Source: Alphaproteobacteria bacterium (GTDB lineage Bacteria > Pseudomonadota > Alphaproteobacteria > SHVR01). From it: 64,000 nt of DNA. The stretch lies in contig SHVR01000011.1 of NCBI GenBank assembly GCA_009694185.1, positions 216 through 64,215 of the forward strand, in the 5' to 3' direction. Below the pieces are notes generated by a model. That model ran no database searches and was not told the DNA's origin. It saw only the letters and a list, made by a program, of their open reading frames with translations. This document shows, piece by piece, positions 1-64,000 of the stretch (positions within the stretch are counted from its first letter, which is position 1; each line of letters starts with the position of its first letter). The translations under genes and the position numbers were made by a program.

Positions 1-7
1 AAGCACC

Positions 8-1249
8 ATGCGGAACCTCACGGTCAATGGCGAGCGGCTATGGCGGAACCTCATGGAGATGGGTGAGATCGGCGCGACGCCCGACGGCGGCTCCCGGCGC
101 CTCGCTCTCGATGCCGAAGACGGCAAGGCCCGCGACCGGTTCGTCCTCTGGGCGCGCCGGGCGGGCCTCACGGTCGCCGTCGACCGCATGGGCAATATCT
201 TCGCGCGCCGCAAGGGTGCGCGCGACGACCTGCCGCCCGTGCTCATGGGCAGCCATCTGGATACGGTGCCCACGGGCGGCAAGTTCGACGGCCCCCTGGG
301 CGTGCTCGCCGCCCTCGAAGTGGTCCACACCTTGAACGATGCCGGCGTCGTCACGGATGCACCCCTGGAGGTCGTCAATTGGACCAATGAAGAAGGCTCG
401 CGCTTCTCGCCCTACACGCTGGGCTCGCTTGCCTTCGCCGGGAAGATTTCTCTCGACTTCGCCCTCTCCCGCCAGGACCCGGACGGGATCACGGTTGCGC
501 GCGCGCTCCAGGATATCGGCTATGCGGGCGAGGCGGCGGTGGGTGGTCGCAAGATTGGCGCCTATTTCGAGCTGCATATCGAGCAGGGGCCTGTGCTGGA
601 GGCAAGCGGCGACGAGATCGGCATCGTCACCGGCTCGTTCCTCGCGCGCTACTATGTGGTGACCGTGACCGGCTTTGCCGCCCATGTGGGTCCCACTCCC
701 ATGAAAGGCCGCAGGGACGCGCTGGTGGGTGCCGCGCGCGTCATCATCGAGGTCAACCGCATTGGCAACGCCCATGGGGTCGATGCCCGCTCCAACGCCC
801 CCTATCTCGAAATCTTCCCGCATGTGCGCGGCGTGATCCCGTCGGAAGTGAAGGTGAGCTGCGACCTCCGCCATCCCGACCGCGCGACCCTCATCGCCAT
901 GGAGCGTGAACTTGAAGCGGCGATCGAGAATCTCAAGGGCGAACTCGCCATGGGGATCGCCATGGAGCGTTATTTCGAATTCGGCCCGATTGCGTTTACG
1001 CCCGAAACGGCGAGCCTCATCCGTGAGACCGCCAAGGATCGGGGCTATAAACAGCGCGACGTGCTGACCATCGCCGGCCATGACGCGGTGGCGATGCTGG
1101 ACCTCTGTCCCTCGGGCATGATCTTCGTCCCCAGCCGGGGCGGCCTCAGCCATAACGCGGCCGAATGGAGCGAGCCGGCCCATGTCGCCGCCGGCGCCAA
1201 TGTGCTGCTGCATGCGGTCCTCGCGAAAGCCGGCGTGGCGACAGGGTGA
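8..1249 (+). CDS. Zn-dependent amidohydrolase, M20 family (N-carbamoyl-L-amino acid hydrolase / allantoate amidohydrolase-like)
   Basis: 413 aa with motifs GSHLDTVPTGGKFDG, NEEGSRF, ELHIEQGP, AGHDA and GGLSHN typical of the hydantoinase/carbamoylase family. Confidence 0.9.
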   Translation: MRNLTVNGERLWRNLMEMGEIGATPDGGSRRLALDAEDGKARDRFVLWARRAGLTVAVDRMGNIFARRKGARDDLPPVLMGSHLDTVPTGGKFDGPLGVLAALEVVHTLNDAGVVTDAPLEVVNWTNEEGSRFSPYTLGSLAFAGKISLDFALSRQDPDGITVARALQDIGYAGEAAVGGRKIGAYFELHIEQGPVLEASGDEIGIVTGSFLARYYVVTVTGFAAHVGPTPMKGRRDALVGAARVIIEVNRIGNAHGVDARSNAPYLEIFPHVRGVIPSEVKVSCDLRHPDRATLIAMERELEAAIENLKGELAMGIAMERYFEFGPIAFTPETASLIRETAKDRGYKQRDVLTIAGHDAVAMLDLCPSGMIFVPSRGGLSHNAAEWSEPAHVAAGANVLLHAVLAKAGVATG

Positions 1250-3927
1250 CGGTGGCACCCAACCCGTCGCCCGCGACGCTGCGCGATCTCGTCACGGGCC
1301 TGGCCCAAGCGGGCGATCGCCCGGCCCTGATGGCCGTCGATGGCGACCGGGCGACGACGCTTGCCTACGCGCCGCTCGCCGACCGGGCCTTGCGCCTCGC
1401 GACCGGCATGGCGCGCGCCGGCATCAAGCCCGGCGATCCGGTGCTCCTATTCGGGCCGAACAGTATCGACTGGATCGTCGTGCGCCTTGCCCTGGGGGCA
1501 CTCGGCACCGTTGCCGTGGCGCTCGACGAGCTCTCGAGCGACGGCGAAGTCGCGACGCTCGTCCCGGACAGCGGGGCCGGCGTGGCCTTCCTGGCGACCG
1601 GCCATGTCGAGCGCGCGCGCGCGGCCCCCGGCGGCGATCGGATCGCCCTCTATCGCCTCGATGGCCCGGAGGCGGAGGGCTCGACGCCGCACTATGGGTG
1701 CCTTATCGCGCCCACGCCGGGCAGCCTGCCGGCGATCCGCCCCGATGATCCGATGATGCTGGTCTACACCTCGGGCACGACGGGCACGCCCAAGGGCTTT
1801 TATCTGACCCACGCCAATGTATTGCACAATGTCGGCGCGATCGTCGCCCAACGGGTGCTGAAGCCCGATGATCGGGCCTTGCTGCCCTTGCCCCTGCATC
1901 ATGTCTATCCCCAGACGGTCGGGCTCTTCAGCGTGCTCGCGACCGGCGCGTTGCTGGTGTTGCCCGAGGCGGTGAGCGGACCCGAGATCGTGCGCGCGCT
2001 CAAAATCGGCCGCGTGAGCGCCATGATCGCCGTGCCGCGGCTCTATGCGGCCATGGTCTCGGGCCTCGAGGGGCGCGTCCGGGCCAAGGGCCGGCTGGCC
2101 TGGCGGCTCTTCCGCGCCTTGCAGGCGCTCGCCCTCGCCGCCAAGCGGCGCTTCGGCTGGAATCTGGGTCGCCTCCTGTTCGGCGCCTTGCACCGCCAGC
2201 TCGCGCCCGACCTCTGGCTCATGGTGTCGGGCGGCGCGCGCTTCGAGGCGGACCTGATCTGGCGCTTGGAAGCGCTCGGCTGGGATGTGCGCAGCGGCTG
2301 GGGCCTCGCCGAGACGTCGTCGATCCTCACCAACCAGCAGGGAGGCCCGGCAAAGCGCATCGGCGGCGAAGGGCCGCCGCTTGCCGGCATGGCGCTCCGG
2401 GTCGCGATGCCGGACGAGACCGGCGTCGGCGAACTTGAGTGCCGTGGGCCGTCACTCTTCCAGGGCTATCGCAACGATCCCGTCGCGACCCAGGCGGCCT
2501 TCACGGCGGACGGCTGGTTTCGCACCGGCGATCGGGGCTTTCTCGACGACGCCGGCCGCGTCTATATCACCGGTCGCGCCAAGGAGATGATCGTCCTCGG
2601 CGGCGGCAAGAACATCTATCCCGAGGAACTGGAGAAGGTGTATGCCGCCTCGCCGTTCTTCGCCGAGATGGCGGTGCTGGAGGAAAATGGCGCGCTGGTC
2701 GCATTGGTCGTCCCCGATATGGCCGTGATTGGTGGGAGTGGCAATCTCCGGATCGACGATGTGGTGCGGGTCGCCCTCGCCGAGCGCGCGCAAGGCCTGC
2801 CATCGTTTCAGCGCCTCGCCGGCTACGCCATCAGCCGCGAACCGCTGCCGCGCACCCGGCTCGGCAAGTATCAGCGCTTTCGCTTGGCCGACATCTATCG
2901 CCAGGCCAGGGCCGGGCTCACACCCGTCCGATCGGCGCCACTCGGCGAGGCCGACCGGGCGCTGCTTGCCGGCTCGCCCGCGGCCGAGCTCTGGCAATGG
3001 TTGGGCGAGCGCTATCCCGGCAAGCAACTCCACCCCGACCTATCGCCCCAGCTCGATCTCGGCATCGACTCTCTCGAATGGGTTGGCATGACCATGGAAA
3101 TGGCCGAACGCTTCGACATCCACTTCACCGAGGAAGACGCGGCCGGCATCCTCTCGCTCCGCGATCTGTTGCGCCTTGGCGGCCAGCGCCGCGCCGCCGC
3201 CCCACCGGTAGAGGGCGGGCCCGGCGCGCCACGCGAACGCGGGCCGATCGACACATTGACGCCAGACGAGGCCCGGTGGCTCGCGCCCGCCGGCGCCGGC
3301 CATCGCCGGCTTGGGCGCGTGCTGATGGGCTGTAATCGCCGGCTCGTGCGCTGGCTCTTCCAACTGCGCGTCGAGGGCTTGGAGAACCTGCCGCGATCGG
3401 GGCCGCTGGTGATTGCCTGTAATCATCTGAGCGACATCGATCCGGCGGTGGTCGCGGCCGCGATCGATGCCGACCGCCTGCAACGGGTCTGGTGGGGCGC
3501 CGAAGCGAGCCGACTGTTCACGACTGGGGCGGGCCGCGCGCTCGCCCGCGCCGGCCGCGTGTTTCCCGTCCAGGAAAAGCGGCCGGCCGCCTCACTTGCC
3601 TTCGCCGCTACCGTCTTGGCGCAAGGGGACATGCTGGTCTGGTTCCCGGAAAGCTGGCGCTCGCCCGATGGGCGCCTGCAACGTTTCTTTCCCGGCGTCG
3701 GCCATCTCGTGCACCAAACGGGCGCCAGGGTCGTGCCGGCCCGCATTACCGGCACCTTCGAGGCGATGCCGCGTGGTCGCCGCGTGCCCCGACTGGTGCC
3801 GGTCAAGATCGCCTTTGGGCCGGCCCTAGAGGCGGACGCGCTGGCCGAACAAGGAACCGGCGCGACACCGGCCGAGCGCATCGTCGACGCGCTCCATACT
3901 GCTGTGGCAAGCTTGGCCGAGGTGTGA
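1246..3927 (+). CDS. Long-chain acyl-CoA/acyl-ACP ligase fused to a carrier (ACP) domain and a PlsC-type acyltransferase
   Basis: GTG start overlaps the upstream TGA; AMP-binding motifs YTSGTTGTPKG and WFRTGD; phosphopantetheine motif LGIDSL; acyltransferase motifs NHLSDID and FPE. Confidence 0.85.
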   Translation: MTVAPNPSPATLRDLVTGLAQAGDRPALMAVDGDRATTLAYAPLADRALRLATGMARAGIKPGDPVLLFGPNSIDWIVVRLALGALGTVAVALDELSSDGEVATLVPDSGAGVAFLATGHVERARAAPGGDRIALYRLDGPEAEGSTPHYGCLIAPTPGSLPAIRPDDPMMLVYTSGTTGTPKGFYLTHANVLHNVGAIVAQRVLKPDDRALLPLPLHHVYPQTVGLFSVLATGALLVLPEAVSGPEIVRALKIGRVSAMIAVPRLYAAMVSGLEGRVRAKGRLAWRLFRALQALALAAKRRFGWNLGRLLFGALHRQLAPDLWLMVSGGARFEADLIWRLEALGWDVRSGWGLAETSSILTNQQGGPAKRIGGEGPPLAGMALRVAMPDETGVGELECRGPSLFQGYRNDPVATQAAFTADGWFRTGDRGFLDDAGRVYITGRAKEMIVLGGGKNIYPEELEKVYAASPFFAEMAVLEENGALVALVVPDMAVIGGSGNLRIDDVVRVALAERAQGLPSFQRLAGYAISREPLPRTRLGKYQRFRLADIYRQARAGLTPVRSAPLGEADRALLAGSPAAELWQWLGERYPGKQLHPDLSPQLDLGIDSLEWVGMTMEMAERFDIHFTEEDAAGILSLRDLLRLGGQRRAAAPPVEGGPGAPRERGPIDTLTPDEARWLAPAGAGHRRLGRVLMGCNRRLVRWLFQLRVEGLENLPRSGPLVIACNHLSDIDPAVVAAAIDADRLQRVWWGAEASRLFTTGAGRALARAGRVFPVQEKRPAASLAFAATVLAQGDMLVWFPESWRSPDGRLQRFFPGVGHLVHQTGARVVPARITGTFEAMPRGRRVPRLVPVKIAFGPALEADALAEQGTGATPAERIVDALHTAVASLAEV

Positions 3928-3949
3928 TCGTGTGGTTGGGAGACGGGCG

Positions 3950-5691
3950 ATGGGATTGAGGCACGGGCTGGCAGTGTGGCTGGGAGCAGGGTTGCTGGTC
4001 ATCGCCGGGGCGGCACCCGCCGGCGCGGCACCGGTGCGCGACCCGGCCATTCCCTGGCAAGCCTGGAGCGATGCCGTCTTCGAGCGGGCGCGCCAAGAGA
4101 ACCGCTTCGTCCTCCTCAGCCTGCAATCCTGGTGGTGCCCCTGGTGTCACACCATGAACGAGGTCACCTACGCCGATCCGTCGGTGCGGGCCTATCTCGA
4201 CCGGCACTACATCATGGTGCGGGTCGACCAGGACAGCCGGCCCGACATCGCCAATCGCTATGAGCGCTGGGGCTGGCCTGCCACGGTCCTCTTTGGCCCG
4301 GACGGGGGCGAGATCGTCAAGCTGCGCGGCTTCTACTCGCCCGAATTCTTCCTGCCGATCCTCGAAGAGACGGTGCAGGACCCGACCCCGGTCGACTATG
4401 GCGCACCGGGCGGTCCGGAGCGGGGGCCAAGCCGCGTCAAGCATTTGAGCGAAGCCGAGCGCGCCGAAATTTTGGCCTTTATGGACAAGGTCTGGGACGA
4501 GGAGAATGCCGGCTGGGGCAAGTCTAAATTCGTCGACCAGCCGACCTTCATCCACGCGCTCGAGCGGGCCAAGGCCGGCGACCGGGCGATGGCCGTCAAG
4601 GCTCGGCGGACGATCACCCAGCTCCGCCGCCTGATCGACCCGGAGACCGGCGCCATGTCGCAGATCTCGACCAAGCCGGACTGGTCGGAGCCCAAGCGGG
4701 AATTCCCTATGTTCGCCCAGGAAGCGGCGCTCAAGACCTTCAGTCAGGCTTATGCCTTGTGGGGCGATCCGGCCGACCGGGAGGCGGCCGAGCGGGTCTA
4801 TCGCTTCCTCAGCCAGCGCATGATCGGTCCGGGCGGCGGGTTCTATTCGAGCTTCGGCATGGAGTTGGGCGAGCCGGGCGTCGATCGCAGCCAATATGCG
4901 CGGGAGAACGGCCAGGCGGTGGCCGGCCTCGCCGCCTATGCCATGGCGACGGGCAACGAGGCGGCGCTCGGCCACGCGATCCGGGCGGCGGGCTGGGTAC
5001 TGGCGAACCGCGCCTTGGCCGGCGGCGGCTTCCGTCACGGGCCGAGCGATCCGGCCGGCCCCTATCTCGGCGATACGCTCGCCATGGGCCAGGCCTTCCT
5101 CCTCCTCTATCAGGCGACGGCCGATCGACGCTGGCTCGACCATGCCGTCCTCGCCGCCGAGTTTATCGCCCGGACGTTCATCGACCCGGCGACGGGCGGC
5201 TTCGCCACCACGGCGAGGCCGGCGGCGCGCCACCTCCAGGATGCCGTGAAACAGAAGGATGAAAATGTCGCGGCAACGCGATTTTTCAACCTGCTCGCCC
5301 AGCATGTGAGCAGCGCAGAATTCCGGACCATCGCCGAAACCGGCATGGGTTACCTCGCCTCGCTGCCGATCCTGGACGCGTATGGCTTTTTGCCCGATGT
5401 GTTGCGGCCGAGACCGAGCTGACCCATGAGCCCGTCAGGGTCACCATCGTCGGTGCCAAGGGCGACCCCGCCGCCGCCTTGTTCCGCGCGGCCCAGGCAT
5501 ATCCCTCCACCTATAAGCAGGTGGAATGGTGGGACCGCGCCGAGCCGAAGCTCGCCAGTTCGGCGATCGACTATCCCGACTATCCGGGTGCCGCTGCCTT
5601 CGCCTGCACCAGCAGCTTCTGCTCGCTGCCGGTGACGTCGCCGGGGGATGTGGCAACCGCCATGGATCGGTTGGAGCGGGTCATCAAGTGA
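3950..5691 (+). pseudogene. Exported thioredoxin-domain/(alpha/alpha)6 protein (YyaL/DUF255-like), frameshifted near 5405
   Basis: Signal-like N-terminus, WCPWCH CxxC and DRPDI..RY...GWP motifs; ORF stops at 5422 but the family-like C-terminus (AETELTHEPVRVTIVG...[14 protein letters not shown]) continues in the -1 frame from about 5407 to 5691. Confidence 0.7.
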
Positions 5692-5714
5692 TGGCGGGCG
5701 AAGGAGGGAGTGCT

Positions 5715-7409
5715 ATGACGGACCGGGCGTTGAGTTACGTGCATGGCGGGTCGACGACGCCCTTGATCGGCGCCACCATCGGCACTTTCTTCGACCGGGC
5801 GGTGGCGCGCTGGCAGGACCGCGAGGCTCTGGTGGTGCGCCATCAGGACGTGCGCTGGAGCTATGGCGAGCTTGGGCGGCGGGTCGACGATCTGGCGGCG
5901 GGTCTGCTCGCGGCCGGGCTCGAGCCGGGCGATCGGGTCGGCATCTGGGCGCAGAATTGCGCCGAGTGGGTGCTGTCCCAATTCGCCACCGCCAAGGCCG
6001 GGCTGATCCTCGTCAACATCAACCCCGCCTATCGCCGGACCGAACTCGACTACGCACTGAACAAGGTGGGGTGCCGGGCGCTCATCACTTCGCCCCGCTT
6101 CAAGTCCTCCGATTATCTGGCGATCCTTCGCGATCTGGCACCCGAGCTCGACCATTGCCCGCCCGGCGCGCTCGATGCCAGGGGCGTGCCGGCGCTCAAG
6201 CTCGTGGTCAGGTTGGGCGGCGAAGCGACGGCCGGCATGATGAATTTCGCCGACCTCACCCGCCAGGGTGGTAACGCCGAGCAGGAGCGGCTGGCCGAGC
6301 TGGCGCGCACGCTGCAATTCGACGATGCGATCAACATCCAATTCACCTCGGGCACCACCGGCTACCCCAAGGGCACCACCCTCAGTCACCACAACATCCT
6401 GAACAATGGCCATTTCGTGGGCGAGGCGTTGCGCCTGACGGAGCGGGACCGGCTCTGCATTCCAGTGCCGCTCTATCACTGCTTCGGCATGGTGATGGCC
6501 AATCTCGGCTGTCTTACCCATGGCGCCACCATGGTGTTCCCCGACGAAGCGTTCGACCCGAAGACGGTGCTGGCGACCCTCGCGGCCGAACGCTGCACCG
6601 CCATGTATGGCGTGCCCACCATGTTCATTGCCACACTCGACCATCCCGACTTCAAGGCGACCGACTTGACGAGCTTGCGCACCGGCATCATGGCGGGCGC
6701 GCCCTGCCCGATCGAGGTGATGAAGCGGGTGGTGAGCGAAATGCACATGCCCGAAATCACCATCGCCTATGGCATGACCGAAACTTCGCCCGTGAGCTTC
6801 CATAGCTCGATCGAGGACCCATTGGAGCGGCGAGTTTCCACCGTCGGCCGCATCCAGCCCCATATCGAAGTGAAGATCGTCGACGGCGAGGGCCGCATCC
6901 TGCCCCGTGGCGAAGCGGGCGAGCTCTGCACGCGCGGCTATTCGGTCATGCTCGGCTATTGGGGCGACGAGGCCAAGACGGCCGAGTCCATCGATGCCGC
7001 CGGCTGGATGCACACCGGCGACATCGCCACCCTCGACGCCCATGGTTATTGCAACATTGTGGGGCGCATCAAGGACATGGTGATCCGGGGCGGCGAGAAC
7101 GTCTACCCGCGCGAGATCGAGGAATTCCTCTATCGCCATCCCAAGGTTCAGGACGTGCAGGTGATCGGCGTCGCCGATGCCAAATATGGCGAGGAGATCT
7201 GCGCCTGGATCAAGCTCCGGCCGGGCATGGAGGCAACCGAAGAGGAAATCCGCGCCTTCTGCCGGGGCCAGATCGCCCACTACAAGGTGCCGCGCCATGT
7301 GCGCTTCGTCGAGGGCTTTCCCATGACGATTACCGGCAAGGTCCAGAAGTTCGTCATGCGCGAGGCGATGGCGAAGGAACTGGGTGCCATGGCGGCGAAA
7401 ACCGCGTGA
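5715..7409 (+). CDS. AMP-binding acyl-CoA synthetase
   Basis: [27 protein letters not shown] and TGKVQK motifs; SD GGAGGGAG before ATG 5715. Confidence 0.92.
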
Positions 7410-7430
7410 TGCCTATTCCTGTCCGATTTC

Positions 7431-7496
7431 CGGCTCATCTCCGTTCGACGGTCGCGGCAAGACGAGGTGACGGTTTATGAAAGCCAAGACATTTGA
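7431..7496 (+). pseudogene. brnT: 3' remnant of a BrnT-family toxin
   Basis: Translates RLISVRRSRQDEVTVYESQDI*, resembling the BrnT C-terminal R-I-I-S-x-R-R motif and overlapping the antitoxin start; no N-terminal part present. Confidence 0.65.
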
Positions 7497-7713
7497 TCGA
7501 AAATTCGATGCGGGTGAAAAGGTCACGGGCCAGCTTGATCTAGGTCGGGCTCGGCGGGTCGGCACCGACGCCAAACGCGTCAACGTCGATTTTCCCGCTT
7601 GGATGGTGGCGTCCCTCGACCAGGAGGCGCGCCGAATGGGTGTCACGCGCCAATCGCTCATCAAGCTCTGGCTTGCCGATAAGCTGGGGCAACGGAGTCC
7701 CGGTAAGCAATAA
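7477..7713 (+). CDS. brnA: BrnA/CopG-family ribbon-helix-helix antitoxin
   Basis: MKAKTFDRKFDAGE...KRVNVDFPAWMVASLDQEARRMGVTRQSLIKLWLA is typical of this antitoxin family. Confidence 0.8.
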   Translation: MKAKTFDRKFDAGEKVTGQLDLGRARRVGTDAKRVNVDFPAWMVASLDQEARRMGVTRQSLIKLWLADKLGQRSPGKQ

Positions 7714-7820
7714 ATCGGACCAAGGTGACCGTCCCTATCCGACGCCATTTTCGGGGAGCGGATTGCGAAGGAACCGGGCGGCGCGGCGGCGCAGACCGCC
7801 TGTTGCCTACCTGGATTGCG

Positions 7821-8050
7821 TCAGCGCGCACCCGCGGCGTCTTTCGCGGTTTCCGCCCATGGCCCGGTCTTCACCAAAGTCTTCGCGAGTGCCCGCTTCG
7901 CGACTTCGGTGTCGTAGTCGGCTTGCAGGCGCAACTACCAGTCATCGGAAAGCCCGAAGAACCGGCACAGCCGCAAATCGGTATCGGCTGTCACGGCCCG
8001 CCGGCCAGCCAGAATCTCGCCGATGCGCCGCGCCGGCACGCCGATCTCCG
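7821..8050 (-). pseudogene. higA: HigA-family addiction-module antitoxin, 5'-truncated with a premature stop
   Basis: AEIGVPARRIGEILAGRRAVTADTDLRLCRFFGLSDDW*LRLQADYDTEVAKRAL; TAG at 7935-7937 where a Trp is expected; true stop at 7821-7823. Confidence 0.75.
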
Positions 8051-8139
8051 CGACCTGGCCGAACTTCACCGGATCGCTGCCGGCAAGCGGCTGCGCCGTG
8101 AACTCCACCGCGAGGGCGACCTCTGCGAGGGGATGGACG

Positions 8140-8220
8140 TCGCTGCGGGTCCGTCTCTTCTTCGAGAAAGGACAGAGCGAGGCGGCAGTCGTCGAGAACT
8201 TCACGAGCCTTATAGGTCAC
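8140..8220 (-). pseudogene. 5' fragment of a hypothetical protein
   Basis: GTG start with SD; MTYKAREVLDDCRLALSFLEEETDPQR, after which the sequence switches to unrelated fragments. Confidence 0.4.
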
Positions 8221-8261
8221 GACAAGGGGTCCTCATCCTGCCGCTCCGTCCGCACACCCCA

Positions 8262-10193
8262 TCACGCAATCCTGCCCCGCAAGCTGTCCGCGAGCACCGA
8301 AAGGGCGTCGGCAAGCCGTCTCGCCGTTTCCGGTGGCGGCAGCGGCATCTTGAGGTTTTGCGCGCCGGTGGCCGGATCGCGCTCGATCCATGGATGCGCC
8401 GGAGCGTTGGGATCGTTGGCAGCCGCCAGAGCGGCAACGAACTGCGCGCCAACCCGTGCCAAGGCTTGCCACGGATCGGCGCCTGTATCGGGCGGTGATG
8501 GCCCCGACCCATCGGGCCGCGCGATCGCCGTCTCGCTCGCGCCAATTCTTGCATCCGCATTTACATCGTCCATGGACCCGGCGTCATCGGCGGTGACGAG
8601 GTTCCCCGCCTCCTCGCCCGGTGTCACAGCCTCACCCTCACCCATGCGCCCCGTGACGTTTCCCGCGTCCTTCATGAAGCGGGTGAGGCGCGAACCGCCG
8701 AGTGCTATCTCGCCACTGCCGCCATCGAGAATTCCCGCCGACAAGGAGCGTTTGAACGCCAGCACCGAAAGCATGCCCTCCTCGATGGTGCCCTTTGCCA
8801 CGAAATTGATCACCTGCACCGGCCGTTTCTGGCCCATGCGGTGGATGCGCGCGATGCGCTGCTCGAGGATCGCCGGGTTCCACGGCAAGTCCATGTTGAT
8901 CAGGGTCGACGCATGTTGCAAATTGAGGCCCGTGCTACCGGCGTCGGTGGAGAGGAACACGCGGCAGGCGGGGTCGACGCGAAACCGCTCGACCAGCGCC
9001 GGCCGCCTTTCGGATGGCACGCCACCGTGGAAACTGACGTAGCCCAGCCTGCGCGCGTCGAGGCGGCGGATGACGATGTCATGGGTTCGCCTCCACTGCG
9101 AAAACACCACCGCCTTGGCCTCGGGCTCGGCGAACAGGTCGTCGAACAGTGCCGCCATTTCGTCGGCCTTGACGCCATGGTCGGTTTCCTGGTCGAGCAG
9201 ATAAGTGCTGTTGCACGACATGCGCATATTCTGCAAAGCACAGGTCAGCCGCCGCTGACGCGCGCCGCGTTGTCGCCCCGCCGCCCCGAGAACCGCTTGA
9301 TCTCGCTCTGCCATTGGTATTTGAACGAGGTCGGGCAGATCACCAGCACTTTCGAGACGCTGAAATATTTGGCCAATATCTCGGCCGCGGCAATGGCCTG
9401 GATGGTCTTGCCCAAACCCATATCGTCGCCGATCAGCGCACGTCCCGCCCGCAGCGCAAACAGCGTGCCCTCGGCCTGATAGAGATAGAGCGGAACCTTG
9501 AGAAGGTTCGTCAGCTTGGGATCGGCGGCACCCAGCGGGAACAATTTGTCGAGCTTGAGTGCCCGCCGTTCCGCGTCGCGCCGAGTGGCGATGACGTCGA
9601 GCGCATCGTCATAGGCGCGCAACTCATGGCCACTCTTCGACACCCGAGCAACAAACTGCTCCAGTTCGCCAAACCGTTCATCCGGCAGCATGCCGTTGCG
9701 GCCCACGTCGAACAACTGGGCGGCGGCATCGCGTAACGCCGGTGGGCAATCCGTGCCGGCGCGAAAATACACGCCACGCCTGCCGTCATAACGCAAATAC
9801 AGCTCGGAAAACGCCGCCCGATAGCCACGCGCGAATGCCGTCTTGGCGCCGCGCTTTTTCGTAAGCCGGGCGAGCGTGAATTCGACGTGCTTACAGGTGC
9901 CGAGCTCGCTGGTGGCGTAATCGGGGCATGTGCAGAAATTATCGCCCGGATGCAAGCCGCGTATTGCCACGCGATAGCTGGATTTCGAAATCGGATTGCT
10001 GACGCGAAACTCGGAGAAGAAGGGCTCATCGCTCAAGTTTTCGAGCCCGAAATCCTGCTCGCGGCCGAACTGCCGGCGTAAAACCCGTTGCCAGTCCACC
10101 GGGCGAAACACCGGCAGGCGGATGGCCGCGCGAGGGCTTCGGCTCCTTGTCCGGCTTGGCGGCGGATTTGTGGTTTCGGCGCTTGGGTGTCAT
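8262..10193 (-). pseudogene. SWIM zinc-finger SNF2-family helicase, frameshifted and internally deleted
   Basis: SWIM motif CTCPDY...CKH and Walker A DDMGLGKT in 9245-10111; helicase-C motifs VFSQW, GLNLQ and LPWNP..EQRIARIHRMGQ in another frame; DExx/motif III region absent; 5' frameshift near 10100. Confidence 0.85.
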
Positions 10194-10288
10194 CGAAATA
10201 CATTCCGTTCGGCAAAAGTTTCTCGCGAGATATTGGTCTGGCATCCTACGCCAGAGCCGCTAAAAGTATCCAAAAAGCGCCGCCCCCC

Positions 10289-10468
10289 CTACTCCCACTC
10301 TATGGTGCGGGCCACTCTATGGTGCGGGGTGGCTTCGAGGCGATGTCGTCGGTCACCCGGTTGATGCCGCGCGCTTCGTTGATGATGCGGGCCTTGACCC
10401 GGCCGAGAAAGCCACGATCGAAGGGGTAATAGTCGGCGGTCATGCCGTCGGTGGAGGTCACCGCGCGT
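10289..10468 (-). pseudogene. guaA: Displaced 3' end of GMP synthase (att-site relic)
   Basis: [52 protein letters not shown](E*) matches the GuaA C-terminus; the rest of the gene is absent. Confidence 0.85.
10295..10328. repeat. 17-bp perfect tandem duplication CCACTCTATGGTGCGGG x2
   Basis: Copies at 10295-10311 and 10312-10328, inside the guaA tail. Confidence 0.9.
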
Positions 10469-10537
10469 GGCGCGCCGGCAAGATCGGGCGCCTTAAGGAG
10501 GTCGGAGCCCGAGTGCCCCGAACCTCGCTTTGCTTCC

Positions 10538-10639
10538 TCAAAGCACGCCTTCGATATCGGTTTTCGAGAAATCATCGCCGACATACAGCAGGCGGCAGGC
10601 ATGTTCCTTCGCCACCTCATAGGCGTAGCAATCCCCGAA
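10538..10639 (-). pseudogene. vapC: 3' remnant of a VapC (PIN) toxin
   Basis: [33 protein letters not shown] resembles the VapC C-terminal (LN)FGDC-x-AY...GDDF..TD motif. Confidence 0.75.
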
Positions 10640-10840
10640 TTAGACCGTCTTATGGTCCAAATCAACGACCCCCAGAGGGGAATATCTCCCTACTCCCGCT
10701 CGCGTTTCCCGATGACGTTGCCATGGCCCCGAGGCGGGGATATTAGGCCTTCGAAATAATCGCAAAACGCGCGCCGTCATAGGCGCATCCGCGAAGACGG
10801 GTTCGGGGGCGATGCCGGTACGCATGCTGAGCCTGAGGGA

Positions 10841-11773
10841 CTACCGCGCCGGCGCGTATTTACCGGTCAATTGCGGGGTCGGCGTATCGAAGCCCTTGTT
10901 CTGGCGATCGAGACGGGTCTCCCTGGACCAGGTGCGCTTGAGCTCGTCCTTCACATTGAAGGCGAACCGGCCGCACCCCTCGACCTCGAGCTCCACCTTG
11001 TCGCCATCCTGGAACGAACTCAGCCCGCGATGGTTGGTGCCGGTCGCCAATATGTCGCCCGGCTCAAGCGTGTGGATCGACGTCGCCCACTCGATGCAGC
11101 GCGGGATCTGGTGCGCCATGTCGCTGGTATTGAAGTTCTGCTTGAGCTCGCCATTGACCCAGAGGCGGACGGAAAGACGATGGGGATCGGCGATCTCGTC
11201 GGCCGTCACCAGATAGGGGCCGATCGGCGCGAAGGTGTCGCGCGACTTCATCTGGAAGAAGCTGTTGTTGGCGGGCACCAGGCCGCGCGCCGAGCCGTCG
11301 ATGAAATTCACATAGCCGAACACATAGCTCATGGCGTCTTTGGCGGCAACCCGGCTCGCGCGCTTGCCGATCACCACGGCAAGCTCGGCCTCGCCCTCGA
11401 AGATCGTGGCGGGCACATCGGGCAGCACCATGGTATCGCCCGGTCCGATCACCGCGCCGGGTAGCTTGTGAAAGCCGTTGATCGGTGCCGGCGCCGAACG
11501 GGTACCGTCCTCCATGTAATTGACCGCCATGCAATCGATGGTGCCGGGGCGCGGCAGCGGCGGGCGCAAGCGGACACTGGCAAGCGGCACACCCGCGCCA
11601 TCGGTCACCGCCTTCTCCAGGCGGCCGCGATAAGTGGCGAAGCGCTCGATCAGGCCGCCGATCAGATTGCCGGGCCCGGTATGCGGAATGTCGCCGACCA
11701 CGGCCATGACATCGACGACCGCGTCGCCCTTCAGCACGCCCAATCGGAAATCGTTGAAATAGACCAGCTTCAT
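10841..11773 (-). CDS. Fumarylacetoacetate hydrolase family protein
   Basis: FEGEAELAVVIG, KSRDTFAPIGP and LEPGDILATGT motifs; start MKLVYF with SD. Confidence 0.9.
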   Translation of the reverse strand: MKLVYFNDFRLGVLKGDAVVDVMAVVGDIPHTGPGNLIGGLIERFATYRGRLEKAVTDGAGVPLASVRLRPPLPRPGTIDCMAVNYMEDGTRSAPAPINGFHKLPGAVIGPGDTMVLPDVPATIFEGEAELAVVIGKRASRVAAKDAMSYVFGYVNFIDGSARGLVPANNSFFQMKSRDTFAPIGPYLVTADEIADPHRLSVRLWVNGELKQNFNTSDMAHQIPRCIEWATSIHTLEPGDILATGTNHRGLSSFQDGDKVELEVEGCGRFAFNVKDELKRTWSRETRLDRQNKGFDTPTPQLTGKYAPAR

Positions 11774-11876
11774 GGCGTTCCCCTTGTATCGTCCAACCGG
11801 ACGAGCGGCACTATACAGCCCCCCGCGCCGGCCGCAGAATAGGTGCCCGGAACACCCAAGACGAGGGGGAAATGCC

Positions 11877-12641
11877 ATGCGCTTCCAGGACAAGATTGCC
11901 GTCATCACCGCCGTAGCCAGCGGCATCGGCCGCGCGAGCGCCGACATCATGGCGAGCGAGGGCGCCATCATCATCGGCATCGACAATGACAAAACGCGCC
12001 TCGACCGGGCGGTGGCCCAGATCAAGGCCGCCGGCGGGCGCGCCGAAGGCCGGATCGTCGATGCCCTCAATGGGGCGCTAGTGGACGCGGCCGTGGCGGA
12101 CATCGCCGGCACCCATGGCCGCATCGACATCCTGCTCAACGCGGTCGGCGGCAGCACGATCATCGCCAAGCCGGCGGCCATCGTCGAGGAATTGACGCTC
12201 GGCGATTGGCAGCGGCTGATTCAGTTCAACCTGGATGGCACGTTCAATTTCTGCCATGCGGTGACGCCGATCATGAAACGCCAGGGGAGTGGCAAAATCG
12301 TCAACATCTCGTCGATCGCCGGCCGCGGCCTCAGCCCATCGAGCAGCACCGCCTATGCCGCCGCCAAGGGCGGCATCATCGCCTTTACCCGCAAGCTCGC
12401 CTACGAGCTCGGACCATCAGGCATCAACGTCAACGCCATCGCGCCGAGCCTGACGCTCTCCGAGCGCTTGCAGCCGCGCTGGCAGCAGCAGTCGCCCGAC
12501 GACCAGGCTGCCGCCATTGCCCAGGTGCCGCTCCGGCGCATCGCCGAGCCGGCCGACCAGGCGCGCGTGATCTGCTTCCTCGCCTCATCCGACGCCGATT
12601 TCGTGACCGGCCTCACCATCGACGTCACGGGCGGAAATTAG
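11877..12641 (+). CDS. SDR family NAD(P)-dependent oxidoreductase
   Basis: TAVASGIG variant of the Rossmann motif, NISS, and YAAAK catalytic motif. Confidence 0.9.
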   Translation: MRFQDKIAVITAVASGIGRASADIMASEGAIIIGIDNDKTRLDRAVAQIKAAGGRAEGRIVDALNGALVDAAVADIAGTHGRIDILLNAVGGSTIIAKPAAIVEELTLGDWQRLIQFNLDGTFNFCHAVTPIMKRQGSGKIVNISSIAGRGLSPSSSTAYAAAKGGIIAFTRKLAYELGPSGINVNAIAPSLTLSERLQPRWQQQSPDDQAAAIAQVPLRRIAEPADQARVICFLASSDADFVTGLTIDVTGGN

Positions 12642-14022
12642 GGGCGACCGGCGCAGCCACGACGCCGTGACGTTCGAGCTCGGCGGCCACCTGGATCAGT
12701 GCCGCTTCGCCCCAGGGCCGGCCGACGAGCTGAACGCCAAACGGCAGGCCCGGGCCCTCGATCGGCACCGAGAGCACCGGCAGGCCGATGAAGGACAAGG
12801 GCTGGGTGTAGATGCCGATATTGGGCCGGATCATGACTTCTTGACCCGCCAGCGTCATCGTCTCCTGGCCGAGTTCGGGCGCCGGGAAGGGTGTGGCGGG
12901 TGCCAACAATAGGTCCCAATCCGCCATCGCCCGGGCGACTTCGTCCCGATACCAGCGGCGGAAGCGCTGCGCCTGGAGGTACCAGCTTGCCGGTATCAGG
13001 GCGCCCGCCAAGAACCGGTCGCGGGTCATGGGATCGAAGTCGCCGGCCCGGACCTTGAGGTCGGCCAAGTGAAGGTTGGCGCCCTCGCTCGCGGTGATCA
13101 GCATGGCGGCGGCGCGCGCCCGCTCGGGCTCCGGCAAGATGACCCTCTGCCGGGCGCCGAGCGCCGCCGCCACTCGGGCCACCGCGGCATGCGCCGCCGC
13201 CTCGCCATGTTCGGCAAAATGGCCACCCGCGATGGCGATGCGGAGCCCACCGATGCCGCGCTCGAGCAACGGCAGGCTCGGCTCCGCCGGCCGCGCGGTC
13301 ACGCCGGCATCGAGCGGATCGGCGCCTTGCAGCAGGTCGTAGACCTGGCCGATGTCGGCGACCGAGCGGGCGAGCACGCCCGCATGGTCGAGGCTCGCCG
13401 CGAACAGCATCATGCCGACGCGCGACAGGCGGCCATAGCTGGGCTTCAAGCCATAAACGCCGCAAAAACTTGCCGGCACCCGTACCGAGCCGTTGGTGTC
13501 GGAGCCAAGCGCCAACGGCACCAGGCCGGCCGCGACCGCGGCACCCGAGCCGCCCGACGAGCCGCCTGCGGTGCGGCTCAGGTCATGCGGATTACGGGTC
13601 GGGCCGTAATGGCTGTTCTCGGTGGTGAAGCCATAGGCATATTCGTCCATGTTGAGGGCGCCCATCGGCACGGCGCCCGCCGCCACCAGACGCCGGACGG
13701 CCGTGGCATCGCCGGCGGCTGGCGGCCGGTCGGCATGGATGCGCGAGCCCGCAAATGTCGTCACGCCCGCGATATCGAAGAGGTTCTTGACCGCGAAGGG
13801 CACGCCCGCCAAGGGACCCGGATCGCCGCCCACCGCCACCATGCGGTCGATCGCCTGAGCGGTGGCGCGGGCGCGCTCGGCTGTCACGACCGTAAAGGCA
13901 TTGATGGCACCATTGTGGAGGGCGATGCGGGCGAGTGCTGCTTCCGTCACCGCGCCCGCGGTGAGCCGACCACGGCGGACCGCCGCGCCAATTTCGACCG
14001 CGGTTGCGGCGGCTCCGGTCAT
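12625..14022 (-). CDS. atzE: AtzE/HpxY-family amidase (amidase signature)
   Basis: VPFAVKNLFD, LNMDEYAYGFTTEN, GGSSGGS, GSDTNGSVRVP and DRFLAGA motifs. Confidence 0.85.
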   Translation of the reverse strand: MTGAAATAVEIGAAVRRGRLTAGAVTEAALARIALHNGAINAFTVVTAERARATAQAIDRMVAVGGDPGPLAGVPFAVKNLFDIAGVTTFAGSRIHADRPPAAGDATAVRRLVAAGAVPMGALNMDEYAYGFTTENSHYGPTRNPHDLSRTAGGSSGGSGAAVAAGLVPLALGSDTNGSVRVPASFCGVYGLKPSYGRLSRVGMMLFAASLDHAGVLARSVADIGQVYDLLQGADPLDAGVTARPAEPSLPLLERGIGGLRIAIAGGHFAEHGEAAAHAAVARVAAALGARQRVILPEPERARAAAMLITASEGANLHLADLKVRAGDFDPMTRDRFLAGALIPASWYLQAQRFRRWYRDEVARAMADWDLLLAPATPFPAPELGQETMTLAGQEVMIRPNIGIYTQPLSFIGLPVLSVPIEGPGLPFGVQLVGRPWGEAALIQVAAELERHGVVAAPVAPNFRP

Positions 14023-14207
14023 GGCTCGAAATCGGGCGCCGGGGTGAGCGCCTCGGCCAAGGGAAAGTCCGCGAGCCGGCCATGCACGCTCTCCAGGAAC
14101 CGCACATAGCGAATAACGCCCGGCCGATGGGCCGGGTCGATTGCAAGACCGACGGCTGCCGCCATGGCATCGACATGCGCCTCGGCATCGAACGGCTTGT
14201 TCGTCAT
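14019..14207 (-). CDS. AtzG/HpxX-like small subunit (DUF4089)
   Basis: 62 aa (AAAVGLAIDPAHRPGV...PAPDFEP), translationally coupled to the amidase (ATGA overlap). Confidence 0.75.
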   Translation of the reverse strand: MTNKPFDAEAHVDAMAAAVGLAIDPAHRPGVIRYVRFLESVHGRLADFPLAEALTPAPDFEP

Positions 14208-14335
14208 GGCCTGCTCCGAACTTCGCAACGCGACCAAGCTTAGACCAGCGGGCTCACCCTGCGCTACGCGGTATTGACAGAGTGGCCAGGTGCGAAAATA
14301 ACAACGGGCGATGATTCCGTGAGGGGAAGAAGATC

Positions 14336-15928
14336 ATGTGGTGGACAGTGGTGCTGGTGACGGTTACCGCATTGGGCATGAGTGCCCCGGCGTCGTCTCA
14401 CGATCTGACAAGACTCGGCAAGGTCGACTTCAAGGTCGAGTGCAATGGGGCGGCACAGCCGGAATTCCACCGCGCCGTGGCGCTCTACCATTCATTCGCC
14501 TGGCCGGCGGCGACCGCCGCTTTCGAGGCCATCGCCAAGGCGGACCCCGCCTGCGGCATGGCCCATTGGGGCCGCGCCATGGTCATGCTGGACAACCCGT
14601 TCGTCTGGCCCGCCAACCTGCCGCCCCAGAAGCTCAATGACATCGATACCGCGCTCAAGGCCGCCGAGACGGCCGGGCTCAAAAGCCAGCGCGAGAAGGA
14701 CTATGTGGCGGCGGTACGGGTGTTCGTGGCTGATCACGACAAGCTCAATCACCGCACCCACCTGCAATCCTTCGAGGACGCGCTGGGCAAGCTCGCCGCC
14801 GGCCACCCCGACGACAAGGAAGCCGCGATCCTGCATGCGCTGGTGACGTCCGCCAATTTCAATCCGGCCGACAAGGAATATTCCAACCAGCTCAAGGCGG
14901 CGCGTATCCTGGAGCCGATTTTCAAGGCCCACCCCGATCATCCGGGGGCCGCGCACTACATCATCCACAGCTACGACTATCCGCCGATCGCCAAGCATGG
15001 TGTGGCGGCGGCCAAGCAATATGCCGCCATCGCGCCGGACGCGCCCCATGCCCAGCACATGCCGTCGCACATTTTCACGCGCCTCGGCCTTTGGGAAGAC
15101 TCGATCCAGGCGAACCGGGCGGCGGCCAAGTCGGCGGGTGACGCCGTGTTCGACGGGCATCATGCGCGCGACTATATGGTTTATGGACATTTGCAACTGG
15201 CGCGGGATCGGGCGGCGCGGCAGTCGACGGATGATTCCCGAGCCATGAAGGCCATCGATCATTTCGCCGCCTCCTATGCTTATGCCGCCATGCCGGCACG
15301 CCTCGCGCTCGAGCGCGACGACTGGAAAGCGGCGGCGGCGCTGCCGCTCCAGCCCGCAGCCGATAGCTATGCGGGGGAAAAATATCCGCAGTCGGAAGCC
15401 GTCAATGCCTTGGCGCGCGGCATCGACGCGGCGAAGAGCGGCGATGCCGGCGCCGCGCGCGAGCAGGTGACCAGGCTGTTGGCCCTTAGAGATACCGCCA
15501 AGGAAGCCAAGCTTTCGTACTGGGCCGACCAGATCGAGATCCAGGCGGCGGTTGTCGATGCGCTCGCGCTTTGCGCCGAAGGCAAGTCGAGTGAATGCGG
15601 CGCGGCGTTCGGCCAAACGGCGGCGCGCGAGGATGCGACCGAGAAGCATGTGGTGAGCCCCGGACCGATCCTCCCCGCCCGCGAGCTCTATGCCGATATG
15701 CTGCTCGAAGCCGGCAAGCACGGCGAGGCGCTCAAGGAATATGAGGCGGTTCTCGCCAAGGAGCCGAACCGCTACCGGGCGATCGCCGGCGCCATGCAGG
15801 CAGCCGATCGGGCCGGTGATCAGGCGAAGGCTCGAAAGTTCGCCGCCGATCTCGTTAAACAGGCGTCTGGCGCCGACAGCGAGCGCCCGTCCTTGACCCA
15901 GGCAAAGCAGCTTGCCGCAGCCAAGTGA
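14336..15928 (+). CDS. Exported TPR-like helical protein with His-rich motifs
   Basis: Signal peptide; HYIIHSYD and HAQHMPSHIF motifs; helical repeats. Confidence 0.75.
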   Translation: MWWTVVLVTVTALGMSAPASSHDLTRLGKVDFKVECNGAAQPEFHRAVALYHSFAWPAATAAFEAIAKADPACGMAHWGRAMVMLDNPFVWPANLPPQKLNDIDTALKAAETAGLKSQREKDYVAAVRVFVADHDKLNHRTHLQSFEDALGKLAAGHPDDKEAAILHALVTSANFNPADKEYSNQLKAARILEPIFKAHPDHPGAAHYIIHSYDYPPIAKHGVAAAKQYAAIAPDAPHAQHMPSHIFTRLGLWEDSIQANRAAAKSAGDAVFDGHHARDYMVYGHLQLARDRAARQSTDDSRAMKAIDHFAASYAYAAMPARLALERDDWKAAAALPLQPAADSYAGEKYPQSEAVNALARGIDAAKSGDAGAAREQVTRLLALRDTAKEAKLSYWADQIEIQAAVVDALALCAEGKSSECGAAFGQTAAREDATEKHVVSPGPILPARELYADMLLEAGKHGEALKEYEAVLAKEPNRYRAIAGAMQAADRAGDQAKARKFAADLVKQASGADSERPSLTQAKQLAAAK

Positions 15929-15932
15929 AACC

Positions 15933-16472
15933 ATGGGCGGCCGGCGCGGGCAACCGCTCCGGCCGCTCACTCGCCGCCTGTTGCATGCCGCTCTGTTAAG
16001 CGGCCTCCTGGTTCTCGCGGCGGCGGCACAGGGGGTGGAAAGCGATCCGATTGCCGTGCCGAAGGGCGGGTCGCGTGAGCGGGCCGTCACCCTCTATAAT
16101 CTGGGCGTGAAGCTGATGGTCGAGCGGCGGTTCGCCCAAGCCCAGGAACAGTTCGAAGCCGCCTTGGCGGCCGACGAGCGGCTTGCCGAGGCGCACAACA
16201 ATCTGGCGTTTAGCTTGCGCGTCCAGGGCGCGCAGAACTTCGAGCGCGCGCTCGGGCATTATAACCGCGCGTTGGAGTTACAGCCGCGCCTGGCCCGGGC
16301 CTATATGTATCGCGGCGTCCTCTATGTGCAAATGGGCGATCCGGCGCGTGCCCAGGCCGACCATGGGCGCCTCCTCGAACTCGACCCGGCGCTCGCCCGC
16401 ACGCTCTTGGACGCCATTGAAGGGACCATGGCGGGCGACGGCTATGGCGGCCTGGCGCCGCAATTCGACTAA
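15933..16472 (+). CDS. Tetratricopeptide repeat protein (exported)
   Basis: Signal-like N-terminus; TPR units AEAHNNLAF and ARAYMYRGVLY. Confidence 0.8.
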   Translation: MGGRRGQPLRPLTRRLLHAALLSGLLVLAAAAQGVESDPIAVPKGGSRERAVTLYNLGVKLMVERRFAQAQEQFEAALAADERLAEAHNNLAFSLRVQGAQNFERALGHYNRALELQPRLARAYMYRGVLYVQMGDPARAQADHGRLLELDPALARTLLDAIEGTMAGDGYGGLAPQFD

Positions 16473-16514
16473 TACTCAATCTCGCCGATATTGACCCCTA
16501 CCGCCGCGCGGACT

Positions 16515-16523
16515 TGGTATAAC
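16515..16523 (+). promoter_or_regulatory. Extended -10 element (TGnTATAAC), probable leaderless promoter
   Basis: TGGTATAAC ends 8 nt before ATG 16532; no SD in between. Confidence 0.45.
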
Positions 16524-16531
16524 GGCGCCGC

Positions 16532-17956
16532 ATGACCGACAAGATCGACAGCCTTTTGCGTGGCCCGGCCCGGGTCGTCAATGTGGGCTTGCGCGGCTTC
16601 GCCGACGACCTTCATCGGCGCGGCGTTGCCGTCGTCGATGTCGACTGGGCGCCGCCGGCCGCGGGCGATCCCAAATTAGCCCGCCTCCTCGCCCGCCTCG
16701 ATGGCGACGCGCGCATCGAACGCGCCAATCTGGAGGCTCTGGACCGGCTAATCGGTGGTGATCCGGTGCTTGTGGATGTCGTGCCCGCCGGCACGGTGAT
16801 CCCGGGGCTCGGGGAACGTATGCTGCTGCATGCGGGCCCGCCCATCGACTGGCCGCGGCTTTGCGGTCCCATGCGCGGCGCGATCGCCGGCGCCGTCCTG
16901 CTGGAAGGTTGGGCGGGCGATCTTTCGACCGCGGAGCGGCTCGCCGCTGGGGGCGGCGTCCGGCTCGCCCCCAACCACGATCACGGTGCCGTCGGCCCCA
17001 TGACCGGCATTATCACGCCGAGCATGCCGGTCTTCGTGGTGGAAAACCGGGCCTTCGGCAACCGCGCCTATTGTACGCTCAACGAGGGGCTCGGCCGGGT
17101 GATGCGCTTCGGCGGCAACGATGCGGGCGTGCTCGCCCGCCTCCGTTGGCTCGCCGATAGCCTGGGGCCGGCGCTCGGCAAGGCATTGCGTGCCTCGGGC
17201 GGCCTCCCGCTCAAGGGCCTGGTTGCGCGTGGCCTGGTCATGGGCGACGAGATGCACCAGCGCAACGCCGCCTGTACCAGCCTGTTCCTGCGCGAGCTGG
17301 CGCCGGCCCTGGCGCGCGCCGTGCCGGACGGCGAACATTTGGCAAGCCTGTTCGCCTTCATGGCCGGCAACGATCAGTTCTTCCTCAATATCGCCATGGC
17401 GATGGCCAAGGCGATCACCGATCCTATTCGCGGCCTGGCGCATTCGACCATCGTCTCTTGCCTCTGCCGTAACGGCACCGATTTCGCCATTCGCGTGGCG
17501 GGCACCGGCGACCAATGGTTCACGGCGCCGGCCGCCATGGCGAAGGGCCTGTATTTCCCGGGCTTCGCTGAAGGCGACGCCAACCCCGACATGGGTGATT
17601 CGGCGATCGTGGAAACGATCGGCCTTGGCGGCTTCGCCATGGCGGCCTCGCCGGCGGTCGCCGGATTCGTCGGCGCCGGTTCGGCCGCCGATGCCATCGC
17701 CTGCACCCGCCGCATGGGCGAGATCACCCACGGCCAGCATCGGGAATGGACCATTCCCAACTTCGATTTCGCGGGCGTTCCGCTCGGCATCGACATCCGC
17801 CGCGTGGTCGAGACGCGCATCCAGCCGGTCATCAACACCGGCATCGCTCACCGGGAGCCCGGCGTCGGACAAGTGGGTGCTGGCGTGGTGCTGGCACCGC
17901 TCGCCTGTTTCGACCAGGCGCTCCGGGCCTTTGGCGCGCGGGACTGGCCGGCATGA
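16532..17956 (+). CDS. ylbE: DUF1116 (YlbE/YahG, AllG-like) protein with an N-terminal FdrA-tail domain
   Basis: LLHAGPP, GAVGPMTG, GDEMHQRN, RNGTDF, DMGDSAIVET and INTGIAH motifs. Confidence 0.85.
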   Translation: MTDKIDSLLRGPARVVNVGLRGFADDLHRRGVAVVDVDWAPPAAGDPKLARLLARLDGDARIERANLEALDRLIGGDPVLVDVVPAGTVIPGLGERMLLHAGPPIDWPRLCGPMRGAIAGAVLLEGWAGDLSTAERLAAGGGVRLAPNHDHGAVGPMTGIITPSMPVFVVENRAFGNRAYCTLNEGLGRVMRFGGNDAGVLARLRWLADSLGPALGKALRASGGLPLKGLVARGLVMGDEMHQRNAACTSLFLRELAPALARAVPDGEHLASLFAFMAGNDQFFLNIAMAMAKAITDPIRGLAHSTIVSCLCRNGTDFAIRVAGTGDQWFTAPAAMAKGLYFPGFAEGDANPDMGDSAIVETIGLGGFAMAASPAVAGFVGAGSAADAIACTRRMGEITHGQHREWTIPNFDFAGVPLGIDIRRVVETRIQPVINTGIAHREPGVGQVGAGVVLAPLACFDQALRAFGARDWPA

Positions 17957-19425
17957 GTGACTTCGTCCCCCGGAATAGGGTGCGGCGCGGCCATTATGTC
18001 GACTCGGTGACGCTGATGCGGCTCTCGCGTGCGGCCGAGGCCATGGATGGCGTTCAGCGGGCGGCGCTCATGATCGGCAGCGCGGCGAACCGAGAGTTGC
18101 TGAGGGCGGCCGGCCTCTTGACCGGCGACGGCATGGCGGCCGGCCCGAACGATGTGATCGTCGCCGTTCTGGCACGCGATCGGGAGTCCGGCGAGGCGGC
18201 GCTACAGGCGGCCATGGCGCTGTTGGAGGCACCCGCCATGGCACGGTCCGGCGCCGGACCATGGCAGCCGCGCAGCCTGGCCGCGGCGAGCGAAGGCCTG
18301 GCGGGCGCCAATCTCGCCCTCATCTCGGTGCCGGGGGCCTTTGCGGCCGAGGAGGCGTGGAAGGCGCTCCGGCGCGATCTCAACGTCCTGCTGTTCAGTG
18401 ACAATGTGCCGCTTGCCGACGAGCGCGCCTTGAAGGTGGAAGCGGACCGGTGCGGCCTCCTGGTCATGGGACCGGATTGCGGCACAGCCTTCATCGCAGG
18501 CACACCGCTCGGCTTTGCCAATGCGGTCGCCCTGGGAGGGATCGGCATCGTCGCCGCCTCGGGAACCGGCCTGCAGGAAGTCGCCACGCTGATCGACCGG
18601 CATGGCGGCGGTCTTTCCCATGGCATCGGCGTCGGCGGTCGCGACCTCGACGCCGCCATCGGCGGTATTGCGACGCTCGCCGCCATCGCCGCCCTCGATC
18701 GCGATCCGGGAACCATGCGCGGCATGCTGATTGCCAAGCCGTCGGCACCCGCCGTCGTCCAGCGCGTCGTCGAACGCCTAGCCCGAAGTCCGAAACCCTG
18801 GACCTTCTGTTGCATCGGCTCCGACCCATGGCCGATGCCTGCCCACGTTCGCCAAGCGACGACGCTGGTCGCGGCGGCGGAAGACGCGCTTGGCGGCATC
18901 GCCATCGGCACCGATTTCGACATGGCCCTGGAGGCGATGGCACTCGCCGCCAGGCTCGATACGGACCGGCGCCGGATCAGGGGCCTCTATGCGGGCGGCA
19001 CGCTGGCCGCCGAGGCGCGCCTGATCATCGACGCGGATGGCGGGCCGGATGCGAGCCGGCACAGGCTCACCGACCTCGGCGACGATGCCTTCACACTCGG
19101 GCGCCCCCATCCGATGCTCGATCCCTGGGTGCGCCGCCAACCTATGGGCGAGGCGCTCGGCGATCCAACGACGGCCGTCCTGCTGCTCGATGTCATCTTG
19201 GGCTATGGCTCTCCCGATGATCCCGTGGCGCCGATCCTGGACGCCGTGGCCGGCGCCGATTCGTCCCGGCCCGTCGTCATCGCCTCGGTGTGCGGCACCG
19301 AACGGGACCCGCAGGTCCGCTCGGTTCAGGTGGCGCGCCTGGCGGCAGCCGGCGTTACCGTCGCGCCATCCAATGCCCACGCCGCCAATCTGGCGGTCAG
19401 GGTGGTGTCAGGCCGTGCCGCATAA
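17953..19425 (+). CDS. fdrA: FdrA/YahF (AllF-like) acyl-CoA synthetase-like subunit
   Basis: YVDSVTLM, FSDNV, MGPDCGT, ASGTGLQEV, GVGGRDL and GRPHPMLDP motifs; ATGA overlap with ylbE. Confidence 0.85.
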   Translation: MSDFVPRNRVRRGHYVDSVTLMRLSRAAEAMDGVQRAALMIGSAANRELLRAAGLLTGDGMAAGPNDVIVAVLARDRESGEAALQAAMALLEAPAMARSGAGPWQPRSLAAASEGLAGANLALISVPGAFAAEEAWKALRRDLNVLLFSDNVPLADERALKVEADRCGLLVMGPDCGTAFIAGTPLGFANAVALGGIGIVAASGTGLQEVATLIDRHGGGLSHGIGVGGRDLDAAIGGIATLAAIAALDRDPGTMRGMLIAKPSAPAVVQRVVERLARSPKPWTFCCIGSDPWPMPAHVRQATTLVAAAEDALGGIAIGTDFDMALEAMALAARLDTDRRRIRGLYAGGTLAAEARLIIDADGGPDASRHRLTDLGDDAFTLGRPHPMLDPWVRRQPMGEALGDPTTAVLLLDVILGYGSPDDPVAPILDAVAGADSSRPVVIASVCGTERDPQVRSVQVARLAAAGVTVAPSNAHAANLAVRVVSGRAA

Positions 19426-20307
19426 GGCTCTGGCGACACACACCATGCCCGCCAAGCCATCCCAGCCGGACGTATGGCCGATCGCATCGAGGGCGGCTAG
19501 AGCGACCTCCAGGTCGGGTGTACCCGGCGTCACCAGCGTGGCCAGCATGTCGTGCAGCGCCGCCGCCCCTTCACCCTGGGTGGCGGCTTGGAGAAAGGCG
19601 AGACTGATACGGCCCGTTCCATGGGCCGCGAGCGGCAGCAACCAATCGGCGACATCGTCCGCGGCCCGTGGGTGGCCCAACGCCCGAAGCGCGATCAGGG
19701 CGCCCGCCAGCGCATCGTCGCCCGAAGGCGTCAGCCCGGGGCCGAGCCCGATCAGCCCGGCGGCCGCGGCATCGACGGCGAACGCCAGGCCCGTAAGCTG
19801 CCGGGTGATGGCAAGCGAGAGCGCAGCGAGGCCGACCCGCGCGGCGCGGCGGCAAGCCGCGTCGAACCCCCGCTTGCCGGCAAGCGGCCGGGCAACCCAG
19901 AATCCCAGGCCCTCGGCCGGCGCGGCACCGGCCGCGCGGCCGGCGAGTGCGGCGAGGCCCGCCGCTAAATCGCCTCGCGACCAGGCTGGCAACGTGGTGG
20001 GCCGCCAGGGCAGGGCGTTGGCGAGGTCGATCGGAGCGGCGCCGGCGATCAGGAGCCGATCGCCGGCCACACGATAGGCTGCGCCCGGCCCGATGTCCTG
20101 GCGATCCCAGGGCGGACATGCATCGACGAGAATGTTGAGCGGCCCATGCCCGAGCGCCGCCGGACCGATGCACGCCAGCCCGCCATTGCCGGCGGCCAGA
20201 TAAAGGCTGCGCTCGAAGACGGCGAGGACGCTGCCGCCGCCGGCCCCGGCGAGCGCGTGCCGGGCGGCGGTGCCGATGGCGAGGGCGTTGAGAGGGGTGA
20301 CCGTCAC
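19408..20307 (-). CDS. ylbF: DUF2877 (YlbF/AllH-like) protein
   Basis: LIGLGPGLTPSGDD and IGHTSGWD signature motifs; start uncertain. Confidence 0.8.
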   Translation of the reverse strand: MTVTPLNALAIGTAARHALAGAGGGSVLAVFERSLYLAAGNGGLACIGPAALGHGPLNILVDACPPWDRQDIGPGAAYRVAGDRLLIAGAAPIDLANALPWRPTTLPAWSRGDLAAGLAALAGRAAGAAPAEGLGFWVARPLAGKRGFDAACRRAARVGLAALSLAITRQLTGLAFAVDAAAAGLIGLGPGLTPSGDDALAGALIALRALGHPRAADDVADWLLPLAAHGTGRISLAFLQAATQGEGAAALHDMLATLVTPGTPDLEVALAALDAIGHTSGWDGLAGMVCVARALCGTA

Positions 20308-20386
20308 GCGATGCAGTCCATTGCCATTGCCGGAACAGGCACCTAGCATGCCCGATGCAACAACCGAAATCCCGGGAGGAGAAGCG

Positions 20387-20944
20387 ATGAGCCGAATGGC
20401 CGTCAAGCGCGCCGGCAAGACCGAACCCAAACCGGACGGGCAGCCATGGGCGCACGATCTTTACGACTATTTGCGCAGCCAGAACGTCACCCAGTTCTCC
20501 TATGTGCCGGATGCGGGCCATCGGGTGATGATCGACCGGTCGCTGGCCGATCCCGACGCCTATTCGGTGCCGTTGGCGACCGAAGAAGAAGGTGTAGCAC
20601 TCGCGGCCGGCGCCTGGCTTGGCGGTGGACGCAGCGTCGTCATGATGCAGTCGAGCGGGGTCGGCAATTGCATCAATTTCCTATCGCTCGTCAAGGGTGG
20701 CCGGTTCCCCTTCCTGATGTTCATCTCCATGCGCGGCGATTTCGGCGAAGGCAATCCGTGGCAGATGCCCATGGGCCAGGCCGTCGAGCCGATTCTTGCA
20801 GCCATGGGCGTGCTGTGTGTGCGCATCGACCGGCCGGAAGATGTGCTGCCGACGGCCAGCGCCGCCTTGACCATGGCCTATCAATCGGGCCAGGCGGTCG
20901 CCGTGCTGCTGACCCAGAAGCTCCTCGGCGCCAAGCAATTCTAA
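20387..20944 (+). CDS. Sulfopyruvate/phosphonopyruvate decarboxylase alpha-like subunit (ThDP PYR domain)
   Basis: YVPDAGH, TEEEGV, MQSSGVGNCIN and RG..GE.NPWQ motifs; SD GGAGGAG. Confidence 0.8.
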   Translation: MSRMAVKRAGKTEPKPDGQPWAHDLYDYLRSQNVTQFSYVPDAGHRVMIDRSLADPDAYSVPLATEEEGVALAAGAWLGGGRSVVMMQSSGVGNCINFLSLVKGGRFPFLMFISMRGDFGEGNPWQMPMGQAVEPILAAMGVLCVRIDRPEDVLPTASAALTMAYQSGQAVAVLLTQKLLGAKQF

Positions 20945-20958
20945 GGAGGGCCGGAACC

Positions 20959-21579
20959 ATGGCACGCAAGACCGACGCACATGAGAAGCCGCCCCCGAGC
21001 AAAGACTTCACTCTCGATAGGCGGAAAGCGTTCCCGGCCCTGATCGGCGATCCGTCGGACGTCCTCTTCATCGCCGGCCTCGCCGGCACGGCCAAGGACG
21101 TGGCCGATATTTGCGGCAAGCGGAACAATTATTTTGCGCTCGCGGGCGTCATGGGTGGGGCCGTTTCCATGGGGCTCGGCCTGGCGCTTGCCCAGCCCAA
21201 GCGCCGCGTCATCGTGGCGACCGGCGACGGCGAACTCATCATGAATGTGGGCTCGCTCGCCGTTTGCGGCGTGATGAACCCGCCCAACCTCGCCATCGTC
21301 TGCGTCGACAACGGCCATTATGGCGAGACCGGCTATCAGAAGAGCCACACCAGCCAGGGCGTCGATCTGGAGCAGATCGCCATGGGCTCCGGCATCCGCA
21401 TCACCCGCACCGTGAACAACGAGGGCCAGATCGTCGAAGCGGCGCGCCTCCTGCGTCAGTCGAACGGCGTGTCGTTCATCCTCTTGCGCGTGGCGCCGAC
21501 GCCGCCGCCCTCGCTCAAGCGCGATCTCGACGCGGGCCGCGCCAAGGACGCTTTCCGCACTTCATTGCTGGGGGCGTGA
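20959..21579 (+). CDS. Sulfopyruvate/phosphonopyruvate decarboxylase beta-like subunit (ThDP-binding domain)
   Basis: MGGAVSMGLG and GDG-E...DNGHYGETG ThDP motif. Confidence 0.8.
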   Translation: MARKTDAHEKPPPSKDFTLDRRKAFPALIGDPSDVLFIAGLAGTAKDVADICGKRNNYFALAGVMGGAVSMGLGLALAQPKRRVIVATGDGELIMNVGSLAVCGVMNPPNLAIVCVDNGHYGETGYQKSHTSQGVDLEQIAMGSGIRITRTVNNEGQIVEAARLLRQSNGVSFILLRVAPTPPPSLKRDLDAGRAKDAFRTSLLGA

Positions 21580-21587
21580 CGGCTGCC

Positions 21588-23087
21588 ATGACCGAGACCG
21601 TTTATGACGTGGTGGTGGTGGGCGCCGGCAACGCGGCGCTCGCGGCGGCACTCGCCTCGCACGAGTTGGGCGCCAAGGTGCTGGTGCTGGAGAAGGCATC
21701 GGAAGCGGAGAAGGGTGGCAATTCATACTTCACCGCCGGCGGCTTCCGCTTCGCCCATGAGGGCCTGGCCGACGTCTCCCGGGACATATTGGTGGACCTC
21801 TCGCCCGAGGAGCGGGCGAAGATCATCTTGCCACCGCATGGCCGCCAGCATTTCTACGACGAGCTGATGAAGGTCACCCATCACCAGTCCGACGAGGACA
21901 TGGCCTGGATGCTGATCGACCATTCCAGGCCGACCATGGGCTGGCTGCGCACCCATGGCGTCCGCTTTATCCCCATGTATGGCCGCCAGTCCTATCTGGT
22001 CGACGGCATGCATCATTTCTACGGCGGCGTGAACATCGAGGCGGTCGGCGGCGGCGCCGGGCTGGTGGAGGCGCTGATTGCCCGCGCCAGCCAGGTTGGC
22101 ATCGAGATTCGCTACGATACCGGCGCCCACCGCCTATTGCAGAACCGGCGGGGCGCCGTCACCGGCCTCGAGATACGCACTCCCGAAGGCCATGGCGAAA
22201 TCCAGGCGAAGACCGTGGTGCTCGCCTGCGGCGGCTTCGAGAGCAACCCCGAAATGCGCGTGCGCTATCTGGGCCAGGGCTGGGACCTCTGCCGGGTGCG
22301 CGGTACGCGGCACAATACGGGCGACGGCATCCGCATGGCGCTCGACATCGGCGCGCTTGCCTTCGGCAACTGGTCGGGCTGCCATTCCGTCGGCTGGGAC
22401 ATCAGCGCGCCGCCCTTCGGCGACCGTACCGTGCTCGACAATTTCCAGAAGCACTCCTACCCGCTTGGCATCATGGTCAACATCGAGGGCGAGCGCTTCG
22501 TCGACGAGGGCGAGGATTATCGCAACCTCACCTATGTGAAGTTCGGGCGCGCCATCATGGGCCAGCCGCGGCGGACGGCGATCCAGATCTTCGACCAGAA
22601 GACCATCGCCATGCTGCGCGGCGAATACCGCATCCGCCAGGTGACAAAGGTGGAAGCCGGCACCATCGAAGCCTTGGCCGAGGGCCTTGGCCTCAACCCC
22701 CAGGCGCTCGCTCGGACGGTCGCCGCGTACAACGCCGCTTGTCAGCCGGGCCAGTACAATCCGGCGATCCTGGACGGGGTCTCGACCAAGGGCATCACGC
22801 CATCCAAGAGCAATTGGGCGTTGCCCATCGACCGGCCGCCCTACCAGGCGTTCGTGACGACGACCGGCATCACCTTCACCTTCGGGGGGCTGCGCATCAA
22901 CCAGCAGAGCGAAGTGCAGGACACGACCGAGCGCAGCATTCCCGGCCTCTACGCGGCGGGCGAGCTGGTGGGTGGTCTCTTCTACGAGAATTATCCCGGC
23001 GGCAGCGGCCTCATGGCCGGCGCCGTGTTCGGCCGGCTCGGCGGCCAGCAAGCCGCGCGCTACGCGCTCGGGCGCCGGAATATCTGA
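21588..23087 (+). CDS. tcuA: FAD-dependent tricarballylate dehydrogenase TcuA-like flavoprotein
   Basis: VVGAGNAA, GGNSYFT, ACGGFESN, ITFTFGGL, and LYAAGE...YPGGSGL motifs; substrate unproven. Confidence 0.7.
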   Translation: MTETVYDVVVVGAGNAALAAALASHELGAKVLVLEKASEAEKGGNSYFTAGGFRFAHEGLADVSRDILVDLSPEERAKIILPPHGRQHFYDELMKVTHHQSDEDMAWMLIDHSRPTMGWLRTHGVRFIPMYGRQSYLVDGMHHFYGGVNIEAVGGGAGLVEALIARASQVGIEIRYDTGAHRLLQNRRGAVTGLEIRTPEGHGEIQAKTVVLACGGFESNPEMRVRYLGQGWDLCRVRGTRHNTGDGIRMALDIGALAFGNWSGCHSVGWDISAPPFGDRTVLDNFQKHSYPLGIMVNIEGERFVDEGEDYRNLTYVKFGRAIMGQPRRTAIQIFDQKTIAMLRGEYRIRQVTKVEAGTIEALAEGLGLNPQALARTVAAYNAACQPGQYNPAILDGVSTKGITPSKSNWALPIDRPPYQAFVTTTGITFTFGGLRINQQSEVQDTTERSIPGLYAAGELVGGLFYENYPGGSGLMAGAVFGRLGGQQAARYALGRRNI

Positions 23088-23094
23088 CCGCGCG

Positions 23095-23124
23095 GGCGCC
23101 GCCGGCCCTAGGGCCGGCGGCGCC
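23095..23124. terminator. 30-bp perfect palindrome between convergent genes (possible bidirectional terminator)
   Basis: GGCGCCGCCGGCCCT|AGGGCCGGCGGCGCC; no U-tract on either side. Confidence 0.5.
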
Positions 23125-23129
23125 TATCC

Positions 23130-24344
23130 TCAGCCCAGAATGTCGCCGAACGGCACCCACTTCTCGCCATCGAAACGGATGAGCTGCATCTGCTCGATGG
23201 GCGCGAAATCGTTTGGCCCCGTGTTGAGCAGAATGCCCTCCACCATCATTGGCAATTTCAGGTTCTTGATGCTCGCCGCCTGCTTGATCAGGTTTTCGCG
23301 CGTCAGATCGTCGCCGCACTGGCGCAGCACATGCTCCAGGGTCTTGGCACTCAGATAGGCATAGACGTTGAACGGCTCGTTCAGCGCGCCGTCCGGATAA
23401 TACTTCTTCATGAAGGCGAGCCATTCCTTGAAGTCCGGATGGTTCTGAATCTCCGGCTCGGTCGGGTCGATGTAATAGCGGCTGGAGATGATGCCTTTCG
23501 ACTTTTCGAGGCCGGCCGGCTGGAGGACCGAGCCGATCGAGTTGGAGACATTGTTCAGGAATTGGGTTGGCTTCCAGTCGATATCATAGGCCTTGCGAAC
23601 CGCTTGCGCCGCGAACTTCGGAATGGTGATGTTGAAGAAGGTATCGGCGCCGCTGCCCTTGAGGCTGATGATCTGGGAATCGACGGTCGCGTCGGTCACC
23701 TCGTAGGACACCTGCGCCACGACATATTGCTTCACCTTGTCGCCGAAGCCCGCCAGAAAGCCATGCAGATAGTCCTTGCCATAGTCATCGTTCTGATAGA
23801 GCACGCCGACCTTGGCGTTGGGATGGTTGCGCATGATGTAGCTGGCATAGATCGCCGCTTCGGTCTGATAATTGGGCTGCCAGCCGATGGTCCAGGGATG
23901 GTTCTTGGGGTCGTTCCATTTGGTGGCGCCGGTGGCAAGAAAGAGATGCGGCACCTTCTTGCCGTTGATGTATTTGTGGAAGGCGGTGTTGGTCGGCGTG
24001 CCTAGCGTCGCAAAGACGGCCAGCACCTGGTCCTGCTCGACGAGGCGGCGGACCTGCTCGACGGTCTTCGGCGGCGAGTAGCCGTCATCGAGCGTGATGA
24101 AGTTGACCTTGCGGCCGTTGATGCCGCCCTTTTCCTTGTTGAGCATCTCGAAATAGGCGGCCTGGGTCTTGCCGATCGTGCCGTAGGACGAAGCCGGGCC
24201 GCTATAGGGATTGGTGTTGCCGATCTTGATCTCGGTGTCGCTGGCGCCTGGCCCATATTTCTTTTGCGCGAGCGCCGGGTTGGCCCCGAGCGCGAGGCCC
24301 AGGACGGCGCCGAGCGCCAGCGAGGTTCGTCTGGTCAGCATCAT
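23130..24344 (-). CDS. livK: Branched-chain amino acid-type ABC substrate-binding protein
   Basis: Tat-like TRR leader; YSGPASSYG, DDGYSPPKT, YQNDDYG motifs. Confidence 0.88.
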   Translation of the reverse strand: MMLTRRTSLALGAVLGLALGANPALAQKKYGPGASDTEIKIGNTNPYSGPASSYGTIGKTQAAYFEMLNKEKGGINGRKVNFITLDDGYSPPKTVEQVRRLVEQDQVLAVFATLGTPTNTAFHKYINGKKVPHLFLATGATKWNDPKNHPWTIGWQPNYQTEAAIYASYIMRNHPNAKVGVLYQNDDYGKDYLHGFLAGFGDKVKQYVVAQVSYEVTDATVDSQIISLKGSGADTFFNITIPKFAAQAVRKAYDIDWKPTQFLNNVSNSIGSVLQPAGLEKSKGIISSRYYIDPTEPEIQNHPDFKEWLAFMKKYYPDGALNEPFNVYAYLSAKTLEHVLRQCGDDLTRENLIKQAASIKNLKLPMMVEGILLNTGPNDFAPIEQMQLIRFDGEKWVPFGDILG

Positions 24345-24370
24345 GATTTCCTCCCGTTTCACCTATGCGA

Positions 24371-25348
24371 TCACCGGCCGTATCGGCGCCGCAGCCACGC
24401 CCATCCACCGCCCAGCGCGCCGGCGACGCCACTCGGCATAAGATACATGAAACCGATCAGGAAGATGCCGTAGATCGCCCAGGGCGCGGCCTTGGAGATA
24501 CTGTCGGCGACGTTAGGCACGAACTGGATGAAGAGGCCGCCGAACACCGCGCCGCTCAACGACGCGAGACCGCCGACGACGATGCCAACCAGCAGGCTGA
24601 TCGAGAGAAAAATGGTGAAGCTGTCGGGTGCGACGAATTGAACGACGATAGCGCCAAGCGCGCCCGCGATGCCGGTGTAGAGCGCGCTCACGCCGAAAGT
24701 CAGTGTCTTGTAGAGGGCCACGTTGATGCCCATGGTCGAGGCGGCAATGGGATGGTCGCGTATGGCGACGATAGCGCGGCCGGTACGGCCACGCAGCAGG
24801 TTCCAGGCTATGACGAACATCCCCACCAGCACCGCCAAGGTGAAGTAGTAGAGCCATTGATCTTGGCTGACCGGCAGCCCGGCGGGTGGGTCGGGCTTGA
24901 AGATGACGATGCCTTGCACGCCGCCCGTCCACTGTTCCAGATGCTTGTATTTGAGAATCTGGGGCGCGGCGACGGCGAGCGCGAACGTGGCGAGCGCCAG
25001 ATACAGCCCCTCGAGCCGGAGCGCCGGCATGCCGAACAAAAAGCCGACACCAAAGCAGAGCACACCGGCGACGGGCAGTGTTGCCCAGTAAGGCACCCCG
25101 TAGCGATCCATCAGGATCGCCGCCGTATAGGCACCGACGGCGTAGAAGGCGCCGTGGCCCAGCGAGATCTGTCCATTATAGCCGGTCAGCATATTGAGGC
25201 CGATCAGCGCGATGGCATAGATCAGCGCCATGGTGAGCTGGAAGACCCGGAAATCGGTCAACAGCAGCGGCAGCACGCAGGCAAATAGGAGTGCCGCCAC
25301 GAGGCCGAGGCGCCGCCAGTGTCGTTGCTGGAGGGCGGCGGTCCTCAT
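24371..25348 (-). CDS. livM: Liv-type ABC permease (LivM)
   Basis: GYNGQISLGHGAF, LEGLYLALAT, VVGGLAS motifs. Confidence 0.88.
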   Translation of the reverse strand: MRTAALQQRHWRRLGLVAALLFACVLPLLLTDFRVFQLTMALIYAIALIGLNMLTGYNGQISLGHGAFYAVGAYTAAILMDRYGVPYWATLPVAGVLCFGVGFLFGMPALRLEGLYLALATFALAVAAPQILKYKHLEQWTGGVQGIVIFKPDPPAGLPVSQDQWLYYFTLAVLVGMFVIAWNLLRGRTGRAIVAIRDHPIAASTMGINVALYKTLTFGVSALYTGIAGALGAIVVQFVAPDSFTIFLSISLLVGIVVGGLASLSGAVFGGLFIQFVPNVADSISKAAPWAIYGIFLIGFMYLMPSGVAGALGGGWAWLRRRYGR

Positions 25349-25350
25349 TC

Positions 25351-26223
25351 CTAGACCCGGGTCACGAGCTTGTGGCCGAAGAGGCCGGTCGGTCGCACCA
25401 CCAAGACACCGACAATCAATACCAAGGCAACCGTAAGCTTCAGCTCGGTGCCGATCACATAGGCCCCGACGATATTCTCCATGACGCCGACCAGAAATCC
25501 GCCAACGACGGCGCCGCCCGGATTGTCGATCCCGCCGAGGAGCGCACCGGCAAATCCATAGAGCAAGATGCCAGCCATCATGTTGGGGTCGAGGAAGACG
25601 ATCGGCGCCACCATGATCCCGGCAACCGCGCCTATTGCGGCCGCGAGGCCCCAGCCCAAGGCGCGCATCCAGCCGACGCGAATGCCAACCAGCCGGCTCG
25701 ACGCCGGGTTCTGGGCGGCGGCGCGCATGGCAAGCCCGAGCGGGGTGAAGCGAAAGAATATGAACAGCAAGACCAGGACGACCAAGGTGACGGCGATGGC
25801 GCCGAGATCGTGCGAACCGATCAGCCGGTTGCCGAACGGCGGCTCGGCTGGGAACGGGCTCGGAAAGGTCTTGATGACATAGCTGAAGATCCAGCCAGCG
25901 ACCGAGTTGAAAATCACCAGGAGGCCGACGAATACGATGACCGCGGCCAACACGTCGGCATCGTCGAACGGGCGGATGATCAGCCTCTCGATGACGATAC
26001 CGCCGATAAAGGCAATCGCGAGGGTCAGGAAAAACGCCGGCCAGTAGGGAAGGCCGGCGTCCATGAGCGCCCAGGCGACATAAGTCGCGAACATCGCCAT
26101 CTCGCCCTGGGCAAAGTTCACCAGATGGGTCGCCTGGTAGATCATGACGAGCGCAAGCGCCACGCTCGCATAGATCCCGCCGGTCGCAAGGCCGGAAAAT
26201 ACCTGGTGCGCGAGTTGTTCCAT
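25351..26223 (-). CDS. livH: Liv-type ABC permease (LivH)
   Basis: VNFAQGE, GLAMRAAAQN, LLGGID motifs. Confidence 0.88.
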   Translation of the reverse strand: MEQLAHQVFSGLATGGIYASVALALVMIYQATHLVNFAQGEMAMFATYVAWALMDAGLPYWPAFFLTLAIAFIGGIVIERLIIRPFDDADVLAAVIVFVGLLVIFNSVAGWIFSYVIKTFPSPFPAEPPFGNRLIGSHDLGAIAVTLVVLVLLFIFFRFTPLGLAMRAAAQNPASSRLVGIRVGWMRALGWGLAAAIGAVAGIMVAPIVFLDPNMMAGILLYGFAGALLGGIDNPGGAVVGGFLVGVMENIVGAYVIGTELKLTVALVLIVGVLVVRPTGLFGHKLVTRV

Positions 26224-26233
26224 GGTGGTCCCG

Positions 26234-26946
<713 letters not shown>

Positions 26947-26947
<1 letters not shown>

Positions 26948-27723
26948 CAGGCGTCTGTCCCCAGATAGGCGCGGATCACGTCGGGATCGCGCTGCACGTC
27001 GGCCGGCGAGCCGTCGGCGATCTTACGGCCGAAATCGAGCGCCACCACCTTGTCCGAGACGCGCATGACCAGGTTCATATGGTGCTCGACCAGGAGCACC
27101 GTCACCTTGAGCCGATCGCGAATCTCCGCAATCAAGGCGCGTAGCGCGTCGATTTCGTCGTGATTGAGGCCACCGGCGGGCTCGTCCAGTAAGAGTAATT
27201 TCGGCGCCGAGGACAGCGCGCGCGCGAGTTCGACGCGCTTACGTGTCCCAAAGGGCAAGTCCGCCACCCGCCGCTCGACGACATCCTCGAGCGAGAGGAA
27301 GGCGATCAGGTCGCGCACGCGCTCGGCCAGCGCCGCCTCTTCCCGGCCGACGGACGGCAGGTGCAAGGCATTGCCGAGGAAGCTGCTGGCGGTCTGGCTG
27401 TGGCCGCCGACCATGACGTTCTCCAGCACGGTCATGGTCTGGAATAGGGCCAAATTCTGAAACGTGCGGCCGATGCCCATGGTTGCTATCGCATGTCGGG
27501 AAGACCCCAAGATCGAGTGGCCCTGGAACCGGATGTCACCGGTGTCGCAGCGGTACAGCCGGCTCAAGCAGTTGAACAACGTGGTCTTGCCGGCGCCGTT
27601 CGGGCCGATCAGGCCGCAGATCTGGCCTTCCTGGACCTCGAACGATACTGTCTCCAGGGCGACGATACCGCCGAAGCGAACCGAAACGCCGTCAACCGCC
27701 AAGAACGGGGCCGCTGCCGTCAT
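26947..27723 (-). CDS. livG: Liv-type ABC ATPase (LivG)
   Basis: GPNGAGKTT, RTFQN, LLDEPAGGL, VIRAYLG. Confidence 0.9.
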
Positions 27724-27877
27724 TCGGCGGAGCCGCGGCCGGTCGCGCACCCTGTCGTCAATTCACATCCCTCCCCCAATCCGCCCCGCGCCGGGTAACC
27801 CCGGTCATCGTTGAAGATTAGTCGGATTTGGCTCCCCGAGGCAATTGCGACCGGCAGTGGAACCCGAGTCCGATTGG

Positions 27878-27922
27878 ATATTTGAAACACTTGTATCTTT
27901 TATGATAATATTTGATACACTT
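27878..27922. promoter_or_regulatory. AT-rich operator/promoter region between divergent genes
   Basis: Direct repeat ATATTTGA(A/T)ACACTT at 27878 and 27908; inverted pair TGTATC (27892) / GATACA (27914). Confidence 0.5.
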
Positions 27923-27980
27923 TTTCCCTGAATGGAGCGCGGCCGAGCCAAGCGAAACCCCGGGAGCGGAGGACAAATGG

Positions 27981-28421
27981 ATGCGGTGGGTAACACGCGA
28001 ACGACCGAAGATCGACCGCATCGCCTGTCCATGGCTGGTGGCACGATTCATCGACCCGGAGGCGGAATTTCTCTATGTGCCGGCGGGTGACGTGGCGCGC
28101 GTGGCGGGGGAAACCGGCGCCATTCCGTTCGACATGCCCGGCGTTGAGTTGGGCCACCATGGCGCCGAGTGCAGCTTCGATGCCTTTCTCGCCAAGTACG
28201 GAGCGACCCATCGGCTCGATGATCCGGCCTTGCACGAGATGGCGATGATCGTGCGCGGCTCCGACACGGGCCGGCCCGAACTGGCGCCGGAAGCGGCCGG
28301 CCTGCTGGCCATTTCCCAGGGCCTCTCGCTGCTCTACCCGGACGACCATGCGATGCTGCGCCAGGGCATGCTGGTCTATGACGCCCTCTATGCCTGGTTC
28401 AAGCAGACAACGGCGCGCTAA
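27981..28421 (+). CDS. Chromate resistance ChrB C-terminal-domain protein (ChrF-like)
   Basis: MRWVTRERPKIDRIACPWL...FIDPEAEF, CSFDAF and YDALYAW motifs. Confidence 0.85.
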   Translation: MRWVTRERPKIDRIACPWLVARFIDPEAEFLYVPAGDVARVAGETGAIPFDMPGVELGHHGAECSFDAFLAKYGATHRLDDPALHEMAMIVRGSDTGRPELAPEAAGLLAISQGLSLLYPDDHAMLRQGMLVYDALYAWFKQTTAR

Positions 28422-28439
28422 AGGACGGCGCGCTAAAGG
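28410..28439. repeat. 15-bp perfect tandem duplication ACGGCGCGCTAAAGG x2
   Basis: Copies at 28410-28424 and 28425-28439, spanning the stop codon. Confidence 0.85.
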
Positions 28440-28442
28440 GGA

Positions 28443-29167
28443 GTGTCCGACTTGGCCATCGATTTCGCGGTCGCGCTGCCGTTCATCCTGTTCGCGATCG
28501 CAACTTTCCTTGGCGCCGTCGTCGCCGTCGTTGCCGGGTTCGCCTTCGGCCTTGTGGCGGCCGGCATGTGGCTGCATGTGTGGACGCCACTGCAATCGGC
28601 GACCCTGGTGGTCGGCTTCGGATTTTTGATCCAAGGGCTCGCGGTCTGGCGCCTGCGCCATGCCCTCGACCTCAAGCGGCTCTGGCCGTTCGTCCTGGGC
28701 GGCGCCTTGGGCGTGCCGCTTGGCGTCGAATTGCTGCGCTGGCTGCCGGCGGCTTCCTCGTCCTCTATAGCCTGTACAGCCTGGTGCGACCGAAGCTTGC
28801 GAGCGCTGCGGCGGCCGGCCGCTGGGCCGATGGCGGCATCGGCGTCGCCAGCGGCCTCATCGGCGGCAGCACGGGCTTCAGCGGCATCCTGCCGACCATC
28901 TGGTCGGGGCTACGCGGTTGGAGCCGGGACGAGCAGCGGGCGGTCTTCCAGCCGGTCGCCGTCGCGATCCATGGTCTGGTGCTGGTCTGGGCCGGTGGCG
29001 TCGGCGCCATCGACCGCGCCACCAGCCAGCTTTTCCTGATCGGCCTGCCGGCCGCGATTCTCGGAACTTGGCTCGGGCTCAAGCTCTATGGCCGGCTCGA
29101 CGAGGCTGGCTTCCGCAAAGTGGTGCTCGGCCTGCTGCTCGTCTCGGGCATCGCACTGGTCCTGTAG
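28443..29167 (+). pseudogene. TauE/SafE sulfite-exporter family protein, frameshifted near 28750
   Basis: N-half (GFAFGLV...GVPLGVELL) in one frame, C-half (FLVLYSLY...GGSTGFSG...QRAVFQP) in another; the linker looks shortened. Confidence 0.75.
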
Positions 29168-29221
29168 CCCGGGTCCGGGTTAGACTCGCCGCAACGCCAA
29201 GAACAGCCGAAGGATGCGCCC

Positions 29222-30244
29222 ATGCTTGCCATCGCGGACGCGCCGATCGCCGAGCCCTCAGCTTGGCTTGCACCGGAGATGGCCCGCGACAAGTCCTGGA
29301 TCTGGACGATCCCGGAGGCGGGCGTCAAGGAGTTGGAGGCCGCCATGGGCGCCCTCAAGGCACGCGGTCTCTCGCCCGAACTAACCGGCCGGGCGGATTT
29401 TCCGCTGCCCTCGATGGCCGGCGACTTGCGGCGCCTCGCCGAGGCCATCGAGGATGGTCGCGGCTTCCAAGTCATTCGCGGCATCCCCGTCGACCGCTAC
29501 AGCGATGCGGAACTCAGGCTGCTCTATTGGGGTCTTGGCCTCTATTTCGGCACACCCGTCGTGCAGACCAAGGACGATGACTGGTTCATCGACGTGCGCG
29601 ACGAGAGCAAGGCTTACGACAAGAATACCCGCGGCTATCACAGCCGCGATCGGTTGCGCTTTCATTCCGACGGCGCCAACATCGTCTCGCTGCTCTGTAT
29701 CAACAAGGCCAAAGAGGGCGGCTTGAGCTCGATCGCCTGCTCGGCGGCCATCTACAATGAAGTGCTGGCGAACCATCCCGATATCCTGCCGATCCTCTAT
29801 AAGGGCTTCCCGCATGATCGGCGTGGCGCCGAGCCCGAAGGCGAGCCCCGGCTCTCGCCCTGGAAACTGCCGATCTTTTCCTTCCCCAATGGCCGTTTCG
29901 CCTGCGTCTATGATCGGGGCTCGGCCGAGTGGGGGTGCGAGCGCTGGGGACGACCCATGGCGGCGGCGGAGCGCGCCGCCTTCGACACCATGGACGGGTT
30001 CGCCAACGACCCACGCTTCCGCGTTGACATGGATCTGGAGCCGGGCGATATCCAGCTCCTCAATAATTTCCTGATATTGCATTCGAGGACTGCCTTCCTC
30101 GACCATGACGACCCGGCGCGCCGCCGGCACCTGTTGCGTCTCTGGATCACCGTGCCGGAGAGTAGGCGCAGCGCGCTCAACAAGCTGCACCTCTATACGC
30201 GGGCGCCCATTCCGACCGACATTCCCATCGAGCGCGTCGCTTAG
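29222..30244 (+). CDS. TauD/TfdA family Fe(II)/2-oxoglutarate dioxygenase
   Basis: FHSD HxD motif, LNNFLILHSRTAF and RHLLRLW. Confidence 0.88.
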   Translation: MLAIADAPIAEPSAWLAPEMARDKSWIWTIPEAGVKELEAAMGALKARGLSPELTGRADFPLPSMAGDLRRLAEAIEDGRGFQVIRGIPVDRYSDAELRLLYWGLGLYFGTPVVQTKDDDWFIDVRDESKAYDKNTRGYHSRDRLRFHSDGANIVSLLCINKAKEGGLSSIACSAAIYNEVLANHPDILPILYKGFPHDRRGAEPEGEPRLSPWKLPIFSFPNGRFACVYDRGSAEWGCERWGRPMAAAERAAFDTMDGFANDPRFRVDMDLEPGDIQLLNNFLILHSRTAFLDHDDPARRRHLLRLWITVPESRRSALNKLHLYTRAPIPTDIPIERVA

Positions 30245-30247
30245 GGA

Positions 30248-30814
30248 TTAGAGTCTCGTCGACAACCAGATCGCGAGGCGCGAGGCGCCCTTGACCGCCT
30301 CGGTCAAGAGGGCGTGGGCCGGTGCGTCGCTGGCGCCATGGGCAAGCGCCGTGTCGCGGTGCGCCAGCTCATCGGCGCGGCACTCGGCGATGGTCTGGCG
30401 CAACGCCGCCTCGTCGTCGCCAAGCAGGGCGAGTTGCTCGCCATAATGGGCGTCGATCACTTCCTCGACGGCGACCGTGCAGGCCATGGCCGCGTGCTCG
30501 CCCATGAGCGCGGTTGCCGCACCCAGCGCATAGCCGGCCACATGCCAGAGGGGCGAAAGGAGGGTCGGGCGCACGCGCCGGTCGGCCGCCAGCCGGTCGA
30601 AGGTCTGGCGGTGCGCCTGCTCCTGCGCCGCCATATGGCGGATGATTCCGGCAGTAGCGCTTCGGCCGAGTACGGCAAGCTGGCCCTCATAGATGCGCAC
30701 CGCCCCCCGCTCGCCCGCCTGGTCGACACGGATCATGCCGTGGACGAGTGCGCGCGCCGTCGGGTCGCCGGGGAGACGCCCGGCGGCCGTCGCGCGTGCC
30801 ACGCTCTCGTTCAT
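30248..30814 (-). CDS. coq7: Demethoxyubiquinone hydroxylase (Coq7 di-iron)
   Basis: RVDQAGERGAVRIYEGQ, CTVAVEEVIDAHY and DELAHRD motifs. Confidence 0.92.
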   Translation of the reverse strand: MNESVARATAAGRLPGDPTARALVHGMIRVDQAGERGAVRIYEGQLAVLGRSATAGIIRHMAAQEQAHRQTFDRLAADRRVRPTLLSPLWHVAGYALGAATALMGEHAAMACTVAVEEVIDAHYGEQLALLGDDEAALRQTIAECRADELAHRDTALAHGASDAPAHALLTEAVKGASRLAIWLSTRL

Positions 30815-31308
30815 GCTTCTCTCCCGCGCCACAACCGAGCCGCGCCGATCGCGCCGAGCACGGCCAGCACCACGGACGCCAGAAAGTTATACCCGGCCAT
30901 GGAAACCCCGAACAGCGACCATGGCACGTCGTCGCAACGGGCGACCGGCCGGCCCATGATCTGGGCGCGTAATTCCTCGAGGGTGGCGGGTGTGCCGCCG
31001 CCAGCGCAGTGGGCGAGCCCCGGCCACCAATGCCGTTCGACGCCCACATGGAAGCCCGCGATACCGGTGCCCGCCAAGAGGACGAGGCCGGCCAAGCCCA
31101 GGGCGGCGGAAGCGAGCGCCGGCCGGCGGGCGCCAAGCACCCAGGCGAGGCACGCCAGCGGTGCCGCGAGCCCATGCGGATAACGCTGATAGAGGCAGAG
31201 TTCGCAGGGAGCCAGGCCGCCCGCATACTGAAAGAGCAGCGCCGCGCCAAGCAAGCCGAGGCTCGCCGCGCCGACAATGACGGCAATGATGCGCGCGTCC
31301 CGCCCCAT
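30811..31308 (-). CDS. dsbB: Disulfide bond formation protein B
   Basis: PCELCLYQR, HVGVE..WWPG..C and a second Cys in RCDD. Confidence 0.88.
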   Translation of the reverse strand: MGRDARIIAVIVGAASLGLLGAALLFQYAGGLAPCELCLYQRYPHGLAAPLACLAWVLGARRPALASAALGLAGLVLLAGTGIAGFHVGVERHWWPGLAHCAGGGTPATLEELRAQIMGRPVARCDDVPWSLFGVSMAGYNFLASVVLAVLGAIGAARLWRGREA

Positions 31309-31340
31309 GGCATCGGTATAGCGCGGGCGGGCGGGCGCCG

Positions 31341-31946
31341 CTACAGCCAGCGGAGCACGACGAAGCCGCCCACCAGGGCCACCAGAAAAGCGGTCGCGAC
31401 CCAGGTCATATAGCTTTTGATGAAATGGCGGATCGAGGGGCCAAAATATTTGAGCAACGCCGCCACCAGGAAAAACCGCCCGCCACGGGTTGCAATCGAA
31501 GCCAGGCTGAACGCTAGCAGGTCGAATTTGGCGACGCCGGCCGCGATGGTCACGAGCTTATAGGGAATGGGCGTCAACCCCTTCACCAGGATGACCCAGG
31601 TACCCCACTCGTCGAATTCCAGCTGGAAGCGGAGGAACGCCGCCTGATAGCCGTAACTCTCGACGATCAGCCGGCCGACGGTCTCGTAGAGGAAAAATCC
31701 AAGGGCGTAACCGGCAAAGCCGCCGAGCACCGAGGTGACGGTACAAACGAGCGCGATACGCCAGGCGCGGTCGGGCCGGGCAAGCACCATGGGCACCAGC
31801 ATCGCGTCGGGCGGAATCGGGAAGATCGAGCTTTCCAGGAAGCTGACGGTGCCGAGCGCCGCCAAGGCATGGCGATGGCCGGCGAGGCCCAAGGTCCAGT
31901 CGTACAGTCGTCGCAGCACGAGCCCCCGCCATCCGCCCCGGGACAT
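31341..31946 (-). CDS. YqaA/DedA family membrane protein
   Basis: LRRLYDW, ESSIFPIPPD and TPIPYK motifs; alternative GTG start at 31919. Confidence 0.88.
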   Translation of the reverse strand: MSRGGWRGLVLRRLYDWTLGLAGHRHALAALGTVSFLESSIFPIPPDAMLVPMVLARPDRAWRIALVCTVTSVLGGFAGYALGFFLYETVGRLIVESYGYQAAFLRFQLEFDEWGTWVILVKGLTPIPYKLVTIAAGVAKFDLLAFSLASIATRGGRFFLVAALLKYFGPSIRHFIKSYMTWVATAFLVALVGGFVVLRWL

Positions 31947-31951
31947 GCCGA

Positions 31952-33355
31952 TCAGCAGAGCCGATTGACGCCGTCGAAGGCGGCAGTCTTATAGCATTCG
32001 GCGAGGGTCGGATAGTTGAAGACCGTGTTGACGAAATAGTCGATCTTGCCACCCAGCGCCAGCACCGCCTGGCCGATATGCACCAGCTCGCTCGCCCCTT
32101 CGCCGAGGATGCTGACACCCAAGAGCTCGCGAGTTTCCATGTGGAAGATAAGCTTCAAGAGCCCGGTGGAATCGCCCAGGATCTGGCCGCGCGCGATCTC
32201 ACGGTAGGCGGCCTTGCCGACCTCGTAGGGGATGCCGGCCTCGGTCAGCTCTTCTTCGCTGCGGCCGACGAACGAGATCTCGGGAATGGTGTAAATGCCA
32301 TAGGGAAAAAGCGCCGGGCTGCTATTGGTCTTGACGCCGAAGGCATGGCAGGCCGCGAGCCGCCCCTGTTCCATGGATGTCGAGGCAAGGCTTGGGAAGC
32401 CGACCACGTCGCCGACCGCGTAAATGTGCGGCACGCTGGTCTGGTAGTGCTCGTTGACATCGATGCCGCCGCGATTGTTGACGGCAACGCCAGCCGCGCC
32501 CAGGTCGAGCCACTCGGTGGCGCCGGTTCGGCCGGTGCAGCAGAGCACCGCGCCCATCATGATATGTTTGCCGCTCGCCAGCTTGACGCGCACGCGCTCA
32601 CCCTGATCCGTATCCAGGAGCTCGATCGAGGCCACTTCCTCGCCGAGACGGAGCGTCACGCGGTTCTGGCGCATATGGTAGGCCAGCGCATCGGTGATCT
32701 CGCCGTCGACGAAGGGCAGCAGGCGCGTCCGTTTGTCGATCACGGTGACGCGCACGCCGAGCGAAGCGAAGATGGTGGCATATTCGCAGCCGATGACGCC
32801 CGCGCCGATCACGGCAAGCGTGCGCGGCAGCGTGTCGAGCGCCAGGATGTCGTCGCTGGTGAAGACGCGCTGGCGGTCGAAGGGGATGCCGCTCGGACAG
32901 TACGGCACCGTGCCGACCGAAATGACGGTACGATCCGTGGTCACTTCGCGAACGCCGCTGCCGTCGCTGAAGTCGAGGCGAACGGTATGGGGACCGGCGA
33001 AGGCCGCGCGCGCCGTTAGGAGGTCGACCTTGTTGCGCTGCAACTGATGGCGCGTCACGTCGATTTCGTTCTTGATGACGTAATCGGTGCGGTAATGCAG
33101 GTCCGCCATGGTGATCTTCTCTTTCACCGTGTAGGACGCGCCATAGACGCCTCGCTCCCGATAACCGGACAGATAAAGCGCCGCCTCGCGCAACGTCTTG
33201 CTGGGGATCGTGCCGGTGTTGATGCAGGCGCCGCCAACCACCGCCTTCTGCTCCGCGACGGCCACGCGTTTGCCGAGTTTCGCGGCCTGAATGGCCGCGC
33301 GTTGGCCGGCGGGTCCGGAACCGATCACGAACAGGTCGTAATCGTAGTCCGTCAT
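31952..33355 (-). CDS. sthA: Soluble pyridine nucleotide transhydrogenase
   Basis: IGSGPAG, GGACINTGTIPSKTLRE, LASTSMEQGR and FNYPTLAECYK. Confidence 0.93.
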   Translation of the reverse strand: MTDYDYDLFVIGSGPAGQRAAIQAAKLGKRVAVAEQKAVVGGACINTGTIPSKTLREAALYLSGYRERGVYGASYTVKEKITMADLHYRTDYVIKNEIDVTRHQLQRNKVDLLTARAAFAGPHTVRLDFSDGSGVREVTTDRTVISVGTVPYCPSGIPFDRQRVFTSDDILALDTLPRTLAVIGAGVIGCEYATIFASLGVRVTVIDKRTRLLPFVDGEITDALAYHMRQNRVTLRLGEEVASIELLDTDQGERVRVKLASGKHIMMGAVLCCTGRTGATEWLDLGAAGVAVNNRGGIDVNEHYQTSVPHIYAVGDVVGFPSLASTSMEQGRLAACHAFGVKTNSSPALFPYGIYTIPEISFVGRSEEELTEAGIPYEVGKAAYREIARGQILGDSTGLLKLIFHMETRELLGVSILGEGASELVHIGQAVLALGGKIDYFVNTVFNYPTLAECYKTAAFDGVNRLC

Positions 33356-33471
33356 TGTGGTCTCCAATTGCCTGCGCCTTGATCTGTGTCGACGCCGGAA
33401 GCCTAGCCCTCGGTGATTGCGAAAGAATTAACTTGAACGGCGGGCGGCCCGTTTATCATTGCCGGGTGAAC

Positions 33472-34962
33472 ATGAAGGTTGGTGCCTTGGCGCGACCCAA
33501 ATTCCTGGTGACCGTCTTCGATAGCCTGCGCCCGGACATGATCGGGCCGGAACTGATGCCGACGCTCGCGGCGTTCCTGGGCACGGGCTGCCGCTATCCT
33601 TCGGCACGCGCCGTTTTTCCCTCGGAGACCCGGGTCAACACCGCCACTATCGCCACGGGCGCCCATCCGGGCGGCCATGGCATCGTCGCCAACGTCTATC
33701 ACGACCCCGCCCTTCCAGACGGGCTGCCATTCAATACCGCCAAGGCCGATCGGCTCGCCGCCGCGCTCAAGGCCCATGGCCCGAACCTGGTATCGGTGCC
33801 GGCGCTCGGCGACCTGTTGGCGGGGTCGGGCCTTACCTTCGCGGCGATCAGCGCGGGTTCGCCCGGCAATGCCCGCTTCATCAACCCTCGGGCCGAGGCG
33901 CTCGGCCAGGCGACCTACTCGGTGCATGGCGCGGGCGCGTCGAGCCCCGCAGCCCGGTATGACGACGTTGTGGCACGGTTCGGCCCACCACCCGCCGCCG
34001 CCATCCCGAACCTGGCGCGTTGCCGTTATGCGACCGACGTGCTGCTCGGCACCATCCTCAAGGAGCCCCTGCCCGATGTTGCGCTGATCTGGTACTCCGA
34101 GCCCGACATCAGCTACCACTATCGGGGCGTCGGTTCGCCGGAAAGCCAGGCCGCCATTACCGGCGTCGACCGGGAGCTCGCCCGCATCCTGGATTGGTGG
34201 CGCGCCTCGCCCGAGCATGACCGTATCCAGATCGCCGTGCTGTCGGACCATGGCCAGGTGATGGCGCGCGAGCGTCTCGACGTGGTGGCGGCCATGCGCC
34301 AGGCGGGTTTCCGGGTGGGCGAGCGGCTCGAGCCCGATGTCGACTATGTGTGCGTGGCCGCCTCAAGCGGCAATGTGTTCGTGCGCGATGGCGCCCCCCG
34401 GCGCATCGCTCGCCTGGTTTACTGGCTCCAGGAGCGCCCTTGGTGCGGCCTCTTGTTCACAGCCGGCCGGAACGCGGTCGAGGGCGCGGTGCCGGGCAGC
34501 TTTGCCCATCGTTTGGTGCGGGCGACCCACGGCCGCGCGCCACATATTTTCTACACGCTGGCGGCGGACGATGCGGTCAATCCCTTTGGTCTCGATGGGA
34601 CTTGCTTCTACTGGGCCGGCGACGTGCCCGAGGGCGGCGGCGTGCATGGCGGCTTGCACCGGCGCGAGCTGGCGGTGCTGATGGGGTTCGCGGGCTCCGG
34701 CTTCCATGTGGGCGCCGAACCGCCGGCACCCGCCGGCCTCGCCGATGTGGCACCCATGATCCTGCATGCTCTCGGCCTTGCCATCCCCGCTTCGATGACC
34801 GGCCGGGTGCTGAGGGAGGCATTTGTCGGCGGCAGCCAAGCTTCGGATATTTCGGCCGCGACACTCGAGGCCAGTCATGGCGCCTATTGCCAGAGCCTCG
34901 CGACCAGTGCCGTGGCCGGGCAGATCTATCTCGACGGCGGCACGCGTTCGCCTACAAAGTGA
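33472..34962 (+). CDS. Alkaline phosphatase superfamily (NPP/phosphonoacetate hydrolase-like) protein
   Basis: FDSLRPD, FPSETRVN (Thr nucleophile), EPDISYH, SDHG and HGG metal ligands. Confidence 0.82.
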   Translation: MKVGALARPKFLVTVFDSLRPDMIGPELMPTLAAFLGTGCRYPSARAVFPSETRVNTATIATGAHPGGHGIVANVYHDPALPDGLPFNTAKADRLAAALKAHGPNLVSVPALGDLLAGSGLTFAAISAGSPGNARFINPRAEALGQATYSVHGAGASSPAARYDDVVARFGPPPAAAIPNLARCRYATDVLLGTILKEPLPDVALIWYSEPDISYHYRGVGSPESQAAITGVDRELARILDWWRASPEHDRIQIAVLSDHGQVMARERLDVVAAMRQAGFRVGERLEPDVDYVCVAASSGNVFVRDGAPRRIARLVYWLQERPWCGLLFTAGRNAVEGAVPGSFAHRLVRATHGRAPHIFYTLAADDAVNPFGLDGTCFYWAGDVPEGGGVHGGLHRRELAVLMGFAGSGFHVGAEPPAPAGLADVAPMILHALGLAIPASMTGRVLREAFVGGSQASDISAATLEASHGAYCQSLATSAVAGQIYLDGGTRSPTK

Positions 34963-35734
34963 AGGTCGCGGTCTGGTCCATAAAGTCGTGAAAATGGACG
35001 ACGGTGCTGTCCTGATCCACCAGGACCACCGAATAACCGGCGGGCTCCAGGCTGCCCGGAACCTTGTCCACGATCTCCAAGTCGAGGGCGACCTGGTGGC
35101 TCGGCCCACGCACGCAACTGAACGGGATGCCGCGCCAGCTTCCGGCGAGCGGGCGATGCAGATGGCCGAAAAACATGTGCCGGATATTGTCATACGGGGC
35201 GAGCAGGGCCGCGAATTTCTCCGGTTCCTGCAAGGCCGACTGGTCCATGCGCTTGATGCCGACCGGCATCGGCGGATGATGCAGGAAGAGCAAGATGGGC
35301 ATGTGCCCGGCCTCGGCGAGCCTGGCCGCCAGCCAGCCTCGCCTCGCCTCGCATAGGCGGCCATGGGGGAAGCCCTTGTCGTGACTATCGAGCAGGATGC
35401 AACGGAACCCGTCCCGGTCGAAGACCGACTGAACGAAGCCGTTCTCATCCACCACCTGGCCGGGAAAAGCCTGGCGGAAATTGTCGCGGTCGTCGTGATT
35501 GCCGAGCATCAGCCGCCACGGCATGCGCAAGGCGCCAATCGCATCGCCGAAGGCGCGGAAGGCTTCCGGCGTACCGCGATGGGTGATGTCGCCCGTCACG
35601 ATGCAGAAGGCCGCATCGGCGTGGCGCGCATTGACGTCGGCGACGCACGCCTGCAACCGCGCCAGGGGATCGAGGCCGTAGAGCCGGGCACCCGGCTCGA
35701 TCAGATGGCTGTCGGTGATCTGGATGAACTTCAT
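34952..35734 (-). CDS. Calcineurin-like class III phosphodiesterase (CpdA/GpdQ-like)
   Basis: DSH, TGDITH, GNHD, HHPP and GHLH motifs; ATG overlaps the phnF stop. Confidence 0.88.
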   Translation of the reverse strand: MKFIQITDSHLIEPGARLYGLDPLARLQACVADVNARHADAAFCIVTGDITHRGTPEAFRAFGDAIGALRMPWRLMLGNHDDRDNFRQAFPGQVVDENGFVQSVFDRDGFRCILLDSHDKGFPHGRLCEARRGWLAARLAEAGHMPILLFLHHPPMPVGIKRMDQSALQEPEKFAALLAPYDNIRHMFFGHLHRPLAGSWRGIPFSCVRGPSHQVALDLEIVDKVPGSLEPAGYSVVLVDQDSTVVHFHDFMDQTATFTL

Positions 35735-36468
35735 GACCCCTCCTCGACAACAAGCTGGACCCGGTCGCCGGCGAACCGCGCCACGCCATATTCGATGGGC
35801 GCTCCGGCGGCGTCGACATTGACCGCCTCGGTCACCAGCACCGGCCGATTGGCCGGCTGTTGCAGGATGCGCGCCTCGTCGGCCGATGGCATGCGCACCG
35901 TAATACGCGTGAGCTTCCGCGTGTAGTCGGGGACGCCACAGGCGGCAAGCGCGCGGCTGATGGAGCGGCTCGCCTCGTAAGCCCGGATCAGACCCAGAAA
36001 ACGCGCCGCCGGAAAATGATGGGCGCCAAGGCCGAGCGGCCTGCCGTCCGCCTCGCCCAGCGTCTCCAGCATGACGACCGGCGCGTTGGCTGCGATCGCT
36101 AGGGCCTCCGCCACCTCGGGACTTGCCGGCAGAGTCAAGGCGCGCAACAGCCGATCGCCCGGTGCCCGCTCGGCCCGCGCCACATTCTCGCTGAAGCGGG
36201 TGCGCCGGCCGAGCGGGTAATCCACCATATGCTCTTGAACGAAGGTGCCGCGACCCTGCTCGACCCTGAGCAGGCCGCGCTCGGCGAGGCCCGCCATGGC
36301 GCGGCGAATGGTGTGCCGGTTGACGGAAAACCGTGTTGCTAAAGCCACTTCCGTCGGCAGGCGTGCGCCGGGTGGGTGTGCTCCCTGGGCGATCTCATCT
36401 TCGAGCACGGCCTCGATCTGGCGCCAGAGGGTGAAGCCGGCGCCGCGCTCCAGATTTAATCCAGCCAC
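35731..36468 (-). CDS. phnF: Phosphonate metabolism regulator PhnF (GntR/HutC)
   Basis: LPTE..LA.RF.VNRHTIRRA, EQGRGTFV, RTRFSEN and a UTRA domain; divergent from phnG. Confidence 0.92.
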   Translation of the reverse strand: MAGLNLERGAGFTLWRQIEAVLEDEIAQGAHPPGARLPTEVALATRFSVNRHTIRRAMAGLAERGLLRVEQGRGTFVQEHMVDYPLGRRTRFSENVARAERAPGDRLLRALTLPASPEVAEALAIAANAPVVMLETLGEADGRPLGLGAHHFPAARFLGLIRAYEASRSISRALAACGVPDYTRKLTRITVRMPSADEARILQQPANRPVLVTEAVNVDAAGAPIEYGVARFAGDRVQLVVEEGS

Positions 36469-36570
36469 CGTGTCAGACCTTCCCCGCGGCTCCGCGCCGT
36501 CACAAGCATGTCGCCCAAGCCTGCTTTACTTTTCGGCCGAGCTTCGGCACTCTATCGGATTAGATATCCG

Positions 36571-36602
36571 GATGTATAGATGAATTCGAGCTTTTGTCTA
36601 GG
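36571..36602. promoter_or_regulatory. Candidate PhnF (HutC-type) operator half-sites
   Basis: ATGTATAGAT and TTGTCTAGG resemble HutC-family TGTmTAkACA boxes, located between phnF and phnG. Confidence 0.4.
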
Positions 36603-36610
36603 GGGTATTC

Positions 36611-37090
36611 GTGACCATCGAGCAATCGAACGGCAATTCGGCCGCCGCCGAGACGGTCCTGCGGCAGCACTGGATATCCGTTCTTGCCAAAGCCAATGGG
36701 CGGGCGTTGGAATTGGCCTATGGGGACCTGGCCGAGCCACCGAGCCATGAACGCCTCAGAGGCCCCGAGACTGGCATGGTGATGGTGCGCGGCCGGGCCG
36801 GCGGCAGCGGCGACCCATTCAATCTCGGCGAGATGACCGTGACCCGCTGTACCGTTCGCCTGGCCGATGGGCAGGTGGGACATGGCTATGTCGCGGGTCG
36901 CGACAAGCGCCATGCCGAGTTGGCGGCACTCTTCGACGCCCTGCTCCAGGACCCGGCTAGGCGGCCGAGCCTGACGCGGAGCCTGATCGAGCCGCTGCTC
37001 GCGACCCAAGCGGCCATTCTGGCCGAACGCGCCCGCAAGGCGGCCGCCACGAAGGTCGAATTCTTCACCATGGTCCGGGGCGAGAGCTGA
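36611..37090 (+). CDS. phnG: C-P lyase subunit PhnG
   Basis: RGPETGMVMVRGR, FNLGEMTVTRC and TKVEFFTMVRGE. Confidence 0.95.
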   Translation: MTIEQSNGNSAAAETVLRQHWISVLAKANGRALELAYGDLAEPPSHERLRGPETGMVMVRGRAGGSGDPFNLGEMTVTRCTVRLADGQVGHGYVAGRDKRHAELAALFDALLQDPARRPSLTRSLIEPLLATQAAILAERARKAAATKVEFFTMVRGES

Positions 37091-37091
37091 C

Positions 37092-37679
37092 ATGGCGGTG
37101 ACCGGTCCGAGGCCGGGCTTTACAGCCCCCGTTCTTGCCTGCCAGCAGACATTTCGGAGCCTGCTGACGGCCATCGCCCATCCGGGCCGGGTCATGGCGG
37201 TGGGGACGCCGCTCGATCCGCCTCTGCCGCTCGGGCTGGCAAGCGCCGCCATCCTGCTCACCCTCGCCGACATGGAAACGCCGATCTGGCTCGGGGGCGC
37301 GGGTGAGGAAGCCGCCCAATTCCTCCAATTCCATTCGGGCGCGCCCATTGCGAAGGAGCGTGCCCAGGCGGTCTTTGCCTTTGTCGCACGCGCCTCGGAC
37401 CTGCCGCCGCTCGTGCATTTCAACGCTGGCAGCGACGCCAGCCCCGAGCGGTCGGCGACGCTCATCATCGAGGTGGACGGTCTCGTCGCCGGCCAAGGCC
37501 GGCGGCTCGCCGGACCCGGCATAGAGGGCGAGACGCGCCTTGATGTGGCGGGTCTCGATGGCGGCTTCTGGGACGCCTGGCGCCGAAACGGTGCGCGCTT
37601 TCCCATGGGCGTCGATGTGATCTTCACCGCCGGCGACCGGCTGGCGGCCTTGCCGCGCACGACGATCGAGAGGAGTTGA
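37092..37679 (+). CDS. phnH: C-P lyase subunit PhnH
   Basis: QQTFR, LTLAD.ETP, PERSATLII, GPGI and FPMGVD. Confidence 0.95.
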   Translation: MAVTGPRPGFTAPVLACQQTFRSLLTAIAHPGRVMAVGTPLDPPLPLGLASAAILLTLADMETPIWLGGAGEEAAQFLQFHSGAPIAKERAQAVFAFVARASDLPPLVHFNAGSDASPERSATLIIEVDGLVAGQGRRLAGPGIEGETRLDVAGLDGGFWDAWRRNGARFPMGVDVIFTAGDRLAALPRTTIERS

Positions 37680-37682
37680 GCC

Positions 37683-38771
37683 ATGTATGTCGCGGTCAAG
37701 GGCGGCGAGCGCGCCATCCTGAACAGCCACAAGCTCCTCGACGAAGAGCGGCGCGGCGATCCCAGGGTCCCCACCCTCGGCCTCAATCAGATCGAACAGC
37801 AGCTCGGCCGCGCCGTCGACCGGGTCATGACCGAGGGCGCGCTCTACGACCGGCACTTGGCGGCGCTTGCCATCAAGCAGGCCCAGGGCGATCTAGTCGA
37901 AGCGATCTTCCTGTTGCGCGCCTATCGCACGACCTTGCCGCGCTTCGGCTATGGCGTGGCCATCGACACCGCCGCCATGGCCATACGGCGGCGCATTTCG
38001 GCCACCTTCAAGGATTTGCCGGGCGGCCAGGTGCTGGGCGCCACCTTCGACTACACCCATCGCCTGCTGGATTTCAGCCTGGCGGGCGAGCATGACTCGC
38101 CGCCCGCCGCGGCCGTCGGACCGGCGCCCCTCGATGCGGCCATGCCGCGCGTCGTGGATTTGTTGAACCTGGAAGGGCTGATCGAAGAGGAGCGCCCCGA
38201 CCCCGCCAAGGATAGGGTCAGCGACCTGACGCGAGAGCCGCTCGGCTTTCCGGCCCCCCGCGACATGCGCCTCCAGAATCTGGCGCGCGGCGACGAGGGC
38301 TTCCTGCTCGGCCTCGGCTATTCCACCCAGCGCGGCTATGGCCGCAACCATCCCTTCGCCGGCGAAATCCGCGTGGGCGAAGTGGCCGTGGCCTTCGTGC
38401 CCGAGGAGCTTGGCTTTGCCATCGAGATCGGCGAGGTCACCCTGACCGAATGCCAGATGATCAACCAGTTCAAGGGCTCGAAAAGCCATCCGCCGCAATT
38501 CACCCGGGGATACGGTCTCGCCTTCGGGCACTCGGAACGCAAGACCATGGCCATGGCCCTCGTCGACCGGGCGCTGCGCGGCCAAGAACTCGGCGAAGAC
38601 GGAGAGGCACCCGCCCAGGACGCCGAATTCGTGCTCTATCATTCGGACAATGTGGAGGCATCGGGCTTCGTCCAGCATCTGAAGCTGCCGCATTATGTCG
38701 ACTTCCAGTCCGAGCTGGTGATGGTGCGCGCCATGCGCGCGGCGCAAGGGGAAGCGGCGGCCGATGACTGA
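37683..38771 (+). CDS. phnI: C-P lyase subunit PhnI
   Basis: MYVAVKGGE.AI, LRAYRTTLPR and HLKLPHYVDFQ. Confidence 0.96.
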   Translation: MYVAVKGGERAILNSHKLLDEERRGDPRVPTLGLNQIEQQLGRAVDRVMTEGALYDRHLAALAIKQAQGDLVEAIFLLRAYRTTLPRFGYGVAIDTAAMAIRRRISATFKDLPGGQVLGATFDYTHRLLDFSLAGEHDSPPAAAVGPAPLDAAMPRVVDLLNLEGLIEEERPDPAKDRVSDLTREPLGFPAPRDMRLQNLARGDEGFLLGLGYSTQRGYGRNHPFAGEIRVGEVAVAFVPEELGFAIEIGEVTLTECQMINQFKGSKSHPPQFTRGYGLAFGHSERKTMAMALVDRALRGQELGEDGEAPAQDAEFVLYHSDNVEASGFVQHLKLPHYVDFQSELVMVRAMRAAQGEAAADD

Positions 38772-39627
38772 CGAGAGCGATACGGCCGGCGAGAACGGCT
38801 ACAATTTCGCCTATCTCGACGAGCAGACCAAACGCATGATCCGTCGCGCCATCCTGAAGGCGGTGGCGGTGCCCGGCTATCAGGTACCGTTCGGCAGCCG
38901 CGAGATGCCGCTTCCCTATGGCTGGGGCACCGGCGGCATCCAGGTGACGGCCGCCCTGATTGGCCCCGACGATGTGCTCAAGGTGATCGACCAGGGTGCC
39001 GACGACACCACCAACGCCGTCAGCATCCGGCGCTTCTTCGAGCGCACGGCCGCTATTGCCACCACGACGCGCACCGTCGAGGCGACCATCATCCAGACCC
39101 GCCACCGCATCCCCGAGACGCCCCTCGCCCCGGGCCAGATCCTGGTCTACCAGGTGCCGCAGCCCGAGCCCTTGCGCCGCCTGGTGGCGAGCGAGGTGGA
39201 GACCCGGACCATGCATGCGCTTGAGGAATATGGCGTCATGCATGTCCGCCTCTATGAGGACATCGCCCGGCACGGCCGCATCGCCACGGCCTATGATTAT
39301 CCGGTCAAGGTGAACGGCCGCTATGTGATGGCGCCCTCGCCGATTCCGAAATTCGACAATCCGAAGATGGACCGGAACCCGGCGCTCCAGCTCTTCGGCG
39401 CCGGCCGCGAGAAGCGCATCTACGCCGTCCCGCCCCATACCAGCGTCAAGAGCCTGGACTTCGACGATCATCCCTTCGAGATCGAGCGCTGGAATGAAAG
39501 CTGCGCGCTCTGCGGCGCCACCGAGACCTTTCTCGATGAGGTGCTGACCGACGATGCGGGCGGGCGCCTATTTGTGTGCTCCGACAGCGACTATTGCCAC
39601 GAGCGGCGGGTGGTCGAGGATGATTGA
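38764..39627 (+). CDS. phnJ: C-P lyase catalytic subunit PhnJ
   Basis: YNFAYLDEQTKR, YGWGTGG and CALC...CSDSDYC cluster cysteines intact. Confidence 0.96.
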   Translation: MTDESDTAGENGYNFAYLDEQTKRMIRRAILKAVAVPGYQVPFGSREMPLPYGWGTGGIQVTAALIGPDDVLKVIDQGADDTTNAVSIRRFFERTAAIATTTRTVEATIIQTRHRIPETPLAPGQILVYQVPQPEPLRRLVASEVETRTMHALEEYGVMHVRLYEDIARHGRIATAYDYPVKVNGRYVMAPSPIPKFDNPKMDRNPALQLFGAGREKRIYAVPPHTSVKSLDFDDHPFEIERWNESCALCGATETFLDEVLTDDAGGRLFVCSDSDYCHERRVVEDD

Positions 39628-40399
39628 GGCAGCACCACTCCTCTCGGTCTCGGGGCTCGGCCACGATTACGACGGCATCATCGCCTGCCGCCATATCGCG
39701 TTCGATCTCTGGCCCGGCGAGGTCCTGGGCGTGGTCGGCGAGTCGGGCTCGGGCAAGACGACATTGCTCAACGCGCTCTCGGCGCGCCTGATACCCACGA
39801 CCGGAACCGTCCGCTACCGGACCCGCGAGCAGGGCATGGTGGAGGTCTATCGCCTCTCCGAGGCCGAGCGCCGCATGCTGATGCGCACCGATTGGGGCTT
39901 CGTTCACCAGAACCCGCGCGAGGGTTTGCGCATGAGTGTCAGCGCCGGCGCCAATGTGGGCGAGCGCCTGATGGCGGTGGGCGCCCGTCATTATGGCGAG
40001 ATCCGGGCCGAGGCGGTGCGTTGGCTCGAACAAGTGGAGATGGACACCGGCCGCATCGACGACAGCCCGCGGACATTTTCGGGCGGCATGCTGCAACGTC
40101 TCCAGATCGCCCGCAATCTGGTGACCAAGCCGCGCCTCGTCTTCATGGACGAGCCGACCGGCGGCCTCGACGTCTCCGTACAGGCGCGCCTCCTCGACCT
40201 GTTGCGCGGCCTCGTGGGCGATCTCGGCCTCTCGGCCATCATCGTGACCCACGATCTCGCCGTCGCCCGCATGCTGTCGCATCGCCTCCTGGTCATGTGG
40301 CGGGGCGAGGTGGTCGAGACCGGCTTGACCGATCAGGTGCTCGACGACCCCCAGCATCCATACAGCCAGCTCCTCGTCTCCTCGGTGCTGACGCCATGA
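39620..40399 (+). CDS. phnK: C-P lyase ATPase PhnK
   Basis: GESGSGKTT, RTDWGFVHQ and FSGGMLQRLQIARN. Confidence 0.95.
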   Translation: MIEAAPLLSVSGLGHDYDGIIACRHIAFDLWPGEVLGVVGESGSGKTTLLNALSARLIPTTGTVRYRTREQGMVEVYRLSEAERRMLMRTDWGFVHQNPREGLRMSVSAGANVGERLMAVGARHYGEIRAEAVRWLEQVEMDTGRIDDSPRTFSGGMLQRLQIARNLVTKPRLVFMDEPTGGLDVSVQARLLDLLRGLVGDLGLSAIIVTHDLAVARMLSHRLLVMWRGEVVETGLTDQVLDDPQHPYSQLLVSSVLTP

Positions 40400-41103
40400 C
40401 CGGCCGGCAAACCATGGCGGAAGCAACCGTGACGGTGCGCGGCCTCGCCAAGACATTCATCCTGCATCTGCAAGGCGGCATCCGGTTGCCGGTGCTCCAG
40501 GGCGTCGATCTCGACGTACAAGCCGGCGAGTGCGTTGCCCTCAACGGACCCTCGGGGGTTGGCAAGAGCACGCTGCTCCGCTGCCTCTATGGCAATTATC
40601 GCGCCGATGCCGGCCACATTACCCTCCGCGATGAAGGAATAGTGGTTGACATGGCGACAGCCGAGCCGCGCCATATCCTTGCCGTCAGGCGGCGGAGCCT
40701 CGGCTATGTCAGCCAGTTCCTCAGGGTGGTGCCGCGCGTGCCGGCCATCGACGTGGTGGCCGAACCCTTGCGCGCACTGGGTGTGAGTGAAGAGGCGGCG
40801 CGGGAGCGGGCGCGGGCACTACTCCAGCGCCTGCATATCCCGGAGCGCCTCTGGGCCTTGCCACCCGCCACCTTCTCGGGCGGCGAGCAGCAGCGCATCA
40901 ACATCGCGCGCGGCTTCGCCCATTCCTTCCCGATCATGTTGCTCGACGAGCCGACGGCCGCCCTCGACGCCGATAACCAGGGTGCCGTCATCGACTTGAT
41001 CCGGGACGCCCGCGAGCGCGGCACGGCCATGGTCGGCATCTTCCACGATCCCGCCGTTCGCCAGGCGCTTGCTACCCGCCTCTTCGACATGAAGCCGCCA
41101 TGA
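40396..41103 (+). CDS. phnL: C-P lyase ATPase PhnL
   Basis: KTFILHLQGG, GPSGVGKS, YVSQFLRV and PATFSGGEQQR. Confidence 0.95.
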   Translation: MTGRQTMAEATVTVRGLAKTFILHLQGGIRLPVLQGVDLDVQAGECVALNGPSGVGKSTLLRCLYGNYRADAGHITLRDEGIVVDMATAEPRHILAVRRRSLGYVSQFLRVVPRVPAIDVVAEPLRALGVSEEAARERARALLQRLHIPERLWALPPATFSGGEQQRINIARGFAHSFPIMLLDEPTAALDADNQGAVIDLIRDARERGTAMVGIFHDPAVRQALATRLFDMKPP

Positions 41104-42266
41104 GCACCAGGCACCCGATGACACCTGAAACGATTTTCGCCAACGCCCGGATCGTCACACCCGACGCGGTGATCCGGGGCGGCGTCCGCGTGGCGGGCGC
41201 CATGATCGCTGGCGTCGACGCGGGACGCGGCGCAACCACCGCCGCCATCGATTTCGAGGGCGACTATCTGTTGCCGGGCCTCGTCGAACTGCACACCGAC
41301 CATCTCGAACGGCATTTCACACCCAGACCCGGCGTGCGCTGGCCAAGCCGTGTGGCGGTCCTCGCCCATGACGCCCAGCTTGCCGCCGCCGGCATCACCA
41401 CGGTCCTCGATGCCCTGCCGATCGCGGGCGACGCGACCGACACGACCGGCCGCGGTCGCGGCCTCCCCGACATGGTGGCGGGACTGCGCTGGGGCGAGGC
41501 AGCGGGCCTCTTTCGCGCCGAACATCATCTGCATCTTCGCTGCGAGGTGCCGTTCGCCACGGTGGTCGAGAGCGTCGAGCCCTTTGCCGGCGACCCGCTG
41601 CTTCGCCTCGTCTCGTTGATGGATCACACCCCCGGCCAGCGCCAGTTCGCCGCCATTGACAAGTACCGGCAATATTATCAAGGCCGCTTCGGCTTCTCGG
41701 ACGCCAAGATGGCGGCCTATATCGCCGAGCAAAAGGCGACCCAGGCCCGTTATGGCGCCCCCAATCGGACGCGGCTGGTAGCCCTCTGCCAAACCCTCGG
41801 CGTGCCGCTCGCGAGCCATGACGACGCGACGCCCGAGCATATCGCCGAAGCCCAGGCGATCGGCGTTACCATCGCCGAGTTTCCGACGACCGAAAGCGCC
41901 GCCCGGGCGGCGCGCGCGGCCGGGATCGCGGTGATGATGGGCGGCCCCAATCTGGTGCTGGGCGGCTCCCATTCGGGCAATGTGGCGGCCGCTACCTTGG
42001 CACGCCAGGGCCACCTTGACTTGCTGGCCTCGGATTATGTGCCGAGCAGCCTCTTGCACGGCGCCTTCTTGCTGACCGGCGAGGCGATCGCGATCGACCT
42101 GCCGACGGCGGTCGCAACCGTGACCTCCAGGCCCGCCGGCCTCGTCGGCATGACCGACCGGGGCGCGATCGTCGTGGGCAAGAAGGCCGACCTCATTCGG
42201 GTGCGGGTGACCGAAGGCGGGCCCATCGTGCGGGCCGTCTGGCGCGACGGCCGCCAGGTTGTTTAA
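41100..42266 (+). CDS. phnM: Alpha-D-ribose 1-methylphosphonate 5-triphosphate diphosphatase
   Basis: PGLVELHTD, HLRCE, MDHTPGQRQF, SHDD and GGSHSGN. Confidence 0.95.
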   Translation: MSTRHPMTPETIFANARIVTPDAVIRGGVRVAGAMIAGVDAGRGATTAAIDFEGDYLLPGLVELHTDHLERHFTPRPGVRWPSRVAVLAHDAQLAAAGITTVLDALPIAGDATDTTGRGRGLPDMVAGLRWGEAAGLFRAEHHLHLRCEVPFATVVESVEPFAGDPLLRLVSLMDHTPGQRQFAAIDKYRQYYQGRFGFSDAKMAAYIAEQKATQARYGAPNRTRLVALCQTLGVPLASHDDATPEHIAEAQAIGVTIAEFPTTESAARAARAAGIAVMMGGPNLVLGGSHSGNVAAATLARQGHLDLLASDYVPSSLLHGAFLLTGEAIAIDLPTAVATVTSRPAGLVGMTDRGAIVVGKKADLIRVRVTEGGPIVRAVWRDGRQVV

Positions 42267-42333
42267 GAGGCAGCGGACGGCGCATTGCCCCGATATACTG
42301 GCGCCCTCGACCCGCTGCGGAGGATGGGACGCG

Positions 42334-43320
42334 ATGAACCGTGGATTGTCTGGATTCTTGTTCCTTGCTGTCGTCGCGCTGGCCGCCGCCATGGCGACGT
42401 CCGCGCTCGCCCAGACCGACTGCCCGCGCGGCACCCTGGATGTGCGCTTTTGCGATCGCAACGGCGACATGGTGGCGGACTTGCCGAGCGATGCCAAAGC
42501 GATCGTCAATCCTGGCACCCTGATTTTCGCCTATACGCCGGTCGAGGACCCGGAGGTCTATCGCAAGGTCTGGGATAGCTTCCTCAGGCACTTGGAAAAG
42601 GCGACGGGCAAGAAGGTGATGTTCTTTCCCGTGCAATCCAACGCCGCCCAGATCGAGGCGATGCGCGCCGGCCGGCTGCATGTGGCGGGCTTCAACACCG
42701 GCGCCAACCCGCTGGCGGTGAATTGCGCCGGTTTCGTGCCGTTCGCCATGGCGGCCTCCAAGGACAACGCCTATGGCTATGAGATGGAGATCATTACCCA
42801 TGCGGACTCGACGATCCGAAAAATCGAGGATTTGAAGGGCCGGCAACTGGCCTTCACCGATCCCAACTCCAACTCGGGATACAAGGCGCCGAGTGCCTTG
42901 CTCAAGGCCGAGTTCGGCCTCGAAGCCGAGCGCGACTACAAGACGGCCTTCTCGGGCAAGCACGATAATTCGGTCCTCGGCGTGCAGAACAAGGACTATG
43001 AGGCGGCAGCCATCGCCAATTCGGTGATGAAGCGCATGTTCGCGCGCAAGGTGGCGGATGCGGCGAAAATCCGCACCGTCTACAAATCCCAGACCTTCCC
43101 CACCACCGGCTACGGTCATGCCCATAATCTCGATCCCGGCCTGGTGGCGAAGCTGCGCACGGCCTTTCTCGACTTCAACTGGGAAGGCACCGAGCTTCTG
43201 AAGGAGTTCTCGACGTCCGAGCCGCCGCAGGAAAAGTTCATGCCCATCTCCTACAAGGAGCATTGGGAGGTCGTCCGCCAGATCGACAAGGCGATGGGCG
43301 TCTCCTACGCCTGCAAGTGA
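42334..43320 (+). CDS. phnD: Phosphonate/phosphate/phosphite ABC substrate-binding protein
   Basis: Signal peptide; FAYTPVEDP, SNSGYKAP and SGKHD. Confidence 0.9.
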   Translation: MNRGLSGFLFLAVVALAAAMATSALAQTDCPRGTLDVRFCDRNGDMVADLPSDAKAIVNPGTLIFAYTPVEDPEVYRKVWDSFLRHLEKATGKKVMFFPVQSNAAQIEAMRAGRLHVAGFNTGANPLAVNCAGFVPFAMAASKDNAYGYEMEIITHADSTIRKIEDLKGRQLAFTDPNSNSGYKAPSALLKAEFGLEAERDYKTAFSGKHDNSVLGVQNKDYEAAAIANSVMKRMFARKVADAAKIRTVYKSQTFPTTGYGHAHNLDPGLVAKLRTAFLDFNWEGTELLKEFSTSEPPQEKFMPISYKEHWEVVRQIDKAMGVSYACK

Positions 43321-43332
43321 GGCGGGCGCCCC

Positions 43333-44196
43333 ATGCTCCTGATCGAGGGCCTGACCAAACAATACAAGACCGGCGATCGAGCACTGCGCGGGGTGGATCT
43401 GACGGTACCCCAGGGACAGGTGGCGGCGCTCATCGGCCCATCCGGCGCCGGCAAGAGCACGCTGCTGCGCTGCGTCAACCGGCTGGTGGAGCCGACGGCG
43501 GGCAAGATCGCCCTCGACGGCGTCGAGATCACCGGGCTCGGCCGCCGGGCACTCCGCCGGGCGCGCCGCCAGATGGGCATGATCTTCCAGGAATATGCCC
43601 TGGTCGAGCGCCTGACCGTCATGGAGAACGTGCTCTCCGGCCGACTCGGCTATGTGGGGTTCTGGCGGAGCTTTTTCCGGCGCTTTCCCGCGCCCGCCAT
43701 CGACGAGGCGTTCCGCCTCTTGGATCGCGTCGGGCTGGCCGAGTTCGTCGACAAGCGGGCGGACGCGCTTTCGGGCGGCCAGCGCCAGCGGGTCGGCATC
43801 GCCCGCGCCCTCATCCAGGACCCGGCGATTCTCTTGATCGATGAGCCGACGGCGAGCCTCGATCCCAAGACCTCGCGCCAGATCATGCGGCTGATCCGGG
43901 AACTCTGCGCCGAGCGGCGGCTCCCCGCCATCATCAATCTGCATGATGTGGGCCTGGCCATAAGCTTCGCGGAACGCATCATCGGCCTGCGCCAGGGCGT
44001 GATCGTCTTCGACGGACCACCCGAGCGCCTGACGCCCGCGGTCCTCACCGAAATCTATGGCGAGGAGGATTGGTCGGCCCTGATTCGGGCGGCCTCCGAG
44101 GATGGGGAAGCCGAAGGCGCGGGAGAGACGGCGGCCGCCGCCGGGCAACGCCAGACCGGCTTTCAGGGCAGCGATGCCCGGGCCCGGCTGACGTGA
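43333..44196 (+). CDS. phnC: Phosphonate ABC ATPase
   Basis: [26 protein letters not shown] and DEPTASLDP. Confidence 0.93.
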
Positions 44197-45002
44197 GCCC
44201 GGCCGTGGCAGCGGCCGGCCGGCGCTGGCGGGCGCCACCCTTGATCGCCAACCCGTGGCTCCGCTGGGCCATCGCGATCGGCGCCGTCATTTATCTGGCG
44301 CTGGCGCTCATGAGCCTCGAGGTCAAATGGAGCCGGGTCTGTGAGGGCCTCGACCGGGGCTGGACGTTCGTCGTCGCCTTTGCCCAACCCAATTTCATCT
44401 CCCGGTCCGAGGAGATCGTCGAGGGGATCGTCGAGAGCCTGACCATGACCGTGGTGGCGACGGTCTTCGGCATCTTGATCTCGATTCCCATCGGCCTGGG
44501 TGCTGCCCGCAACATAGCACCCGTGCCGGTCTATCTCGTCTGCCGCGCCATCATCGCGGTCTCGCGCACATTTCAAGAAGTCATCGTCGCCATCCTCTTT
44601 GTGAAGATGTTCGGCTTCGGCCCACTCGCCGGCGCCGTCACCCTCGCCTTTGCCACCATCGGCTTCATGGGCAAGCTCTTGGCCGAAGACATCGAGGACA
44701 TCGACCCGGCCCAGGCCGAGGCCATCCGGGCCACGGGTGCCTCCTGGCCGCAGCTCGTCAATTACGGCATCCAGCCCCAGGTGATGCCGCGGCTCTTGGG
44801 CCTCTCGCTCTACCGCTTCGACATCAACTTCCGCGAATCCGCCGTCATCGGCATCGTCGGCGCGGGCGGCATTGGCGCCACGCTCAATACCGCCTTCGAC
44901 CGCTACGAGTTCGATACGGCGGCGGCCATCCTGATCACCATCATCGCCATCGTCATGGCCACCGAGTATGGCTCGAGCCTGCTGCGCCGGAGGCTGCAAT
45001 AA
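44193..45002 (+). CDS. phnE: Phosphonate ABC permease
   Basis: GKLLAEDIE and [22 protein letters not shown]; GTG overlaps the phnC stop. Confidence 0.92.
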
Positions 45003-45817
45003 TGCCCGTCACCATCGGGGACGGCAGGCGTGAGTGGCAGCTCCGCGATCGGCGGGGACAGATTGGCCTCTGGCTCATGTGGCTCGTCGGCACGGCCATT
45101 ACGGTCGCCGCCATCGAGCAGATCTCGGGCGAGACCATCTGGGCCTTCGTCTGGGACGCGCCCGAGCAGGCGGCCGATCTCCTCACCCGCATGGTGCCGC
45201 CACGCTGGAGCTATCTCGATAAGATCTGGTCGCCGCTTTGGGACACCATCAATATCGCGACACTCGGCACGCTTCTCGCCATCGTCCTAGGGACACCGCT
45301 CGGCTTTCTCGCCGCCCGCAACACGACGCCGAGTGTGGCACTCGTGCGCCCGCTGGCCTTGCTCATCATCGTCTCGTCGCGCTCGATCAATTCGCTGATC
45401 TGGGCGCTGCTGCTGGTGGCGATCCTGGGGCCGGGCGTGCTCGCCGGCATCTTTGCCATAGCACTCCGCTCCATCGGTTTTGTTGGCAAGCTCTTGTACG
45501 AGGCGATCGAGGAGATCGACTTGAGCCAGGTTGAGGCCATCGACGCGACGGGTGCCAGCCCAGCCCAGACGCTTGCCTATGGCATCGTGCCCCAGATCAT
45601 GCCCGCCTTCGCCGGCATCTCGGTTTATCGCTGGGACATCAATATCCGCGAGTCGACGGTGGTCGGCCTCGTGGGCGCGGGCGGCATCGGCCTCCAGCTC
45701 CAGTCGTCCATCAGCACGCTCGCCTGGCCGCAAGTGACCGTCATCTTCATCGCCATCTTCGTCACGGTGGTGGCGAGCGAATGGCTTTCCGCCCGCATCC
45801 GTCATGCGATTATCTAG
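45002..45817 (+). CDS. phnE: Phosphonate ABC permease (second copy)
   Basis: GKLLYEAIE and YRWDINIRESTVVGLVGAGGIG. Confidence 0.92.
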   Translation: MPVTIGDGRREWQLRDRRGQIGLWLMWLVGTAITVAAIEQISGETIWAFVWDAPEQAADLLTRMVPPRWSYLDKIWSPLWDTINIATLGTLLAIVLGTPLGFLAARNTTPSVALVRPLALLIIVSSRSINSLIWALLLVAILGPGVLAGIFAIALRSIGFVGKLLYEAIEEIDLSQVEAIDATGASPAQTLAYGIVPQIMPAFAGISVYRWDINIRESTVVGLVGAGGIGLQLQSSISTLAWPQVTVIFIAIFVTVVASEWLSARIRHAII

Positions 45818-45845
45818 CGGGCCGGTGTCTGCGACACTCGCCGGC

Positions 45846-46694
45846 ATGGGCTACATGCTAGCAACCACCCTTTGTTTTTCGATCATGGCGGCGATGGCGC
45901 GCCATGTGGGCCAGGAACTGGAGCCGTTGGTGGCGGCGTTCTGGCGGAGCGTCTTCGGCATGGTGTTCATGGCACCGCTCCTGGTGAACCACGGCCTCGC
46001 CATGTTCCGCACCCGGAAGCTCGGCCTGCATATGTTGCGCAATCTCTTGCAGGCGCTCGACATGTTCGCCTATTTCATCGGCGTGGCGCTGTTGCCGCTC
46101 GCCGAGACGACGTCGCTCTCCTTCACCACGCCCTTGTTCGCCGTCCTCTTCGCCGTCGTCGTGCTCCGCGAGCGCATCAAGGCGCGGCGCATCGGGGCAC
46201 TCATTGTCGGCTTCGCCGGGGTCATGGTGGTGATCCAGCCGGGCGCCGGTCCCCTTGCCCATGGCGACCTGATGATCCTGATCTCGTCGCTGTTCTGGGC
46301 GGCGGCGATCATCGTGATCAAACTCCTGGCGCGCACCGAGTCGAGCCTGACCCTCACCGCCTACATGTCGGTCCTGATGGTGCCCTTCGCCCTGGTGCCG
46401 GCGCTGTTCGTCTGGCAATGGCCGAGCTGGATGGACCTCGGCCTATGTGCCGCCATGGGCCTCATCGGCACCATCGGCCATCTCGCCTTCGCCCAGGCCT
46501 TTCGCCTCGCCGACAGCACGGCCGTCATGCCGCTCGACTTCACGCGCCTGGTGTGGGCGAGCCTGCTCGGTTACGTCCTGTTCGCCGAAGTGCCGAGCCT
46601 CGCCCACTGGCTGGGCGGCGCGCTGATCTTCTCCAGCACCCTCTACATCGCCTACCGGGAGGCACAGCACGCCCGCCGCGAACGCGCCAACTGA
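45846..46694 (+). CDS. DMT/EamA family transporter
   Basis: About 10 hydrophobic segments; FTTPLF, LRER and LFAEVP. Confidence 0.88.
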   Translation: MGYMLATTLCFSIMAAMARHVGQELEPLVAAFWRSVFGMVFMAPLLVNHGLAMFRTRKLGLHMLRNLLQALDMFAYFIGVALLPLAETTSLSFTTPLFAVLFAVVVLRERIKARRIGALIVGFAGVMVVIQPGAGPLAHGDLMILISSLFWAAAIIVIKLLARTESSLTLTAYMSVLMVPFALVPALFVWQWPSWMDLGLCAAMGLIGTIGHLAFAQAFRLADSTAVMPLDFTRLVWASLLGYVLFAEVPSLAHWLGGALIFSSTLYIAYREAQHARRERAN

Positions 46695-46707
46695 CGGCGG
46701 CGAAGGG

Positions 46708-47070
46708 TTAAGCCGTCTTGGCGACACCCAGATAGCCAAGCCAGACGGCGGCGAGACAGGCGATGAGCGAGAGGGCGATATAGAGGCCGGCCTTCCCCCA
46801 GGCGCCGTCCTGCATGAGGGCGAGGGTCTCCAGGCTGAAGGCCGAGAAGGTGGTGTAGCCGCCGCAGAGGCCCACCATCACGAAGAGCCGGACATCGGCG
46901 CTTGTCGTCAGCCCCGCGACGAGGCCGATGACGAACGAGCCCAGAATGTTGACGATCAGCGTGCCCCAAGGGAAACCGCCACCGAAAAGCGCGAGCGCCC
47001 AGAGACCGCAGGCGTAACGCGCGACGCCGCCAAGGGCACTCCCCCCCGCGACCAGCAGCCAGGCCGTCAC
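46708..47070 (-). CDS. crcB: Fluoride efflux channel Fluc/CrcB
   Basis: GSALGGVARY, FPWGTLIVNILGSF and GLCGGYTTFSAF. Confidence 0.93.
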   Translation of the reverse strand: MTAWLLVAGGSALGGVARYACGLWALALFGGGFPWGTLIVNILGSFVIGLVAGLTTSADVRLFVMVGLCGGYTTFSAFSLETLALMQDGAWGKAGLYIALSLIACLAAVWLGYLGVAKTA

Positions 47071-48278
47071 GGCAGCGCGCCCACACGGGCGTGCCGGCCG
47101 ACGCCGATCAAGCTCGCGAGGGCCACCGCCGTGAAGGCGGCACCCGCCAGGAAAGTGGCGCTGGGGCCGATCAGGTCCCAGAGCAGGCCGGCGATCGCGC
47201 TCGAGACCAGCAGCATGACCCCCGTCACCAGATTGAAGAGGCCGAAGGCGGTGCCCCTGAGATCGGCGGGTGCCGCGTCGGCGACCAGCGCCGACAACAG
47301 GCTTTGGGTCAGGCCCATATGCAGGCCCCAGAGCAGGGCACCCGCCATCACGGCGGCAACGCCACTCGCGAAGGCCAGCACCAGATCGGCGGCGATCAGC
47401 ACCAGGAAACCGGCCGCCAACAGCCCGCGGCGCTCGATGCGGTCGGCCAAGCGGCCGGCGGGATAGGCGGAGAGCGCGAAACCGCCACTCATGACGATCA
47501 TCGCCATCGGCACATAGGCGGTCGCAAGCCCGGTCGCCTCGGCGCGCAACAGCAGGAAGGCCTCGCTGAAACGCGCCAGCGTCAAGGCGGCGCCGATGCC
47601 CACCACCCACCAATAGGCAAACGTCAGCCGGCCCGCGTCGGCGAAACGGACCGGCGGCCGGGCGCCCGTCGCGTGATCCGGCCGCCGGTCCGTTTCGCCG
47701 ACGCGGGCCGGCTCATGGACGGCGAAGCCCAGGATGGCGACGGCGATGATGGCCGGAATGACCGCGAACCAGAGCACGGTGCGGATATCGTCGAAGATCA
47801 GCATCAAGATGACGGCCAGCAACGGCCCCAGCACGGCGCCGGTCGCATCGAGGGTCTGGCGGAGACCATAGGCGCTCCCCCGCAATTCGGCGGGCGTGAT
47901 GTCGGCGATCAGCGCGTCGCGCGGCGCCGAGCGGATGCCCTTGCCGATGCGATCGAAGAAGCGCGCCGCCAGCACCCAGGCGATGCTGTCGGCGAGTGGA
48001 AACAGCGGCTTGGTGAGGGTGGCGAGGCCATAACCCAAGAGCGTGAGGGGTTTGCGCCGGCCAACCCGATCGCTCCACCAGCCGGAGAAGACCTTGGTGA
48101 CGGCGGCGGTCCCCTCGGCGATGCCCTCGATCAGGCCGACCGACAGCATGCTGGCCCCGAGCACGCCCACCAGGAACAAGGGCAGCAGGCTGTGGACCAG
48201 CTCCGACGACATGTCGGTAAAGAGGCTAACGAGGCCAAGGGCCACGACACCGCGCGGCATGGAAGCACCGGCATTCAC
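47067..48278 (-). CDS. MFS transporter
   Basis: SDRVGRRK motif A, DRIGKGIRSAPRDAL; about 12 TM segments. Confidence 0.9.
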   Translation of the reverse strand: MNAGASMPRGVVALGLVSLFTDMSSELVHSLLPLFLVGVLGASMLSVGLIEGIAEGTAAVTKVFSGWWSDRVGRRKPLTLLGYGLATLTKPLFPLADSIAWVLAARFFDRIGKGIRSAPRDALIADITPAELRGSAYGLRQTLDATGAVLGPLLAVILMLIFDDIRTVLWFAVIPAIIAVAILGFAVHEPARVGETDRRPDHATGARPPVRFADAGRLTFAYWWVVGIGAALTLARFSEAFLLLRAEATGLATAYVPMAMIVMSGGFALSAYPAGRLADRIERRGLLAAGFLVLIAADLVLAFASGVAAVMAGALLWGLHMGLTQSLLSALVADAAPADLRGTAFGLFNLVTGVMLLVSSAIAGLLWDLIGPSATFLAGAAFTAVALASLIGVGRHARVGALP

Positions 48279-49408
48279 GGACGCGCCTCGATCCTGAGAA
48301 TGCGATCGTCGCCCGTCCGCGGCGTGCCGCGGCCGTCGGTGTTGTTGGTGACGACATAGAGGGCGCCATCGGGACCCGTCACCGCGTCGCGCAGCCGGCC
48401 GAAACGCTCGGCGAACCAGCGCTCGATGCCGATGGTTCGATAGCTCCCGTCCCGCAGGGCGGCAAAACGGATACGAACCAGCGCCTCGCTGCGGAGCGTC
48501 GCCACATAAAGATCGCCCCGCCAGAATGCCATGCCCGATGGCGGCGTCGTCCTGGTGGGCCAGGCGACCAGCGGATCGACGAATTGCGGATCGCCCGGTG
48601 CCCCCACCACGCGCGGCCAGCCGAAATTACCGCCGCGCGCGCCCACATTAATCTCGTCATGGGCACGCAGGCCGAATTCGCCCGAGGGTCCATGCTCGGA
48701 GATGAAGAGCTGTCCATTGTCGGGGTGCCAGGCGAGGCCCTGAACGTTGCGGTGGCCGAGGCTGTAGACCGGCGAGCCGGAAAATGGATTTTCCGCCGGC
48801 ACCGCGCCCTCGGGTGTCAGCCGTAATATCTTGCCGCCCATGTCCTGGATATCCTGGGCGCGCTCCGCCTGGAAGATCTCGCCGGTGCCGATGTAAAGCA
48901 GGCCGTCGGGACCGAAGCCGATACGGCCGCCATTATGGAACCGGGCGGCGGCGATGCCCTGGAACACCACTCGGTCGAACGTCAGAGTCTCGCCGGCAAG
49001 ACGGAGGCGGATAACCCGGTTCCGCCGTTCGCCAGCCACGTCGGCCGTGTGCATGGCATAGACGAAGGGTTCACTCTCAAAACGGGGATGCAGCGCCAGG
49101 CCCATCAGCCCGCCCTCGCCGCCCTGGACCGACTCGATGGCGGCAATGGGCGCCGCCCGCAACCGCCCGCGTTCGACGAGGCGGACCAGGCCCGGCCGCT
49201 CGCTGACGAGCGCCCGGCCATCCGGCAGGAACACCAGCGACCAGGGGGCGTCCAGGCCGGTGACCCAGTCGCTGGCCGCGATGCCGGGTGGGTTGACGAC
49301 CACAAGATCGTCCATCGCCTGGGGCCGGGGACCGCGCACCACGTCGGCCGCCGCGCTCGCAGTGGCGAGCGCGAGGAGTGCCGCGACCAGGAAGGCCCAT
49401 CGGGTCAA
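48275..49408 (-). CDS. PQQ-dependent sugar dehydrogenase (soluble, GSDH family)
   Basis: GLDAPW, GEGGLMG, HNGGRI.FGPDG and GHRNVQG motifs; signal peptide. Confidence 0.9.
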   Translation of the reverse strand: MTRWAFLVAALLALATASAAADVVRGPRPQAMDDLVVVNPPGIAASDWVTGLDAPWSLVFLPDGRALVSERPGLVRLVERGRLRAAPIAAIESVQGGEGGLMGLALHPRFESEPFVYAMHTADVAGERRNRVIRLRLAGETLTFDRVVFQGIAAARFHNGGRIGFGPDGLLYIGTGEIFQAERAQDIQDMGGKILRLTPEGAVPAENPFSGSPVYSLGHRNVQGLAWHPDNGQLFISEHGPSGEFGLRAHDEINVGARGGNFGWPRVVGAPGDPQFVDPLVAWPTRTTPPSGMAFWRGDLYVATLRSEALVRIRFAALRDGSYRTIGIERWFAERFGRLRDAVTGPDGALYVVTNNTDGRGTPRTGDDRILRIEARP

Positions 49409-50700
49409 GCCAGGTGCTCCCGGCTCGCCACCGCCGCGTTGAGCCGCGACAGGGACGCCAAGGCGGCCTCGGCCGCCGCGACACCGGAGAGATAAGCGCC
49501 ATGGCCGGTCGAGAAGAAATCCGGCGACGCGGCCTCGCCCGCGAAGAAGAGCCGCCCGTCGATCGGCCGCGCCAAGTCGACGCGCCGATGCGCCTGGCCG
49601 GGCTTGGCGGAAGAATAGGCGCCCCTGATCCAGGGATCGCTCTCCCAGCTGGAGACCAGGCTGGCACCCACATGCCGGCGAATGTCACCGCCATAGACCG
49701 ATTGCAGCGCCGCCAGGGCATGCTCCACCATGGCGGCCTCGCCCGCCCGTTCCAATTCGCCGCAAAAGGCGCCGCCCACATAGCCCGACGCCATGTTCCA
49801 GCCGAACGGCCTGATCTGGTAGGTCATGCCCCGGGGCGCGCCCGCGAGCAGGTTCATGCCGCCGGTATCGGCGCCATCGAAGACGTCCTTGGTAAACGCG
49901 ATGCCGATCTTGTTGGCGCGACCCAGCGGCAACGCCTCGATCGCGGTCAATTTCCAATCGGGCAAGGGTGGATCGAAGCGGATCGTCTCGGCGGCGAGCA
50001 CACCGGTCGACGCCGTGACGATGACGGCGCCCGCGCGGATGGTGCCGGCTTCGGTCATGACGGCGGGACGCGGCCGGTGCCAGTCGATACGGGTCACCGG
50101 TGTCGCGAGCCGGACGGCCAAGCCCTCCCCGAAGCGCGCCACCAGCGCGCCATAGCCCTCCTTGACCGGCCAGTTCTCCGCCGTATCGCGGTAATTATAA
50201 TGGTCGAGGGTGGAGAGTTCCTCGGCATCGACGCTCGACAAGGCCGCCATCCATTGCCGGAGCAACGGCGCCCATGGGCTCGTCTCGTCAATGAGATGGC
50301 TGGCGGCGAGGTCGAGGCCGGCCCGGCCGGCCGCCTCGATGGCGGCGAAACTCCGCTCGTAATAGAGCGCGCGCTCGGCCAACTCGTCCGGGCTTGCCCA
50401 GCGCGTCCCCAGCCAGGTCTGGCGCGGCACATAGCGGGGCGCCACCGTGAAACCCAAGCGCCGGGCGATGGCGACCCAGGGGTTGAGGCTCGCCGAATGC
50501 AGCCAATGGCAGCCATAATCGAACGGCACGCCGAGGCGCTGGCTGTCGGTCCAGGCACGGCCGCCGACCCGGTCCTTGGCTTCGAGCACGAGGGCGTCCA
50601 GGCCCGCCCGTCTGAGATGATCGGCGGCGGCCAGACCCGCGGCACCCGCACCTACGATGACGACATCGACCTCGCTCGCCACGCTCGCCTCATTTGCCAC
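49405..50700 (-). CDS. Flavin monoamine oxidase family FAD oxidoreductase
   Basis: GAGAAG, EAKDRVGGR, DPWIRGAYS, FAGEA and HGAYLSG. Confidence 0.88.
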   Translation of the reverse strand: MANEASVASEVDVVIVGAGAAGLAAADHLRRAGLDALVLEAKDRVGGRAWTDSQRLGVPFDYGCHWLHSASLNPWVAIARRLGFTVAPRYVPRQTWLGTRWASPDELAERALYYERSFAAIEAAGRAGLDLAASHLIDETSPWAPLLRQWMAALSSVDAEELSTLDHYNYRDTAENWPVKEGYGALVARFGEGLAVRLATPVTRIDWHRPRPAVMTEAGTIRAGAVIVTASTGVLAAETIRFDPPLPDWKLTAIEALPLGRANKIGIAFTKDVFDGADTGGMNLLAGAPRGMTYQIRPFGWNMASGYVGGAFCGELERAGEAAMVEHALAALQSVYGGDIRRHVGASLVSSWESDPWIRGAYSSAKPGQAHRRVDLARPIDGRLFFAGEAASPDFFSTGHGAYLSGVAAAEAALASLSRLNAAVASREHLA

Positions 50701-50769
50701 CGCTCGCGGCCAGCATACATCCGGCCGGGCTCAGCGCCCATCCGCCGTGGCGCTCGGCGACGCGGCGCG

Positions 50770-51055
50770 CTACGCCGCCGCTTCTCGCGGTTTCACTTCC
50801 CGCGCGATCTTCTTGCCTTGCTCGGCTGCCGTGCTCTTCAGATCGTAGCTGGCCTGAAGACGCACCCAGAGATCAGCCGTTGTACCGAGATAACGGGCGA
50901 GACGCAGGGCCAAGTCCGATATCCATGAACAGGTCGCTCGCCTCGTTCAACAGCCGGGGTCTCCGCTGAGCCTGTCGCCGAAATGCCTGAAACCGACGGA
51001 CGCGTCGCCCCCTGAACAACGCTTCGGTATCCTTATCGGCGAAACTGCGGATCAT
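50770..51055 (-). pseudogene. higBA toxin-antitoxin module with an internal deletion
   Basis: HigB N-terminus MIRSFADKDTEALFRG... joined near 50920 to a HigA C-terminus DLALRLARYLGTTADLWVRLQASYDL...* in another frame. Confidence 0.78.
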
Positions 51056-51088
51056 TCCGGGCAGTCCGACCGGGTGCTGGTTCCGTCC

Positions 51089-51979
51089 TCATTCGTCGTC
51101 CGCCATGCGGGCGGCTGGATCGTCGAGCGCGAAATAGCGCGGCCGGCCGAGCGCCCAGGGATCGCCCCAGAGCTGCTGGCCGCCGTCGACGGTGAGCACT
51201 TCGCCGGTGACGAACTTGCCCGAGGCTGCGGCGAGATAGACCACCGCCTCGGCCACGTCCATGGCGTCGCCCGCATGCTTCAGGGGGTTCGACTGGCCAT
51301 AGGTGGCGACGGCGGCCGGCGGGTAAAGCCCAAAAGCGGTTGTCTCGCAGCAGCCGGGCGCCACGCAATTCACCCGGATGGCGAGCGGCGCCCATTCCAC
51401 CGCCACGGTCTTGGAGAGATAGATGACACCGGCCCGCGCCGCGGCGGTATGCGCCAGATGCGGCATGCCGCGCCAGATGTCGGCGACGATATTGACGATG
51501 GCGCCACCCTCGTTCCGCGCCCGCCAGCGCCGGGCGGCCGTCTGCATCATGTACCAGGTGCCATTCAGATTGGTGTCGATGACCGCGTTCCAGCCCTTGA
51601 CGGAAAAATCCAGCGCCGCCTGGGGAAACTGGCCGCCGCCGTTATTGACCAGGAGATCGAGGCGGCCATGGCGAGCGAGAACGCCATCGATCGCGCTCTC
51701 GACCGCCACGGGATCGCGGATGGTCATGGGCTGGACATCGACCGCGATGCCTTGCGGGCGAAGCAGGCTACGAAGCGCATCCAGCTTCTCGGGTGTGCGG
51801 CCGCAAGCGACGATGGTGGCCCCTAACCGCCCGAGCAGTACGGCGATCGCCTTGCCGAGGCCGCTGCCCGCACCCGTCACCAGCGCCACTTGGCCCCGAA
51901 AGAGGTCGGCACGATAGACGGTCGGCCAAGCGAGCAGTTCGGCGTCGCTCAAGCCATAAGCCGAGGCGGTCTCATCCAT
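51089..51979 (-). CDS. SDR oxidoreductase (trans-2-enoyl/2,4-dienoyl-CoA reductase-like)
   Basis: TGAGSGLG, NNGGGQFP and HTAAARAGV. Confidence 0.85.
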   Translation of the reverse strand: MDETASAYGLSDAELLAWPTVYRADLFRGQVALVTGAGSGLGKAIAVLLGRLGATIVACGRTPEKLDALRSLLRPQGIAVDVQPMTIRDPVAVESAIDGVLARHGRLDLLVNNGGGQFPQAALDFSVKGWNAVIDTNLNGTWYMMQTAARRWRARNEGGAIVNIVADIWRGMPHLAHTAAARAGVIYLSKTVAVEWAPLAIRVNCVAPGCCETTAFGLYPPAAVATYGQSNPLKHAGDAMDVAEAVVYLAAASGKFVTGEVLTVDGGQQLWGDPWALGRPRYFALDDPAARMADDE

Positions 51980-52073
51980 GGGCGTCCTCCCTCCGAAGCG
52001 GGGCGACACTATCGCGCGCCGCGCCCTTCCGCCATCATCTGGCCCGGACACGCCACCCAGCGGGAAGCACGCC

Positions 52074-53240
52074 ATGGACTTCGCCCTGACCGACGACCAG
52101 AAGCAGCTTCAAGAGGCGGCACGCCGCTTCGCCCACGAGCGGTTGCGGCCCGGCTATCGGCAGCGCGAACTCGATGGGCGCTTCGACCGGGCGCTGGTTC
52201 GCGCCATGGGCGATTTGGGCCTGATTACGCCTGATTTGCCCGAAGAGTATGGCGGCATGGGCATCGACGGGCTGACCGCCGGCCTCATTATCGAGCAGGT
52301 GGGCTATGGCGACATCATCGTCGGCTATATCCCGATGCTGGGCTCGCTTTGCGGCCAGATTCTCGCCCGGCACGGCACCCCCGACATGGCCCGCGACGTG
52401 CTGCCCAAGATCGCCCGGGGCGAGACCCTGGTGGCTTTGGGCCTGACCGAGCCCAGGGGTGGCAGCGACGCGGCCCACCTCATCCTTCGCGCGAGACCCG
52501 ACGGCAACGGCTATGTGCTCGACGGCGAGAAGGCGTCGATTTCCATGGCCAACCAGGCGGACAAGGTGCTGGTGGCGGCGCGCACCGGCGCCGAGTCCGA
52601 GGGCGCCCATGGGGTCAGCATGTTCTTGGTCGACCTCACGGCCAAGGGCGTCACCCGCTCGGCCTATAACGACCTCGGCTCCAAGGCGGTGGGTCGCGGC
52701 TCGATCTGGTTCGATGGCGTGCGCGTCGAAGCCGAAGAGCGGGTCGGGCCCGAGGGCAAGGGCTTCACCCAGGTCATGCAGGGCTTCGACTATAGCCGCG
52801 CCATGATCGCGCTCAAATGCCTGGGCTCGGCGCAGGCCTCGCTCGACGAGACCTGGCCCTACACGGTGGAGCGCCAAGCCTTCGATCGGCCGATCGCCCA
52901 ATATCAGGGTGTCACCTTCCCGCTCGTTGAATTCGACACCCAGATCCAGGCGGCGCGCCTCTTGTGCTATCGGGCACTCTGGCTGCGCGACCGGGGCTTG
53001 CCCCACACGGCCGAGGCGGCGATGTGCAAATGGTGGGCGCCGCGCCTCGCCGTCGACACCATCCACCAATGCATTCTGACCCATGGCCATCTCGGCTACA
53101 GCATGGACCTGCCGCACCAGCAGCGCCTCCGCGATGTGATGGGCCTCGAAATCGGCGACGGCACCGCCCAGGTCTCGAAGATGATCGTGGCGCGCGAGCG
53201 GGTCGGCCGCGTCTCGGTGCAATATGCCTGGAAGAAATAG
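52074..53240 (+). CDS. aliB: Acyl-CoA dehydrogenase, cyclohexanecarboxyl-CoA dehydrogenase-like
   Basis: LTEPRGGSDAA, GFDYSRA, AAMCKWWAP and RDVMGLEIGDGTAQ. Confidence 0.75.
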   Translation: MDFALTDDQKQLQEAARRFAHERLRPGYRQRELDGRFDRALVRAMGDLGLITPDLPEEYGGMGIDGLTAGLIIEQVGYGDIIVGYIPMLGSLCGQILARHGTPDMARDVLPKIARGETLVALGLTEPRGGSDAAHLILRARPDGNGYVLDGEKASISMANQADKVLVAARTGAESEGAHGVSMFLVDLTAKGVTRSAYNDLGSKAVGRGSIWFDGVRVEAEERVGPEGKGFTQVMQGFDYSRAMIALKCLGSAQASLDETWPYTVERQAFDRPIAQYQGVTFPLVEFDTQIQAARLLCYRALWLRDRGLPHTAEAAMCKWWAPRLAVDTIHQCILTHGHLGYSMDLPHQQRLRDVMGLEIGDGTAQVSKMIVARERVGRVSVQYAWKK

Positions 53241-53376
53241 GGGCGGCTGTGGGGGGAATCCTTGCCGGGGTGGTCATTTGGGTGCAACCTTGATCGAAAG
53301 AACCCGCTACCCGGTGCCCGCTATCCGGCGCATGTGGGCTGGAATGCGCCGACGACGCCAGCGCCCGCGCGACCTT

Positions 53377-53424
53377 GCGGTGACGGGGAGGCCGGCGCGG
53401 TGACGGGGAGGCCGGCGCGGTGAC
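53377..53424. repeat. 20-bp tandem repeat GCGGTGACGGGGAGGCCGGC x2.4
   Basis: Copies at 53377 and 53397, partial copy at 53417. Confidence 0.85.
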
Positions 53425-53462
53425 CGGTCGGAAGCCGGTTCGATGGATACAGGGAGGGTGTC

Positions 53463-53957
53463 ATGCCGCATGCGGCAATTCGTGGCCACGCTGTCGTAAC
53501 GCAACCGGGCGAGGGCCCGTCCTATTGGCAGCCGTTGCCGGCCAACGGGCACGCCGATCCCGCCCTGTTTCCAGCCAACACCGGCTTCGACGGCCTGTCC
53601 CTGGGCTTCCAGACCGTGGCAGCCCGAAGCCGCATCCGCGAGCATTCCCACGGCGACCAGATCGAGCTGCAGATCTGTTTTCGCGGCCAGGGCCGGGTGA
53701 TGGTTGACGGCGTTGCCCACAAGCTAGTCCCTGGCACTGCCTGCTTCCTCGGCTACGATGTCAAACATGAGATCATCAATGAGGGCGACGACGAGTTGGT
53801 CATGCTGTGGGTCATCTCGCCAGCCGGCCTGGAAGATTTCTTCCGCGCCATCGGTCGCGCGCGCGACGCGGGCGAGCCGGCACCGCCGCCCTTTTCGCGC
53901 CCCGCCGATGTCGTGGCGGTCGAGCGCAAGATGGGTATGAACGATACGGTGGCCTGA
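53463..53957 (+). CDS. Cupin domain protein
   Basis: HSH...E motif 1 and H in motif 2 (VKHEIIN); SD GGGAGGG. Confidence 0.85.
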   Translation: MPHAAIRGHAVVTQPGEGPSYWQPLPANGHADPALFPANTGFDGLSLGFQTVAARSRIREHSHGDQIELQICFRGQGRVMVDGVAHKLVPGTACFLGYDVKHEIINEGDDELVMLWVISPAGLEDFFRAIGRARDAGEPAPPPFSRPADVVAVERKMGMNDTVA

Positions 53958-53974
53958 CAGGCTGTCGGGGAGCC

Positions 53975-54193
53975 CTACCCCCCGACCACCTGGCTCACTT
54001 CCGCGTCGCTCGGAAAGCGGCCCTCCTTGAGTTTGGAGAATTTGAGCACGCCGTCGACCGTGATCTCGAAGGCACCGTTCTTCGATTTCACCAGTTTCAC
54101 GTCGGCCTGGCCGACGCGCGCGATCAGGTCCCTCGCACGGAGGGCGCGCGGCTCATAGTTTCAAGACACGCAATAGGCGATATGAACTTCCAT
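53975..54193 (-). CDS. SelW/SelT/SelH (Rdx family) selenoprotein, CxxU
   Basis: MEVHIAYCVS(U)NYEPRALRARDL...GAFEITVDG..KFSKLKEGRFP; UGA at 54163-54161; SD GGAG; downstream hairpin. Confidence 0.85.
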
Positions 54194-54228
54194 GGCTCTC
54201 TCCGGTTGACCAAGTCCGACAGTATGCC

Positions 54229-54999
54229 TCACCGCCAGCCGCCGCCGCCATTCACATAGACCGTGTCGGCGGTCATATATTCCGCGGCATCGGAACACAT
54301 GAACAGCACCAGTTCGCCGATCTCCTCGGGCCGGCCGAAGCGTTTCATCGGCACGTCGTTCTTGAACTGCTCCAGCAGCGCGGGTGGGGTGTTGGCGGCG
54401 GCCTGGAAAGGCGTCTCGATCGGACCCGGCGAGATCGAGAGACAGCGGATACCGCGATCGGCGAATTCGCGCGCCACACCCAGCGTCATGGTCAAGACCG
54501 CGCCCTTGGCGGCGGCATAGTGGATCGACGCACCCGGGCCGCCGCGCTTGTGCGACATGCTGGCCATGTTGACGATCACCCCCTTGCCGTTCGCCAGCAT
54601 CAGGGGGACCACCGCCTGCATGGCATAGAAAGTGCCCTTGACGTTGAGGTCGAAGGTCTTGTCCATCAGCTCGTCGTCGATCTCGAGGAACTTGGCGCGC
54701 CGGAAGGCGGCACCCGCCGAGTTGAACAAAAAATCGACCCGCCCGAAGGCCGCCTGGGCGCGGCCGACCATGGCATCGACGGCGGCGCGGTCGGTCACGT
54801 CAACGCCAAGCGCCGCCGCCTTGCCGCCGTTCTGGGTGACCTGATTGGCCGTGCGCTCGGCGCCGGCGCCGTCCAGATCGGCTGAGAAGACGTTGGCGCC
54901 CTCGCGGGCGAAGATGAGGGCGGTCGCCCGGCCGATGCCGCTCGCGGCACCGGTGATGACGACCGTCTTGCCGACGAAATAGTCAGGGGTCTTGGGCAT
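54229..54999 (-). CDS. SDR family oxidoreductase
   Basis: TGAASGIG, NSAG, YAAAKG and VNGG. Confidence 0.9.
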   Translation of the reverse strand: MPKTPDYFVGKTVVITGAASGIGRATALIFAREGANVFSADLDGAGAERTANQVTQNGGKAAALGVDVTDRAAVDAMVGRAQAAFGRVDFLFNSAGAAFRRAKFLEIDDELMDKTFDLNVKGTFYAMQAVVPLMLANGKGVIVNMASMSHKRGGPGASIHYAAAKGAVLTMTLGVAREFADRGIRCLSISPGPIETPFQAAANTPPALLEQFKNDVPMKRFGRPEEIGELVLFMCSDAAEYMTADTVYVNGGGGWR

Positions 55000-55080
55000 G
55001 ATTCCTCGCTTCCGTGCCGCCCGACTGTAATCCACGGGACCGGCCCGCGTCAGCCCCCCTGCCTGGGATGCATCGACGTC

Positions 55081-55185
55081 TGTTCATATGAACATATGTA
55101 TTCACATAATACAGATAACAAATATAGATGCTTTTCGATTTTAGAACTTCTTACATTATTTGTTTGCAATTATCCCTCGAAAAGT
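55081..55185. promoter_or_regulatory. AT-rich regulatory region upstream of mntH, containing a 14-bp palindrome
   Basis: TGTTCATATGAACA at 55081-55094; strongly AT-rich against the surroundings. Confidence 0.5.
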
Positions 55186-55225
55186 CGTTTCATCGCGACC
55201 TTGAAATGGACTGTGGGATCGAGCT

Positions 55226-56605
55226 GTGGACGACGGCGCGCGCACCAGCATGGCACCGGGCTGGCGAACCGATGTGGGCATGCCGAGCCTGCCCGAGGTC
55301 TATCGCACGGTGCATGTGGCGGCGACGGCGAGCGTTTGGCGGAAGCTGTTCGCCTTCGCGGGCCCTGGCTATCTCGTTGCGGTCGGCTATATGGACCCGG
55401 GCAATTGGGCGACCGACTTGGCCGGTGGTTCGGCCTTCGGCTATACGCTGCTCGCGGTCATTCTGCTCTCCAACCTCATGGCCATCCTCTTGCAGGCGCT
55501 CAGCGCCAAGCTCGGAATCGTCACCGGCCGCGACCTGGCCCAGGCCTGCCGCGACCATTACCCGCGGCCGGTGGCGCTCGGGCTCTGGTTCCTCTGCGAG
55601 ATCGCCATTTGCGCCTGCGATCTCGCCGAGGTCATCGGCACCGCGATCGCGCTCCAGCTCTTGTTCGGTATTCCGCTCCTCTGGGGCGTGGTGCTCACCG
55701 CCGCCGACGTGCTGCTCATTCTCTTGTTGCAGCAGCGGGGCTTCCGCTATCTCGAGGCGTTCGTTATCGCCCTCATCCTGGTCATCGCCGGCTGCTTCCT
55801 GTTTGTGATCCTGGCGGCCCAGACCGATGTCGCCGCCATTCTCCGGGGCTTCGTGCCGAGTGCCGAGATCGTGCGCAATCCCGAGATGCTCTATATCGCC
55901 ATCGGCATCCTGGGCGCCACCGTGATGCCGCATAATCTCTATTTGCATTCCTCGATCGTCCAAACTCGGCGCTTCGAGGAAACCCCGAGCGGCAAGGCCG
56001 AGGCGATCAAATACGCCACCATCGACTCGACCATCGCGCTGATGTTCGCGCTGTTCATCAATGCCGCGATCCTGATTACGGCGGCGGCCACCTTCCATGT
56101 CCAGGGTGCCACCGAGGTGGCGGAGATTCAGGAAGCCCACCGGCTGTTGACGCCCATGCTCGGCGTGGGGCTGGCGAGCACATTGTTCGCGGTGGCCCTG
56201 TTGGCTTCCGGCCAAAACTCGACCATCACCGCCACGCTTGCCGGCCAGATCGTCATGGAAGGCTTCCTCCGGGTGCGCCTGCCGGCCTGGCTCCGGCGCC
56301 TGGTCACCCGCCTGATTGCCATCGTGCCGGCGATTATCGTCACGGCCCTTTATGGCGAGCGCGGCACCGCCCAGCTCTTGATCCTGAGCCAGGTGGTCTT
56401 GAGCATGCAGCTGCCCTTCGCGGTCATCCCGCTCGTCAAATTCACCAGCGATCCGGCCAAGATGGGCCGCTTCGTCAATGCCCGCTGGATCACCTGGCTC
56501 GCCTGGTTCGTGGCCGGGCTGATCGTCGCCCTCAACGTCAAGCTGTTGGCCGACGCGGCGGGCCTGACCGACCTGCTGCAGCGCCTGGCCGCCGCTGCGC
56601 ATTGA
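55226..56605 (+). CDS. mntH: Nramp family Mn2+/H+ transporter
   Basis: [28 protein letters not shown] and SQVVLS. Confidence 0.95.
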
Positions 56606-56630
56606 CTTGACCGGGCCTAGCCCCTATACA
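56602..56630 (+). promoter_or_regulatory. Sigma70 promoter of the rpmH operon
   Basis: TTGACT-N17-TATACA; the -35 element overlaps the mntH stop codon. Confidence 0.65.
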
Positions 56631-56671
56631 CCGGGCCTCTTTTTCAGGTTCAGGCGCCATGGAGGCCAGCC

Positions 56672-56806
56672 GTGAAGCGGACCTATCAGCCGAGCGTGCT
56701 CGTGCGCAAGCGCAGGCACGGCTTTCGTGCCCGTATGGCGACCGTGGGTGGGCGCTTGGTGATCAATCGCCGCCGAGCGCGGGGTCGCAAACGCCTTTCC
56801 GCATGA
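56672..56806 (+). CDS. rpmH: 50S ribosomal protein L34 (not in the ORF track)
   Basis: [44 protein letters not shown]; SD GGAGG. Confidence 0.97.
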
Positions 56807-56807
56807 C

Positions 56808-57188
56808 ATGACGGCGCTGTTCGGCCGGTTGACTCGCCGGGCGGAGTTTCTGCGCACCGCCGCCGGGCGGCGCTCGGCCATGCCGGGTCTGGTGCTCCAG
56901 GTGCGGCGCCGCGACGATGGCGGGTCGGACCCGGCCGCCGTCAGGGTGGGCTATACCGTGACACGCAAGGTTGGCAACGCCGTGCAACGAAATCGAGTGC
57001 GACGCCGCCTGCGCGCCGTGGCGCGATTGATCATGCCGGATGGGGGCGTGCCGGGCCATGACTATGTCGTGGTGGGGCGGCTGGAAACGCTGGTCCGGCC
57101 GTTCGCGGACTTGACCCGGGATCTGCGGGCGGCGCTTGGCAAACTGGCGGGCGGGAGTGGGCACCTGGGAAACGCGCGGCCATCATGA
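56808..57188 (+). CDS. rnpA: Ribonuclease P protein component
   Basis: [24 protein letters not shown] motif. Confidence 0.95.
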
Positions 57189-57442
57189 AGGGAATCGTTC
57201 AAGGAATATTGCGCGGCTTGATCCGCGCCTACCAGTTGACGTTGTCGCCCTGGCTTGGCATCCATTGCCGCTACCTGCCCACCTGCTCGCACTATGCGCT
57301 CGATGCGCTCGAACGCCATGGGCCGGCGCGCGGCATGTGGCTCGCGGCCGGGCGACTGTTGCGGTGCCACCCATGGGGTGGTTCGGGATACGATCCCGTG
57401 CCGGTCGGCACCCGCCGACGCCGGCCGGGCGACGCGCATTAG
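57185..57442 (+). CDS. yidD: Membrane protein insertion efficiency factor
   Basis: [11 protein letters not shown]...[17 protein letters not shown]. Confidence 0.95.
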
Positions 57443-57460
57443 GGGTATTGGGAAAGCGGC

Positions 57461-59179
57461 ATGGACCAACAGCGTAACCTGATTCTGGCCATCGCGCTCT
57501 CCGTCGCGATCATGCTCGGCTTCCAGTATTTCTACGAGCGGCCCAAGTTGCAGAAGCAGCAAGAACAGGCCGAGACCGAGAGGCTATCCGACGACCGCCC
57601 GAAGCCCGCCCAAGGTGCCGCCCCAGGGTCGACGCCGGGCGTACCCGGCGTCGCAGCCCCCGCCGCGCCGGCGCCCGAAGCCGCGCGGGTCGCCATTGCC
57701 AGCCCTCGCCTCTCGGGCTCGATCTCGACCCGGGGTGCCCGCCTCGATGATCTGATCCTCGCCGACTACCGGGAAACGGTGGCGCGCGACAGCGCCAAGA
57801 TCACGCTGCTCAACGGGCGCGCATCGACCAACCCCTATTATGCCGAGCTCGGCTGGGTGGCGGCCGGGCCGGGTGTGGCGGTACCGGACGGCGACACGGT
57901 CTGGCAGACGGCGGCCAAGCGCCTGACGCCCTCGGAGCCGGTGACCATGAGCTGGGAGAATGGCGCCGGCCTCAAATTCACCAAGACATTCCAACTCGAC
58001 GAGAACTACGTCTTCGCCGTCACTCAGACGGTCCAGAACAGCGGCGACCAGCCGGTGGCCTTGCATGCCTTCGGCCTCGTCGCGCGCTGGGGCACGCCCA
58101 CGACCCTCGGTTTCTATATCCTGCATGAGGGTCCGGTCGGCGTGATCAACGGCACGCTCAAGGAATATTCCTACACGGACCTCAAGGAGAAGAACCGGAT
58201 CGAGGACCAGTCGAAAGGCGGCTGGCTCGGGATTACCGACAAATATTGGCTGGTGGCGCTGGTTCCCGACCAGGCGAGCGACGTGAAGACGCGCTTCGGT
58301 CATGTGCTGCGCGACAATGTGGACCGCTACCAGGTGGACTATCTGGGGCCGAGCGTGAGTGTGCCGGCGGGCGGCCGCATCGAAGCCACCAATCGGATCT
58401 TCGCCGGGGCCAAGGAAGTTCGCCTGCTCGATGCCTATGAAGAAAAGCTCGGCGTCGCCCGGTTCGATCTCGCCGTGGATTTCGGCTGGTTCTACTTCCT
58501 GACCAAGCCGATCTTCTATGTGCTCGACTGGATGTTCCGCTGGCTCGGCAATTTCGGCCTCGCCATCATGCTGCTGACGGTGCTCATCAAGCTGGTGTTC
58601 TTCCCGCTCGCCAACAAATCCTATGTGGCGATGAGCCGGATGAAGGACTTGCAGCCGGAGATGTTGAAGGTGCGGGAGCGCCATGAGAACGACCGCCAGC
58701 GCATGAACCAGGAGATGATGGCCCTCTACAAGCGCGAGAAAGTGAACCCGGCGGCGGGCTGCTTGCCGATCGTCATCCAGATCCCGGTGTTCTTCTCGCT
58801 CTACAAGGTGCTGTTCGTCACGATCGAGATGCGCCACGCGCCATTTTACGGCTGGATCAAGGATCTGTCGGTCGCGGACCCGACCCACCTTTTCAATTTG
58901 TTCGGCCTCATTCCCTGGACGCCGCCGGAATTCCTGCATATCGGCGTCTGGCCCCTGATCATGGGCGCCACGATGTTCCTGCAAACCAAACTCAATCCCC
59001 AGCCAGCCGATCCCGTTCAGGCCAAGATTTTTCTGTTCATGCCGCTGATCTTCACTGTGATGCTGGCGGCGTTCCCGGCCGGATTGGTGATCTACTGGGC
59101 GTGGAACAATTTGCTGTCGATCGCCCAGCAATGGTTCATCATGCGGCAATCCAAGAAGAAAACGGCCGCGCCGGCGTGA
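57461..59179 (+). CDS. yidC: Membrane protein insertase YidC
   Basis: DFGWFYF, GNFGLAI, GCLPIVIQIPVFF and GLVIYWAWNN. Confidence 0.96.
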   Translation: MDQQRNLILAIALSVAIMLGFQYFYERPKLQKQQEQAETERLSDDRPKPAQGAAPGSTPGVPGVAAPAAPAPEAARVAIASPRLSGSISTRGARLDDLILADYRETVARDSAKITLLNGRASTNPYYAELGWVAAGPGVAVPDGDTVWQTAAKRLTPSEPVTMSWENGAGLKFTKTFQLDENYVFAVTQTVQNSGDQPVALHAFGLVARWGTPTTLGFYILHEGPVGVINGTLKEYSYTDLKEKNRIEDQSKGGWLGITDKYWLVALVPDQASDVKTRFGHVLRDNVDRYQVDYLGPSVSVPAGGRIEATNRIFAGAKEVRLLDAYEEKLGVARFDLAVDFGWFYFLTKPIFYVLDWMFRWLGNFGLAIMLLTVLIKLVFFPLANKSYVAMSRMKDLQPEMLKVRERHENDRQRMNQEMMALYKREKVNPAAGCLPIVIQIPVFFSLYKVLFVTIEMRHAPFYGWIKDLSVADPTHLFNLFGLIPWTPPEFLHIGVWPLIMGATMFLQTKLNPQPADPVQAKIFLFMPLIFTVMLAAFPAGLVIYWAWNNLLSIAQQWFIMRQSKKKTAAPA

Positions 59180-59835
59180 ACGAGCCGAGGGTCGACCAGG
59201 ACGCGCGGGCCGCCCTGGCGCTGGAACGGGGACGGCTCCTCTTCGCCGGTGAATGCCGGTTCGTCTGGGCCGCCACCTCGCTCGACGTCTTGCCGCCGGC
59301 GGGCCTGCCGGAAGTGGCCTTCGCCGGCCGCTCGAATGTCGGCAAGTCGAGCCTGGTGAACGCGCTCACCGGTCAGAACAAGCTAGCCCGCACATCGCGC
59401 ACGCCAGGCCGGACCCAGCAGATCAATTTCTTCGAGATGGACGGCCGCTTGCTGCTGGTGGACTTGCCCGGCTATGGCTATGCCGTGGCCGCCAAGGATC
59501 GCATTGCCGCCTGGACCACGCTCGTCGAGGATTACCTCAAGGGCCGGCCAACGCTCCGCCGGCTCTGTCTCCTGATCGATGCCCGCCATGGCCTCAAGGA
59601 CGCCGACCGGCGGATCATGACCCTGCTCGACCGGGCGGCCGTGAGCTACATCATCGTGGCGACCAAATGCGATGCGCCGAAGCCGGCGGCGCTCGAAGCG
59701 TGCCTGGCGGCCATCGCGGCCGAGGCCGCCAACCACCCCGCCGCGCATCCGCTGATCCTTGCCACCAGCGCCGTTACGGGCGCGGGGATCGACCGGTTGC
59801 GAGCGGAGTTGGCAACCGTATCCATCGCCGCGTAA
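59176..59835 (+). CDS. yihA: Ribosome biogenesis GTPase YihA/YsxC
   Basis: [20 protein letters not shown] and TKCD. Confidence 0.95.
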
Positions 59836-59846
59836 AGTGCCGGCCC

Positions 59847-60752
59847 ATGAGCAAGCCCGCAGCCCAACTCAACGCCGACCTCGCCAAGGCCGCCACGCTC
59901 TCGGAGGCCTTGCCATATCTGCGCCGCTACGCCGGCGCCAACTTCGTCGTTAAGTATGGCGGCCACGCCATGGGCGAGGAAGCCCTGGCGGAGCAGTTCG
60001 CCCGCGACATCGTGCTGCTGAAGCAAGTCGGCATCCATCCGGTCGTCGTCCATGGCGGCGGACCCCAGATTGGCCGCATGCTGGAGCGCCTGTCGATCAA
60101 GAGCGAGTTCGTCGACGGCCTGCGCGTCACCGACGCGGCCACCGTCGAAATCGTGGAGATGGTGCTCGCCGGCAGCATCAACAAGCAGCTGGTCACGGCG
60201 ATCAACCGGGCGGGCGGGCGGGCGGTCGGGATATCGGGCAAGGATGCGAACCTGGTGCGGGCGCGCAAGCTGACCCGCACGGTCCGCGATCCCGACTCCC
60301 AGATCGAAAAGGTGCTGGACCTCGGCTTCGTCGGCGAGCCGGAGCATGTCGATCCGACCGTCCTGGATCTGTTCGTTCGCTCGGACTTGATCCCGGTGGT
60401 GGCACCGACCGGCGTTGGCCCCGCGGGCGAGACCTATAACATCAACGCCGACACGACCGCCGGCGCCATTGCCGCGGCGATGCGCGCCGCTCGCTTCCTG
60501 TTGCTGACCGACGTGGCGGGCGTCCTCGACAAGTCGGGTGGGCTCATCCCCTCGATGACGCGGGGGCGGGCCGAAGCCCTGATCGCGGACGGCACGATCA
60601 AGGGCGGCATGATCCCCAAGATCCAGACCTGCCTGGATGCGGTGGCCAATGGGGTCGAGGCGGCGGTGATCCTGGACGGCCGCGTGCCCCATGCCGTGCT
60701 GCTCGAAATCTTCACCGAGCATGGTGTGGGAACATTGATCCGGCGTGACTGA
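59847..60752 (+). CDS. argB: Acetylglutamate kinase
   Basis: [21 protein letters not shown] and GGMIPK. Confidence 0.96.
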
Positions 60753-60790
60753 CGACCCAACAAGCAAGAACAGCGACAGGCTCGAACCCC

Positions 60791-61678
60791 GTGATGACCA
60801 TCGACTTCTCCGCCGTGCCGCGCTTGGCCGACGGGCGCACCGGCGCCGAGCATATCGCCCTGATCGAGGCGCTGTCGGAGCGCCGCCGGACGGCCATGGG
60901 AAATGGCGGCCGGATGATGTGGCATATCTGGGGCGCCGGGTCGGGCCGGCCGGCGCTCCTCCTCTTTCACGGCGGCTCGGGGTCCTGGATCCACTGGATT
61001 CGCAACGTGATTCCGCTCTCCCGCCATTTCACCGTCTACGCCGCCGACATGCCGGGGCTTGGCGACAGCGACCCGCCGGACGATGTGCGCGACATCTGGT
61101 CGGTCGTCCATGGTGTGAAGCGAGGGGTGGAGGCGATCGTGCCGGCGGGCGAGCGTTACGCCATCGCCGGTTTTTCCTTCGGCGGCATGGTGGGCGGCCA
61201 TGTGTCGACCCTGCTGGACGAGCGCCTCAGGAGTGTGACGCTGGTCGGGCCGGGTGGCCTCCGCCTGCCGCGAGAGCCACGGCCGCCACTGGTCCGCCTC
61301 AGCCGCGAGAGGACCGCCGAGGGGCTCGCCCAAGGGGCGCGGCGCAATCTCGAGATCTTGATGCTGCACGACCCCGCCAATGTCGATGGGGTTGCAATCC
61401 ACATGCAGATCCTGAACAGCACGCGGGCCAAGACACGCAGCGCCGACATGTCGGCCCAGGGCGTGTTGAGCGACTGTTTACCTAAGATAACGACCCGTCT
61501 CAACGCCATCTGGGGCGAGTTCGACTCGACCGCCTATCCGCACCTGGCCATGCGCGAGGCGCTGCTCAGGCGGCACCAGCCGGATATCGACTTTCGCGTC
61601 ATACCCGGCGGCGGCCATTGGGTCGCCTTCGAGAAGGCGGATGAAGTCAACGCGGCGCTGATCGACCTGTTGGGGTAA
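60791..61678 (+). CDS. Alpha/beta fold hydrolase
   Basis: HGGSG, DMPGLG, GFSFG nucleophile elbow and GHW. Confidence 0.88.
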   Translation: MMTIDFSAVPRLADGRTGAEHIALIEALSERRRTAMGNGGRMMWHIWGAGSGRPALLLFHGGSGSWIHWIRNVIPLSRHFTVYAADMPGLGDSDPPDDVRDIWSVVHGVKRGVEAIVPAGERYAIAGFSFGGMVGGHVSTLLDERLRSVTLVGPGGLRLPREPRPPLVRLSRERTAEGLAQGARRNLEILMLHDPANVDGVAIHMQILNSTRAKTRSADMSAQGVLSDCLPKITTRLNAIWGEFDSTAYPHLAMREALLRRHQPDIDFRVIPGGGHWVAFEKADEVNAALIDLLG

Positions 61679-61687
61679 TTGCCGCCG

Positions 61688-62992
61688 TCAGCCGCCGGCG
61701 CCGGCCCGCTGGCCGAGGCTCTCGAACAGTTCGAGCTGCCATTCGCATTCCTTCGGACTGAGCGGATATTCGGTGCCGTCACGCGCGACCAACATGTTGC
61801 GTGGCGGAATCCGCGCGAGCCGCATTTGGAGCTGCATGGCGAAGCGCATGCTGAGGTCGGCTTTCCAGGCCAGTGCCGTGACGCCCTTGGCGTTCTGCGC
61901 CTGGATGACGCGCCGGACCATGCCGCTCGGCAATTCCGATCTGAGGGTGAGACCCGCCTGGACGAATTCATGCTCGCCCTTGTCGAGGGCCATGGCGAGG
62001 CACGGCTCGTTCAGGCGTCCGGCGGCATGCAGGCGACCGGCCTTCGTCTCCGGGGTTTCGACAGGCGCTCCCGGCGCCTGGCGCGCACTCTCGCTCGCAT
62101 CCTCGCTTGCCTCGCGCGCGAGGCGCGCCTCGACCGCCCCCAGCAACGCCGCGACGGTCTCGGCATCGAGATCGGTCCGCTTTTGCAGGACTGCCAGCAA
62201 TCCGTTGGCGACGAAAGACGCGATCCGCCGAACCGCGCTCGTGGGCAACAGGGGACGCTCTACCAGCGGCGCATGCCAACGCTCGACGGCGGGCGCGCGG
62301 TCGAGGATTCGGTCCAGGGTTTCTTCGCGAATCTGGGCGCTGTGGTTGGCGAGCAGCGCCGCGGTCGCCTCGATGTCATGCTGGGCGACGATCGCCTCGG
62401 CGAGACCGCCGCCGACACTCAAACGCCTGGCGATGGCGGCGTTGGCGCCGGGGGTCAGGCCGCGCTCGATCAGTCCGCACAGATCCTCTTCCGACAGCAA
62501 TGGCGAATATTCGAGCACCGGTGCCGCGACCGCGAGCTCCACATCCTCGGCGAGGCGGCGGATGAGGGCGGGCGGTATGGTGGTGATTTTCTTGAGGGCC
62601 TCCGAAAGGATGCGCCTCACCCGTACCATCTGGTCCGCGGCCAGTATGTCCAGCACCTGCCAAGTGAGCCGGCAGATGGCGTCGCGCTCGTCGCCACTCA
62701 GCTCCGGAGCCAGCCGGCCGATCTTCTCCGCGAGGTCGACGCGAACCCCGGTGTCGGCGTCGCGCGCGAGCAGCAAGTCGGCTTGGCGTGGCGTCGCTCG
62801 GTTGCCGGCAATTTCGCGGCGAACGTCTACCGACGGGTCGGCGGCCAGGTAGTAGAGCAGTTCGGGCCGCGTGTCGGTCCGCTTGGCAAGGCGCCGGCGC
62901 GCGCCCACATCCTCGGTTCGGGCTAAATCCTTGGCGGTTTCATAGTCGGGTGGCCGGCCATTGAACAGGCGCTTTACAAAGTCGGTCAGCAT
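61688..62992 (-). CDS. DUF2336 domain protein
   Basis: LLYYLAAD, VAAPVLEYSPLL, LLANHSAQI and HAPLVERP. Confidence 0.85.
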   Translation of the reverse strand: MLTDFVKRLFNGRPPDYETAKDLARTEDVGARRRLAKRTDTRPELLYYLAADPSVDVRREIAGNRATPRQADLLLARDADTGVRVDLAEKIGRLAPELSGDERDAICRLTWQVLDILAADQMVRVRRILSEALKKITTIPPALIRRLAEDVELAVAAPVLEYSPLLSEEDLCGLIERGLTPGANAAIARRLSVGGGLAEAIVAQHDIEATAALLANHSAQIREETLDRILDRAPAVERWHAPLVERPLLPTSAVRRIASFVANGLLAVLQKRTDLDAETVAALLGAVEARLAREASEDASESARQAPGAPVETPETKAGRLHAAGRLNEPCLAMALDKGEHEFVQAGLTLRSELPSGMVRRVIQAQNAKGVTALAWKADLSMRFAMQLQMRLARIPPRNMLVARDGTEYPLSPKECEWQLELFESLGQRAGAGG

Positions 62993-63879
62993 ACGGCGTC
63001 ATCCATCTGGGCGATCCGGTTCTTGCCGGCACGCTTGGCGCGATACATTGCGGCATCGCCACGCGCGATGAGCGAATCGAGCGTTTCCTCACCGCCTGGC
63101 GGCCTTACCGCCAACCCGATCGAGATACTGAGCGGCAGGTCGAGCGAAGCGGAGAGCGGACCCAGCGCGCTCGATACCGAAAGCAGGCGTTCGGCGCGCG
63201 CCAGCGCCGTTGTCCCGCCGGCGCCGGCCATCCAGAAGACGAATTCGTCACCGCCCAGGCGACCGACCAAATCGTCCCCCTCGGCCGCTTCGCGCAACCA
63301 GTCGCCGAGCGTTTGAAGCACGGCATCGCCCCGTTGATGGCCATGGCGATCGTTGACCGCCTTGAAATTGTCGAGGTCCACATAAACGAGGCAGCCGCCC
63401 AGGCCGGCACGCGCTTGCAGCAGTTCGCGAAAGCGGCGCCGGTTGAGGAGGCCGGTCAGTCCGTCGGTGTCGGACAGGCGGCGCATTTCCCGCTGGTGGC
63501 GATATTGTTGAATGGCCAGACCAAGATGGGCGGCGGTGGCGAGCAGCAAGGAATGTTCGTCGCTCGTCCAGGGCGGGGTGTCGGACGGGACGGGTTCGCC
63601 GCGCCGCCAGGCGCCGACGAGGCCGTTGGGCTTGCCTTGGTGGTGCGTGAGGAGTGCCAGGCCGACATAACCGGGCGCGGCAATCGCGCGCGCGCCCTCG
63701 CCAGCCACGATCGGCTCCCTGATGTCGATGCCCGAGGCCGGCGTATCGCCGAACGTGGCGACCGCCTCGAAACCCTCGGCCGCCGTCTGGCATATCACAC
63801 AGCCGGACAAGGGCACGGCCCGTGCCACGGCGGCGGCAGCCGCCGCCAGCATGGGTTCGGGCTCGACCTCGTCGCGCAT
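62986..63879 (-). CDS. GAF-GGDEF diguanylate cyclase, possibly 5'-truncated
   Basis: TDGLTGLLNRR, DLDNFKAVND, RLGGDEF and AMYRAK; in-frame stop about 11 codons upstream of the ATG. Confidence 0.8.
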   Translation of the reverse strand: MRDEVEPEPMLAAAAAAVARAVPLSGCVICQTAAEGFEAVATFGDTPASGIDIREPIVAGEGARAIAAPGYVGLALLTHHQGKPNGLVGAWRRGEPVPSDTPPWTSDEHSLLLATAAHLGLAIQQYRHQREMRRLSDTDGLTGLLNRRRFRELLQARAGLGGCLVYVDLDNFKAVNDRHGHQRGDAVLQTLGDWLREAAEGDDLVGRLGGDEFVFWMAGAGGTTALARAERLLSVSSALGPLSASLDLPLSISIGLAVRPPGGEETLDSLIARGDAAMYRAKRAGKNRIAQMDDAVC

Positions 63880-64000
63880 CGCCTCGACGATGTAATTAGC
63901 CCGATCTATTCACGGTGCTGAGGCTGGCGCCGGCTTGGGTTCCGTCTGACGAGCATGACCGCGACGCCATTTGCATCGTTTGATGGTGAAGGTCGGTGGT

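Follow-up and report, generated by a model that had tools for sequence, protein, structure and literature searches.

Among the prokaryotic selenoproteins of the Sargasso Sea, the SelW-like family is reported to be the most abundant, with 48 genes (PMC1088965), and the GOS survey likewise ranks them first, giving 427 selenocysteine (Sec) forms against 56 cysteine (Cys) forms (PMC2398784). The family is listed under Pfam Rdx in a table of a 2022 review (PMC9312934), and bacterial SELENOW-like proteins are described in a further source as functionally uncharacterised (PMC13188914). The prokaryotic members (PF10262/TIGR02174) have an N-terminal C-x-x-U motif, are about 70-90 residues long and carry a SECIS element within the coding sequence, after the UGA. 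The gene described here has the same features and differs from them in nothing essential.

Two better known systems help to place it. Eukaryotic SelW makes use of a 3′-UTR SECIS element and of SBP2/eEFSec, whereas the gene described here follows the bacterial arrangement, with the element inside the coding sequence and immediately behind the UGA; mouse SelW (2npb) and MIEN1 (2ljk) have the Rdx fold and the position of the CxxU/CxxC motif in common with its product. In the SECIS element of Escherichia coli fdhF, the loop nucleotides G23 and U24 contact SelB. The hairpin found here resembles that element in its small loop with a G (CGUGC, with G-U at positions 2-3), but differs from it in the short core stem of 5 bp, in its unrelated sequence and in that no equivalent of the bulged U was identified. 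Searches of the bSECISearch type are reported to look for a hairpin shortly after the UGA, the apical loop of which is small and includes a G (PMC1088965).

The gene lies in a window of 64,000 nucleotides of alphaproteobacterial DNA (the whole stretch that was analysed; contig SHVR01000011.1 of assembly GCA_009694185.1), and coordinates given without a contig label refer to this window. On the minus strand, a Shine-Dalgarno-like GGAG at 54200-54203, taken from direct reading of the sequence, stands 6 nt upstream of an ATG at 54193. This opens a frame of 72 residues (53975-54193) that ends in a TAG at 53977-53975 and is interrupted at codon 11 by a UGA (54161-54163). In the C-x-x-U motif the resolving cysteine is Cys8, encoded by the TGC at 54170-54172; it is invariant among 80/80 distinct sequences. 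All of these positions agree with a first-pass annotation of the window made from its letters, and the translation matches that annotation exactly. The choice of start is shared by the relatives, since the ATG falls at codon -10 relative to the TGA in 76/80 distinct homolog sequences.

The same annotation had pointed out that the gene is missed by ORF calling, and this is borne out: a standard ORF list gives only two fragments, one of 41 aa (53975-54100, with a GTG start at 54100) and one of 45 aa (54161-54298), which ends at the TGA. In a protein word-index search of a public protein collection, the 41-aa fragment was the sole entry for the Rdx gene; for so short a query this kind of search is too insensitive to be informative on the annotation of relatives. 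The frame of the gene is open for 212 codons upstream.

We conclude, with a probability of about 0.92, that 54193-53975 on the minus strand is a genuine Sec-encoding Rdx (SelW-like) gene with a bSECIS-like hairpin, as the first-pass annotation had proposed. This reading draws on matches to family models, the predicted fold, conservation of the TGA, conservation and covariation of the hairpin, and co-occurrence of TGA and selA among relatives. The residual doubt concerns solely whether the organism from which the window comes still has selA, selB and selC.

The membership in the family is clear. The translated protein matches Pfam Rdx PF10262 with 63 bits (cut-off 22.6) over residues 2-70 of 72, and TIGR02174 CXXU_selWTH with 57.8 bits (cut-off 34.2), both matches spanning the UGA. 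Against the equivalog NF041051 SelTWH_Campy it scores 76.1 bits, below the 88-bit cut-off, and so is not a member; the window gene therefore belongs to a different, alphaproteobacterial subgroup, which has the signature C-x-x-U-N-Y-E-P-R-A-L-R-A. Its redox motif is C8-V-S-U11, and C8 and U11 are both invariant in 36/36 aligned proteins.

An AlphaFold model, for which the 36 aligned homologs served as input and U was replaced by C, reached a pLDDT of 91.4 and a pTM of 0.80, and places C8 and U11 between a strand (residues 2-8) and a helix (residues 14-27). The predicted protein has the thioredoxin-like beta-alpha-beta-beta-beta-alpha fold of solved Rdx proteins. Its best match in the PDB is 2fa8 (TM 0.87-0.90, rmsd 1.1 Å), the structure of Atu0228 from Agrobacterium tumefaciens, which is also the match found at the level of sequence (E = 1.2e-7). 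The same fold is seen in the other bacterial SelW-related structures 2obk, 2oka, 2ojl and 2p0g (TM 0.82-0.90), and also in 3dex. Taken together, the solved bacterial Rdx structures resemble the model with TM 0.82-0.90, rmsd 1.1-1.9 Å and 27-35% identity; 2fa8 and its solved bacterial relatives are presumably Cys forms. Mouse SelW and MIEN1 rank after the bacterial structures, with TM 0.71 and 0.78, and genuine thioredoxins reach a TM of 0.5-0.59 only.

Conservation of the UGA was followed in two sets of relatives. With each species represented by a single genome, scanning gave 217 confirmed relatives, from which the best 80 were retained. These best 80 of 217 share 51-67% identity and come mostly from alphaproteobacterial MAGs, Stellaceae and Defluviicoccus among them, and they include the isolate Desertibaculum subflavum. 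The aligned codon is TGA in 80/80 of these nearest loci, a tally that is biased towards Sec forms because one search pattern overlapped the peptide encoded by the hairpin. A class-wide sample was therefore examined as well, in which the TIGR02174 model was run over 401 alphaproteobacterial genomes drawn evenly from the class. An Rdx gene was found in 40/401 genomes: 23 of the genes, including that of the window's own genome, have one in-frame TGA, and 17 have none. The in-frame TGA is the CxxU codon in 22/22 of the other TGA-form genes. As first suggested, the UGA of the window gene occupies the second redox position of the CxxU motif: codon 11 aligns with the second Cys of the 17 Cys-form genes. 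All but one of these (16/17) fall into a separate subgroup that has no hairpin and is marked by C-[TRV]-[QG]-C and then [RQNK]-W. The exception, locus L165, is the single Cys form within the subgroup of the window gene, and it has neither the ALRAR peptide nor the hairpin.

In this class-wide alphaproteobacterial sample, more than half of the Rdx genes (23/40) are Sec forms. The first-pass expectation that the Sec type is out of the ordinary among Alphaproteobacteria must accordingly be given up, SelW-like CxxU proteins having long been known and abundant. That impression may go back to a 2006 survey of finished genomes, in which FdhA is named as the sole alphaproteobacterial selenoprotein (PMC1794560). 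Nor do the near relatives show the pattern that had been named as speaking against a selenoprotein, namely close homologs that all have TGC or TGT and no conserved hairpin, since all 80 nearest loci have the TGA and the hairpin is conserved among them.

The core of the hairpin occupies 54130-54144 on the minus strand. Its two stem arms, CCCUC (54144-54140) and GAGGG (54134-54130), enclose the loop CGUGC (54139-54135), in which G is at position 2. Measured from the end of the UGA, the distance to the stem is 17 nt and that to the loop 21-22 nt. Direct reading thus confirms the stem, loop and position of the G described in the first-pass annotation, and the geometry, with its short distance after the UGA and its small apical loop with a G, is that of a bacterial SECIS element. 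No family in Rfam matches the hairpin.

The folding energy of the region is unexceptional when compared with shuffled sequences (z = -1.41 for 64 nt and +0.36 for 44 nt). It is uninformative because the DNA has 66% GC, and conservation was used as the test instead; the support for the putative hairpin beyond chance is comparative, not thermodynamic. One line of it comes from synonymous sites. Codons +7 to +9 cover the stretch from the 3′ half of the 5′ stem arm through the loop to the first base of the 3′ arm, and at each of these positions one and the same codon is used in 80/80 distinct sequences (CTC at +7, CGT at +8 and GCG at +9). Invariant residues nearby use many codons in the same 80 sequences, all six at Arg +5 and four at Pro +4.

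The other line of support is covariation. Among the 76 closest distinct homologs the stem is nearly invariant, covariation does not rise above that of shuffles, and RNAalifold retained 4 pairs only. Owing to this near-invariance, a diverse set of 23 HMM-derived sequences was used for covariation, and in these 94.8% of cells pair, whereas slid registers do not exceed 60.9%. Six double-sided changes compensate two of the five pairs, with C-G replaced by G-C in 3 sequences and by U-A in 2, and U-A by G-C in 1. In 0/500 shuffles of the 23 diverse sequences was the observed pairing or covariation matched, a kind of control that is inflated by relatedness. The loop starts with CGUG in 23/23 of the HMM-derived sequences, and the hairpin core of the window gene is identical to the core in functional relatives.

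Beneath this core, the first-pass annotation had seen a possible lower helix formed by two CGCGCG segments, 54150-54145 and 54122-54117 (together spanning 54117-54150 on the minus strand). The helix does form in the minimum free energy (MFE) fold of the window sequence, and is a peculiarity of the window: as a conserved element it was rejected, with 37.9% of cells paired across the 76 homologs, no better than in slid registers.

A variant of the stem was observed in a number of homologs in alignment A1 (L058, L059, L063, L064, L067-L071, L078, L079, L081, L086, L087, L089 and L111), where the stem has a C-A mismatch in place of its third pair. These homologs have Lys, not Arg, at codon +10, and they almost always gain two G-C pairs at the base of the stem (GGCC...GGCC). 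The extra pairs are a possible structural compensation for the mismatch; the events are not independent, as the sequences are probably one clade.

The distribution of TGA forms among genomes follows that of the Sec machinery. A selA gene was found in 22/22 of the other TGA-form genomes, in 21 of them over the cut-off and in one with 260 bits, where it is cut by the end of a contig. It was found in 0/17 Cys-form genomes, among which there were just two weak matches of at most 42 bits. In one relative (G003), the ortholog of which is 58% identical, selA (548 bits) and tRNA-Sec (70 bits) are located on one contig.

The window's own genome is the only one of the 23 TGA-form genomes in which selA was not detected. 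Its assembly comprises 2.81 Mb in 78 contigs and is 77.21% complete, and no match to selA was obtained in it. For selB there were only matches to the GTPase domain, of at most 93 bits, and tblastn with the G003 proteins gave a like result. No tRNA-Sec scored over the cut-off in this assembly, the best match being a tRNA-Ser, and ARAGORN reported no tRNA-SeC in the whole assembly. An ARAGORN call of 'tRNA-Pyl (cta)', 91 nt long (C27:52873-52963, equal to L166:1001-1091), was considered as a miscalled tRNA-Sec and rejected, as nothing in Rfam matches it and it is embedded in a protein-coding frame that by eye resembles HisA.

By contrast with these genes, selD is present in the assembly (TIGR00476, 300 bits). 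It has no internal stop and is therefore not a Sec-type SelD. The absence of Sec machinery, which the first-pass annotation had held would tell against a selenoprotein, is thus seen in part only: selA, selB and selC were not found in this 77%-complete assembly and selD was. The selD gene, at C75:12678-14945 on the minus strand (locus L009:1384-3651, also minus), encodes a 755-aa fusion in which SelD is joined to a pyridine nucleotide-disulphide oxidoreductase domain (Pyr_redox_2), the Ndh-SelD arrangement known from the GOS paper (PMC2398784). A selU gene was not found, and so, as far as the genome is assembled, selD is not explained by selenouridine. No Sec-type formate dehydrogenase was found in the assembly either, the best match having 118 bits and no internal stop.

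Several features of the assembly bear on the missing genes. Its tRNA genes number 34, those for Asp, His, Ile, Phe and Trp not being among them, and the RNA gene complement of the bin is clearly incomplete beyond what 77% completeness implies; missing RNA genes therefore mean little. In Alphaproteobacteria, selA, selB and selC are reported to form one operon (PMC1794560), and selC is described as often nested in selB (PMC8124441), so that a single assembly gap would remove all three. Given the 77% completeness, and with selD and at least five further TGA-containing genes of selenoprotein families present, selA, selB and tRNA-Sec of this organism are most likely just unassembled.

Five such genes came from a heuristic scan that went through the complete assembly for coding frames interrupted by a UGA and looked in them for a redox motif and a hairpin. 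It gave 59 candidates, of which the 18 with a hairpin were checked against Pfam and/or NCBIfam. Five of the 18 are real, with a family match that spans the TGA in all five; the remaining 13 were rejected as selenoprotein genes, since their family matches do not span the TGA. The scan was not exhaustive, as it missed the Rdx gene itself, with its frame open 212 codons upstream. Its filter demanded a G in the first two positions of the loop, so that this trait of the five finds is given by construction. TGA is otherwise a normal stop in this genome, as shown by the SDR gene upstream of the Rdx gene, which ends in TGA.

Four of the five belong to the UGSC family, with the TGA as the U of UGSC in the motif D-U-G-S-C. 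They are found at C14:67217-67735 (minus strand), C22:9020-9976 (plus), C43:32339-32869 (minus) and C70:24150-24680 (minus), and correspond to the set of loci L118-L121. They match PF24696 with 115-162 bits and NF041046 with 111-139 bits, two of the four exceeding the 125-bit cut-off of the latter. In all four paralogs a hairpin is located 18 nt downstream of the TGA, with the loop AGUUU or UGUAU, and the stem of the C14 copy carries a compensatory change of C-G to G-C when compared with the C43 copy.

The fifth is a PrdB/GrdB-like gene of the 'selenoprotein B' type (C27:17347-19206, plus strand, locus L122). Its match to TIGR04483 spans the U and, at 86 bits, is below the cut-off; there was no match in Pfam. 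The U is residue 479 of a long open frame, in a U-P-V-C motif (U-x-x-C), and translation probably begins at a Met that lies some 140 residues upstream of it. A 7-bp hairpin with the loop CGUGA follows 17 nt after the TGA. The inventory of this genome, with SelW-like, UGSC and PrdB families and the Ndh-SelD fusion, consists of families that, according to the GOS survey, figure among the most abundant ones of aquatic microbes (PMC2398784).

Against this background, the UGA of the Rdx gene could be read in other ways. An ordinary CxxC gene might have acquired a nonsense mutation, or the TGA might be an error of sequencing or assembly, being one base away from TGC or TGT; the fact that ORF callers give a 41-aa fragment only would fit such a defect. 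However, TGA is found at the same codon in the 80 nearest loci and in the 22 class-sample genes, which come from independent assemblies, and it is followed by a hairpin that is conserved at synonymous sites. With the conservation of the TGA and of the synonymous sites in view, this reading is effectively refuted and its probability is close to nil. It is also conceivable that the UGA is read through without selenium, by near-cognate insertion of Trp or Cys or by Cys carried on tRNA(Sec), to give a CxxC or CxxW protein. That the Sec machinery is not seen in this assembly would agree with this, but among the genomes sampled TGA forms are strictly tied to selA (22/22 as against 0/17), the hairpin is of the SelB type, and selD is present, so that such readthrough is extremely unlikely.

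Failure to find selA, selB and tRNA-Sec in the assembly is also what would be expected of a relic gene, in an organism that had lately lost selA, selB and selC. Translation would then stop at the UGA, with 10 residues made, and decay would be setting in for the gene as for the UGSC and PrdB-like ones. This is very improbable, as the six UGA-containing genes, on six contigs, are intact and have full-length family matches that continue past the UGA, while selD has been kept, the Rdx hairpin core does not differ from that of functional relatives and selA accompanies every one of the other 22 TGA forms. Moreover, the assembly is just 77% complete and its tRNA set visibly incomplete. We regard it as similarly improbable that the organism truly is without selA, selB and selC and yet maintains six intact UGA genes and the Ndh-SelD fusion. 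Were the machinery really absent, either the Sec trait would have been lost very recently, or these UGAs would be decoded by a route not yet recognised. A milder and likewise improbable reading is that a SelB recognition code peculiar to the lineage, or else recurrent horizontal transfer of the gene along with its SECIS element, lies behind the near-invariance of the 16-nt hairpin core across alphaproteobacterial families.

On the preferred reading, that of a functional Sec-encoding Rdx gene, the UGA at codon 11 would be recoded as selenocysteine during translation. By analogy with Sec insertion in other bacteria, SelB-GTP carrying Sec-tRNA(Sec) would bind the hairpin as the ribosome arrives at the UGA, and would bring Sec to the ribosome, competing with release factor 2. 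The result would be a 72-residue oxidoreductase of thioredoxin fold with the predicted active site Cys8-x-x-Sec11. As a small redox protein, it would be expected to alternate between two states, a selenol/thiol form and one with a selenenylsulfide linking Cys8 and Sec11.

The window gene is an ordinary SelW-like selenoprotein gene, of a family that was reported two decades ago and is common in this class, and it leaves selenocysteine biology as known unchanged. Its main value is for annotation: gene callers reduce the Rdx gene to 41 aa, and the selenoproteomes of MAGs are undercounted as a result. Together with the four UGSC genes, the PrdB-like gene and the Ndh-SelD fusion, the Rdx gene marks this alphaproteobacterium as a user of selenium, and the selA-selB-selC locus can be flagged as missing from the bin. 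The roughly 100 TGA-form Rdx genes with their nearly invariant hairpin could also seed a covariance model for a SECIS class that Rfam does not contain.

Finally, the neighbourhood of the gene was compared between loci. Upstream on the same strand lies an SDR gene (54229-55035, minus strand; Pfam adh_short_C2, 225 bits), from the ordinary TGA stop of which (54229) the Rdx ATG is separated by a gap of 35 nt. No promoter- or terminator-like site was found in this gap, which makes co-transcription of the two genes in the window plausible, as the first-pass annotation had suggested; the pairing itself is not conserved, since an SDR-like match occurs in 2/80 homologous loci and in neither of them at the position seen in the window. 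On the other side, a convergent cupin-domain gene (53463-53957, plus strand; Pfam Cupin_2, 41.8 bits) ends 17 nt from the Rdx stop, and a cupin homolog stands beside the Rdx gene in 0/80 loci. Clustering of 458 neighbouring ORFs across loci gave no universal partner. The Rdx gene behaves as a free-standing small gene. The largest cluster of neighbouring ORFs was a shadow frame antisense to the Rdx gene itself, and was set aside as an artefact that arises in high-GC DNA from the conserved gene on the other strand. In the window, the open frame antisense to the Rdx gene is 150 aa long (53807-54259, plus strand) and has a low GC3 of 0.62.
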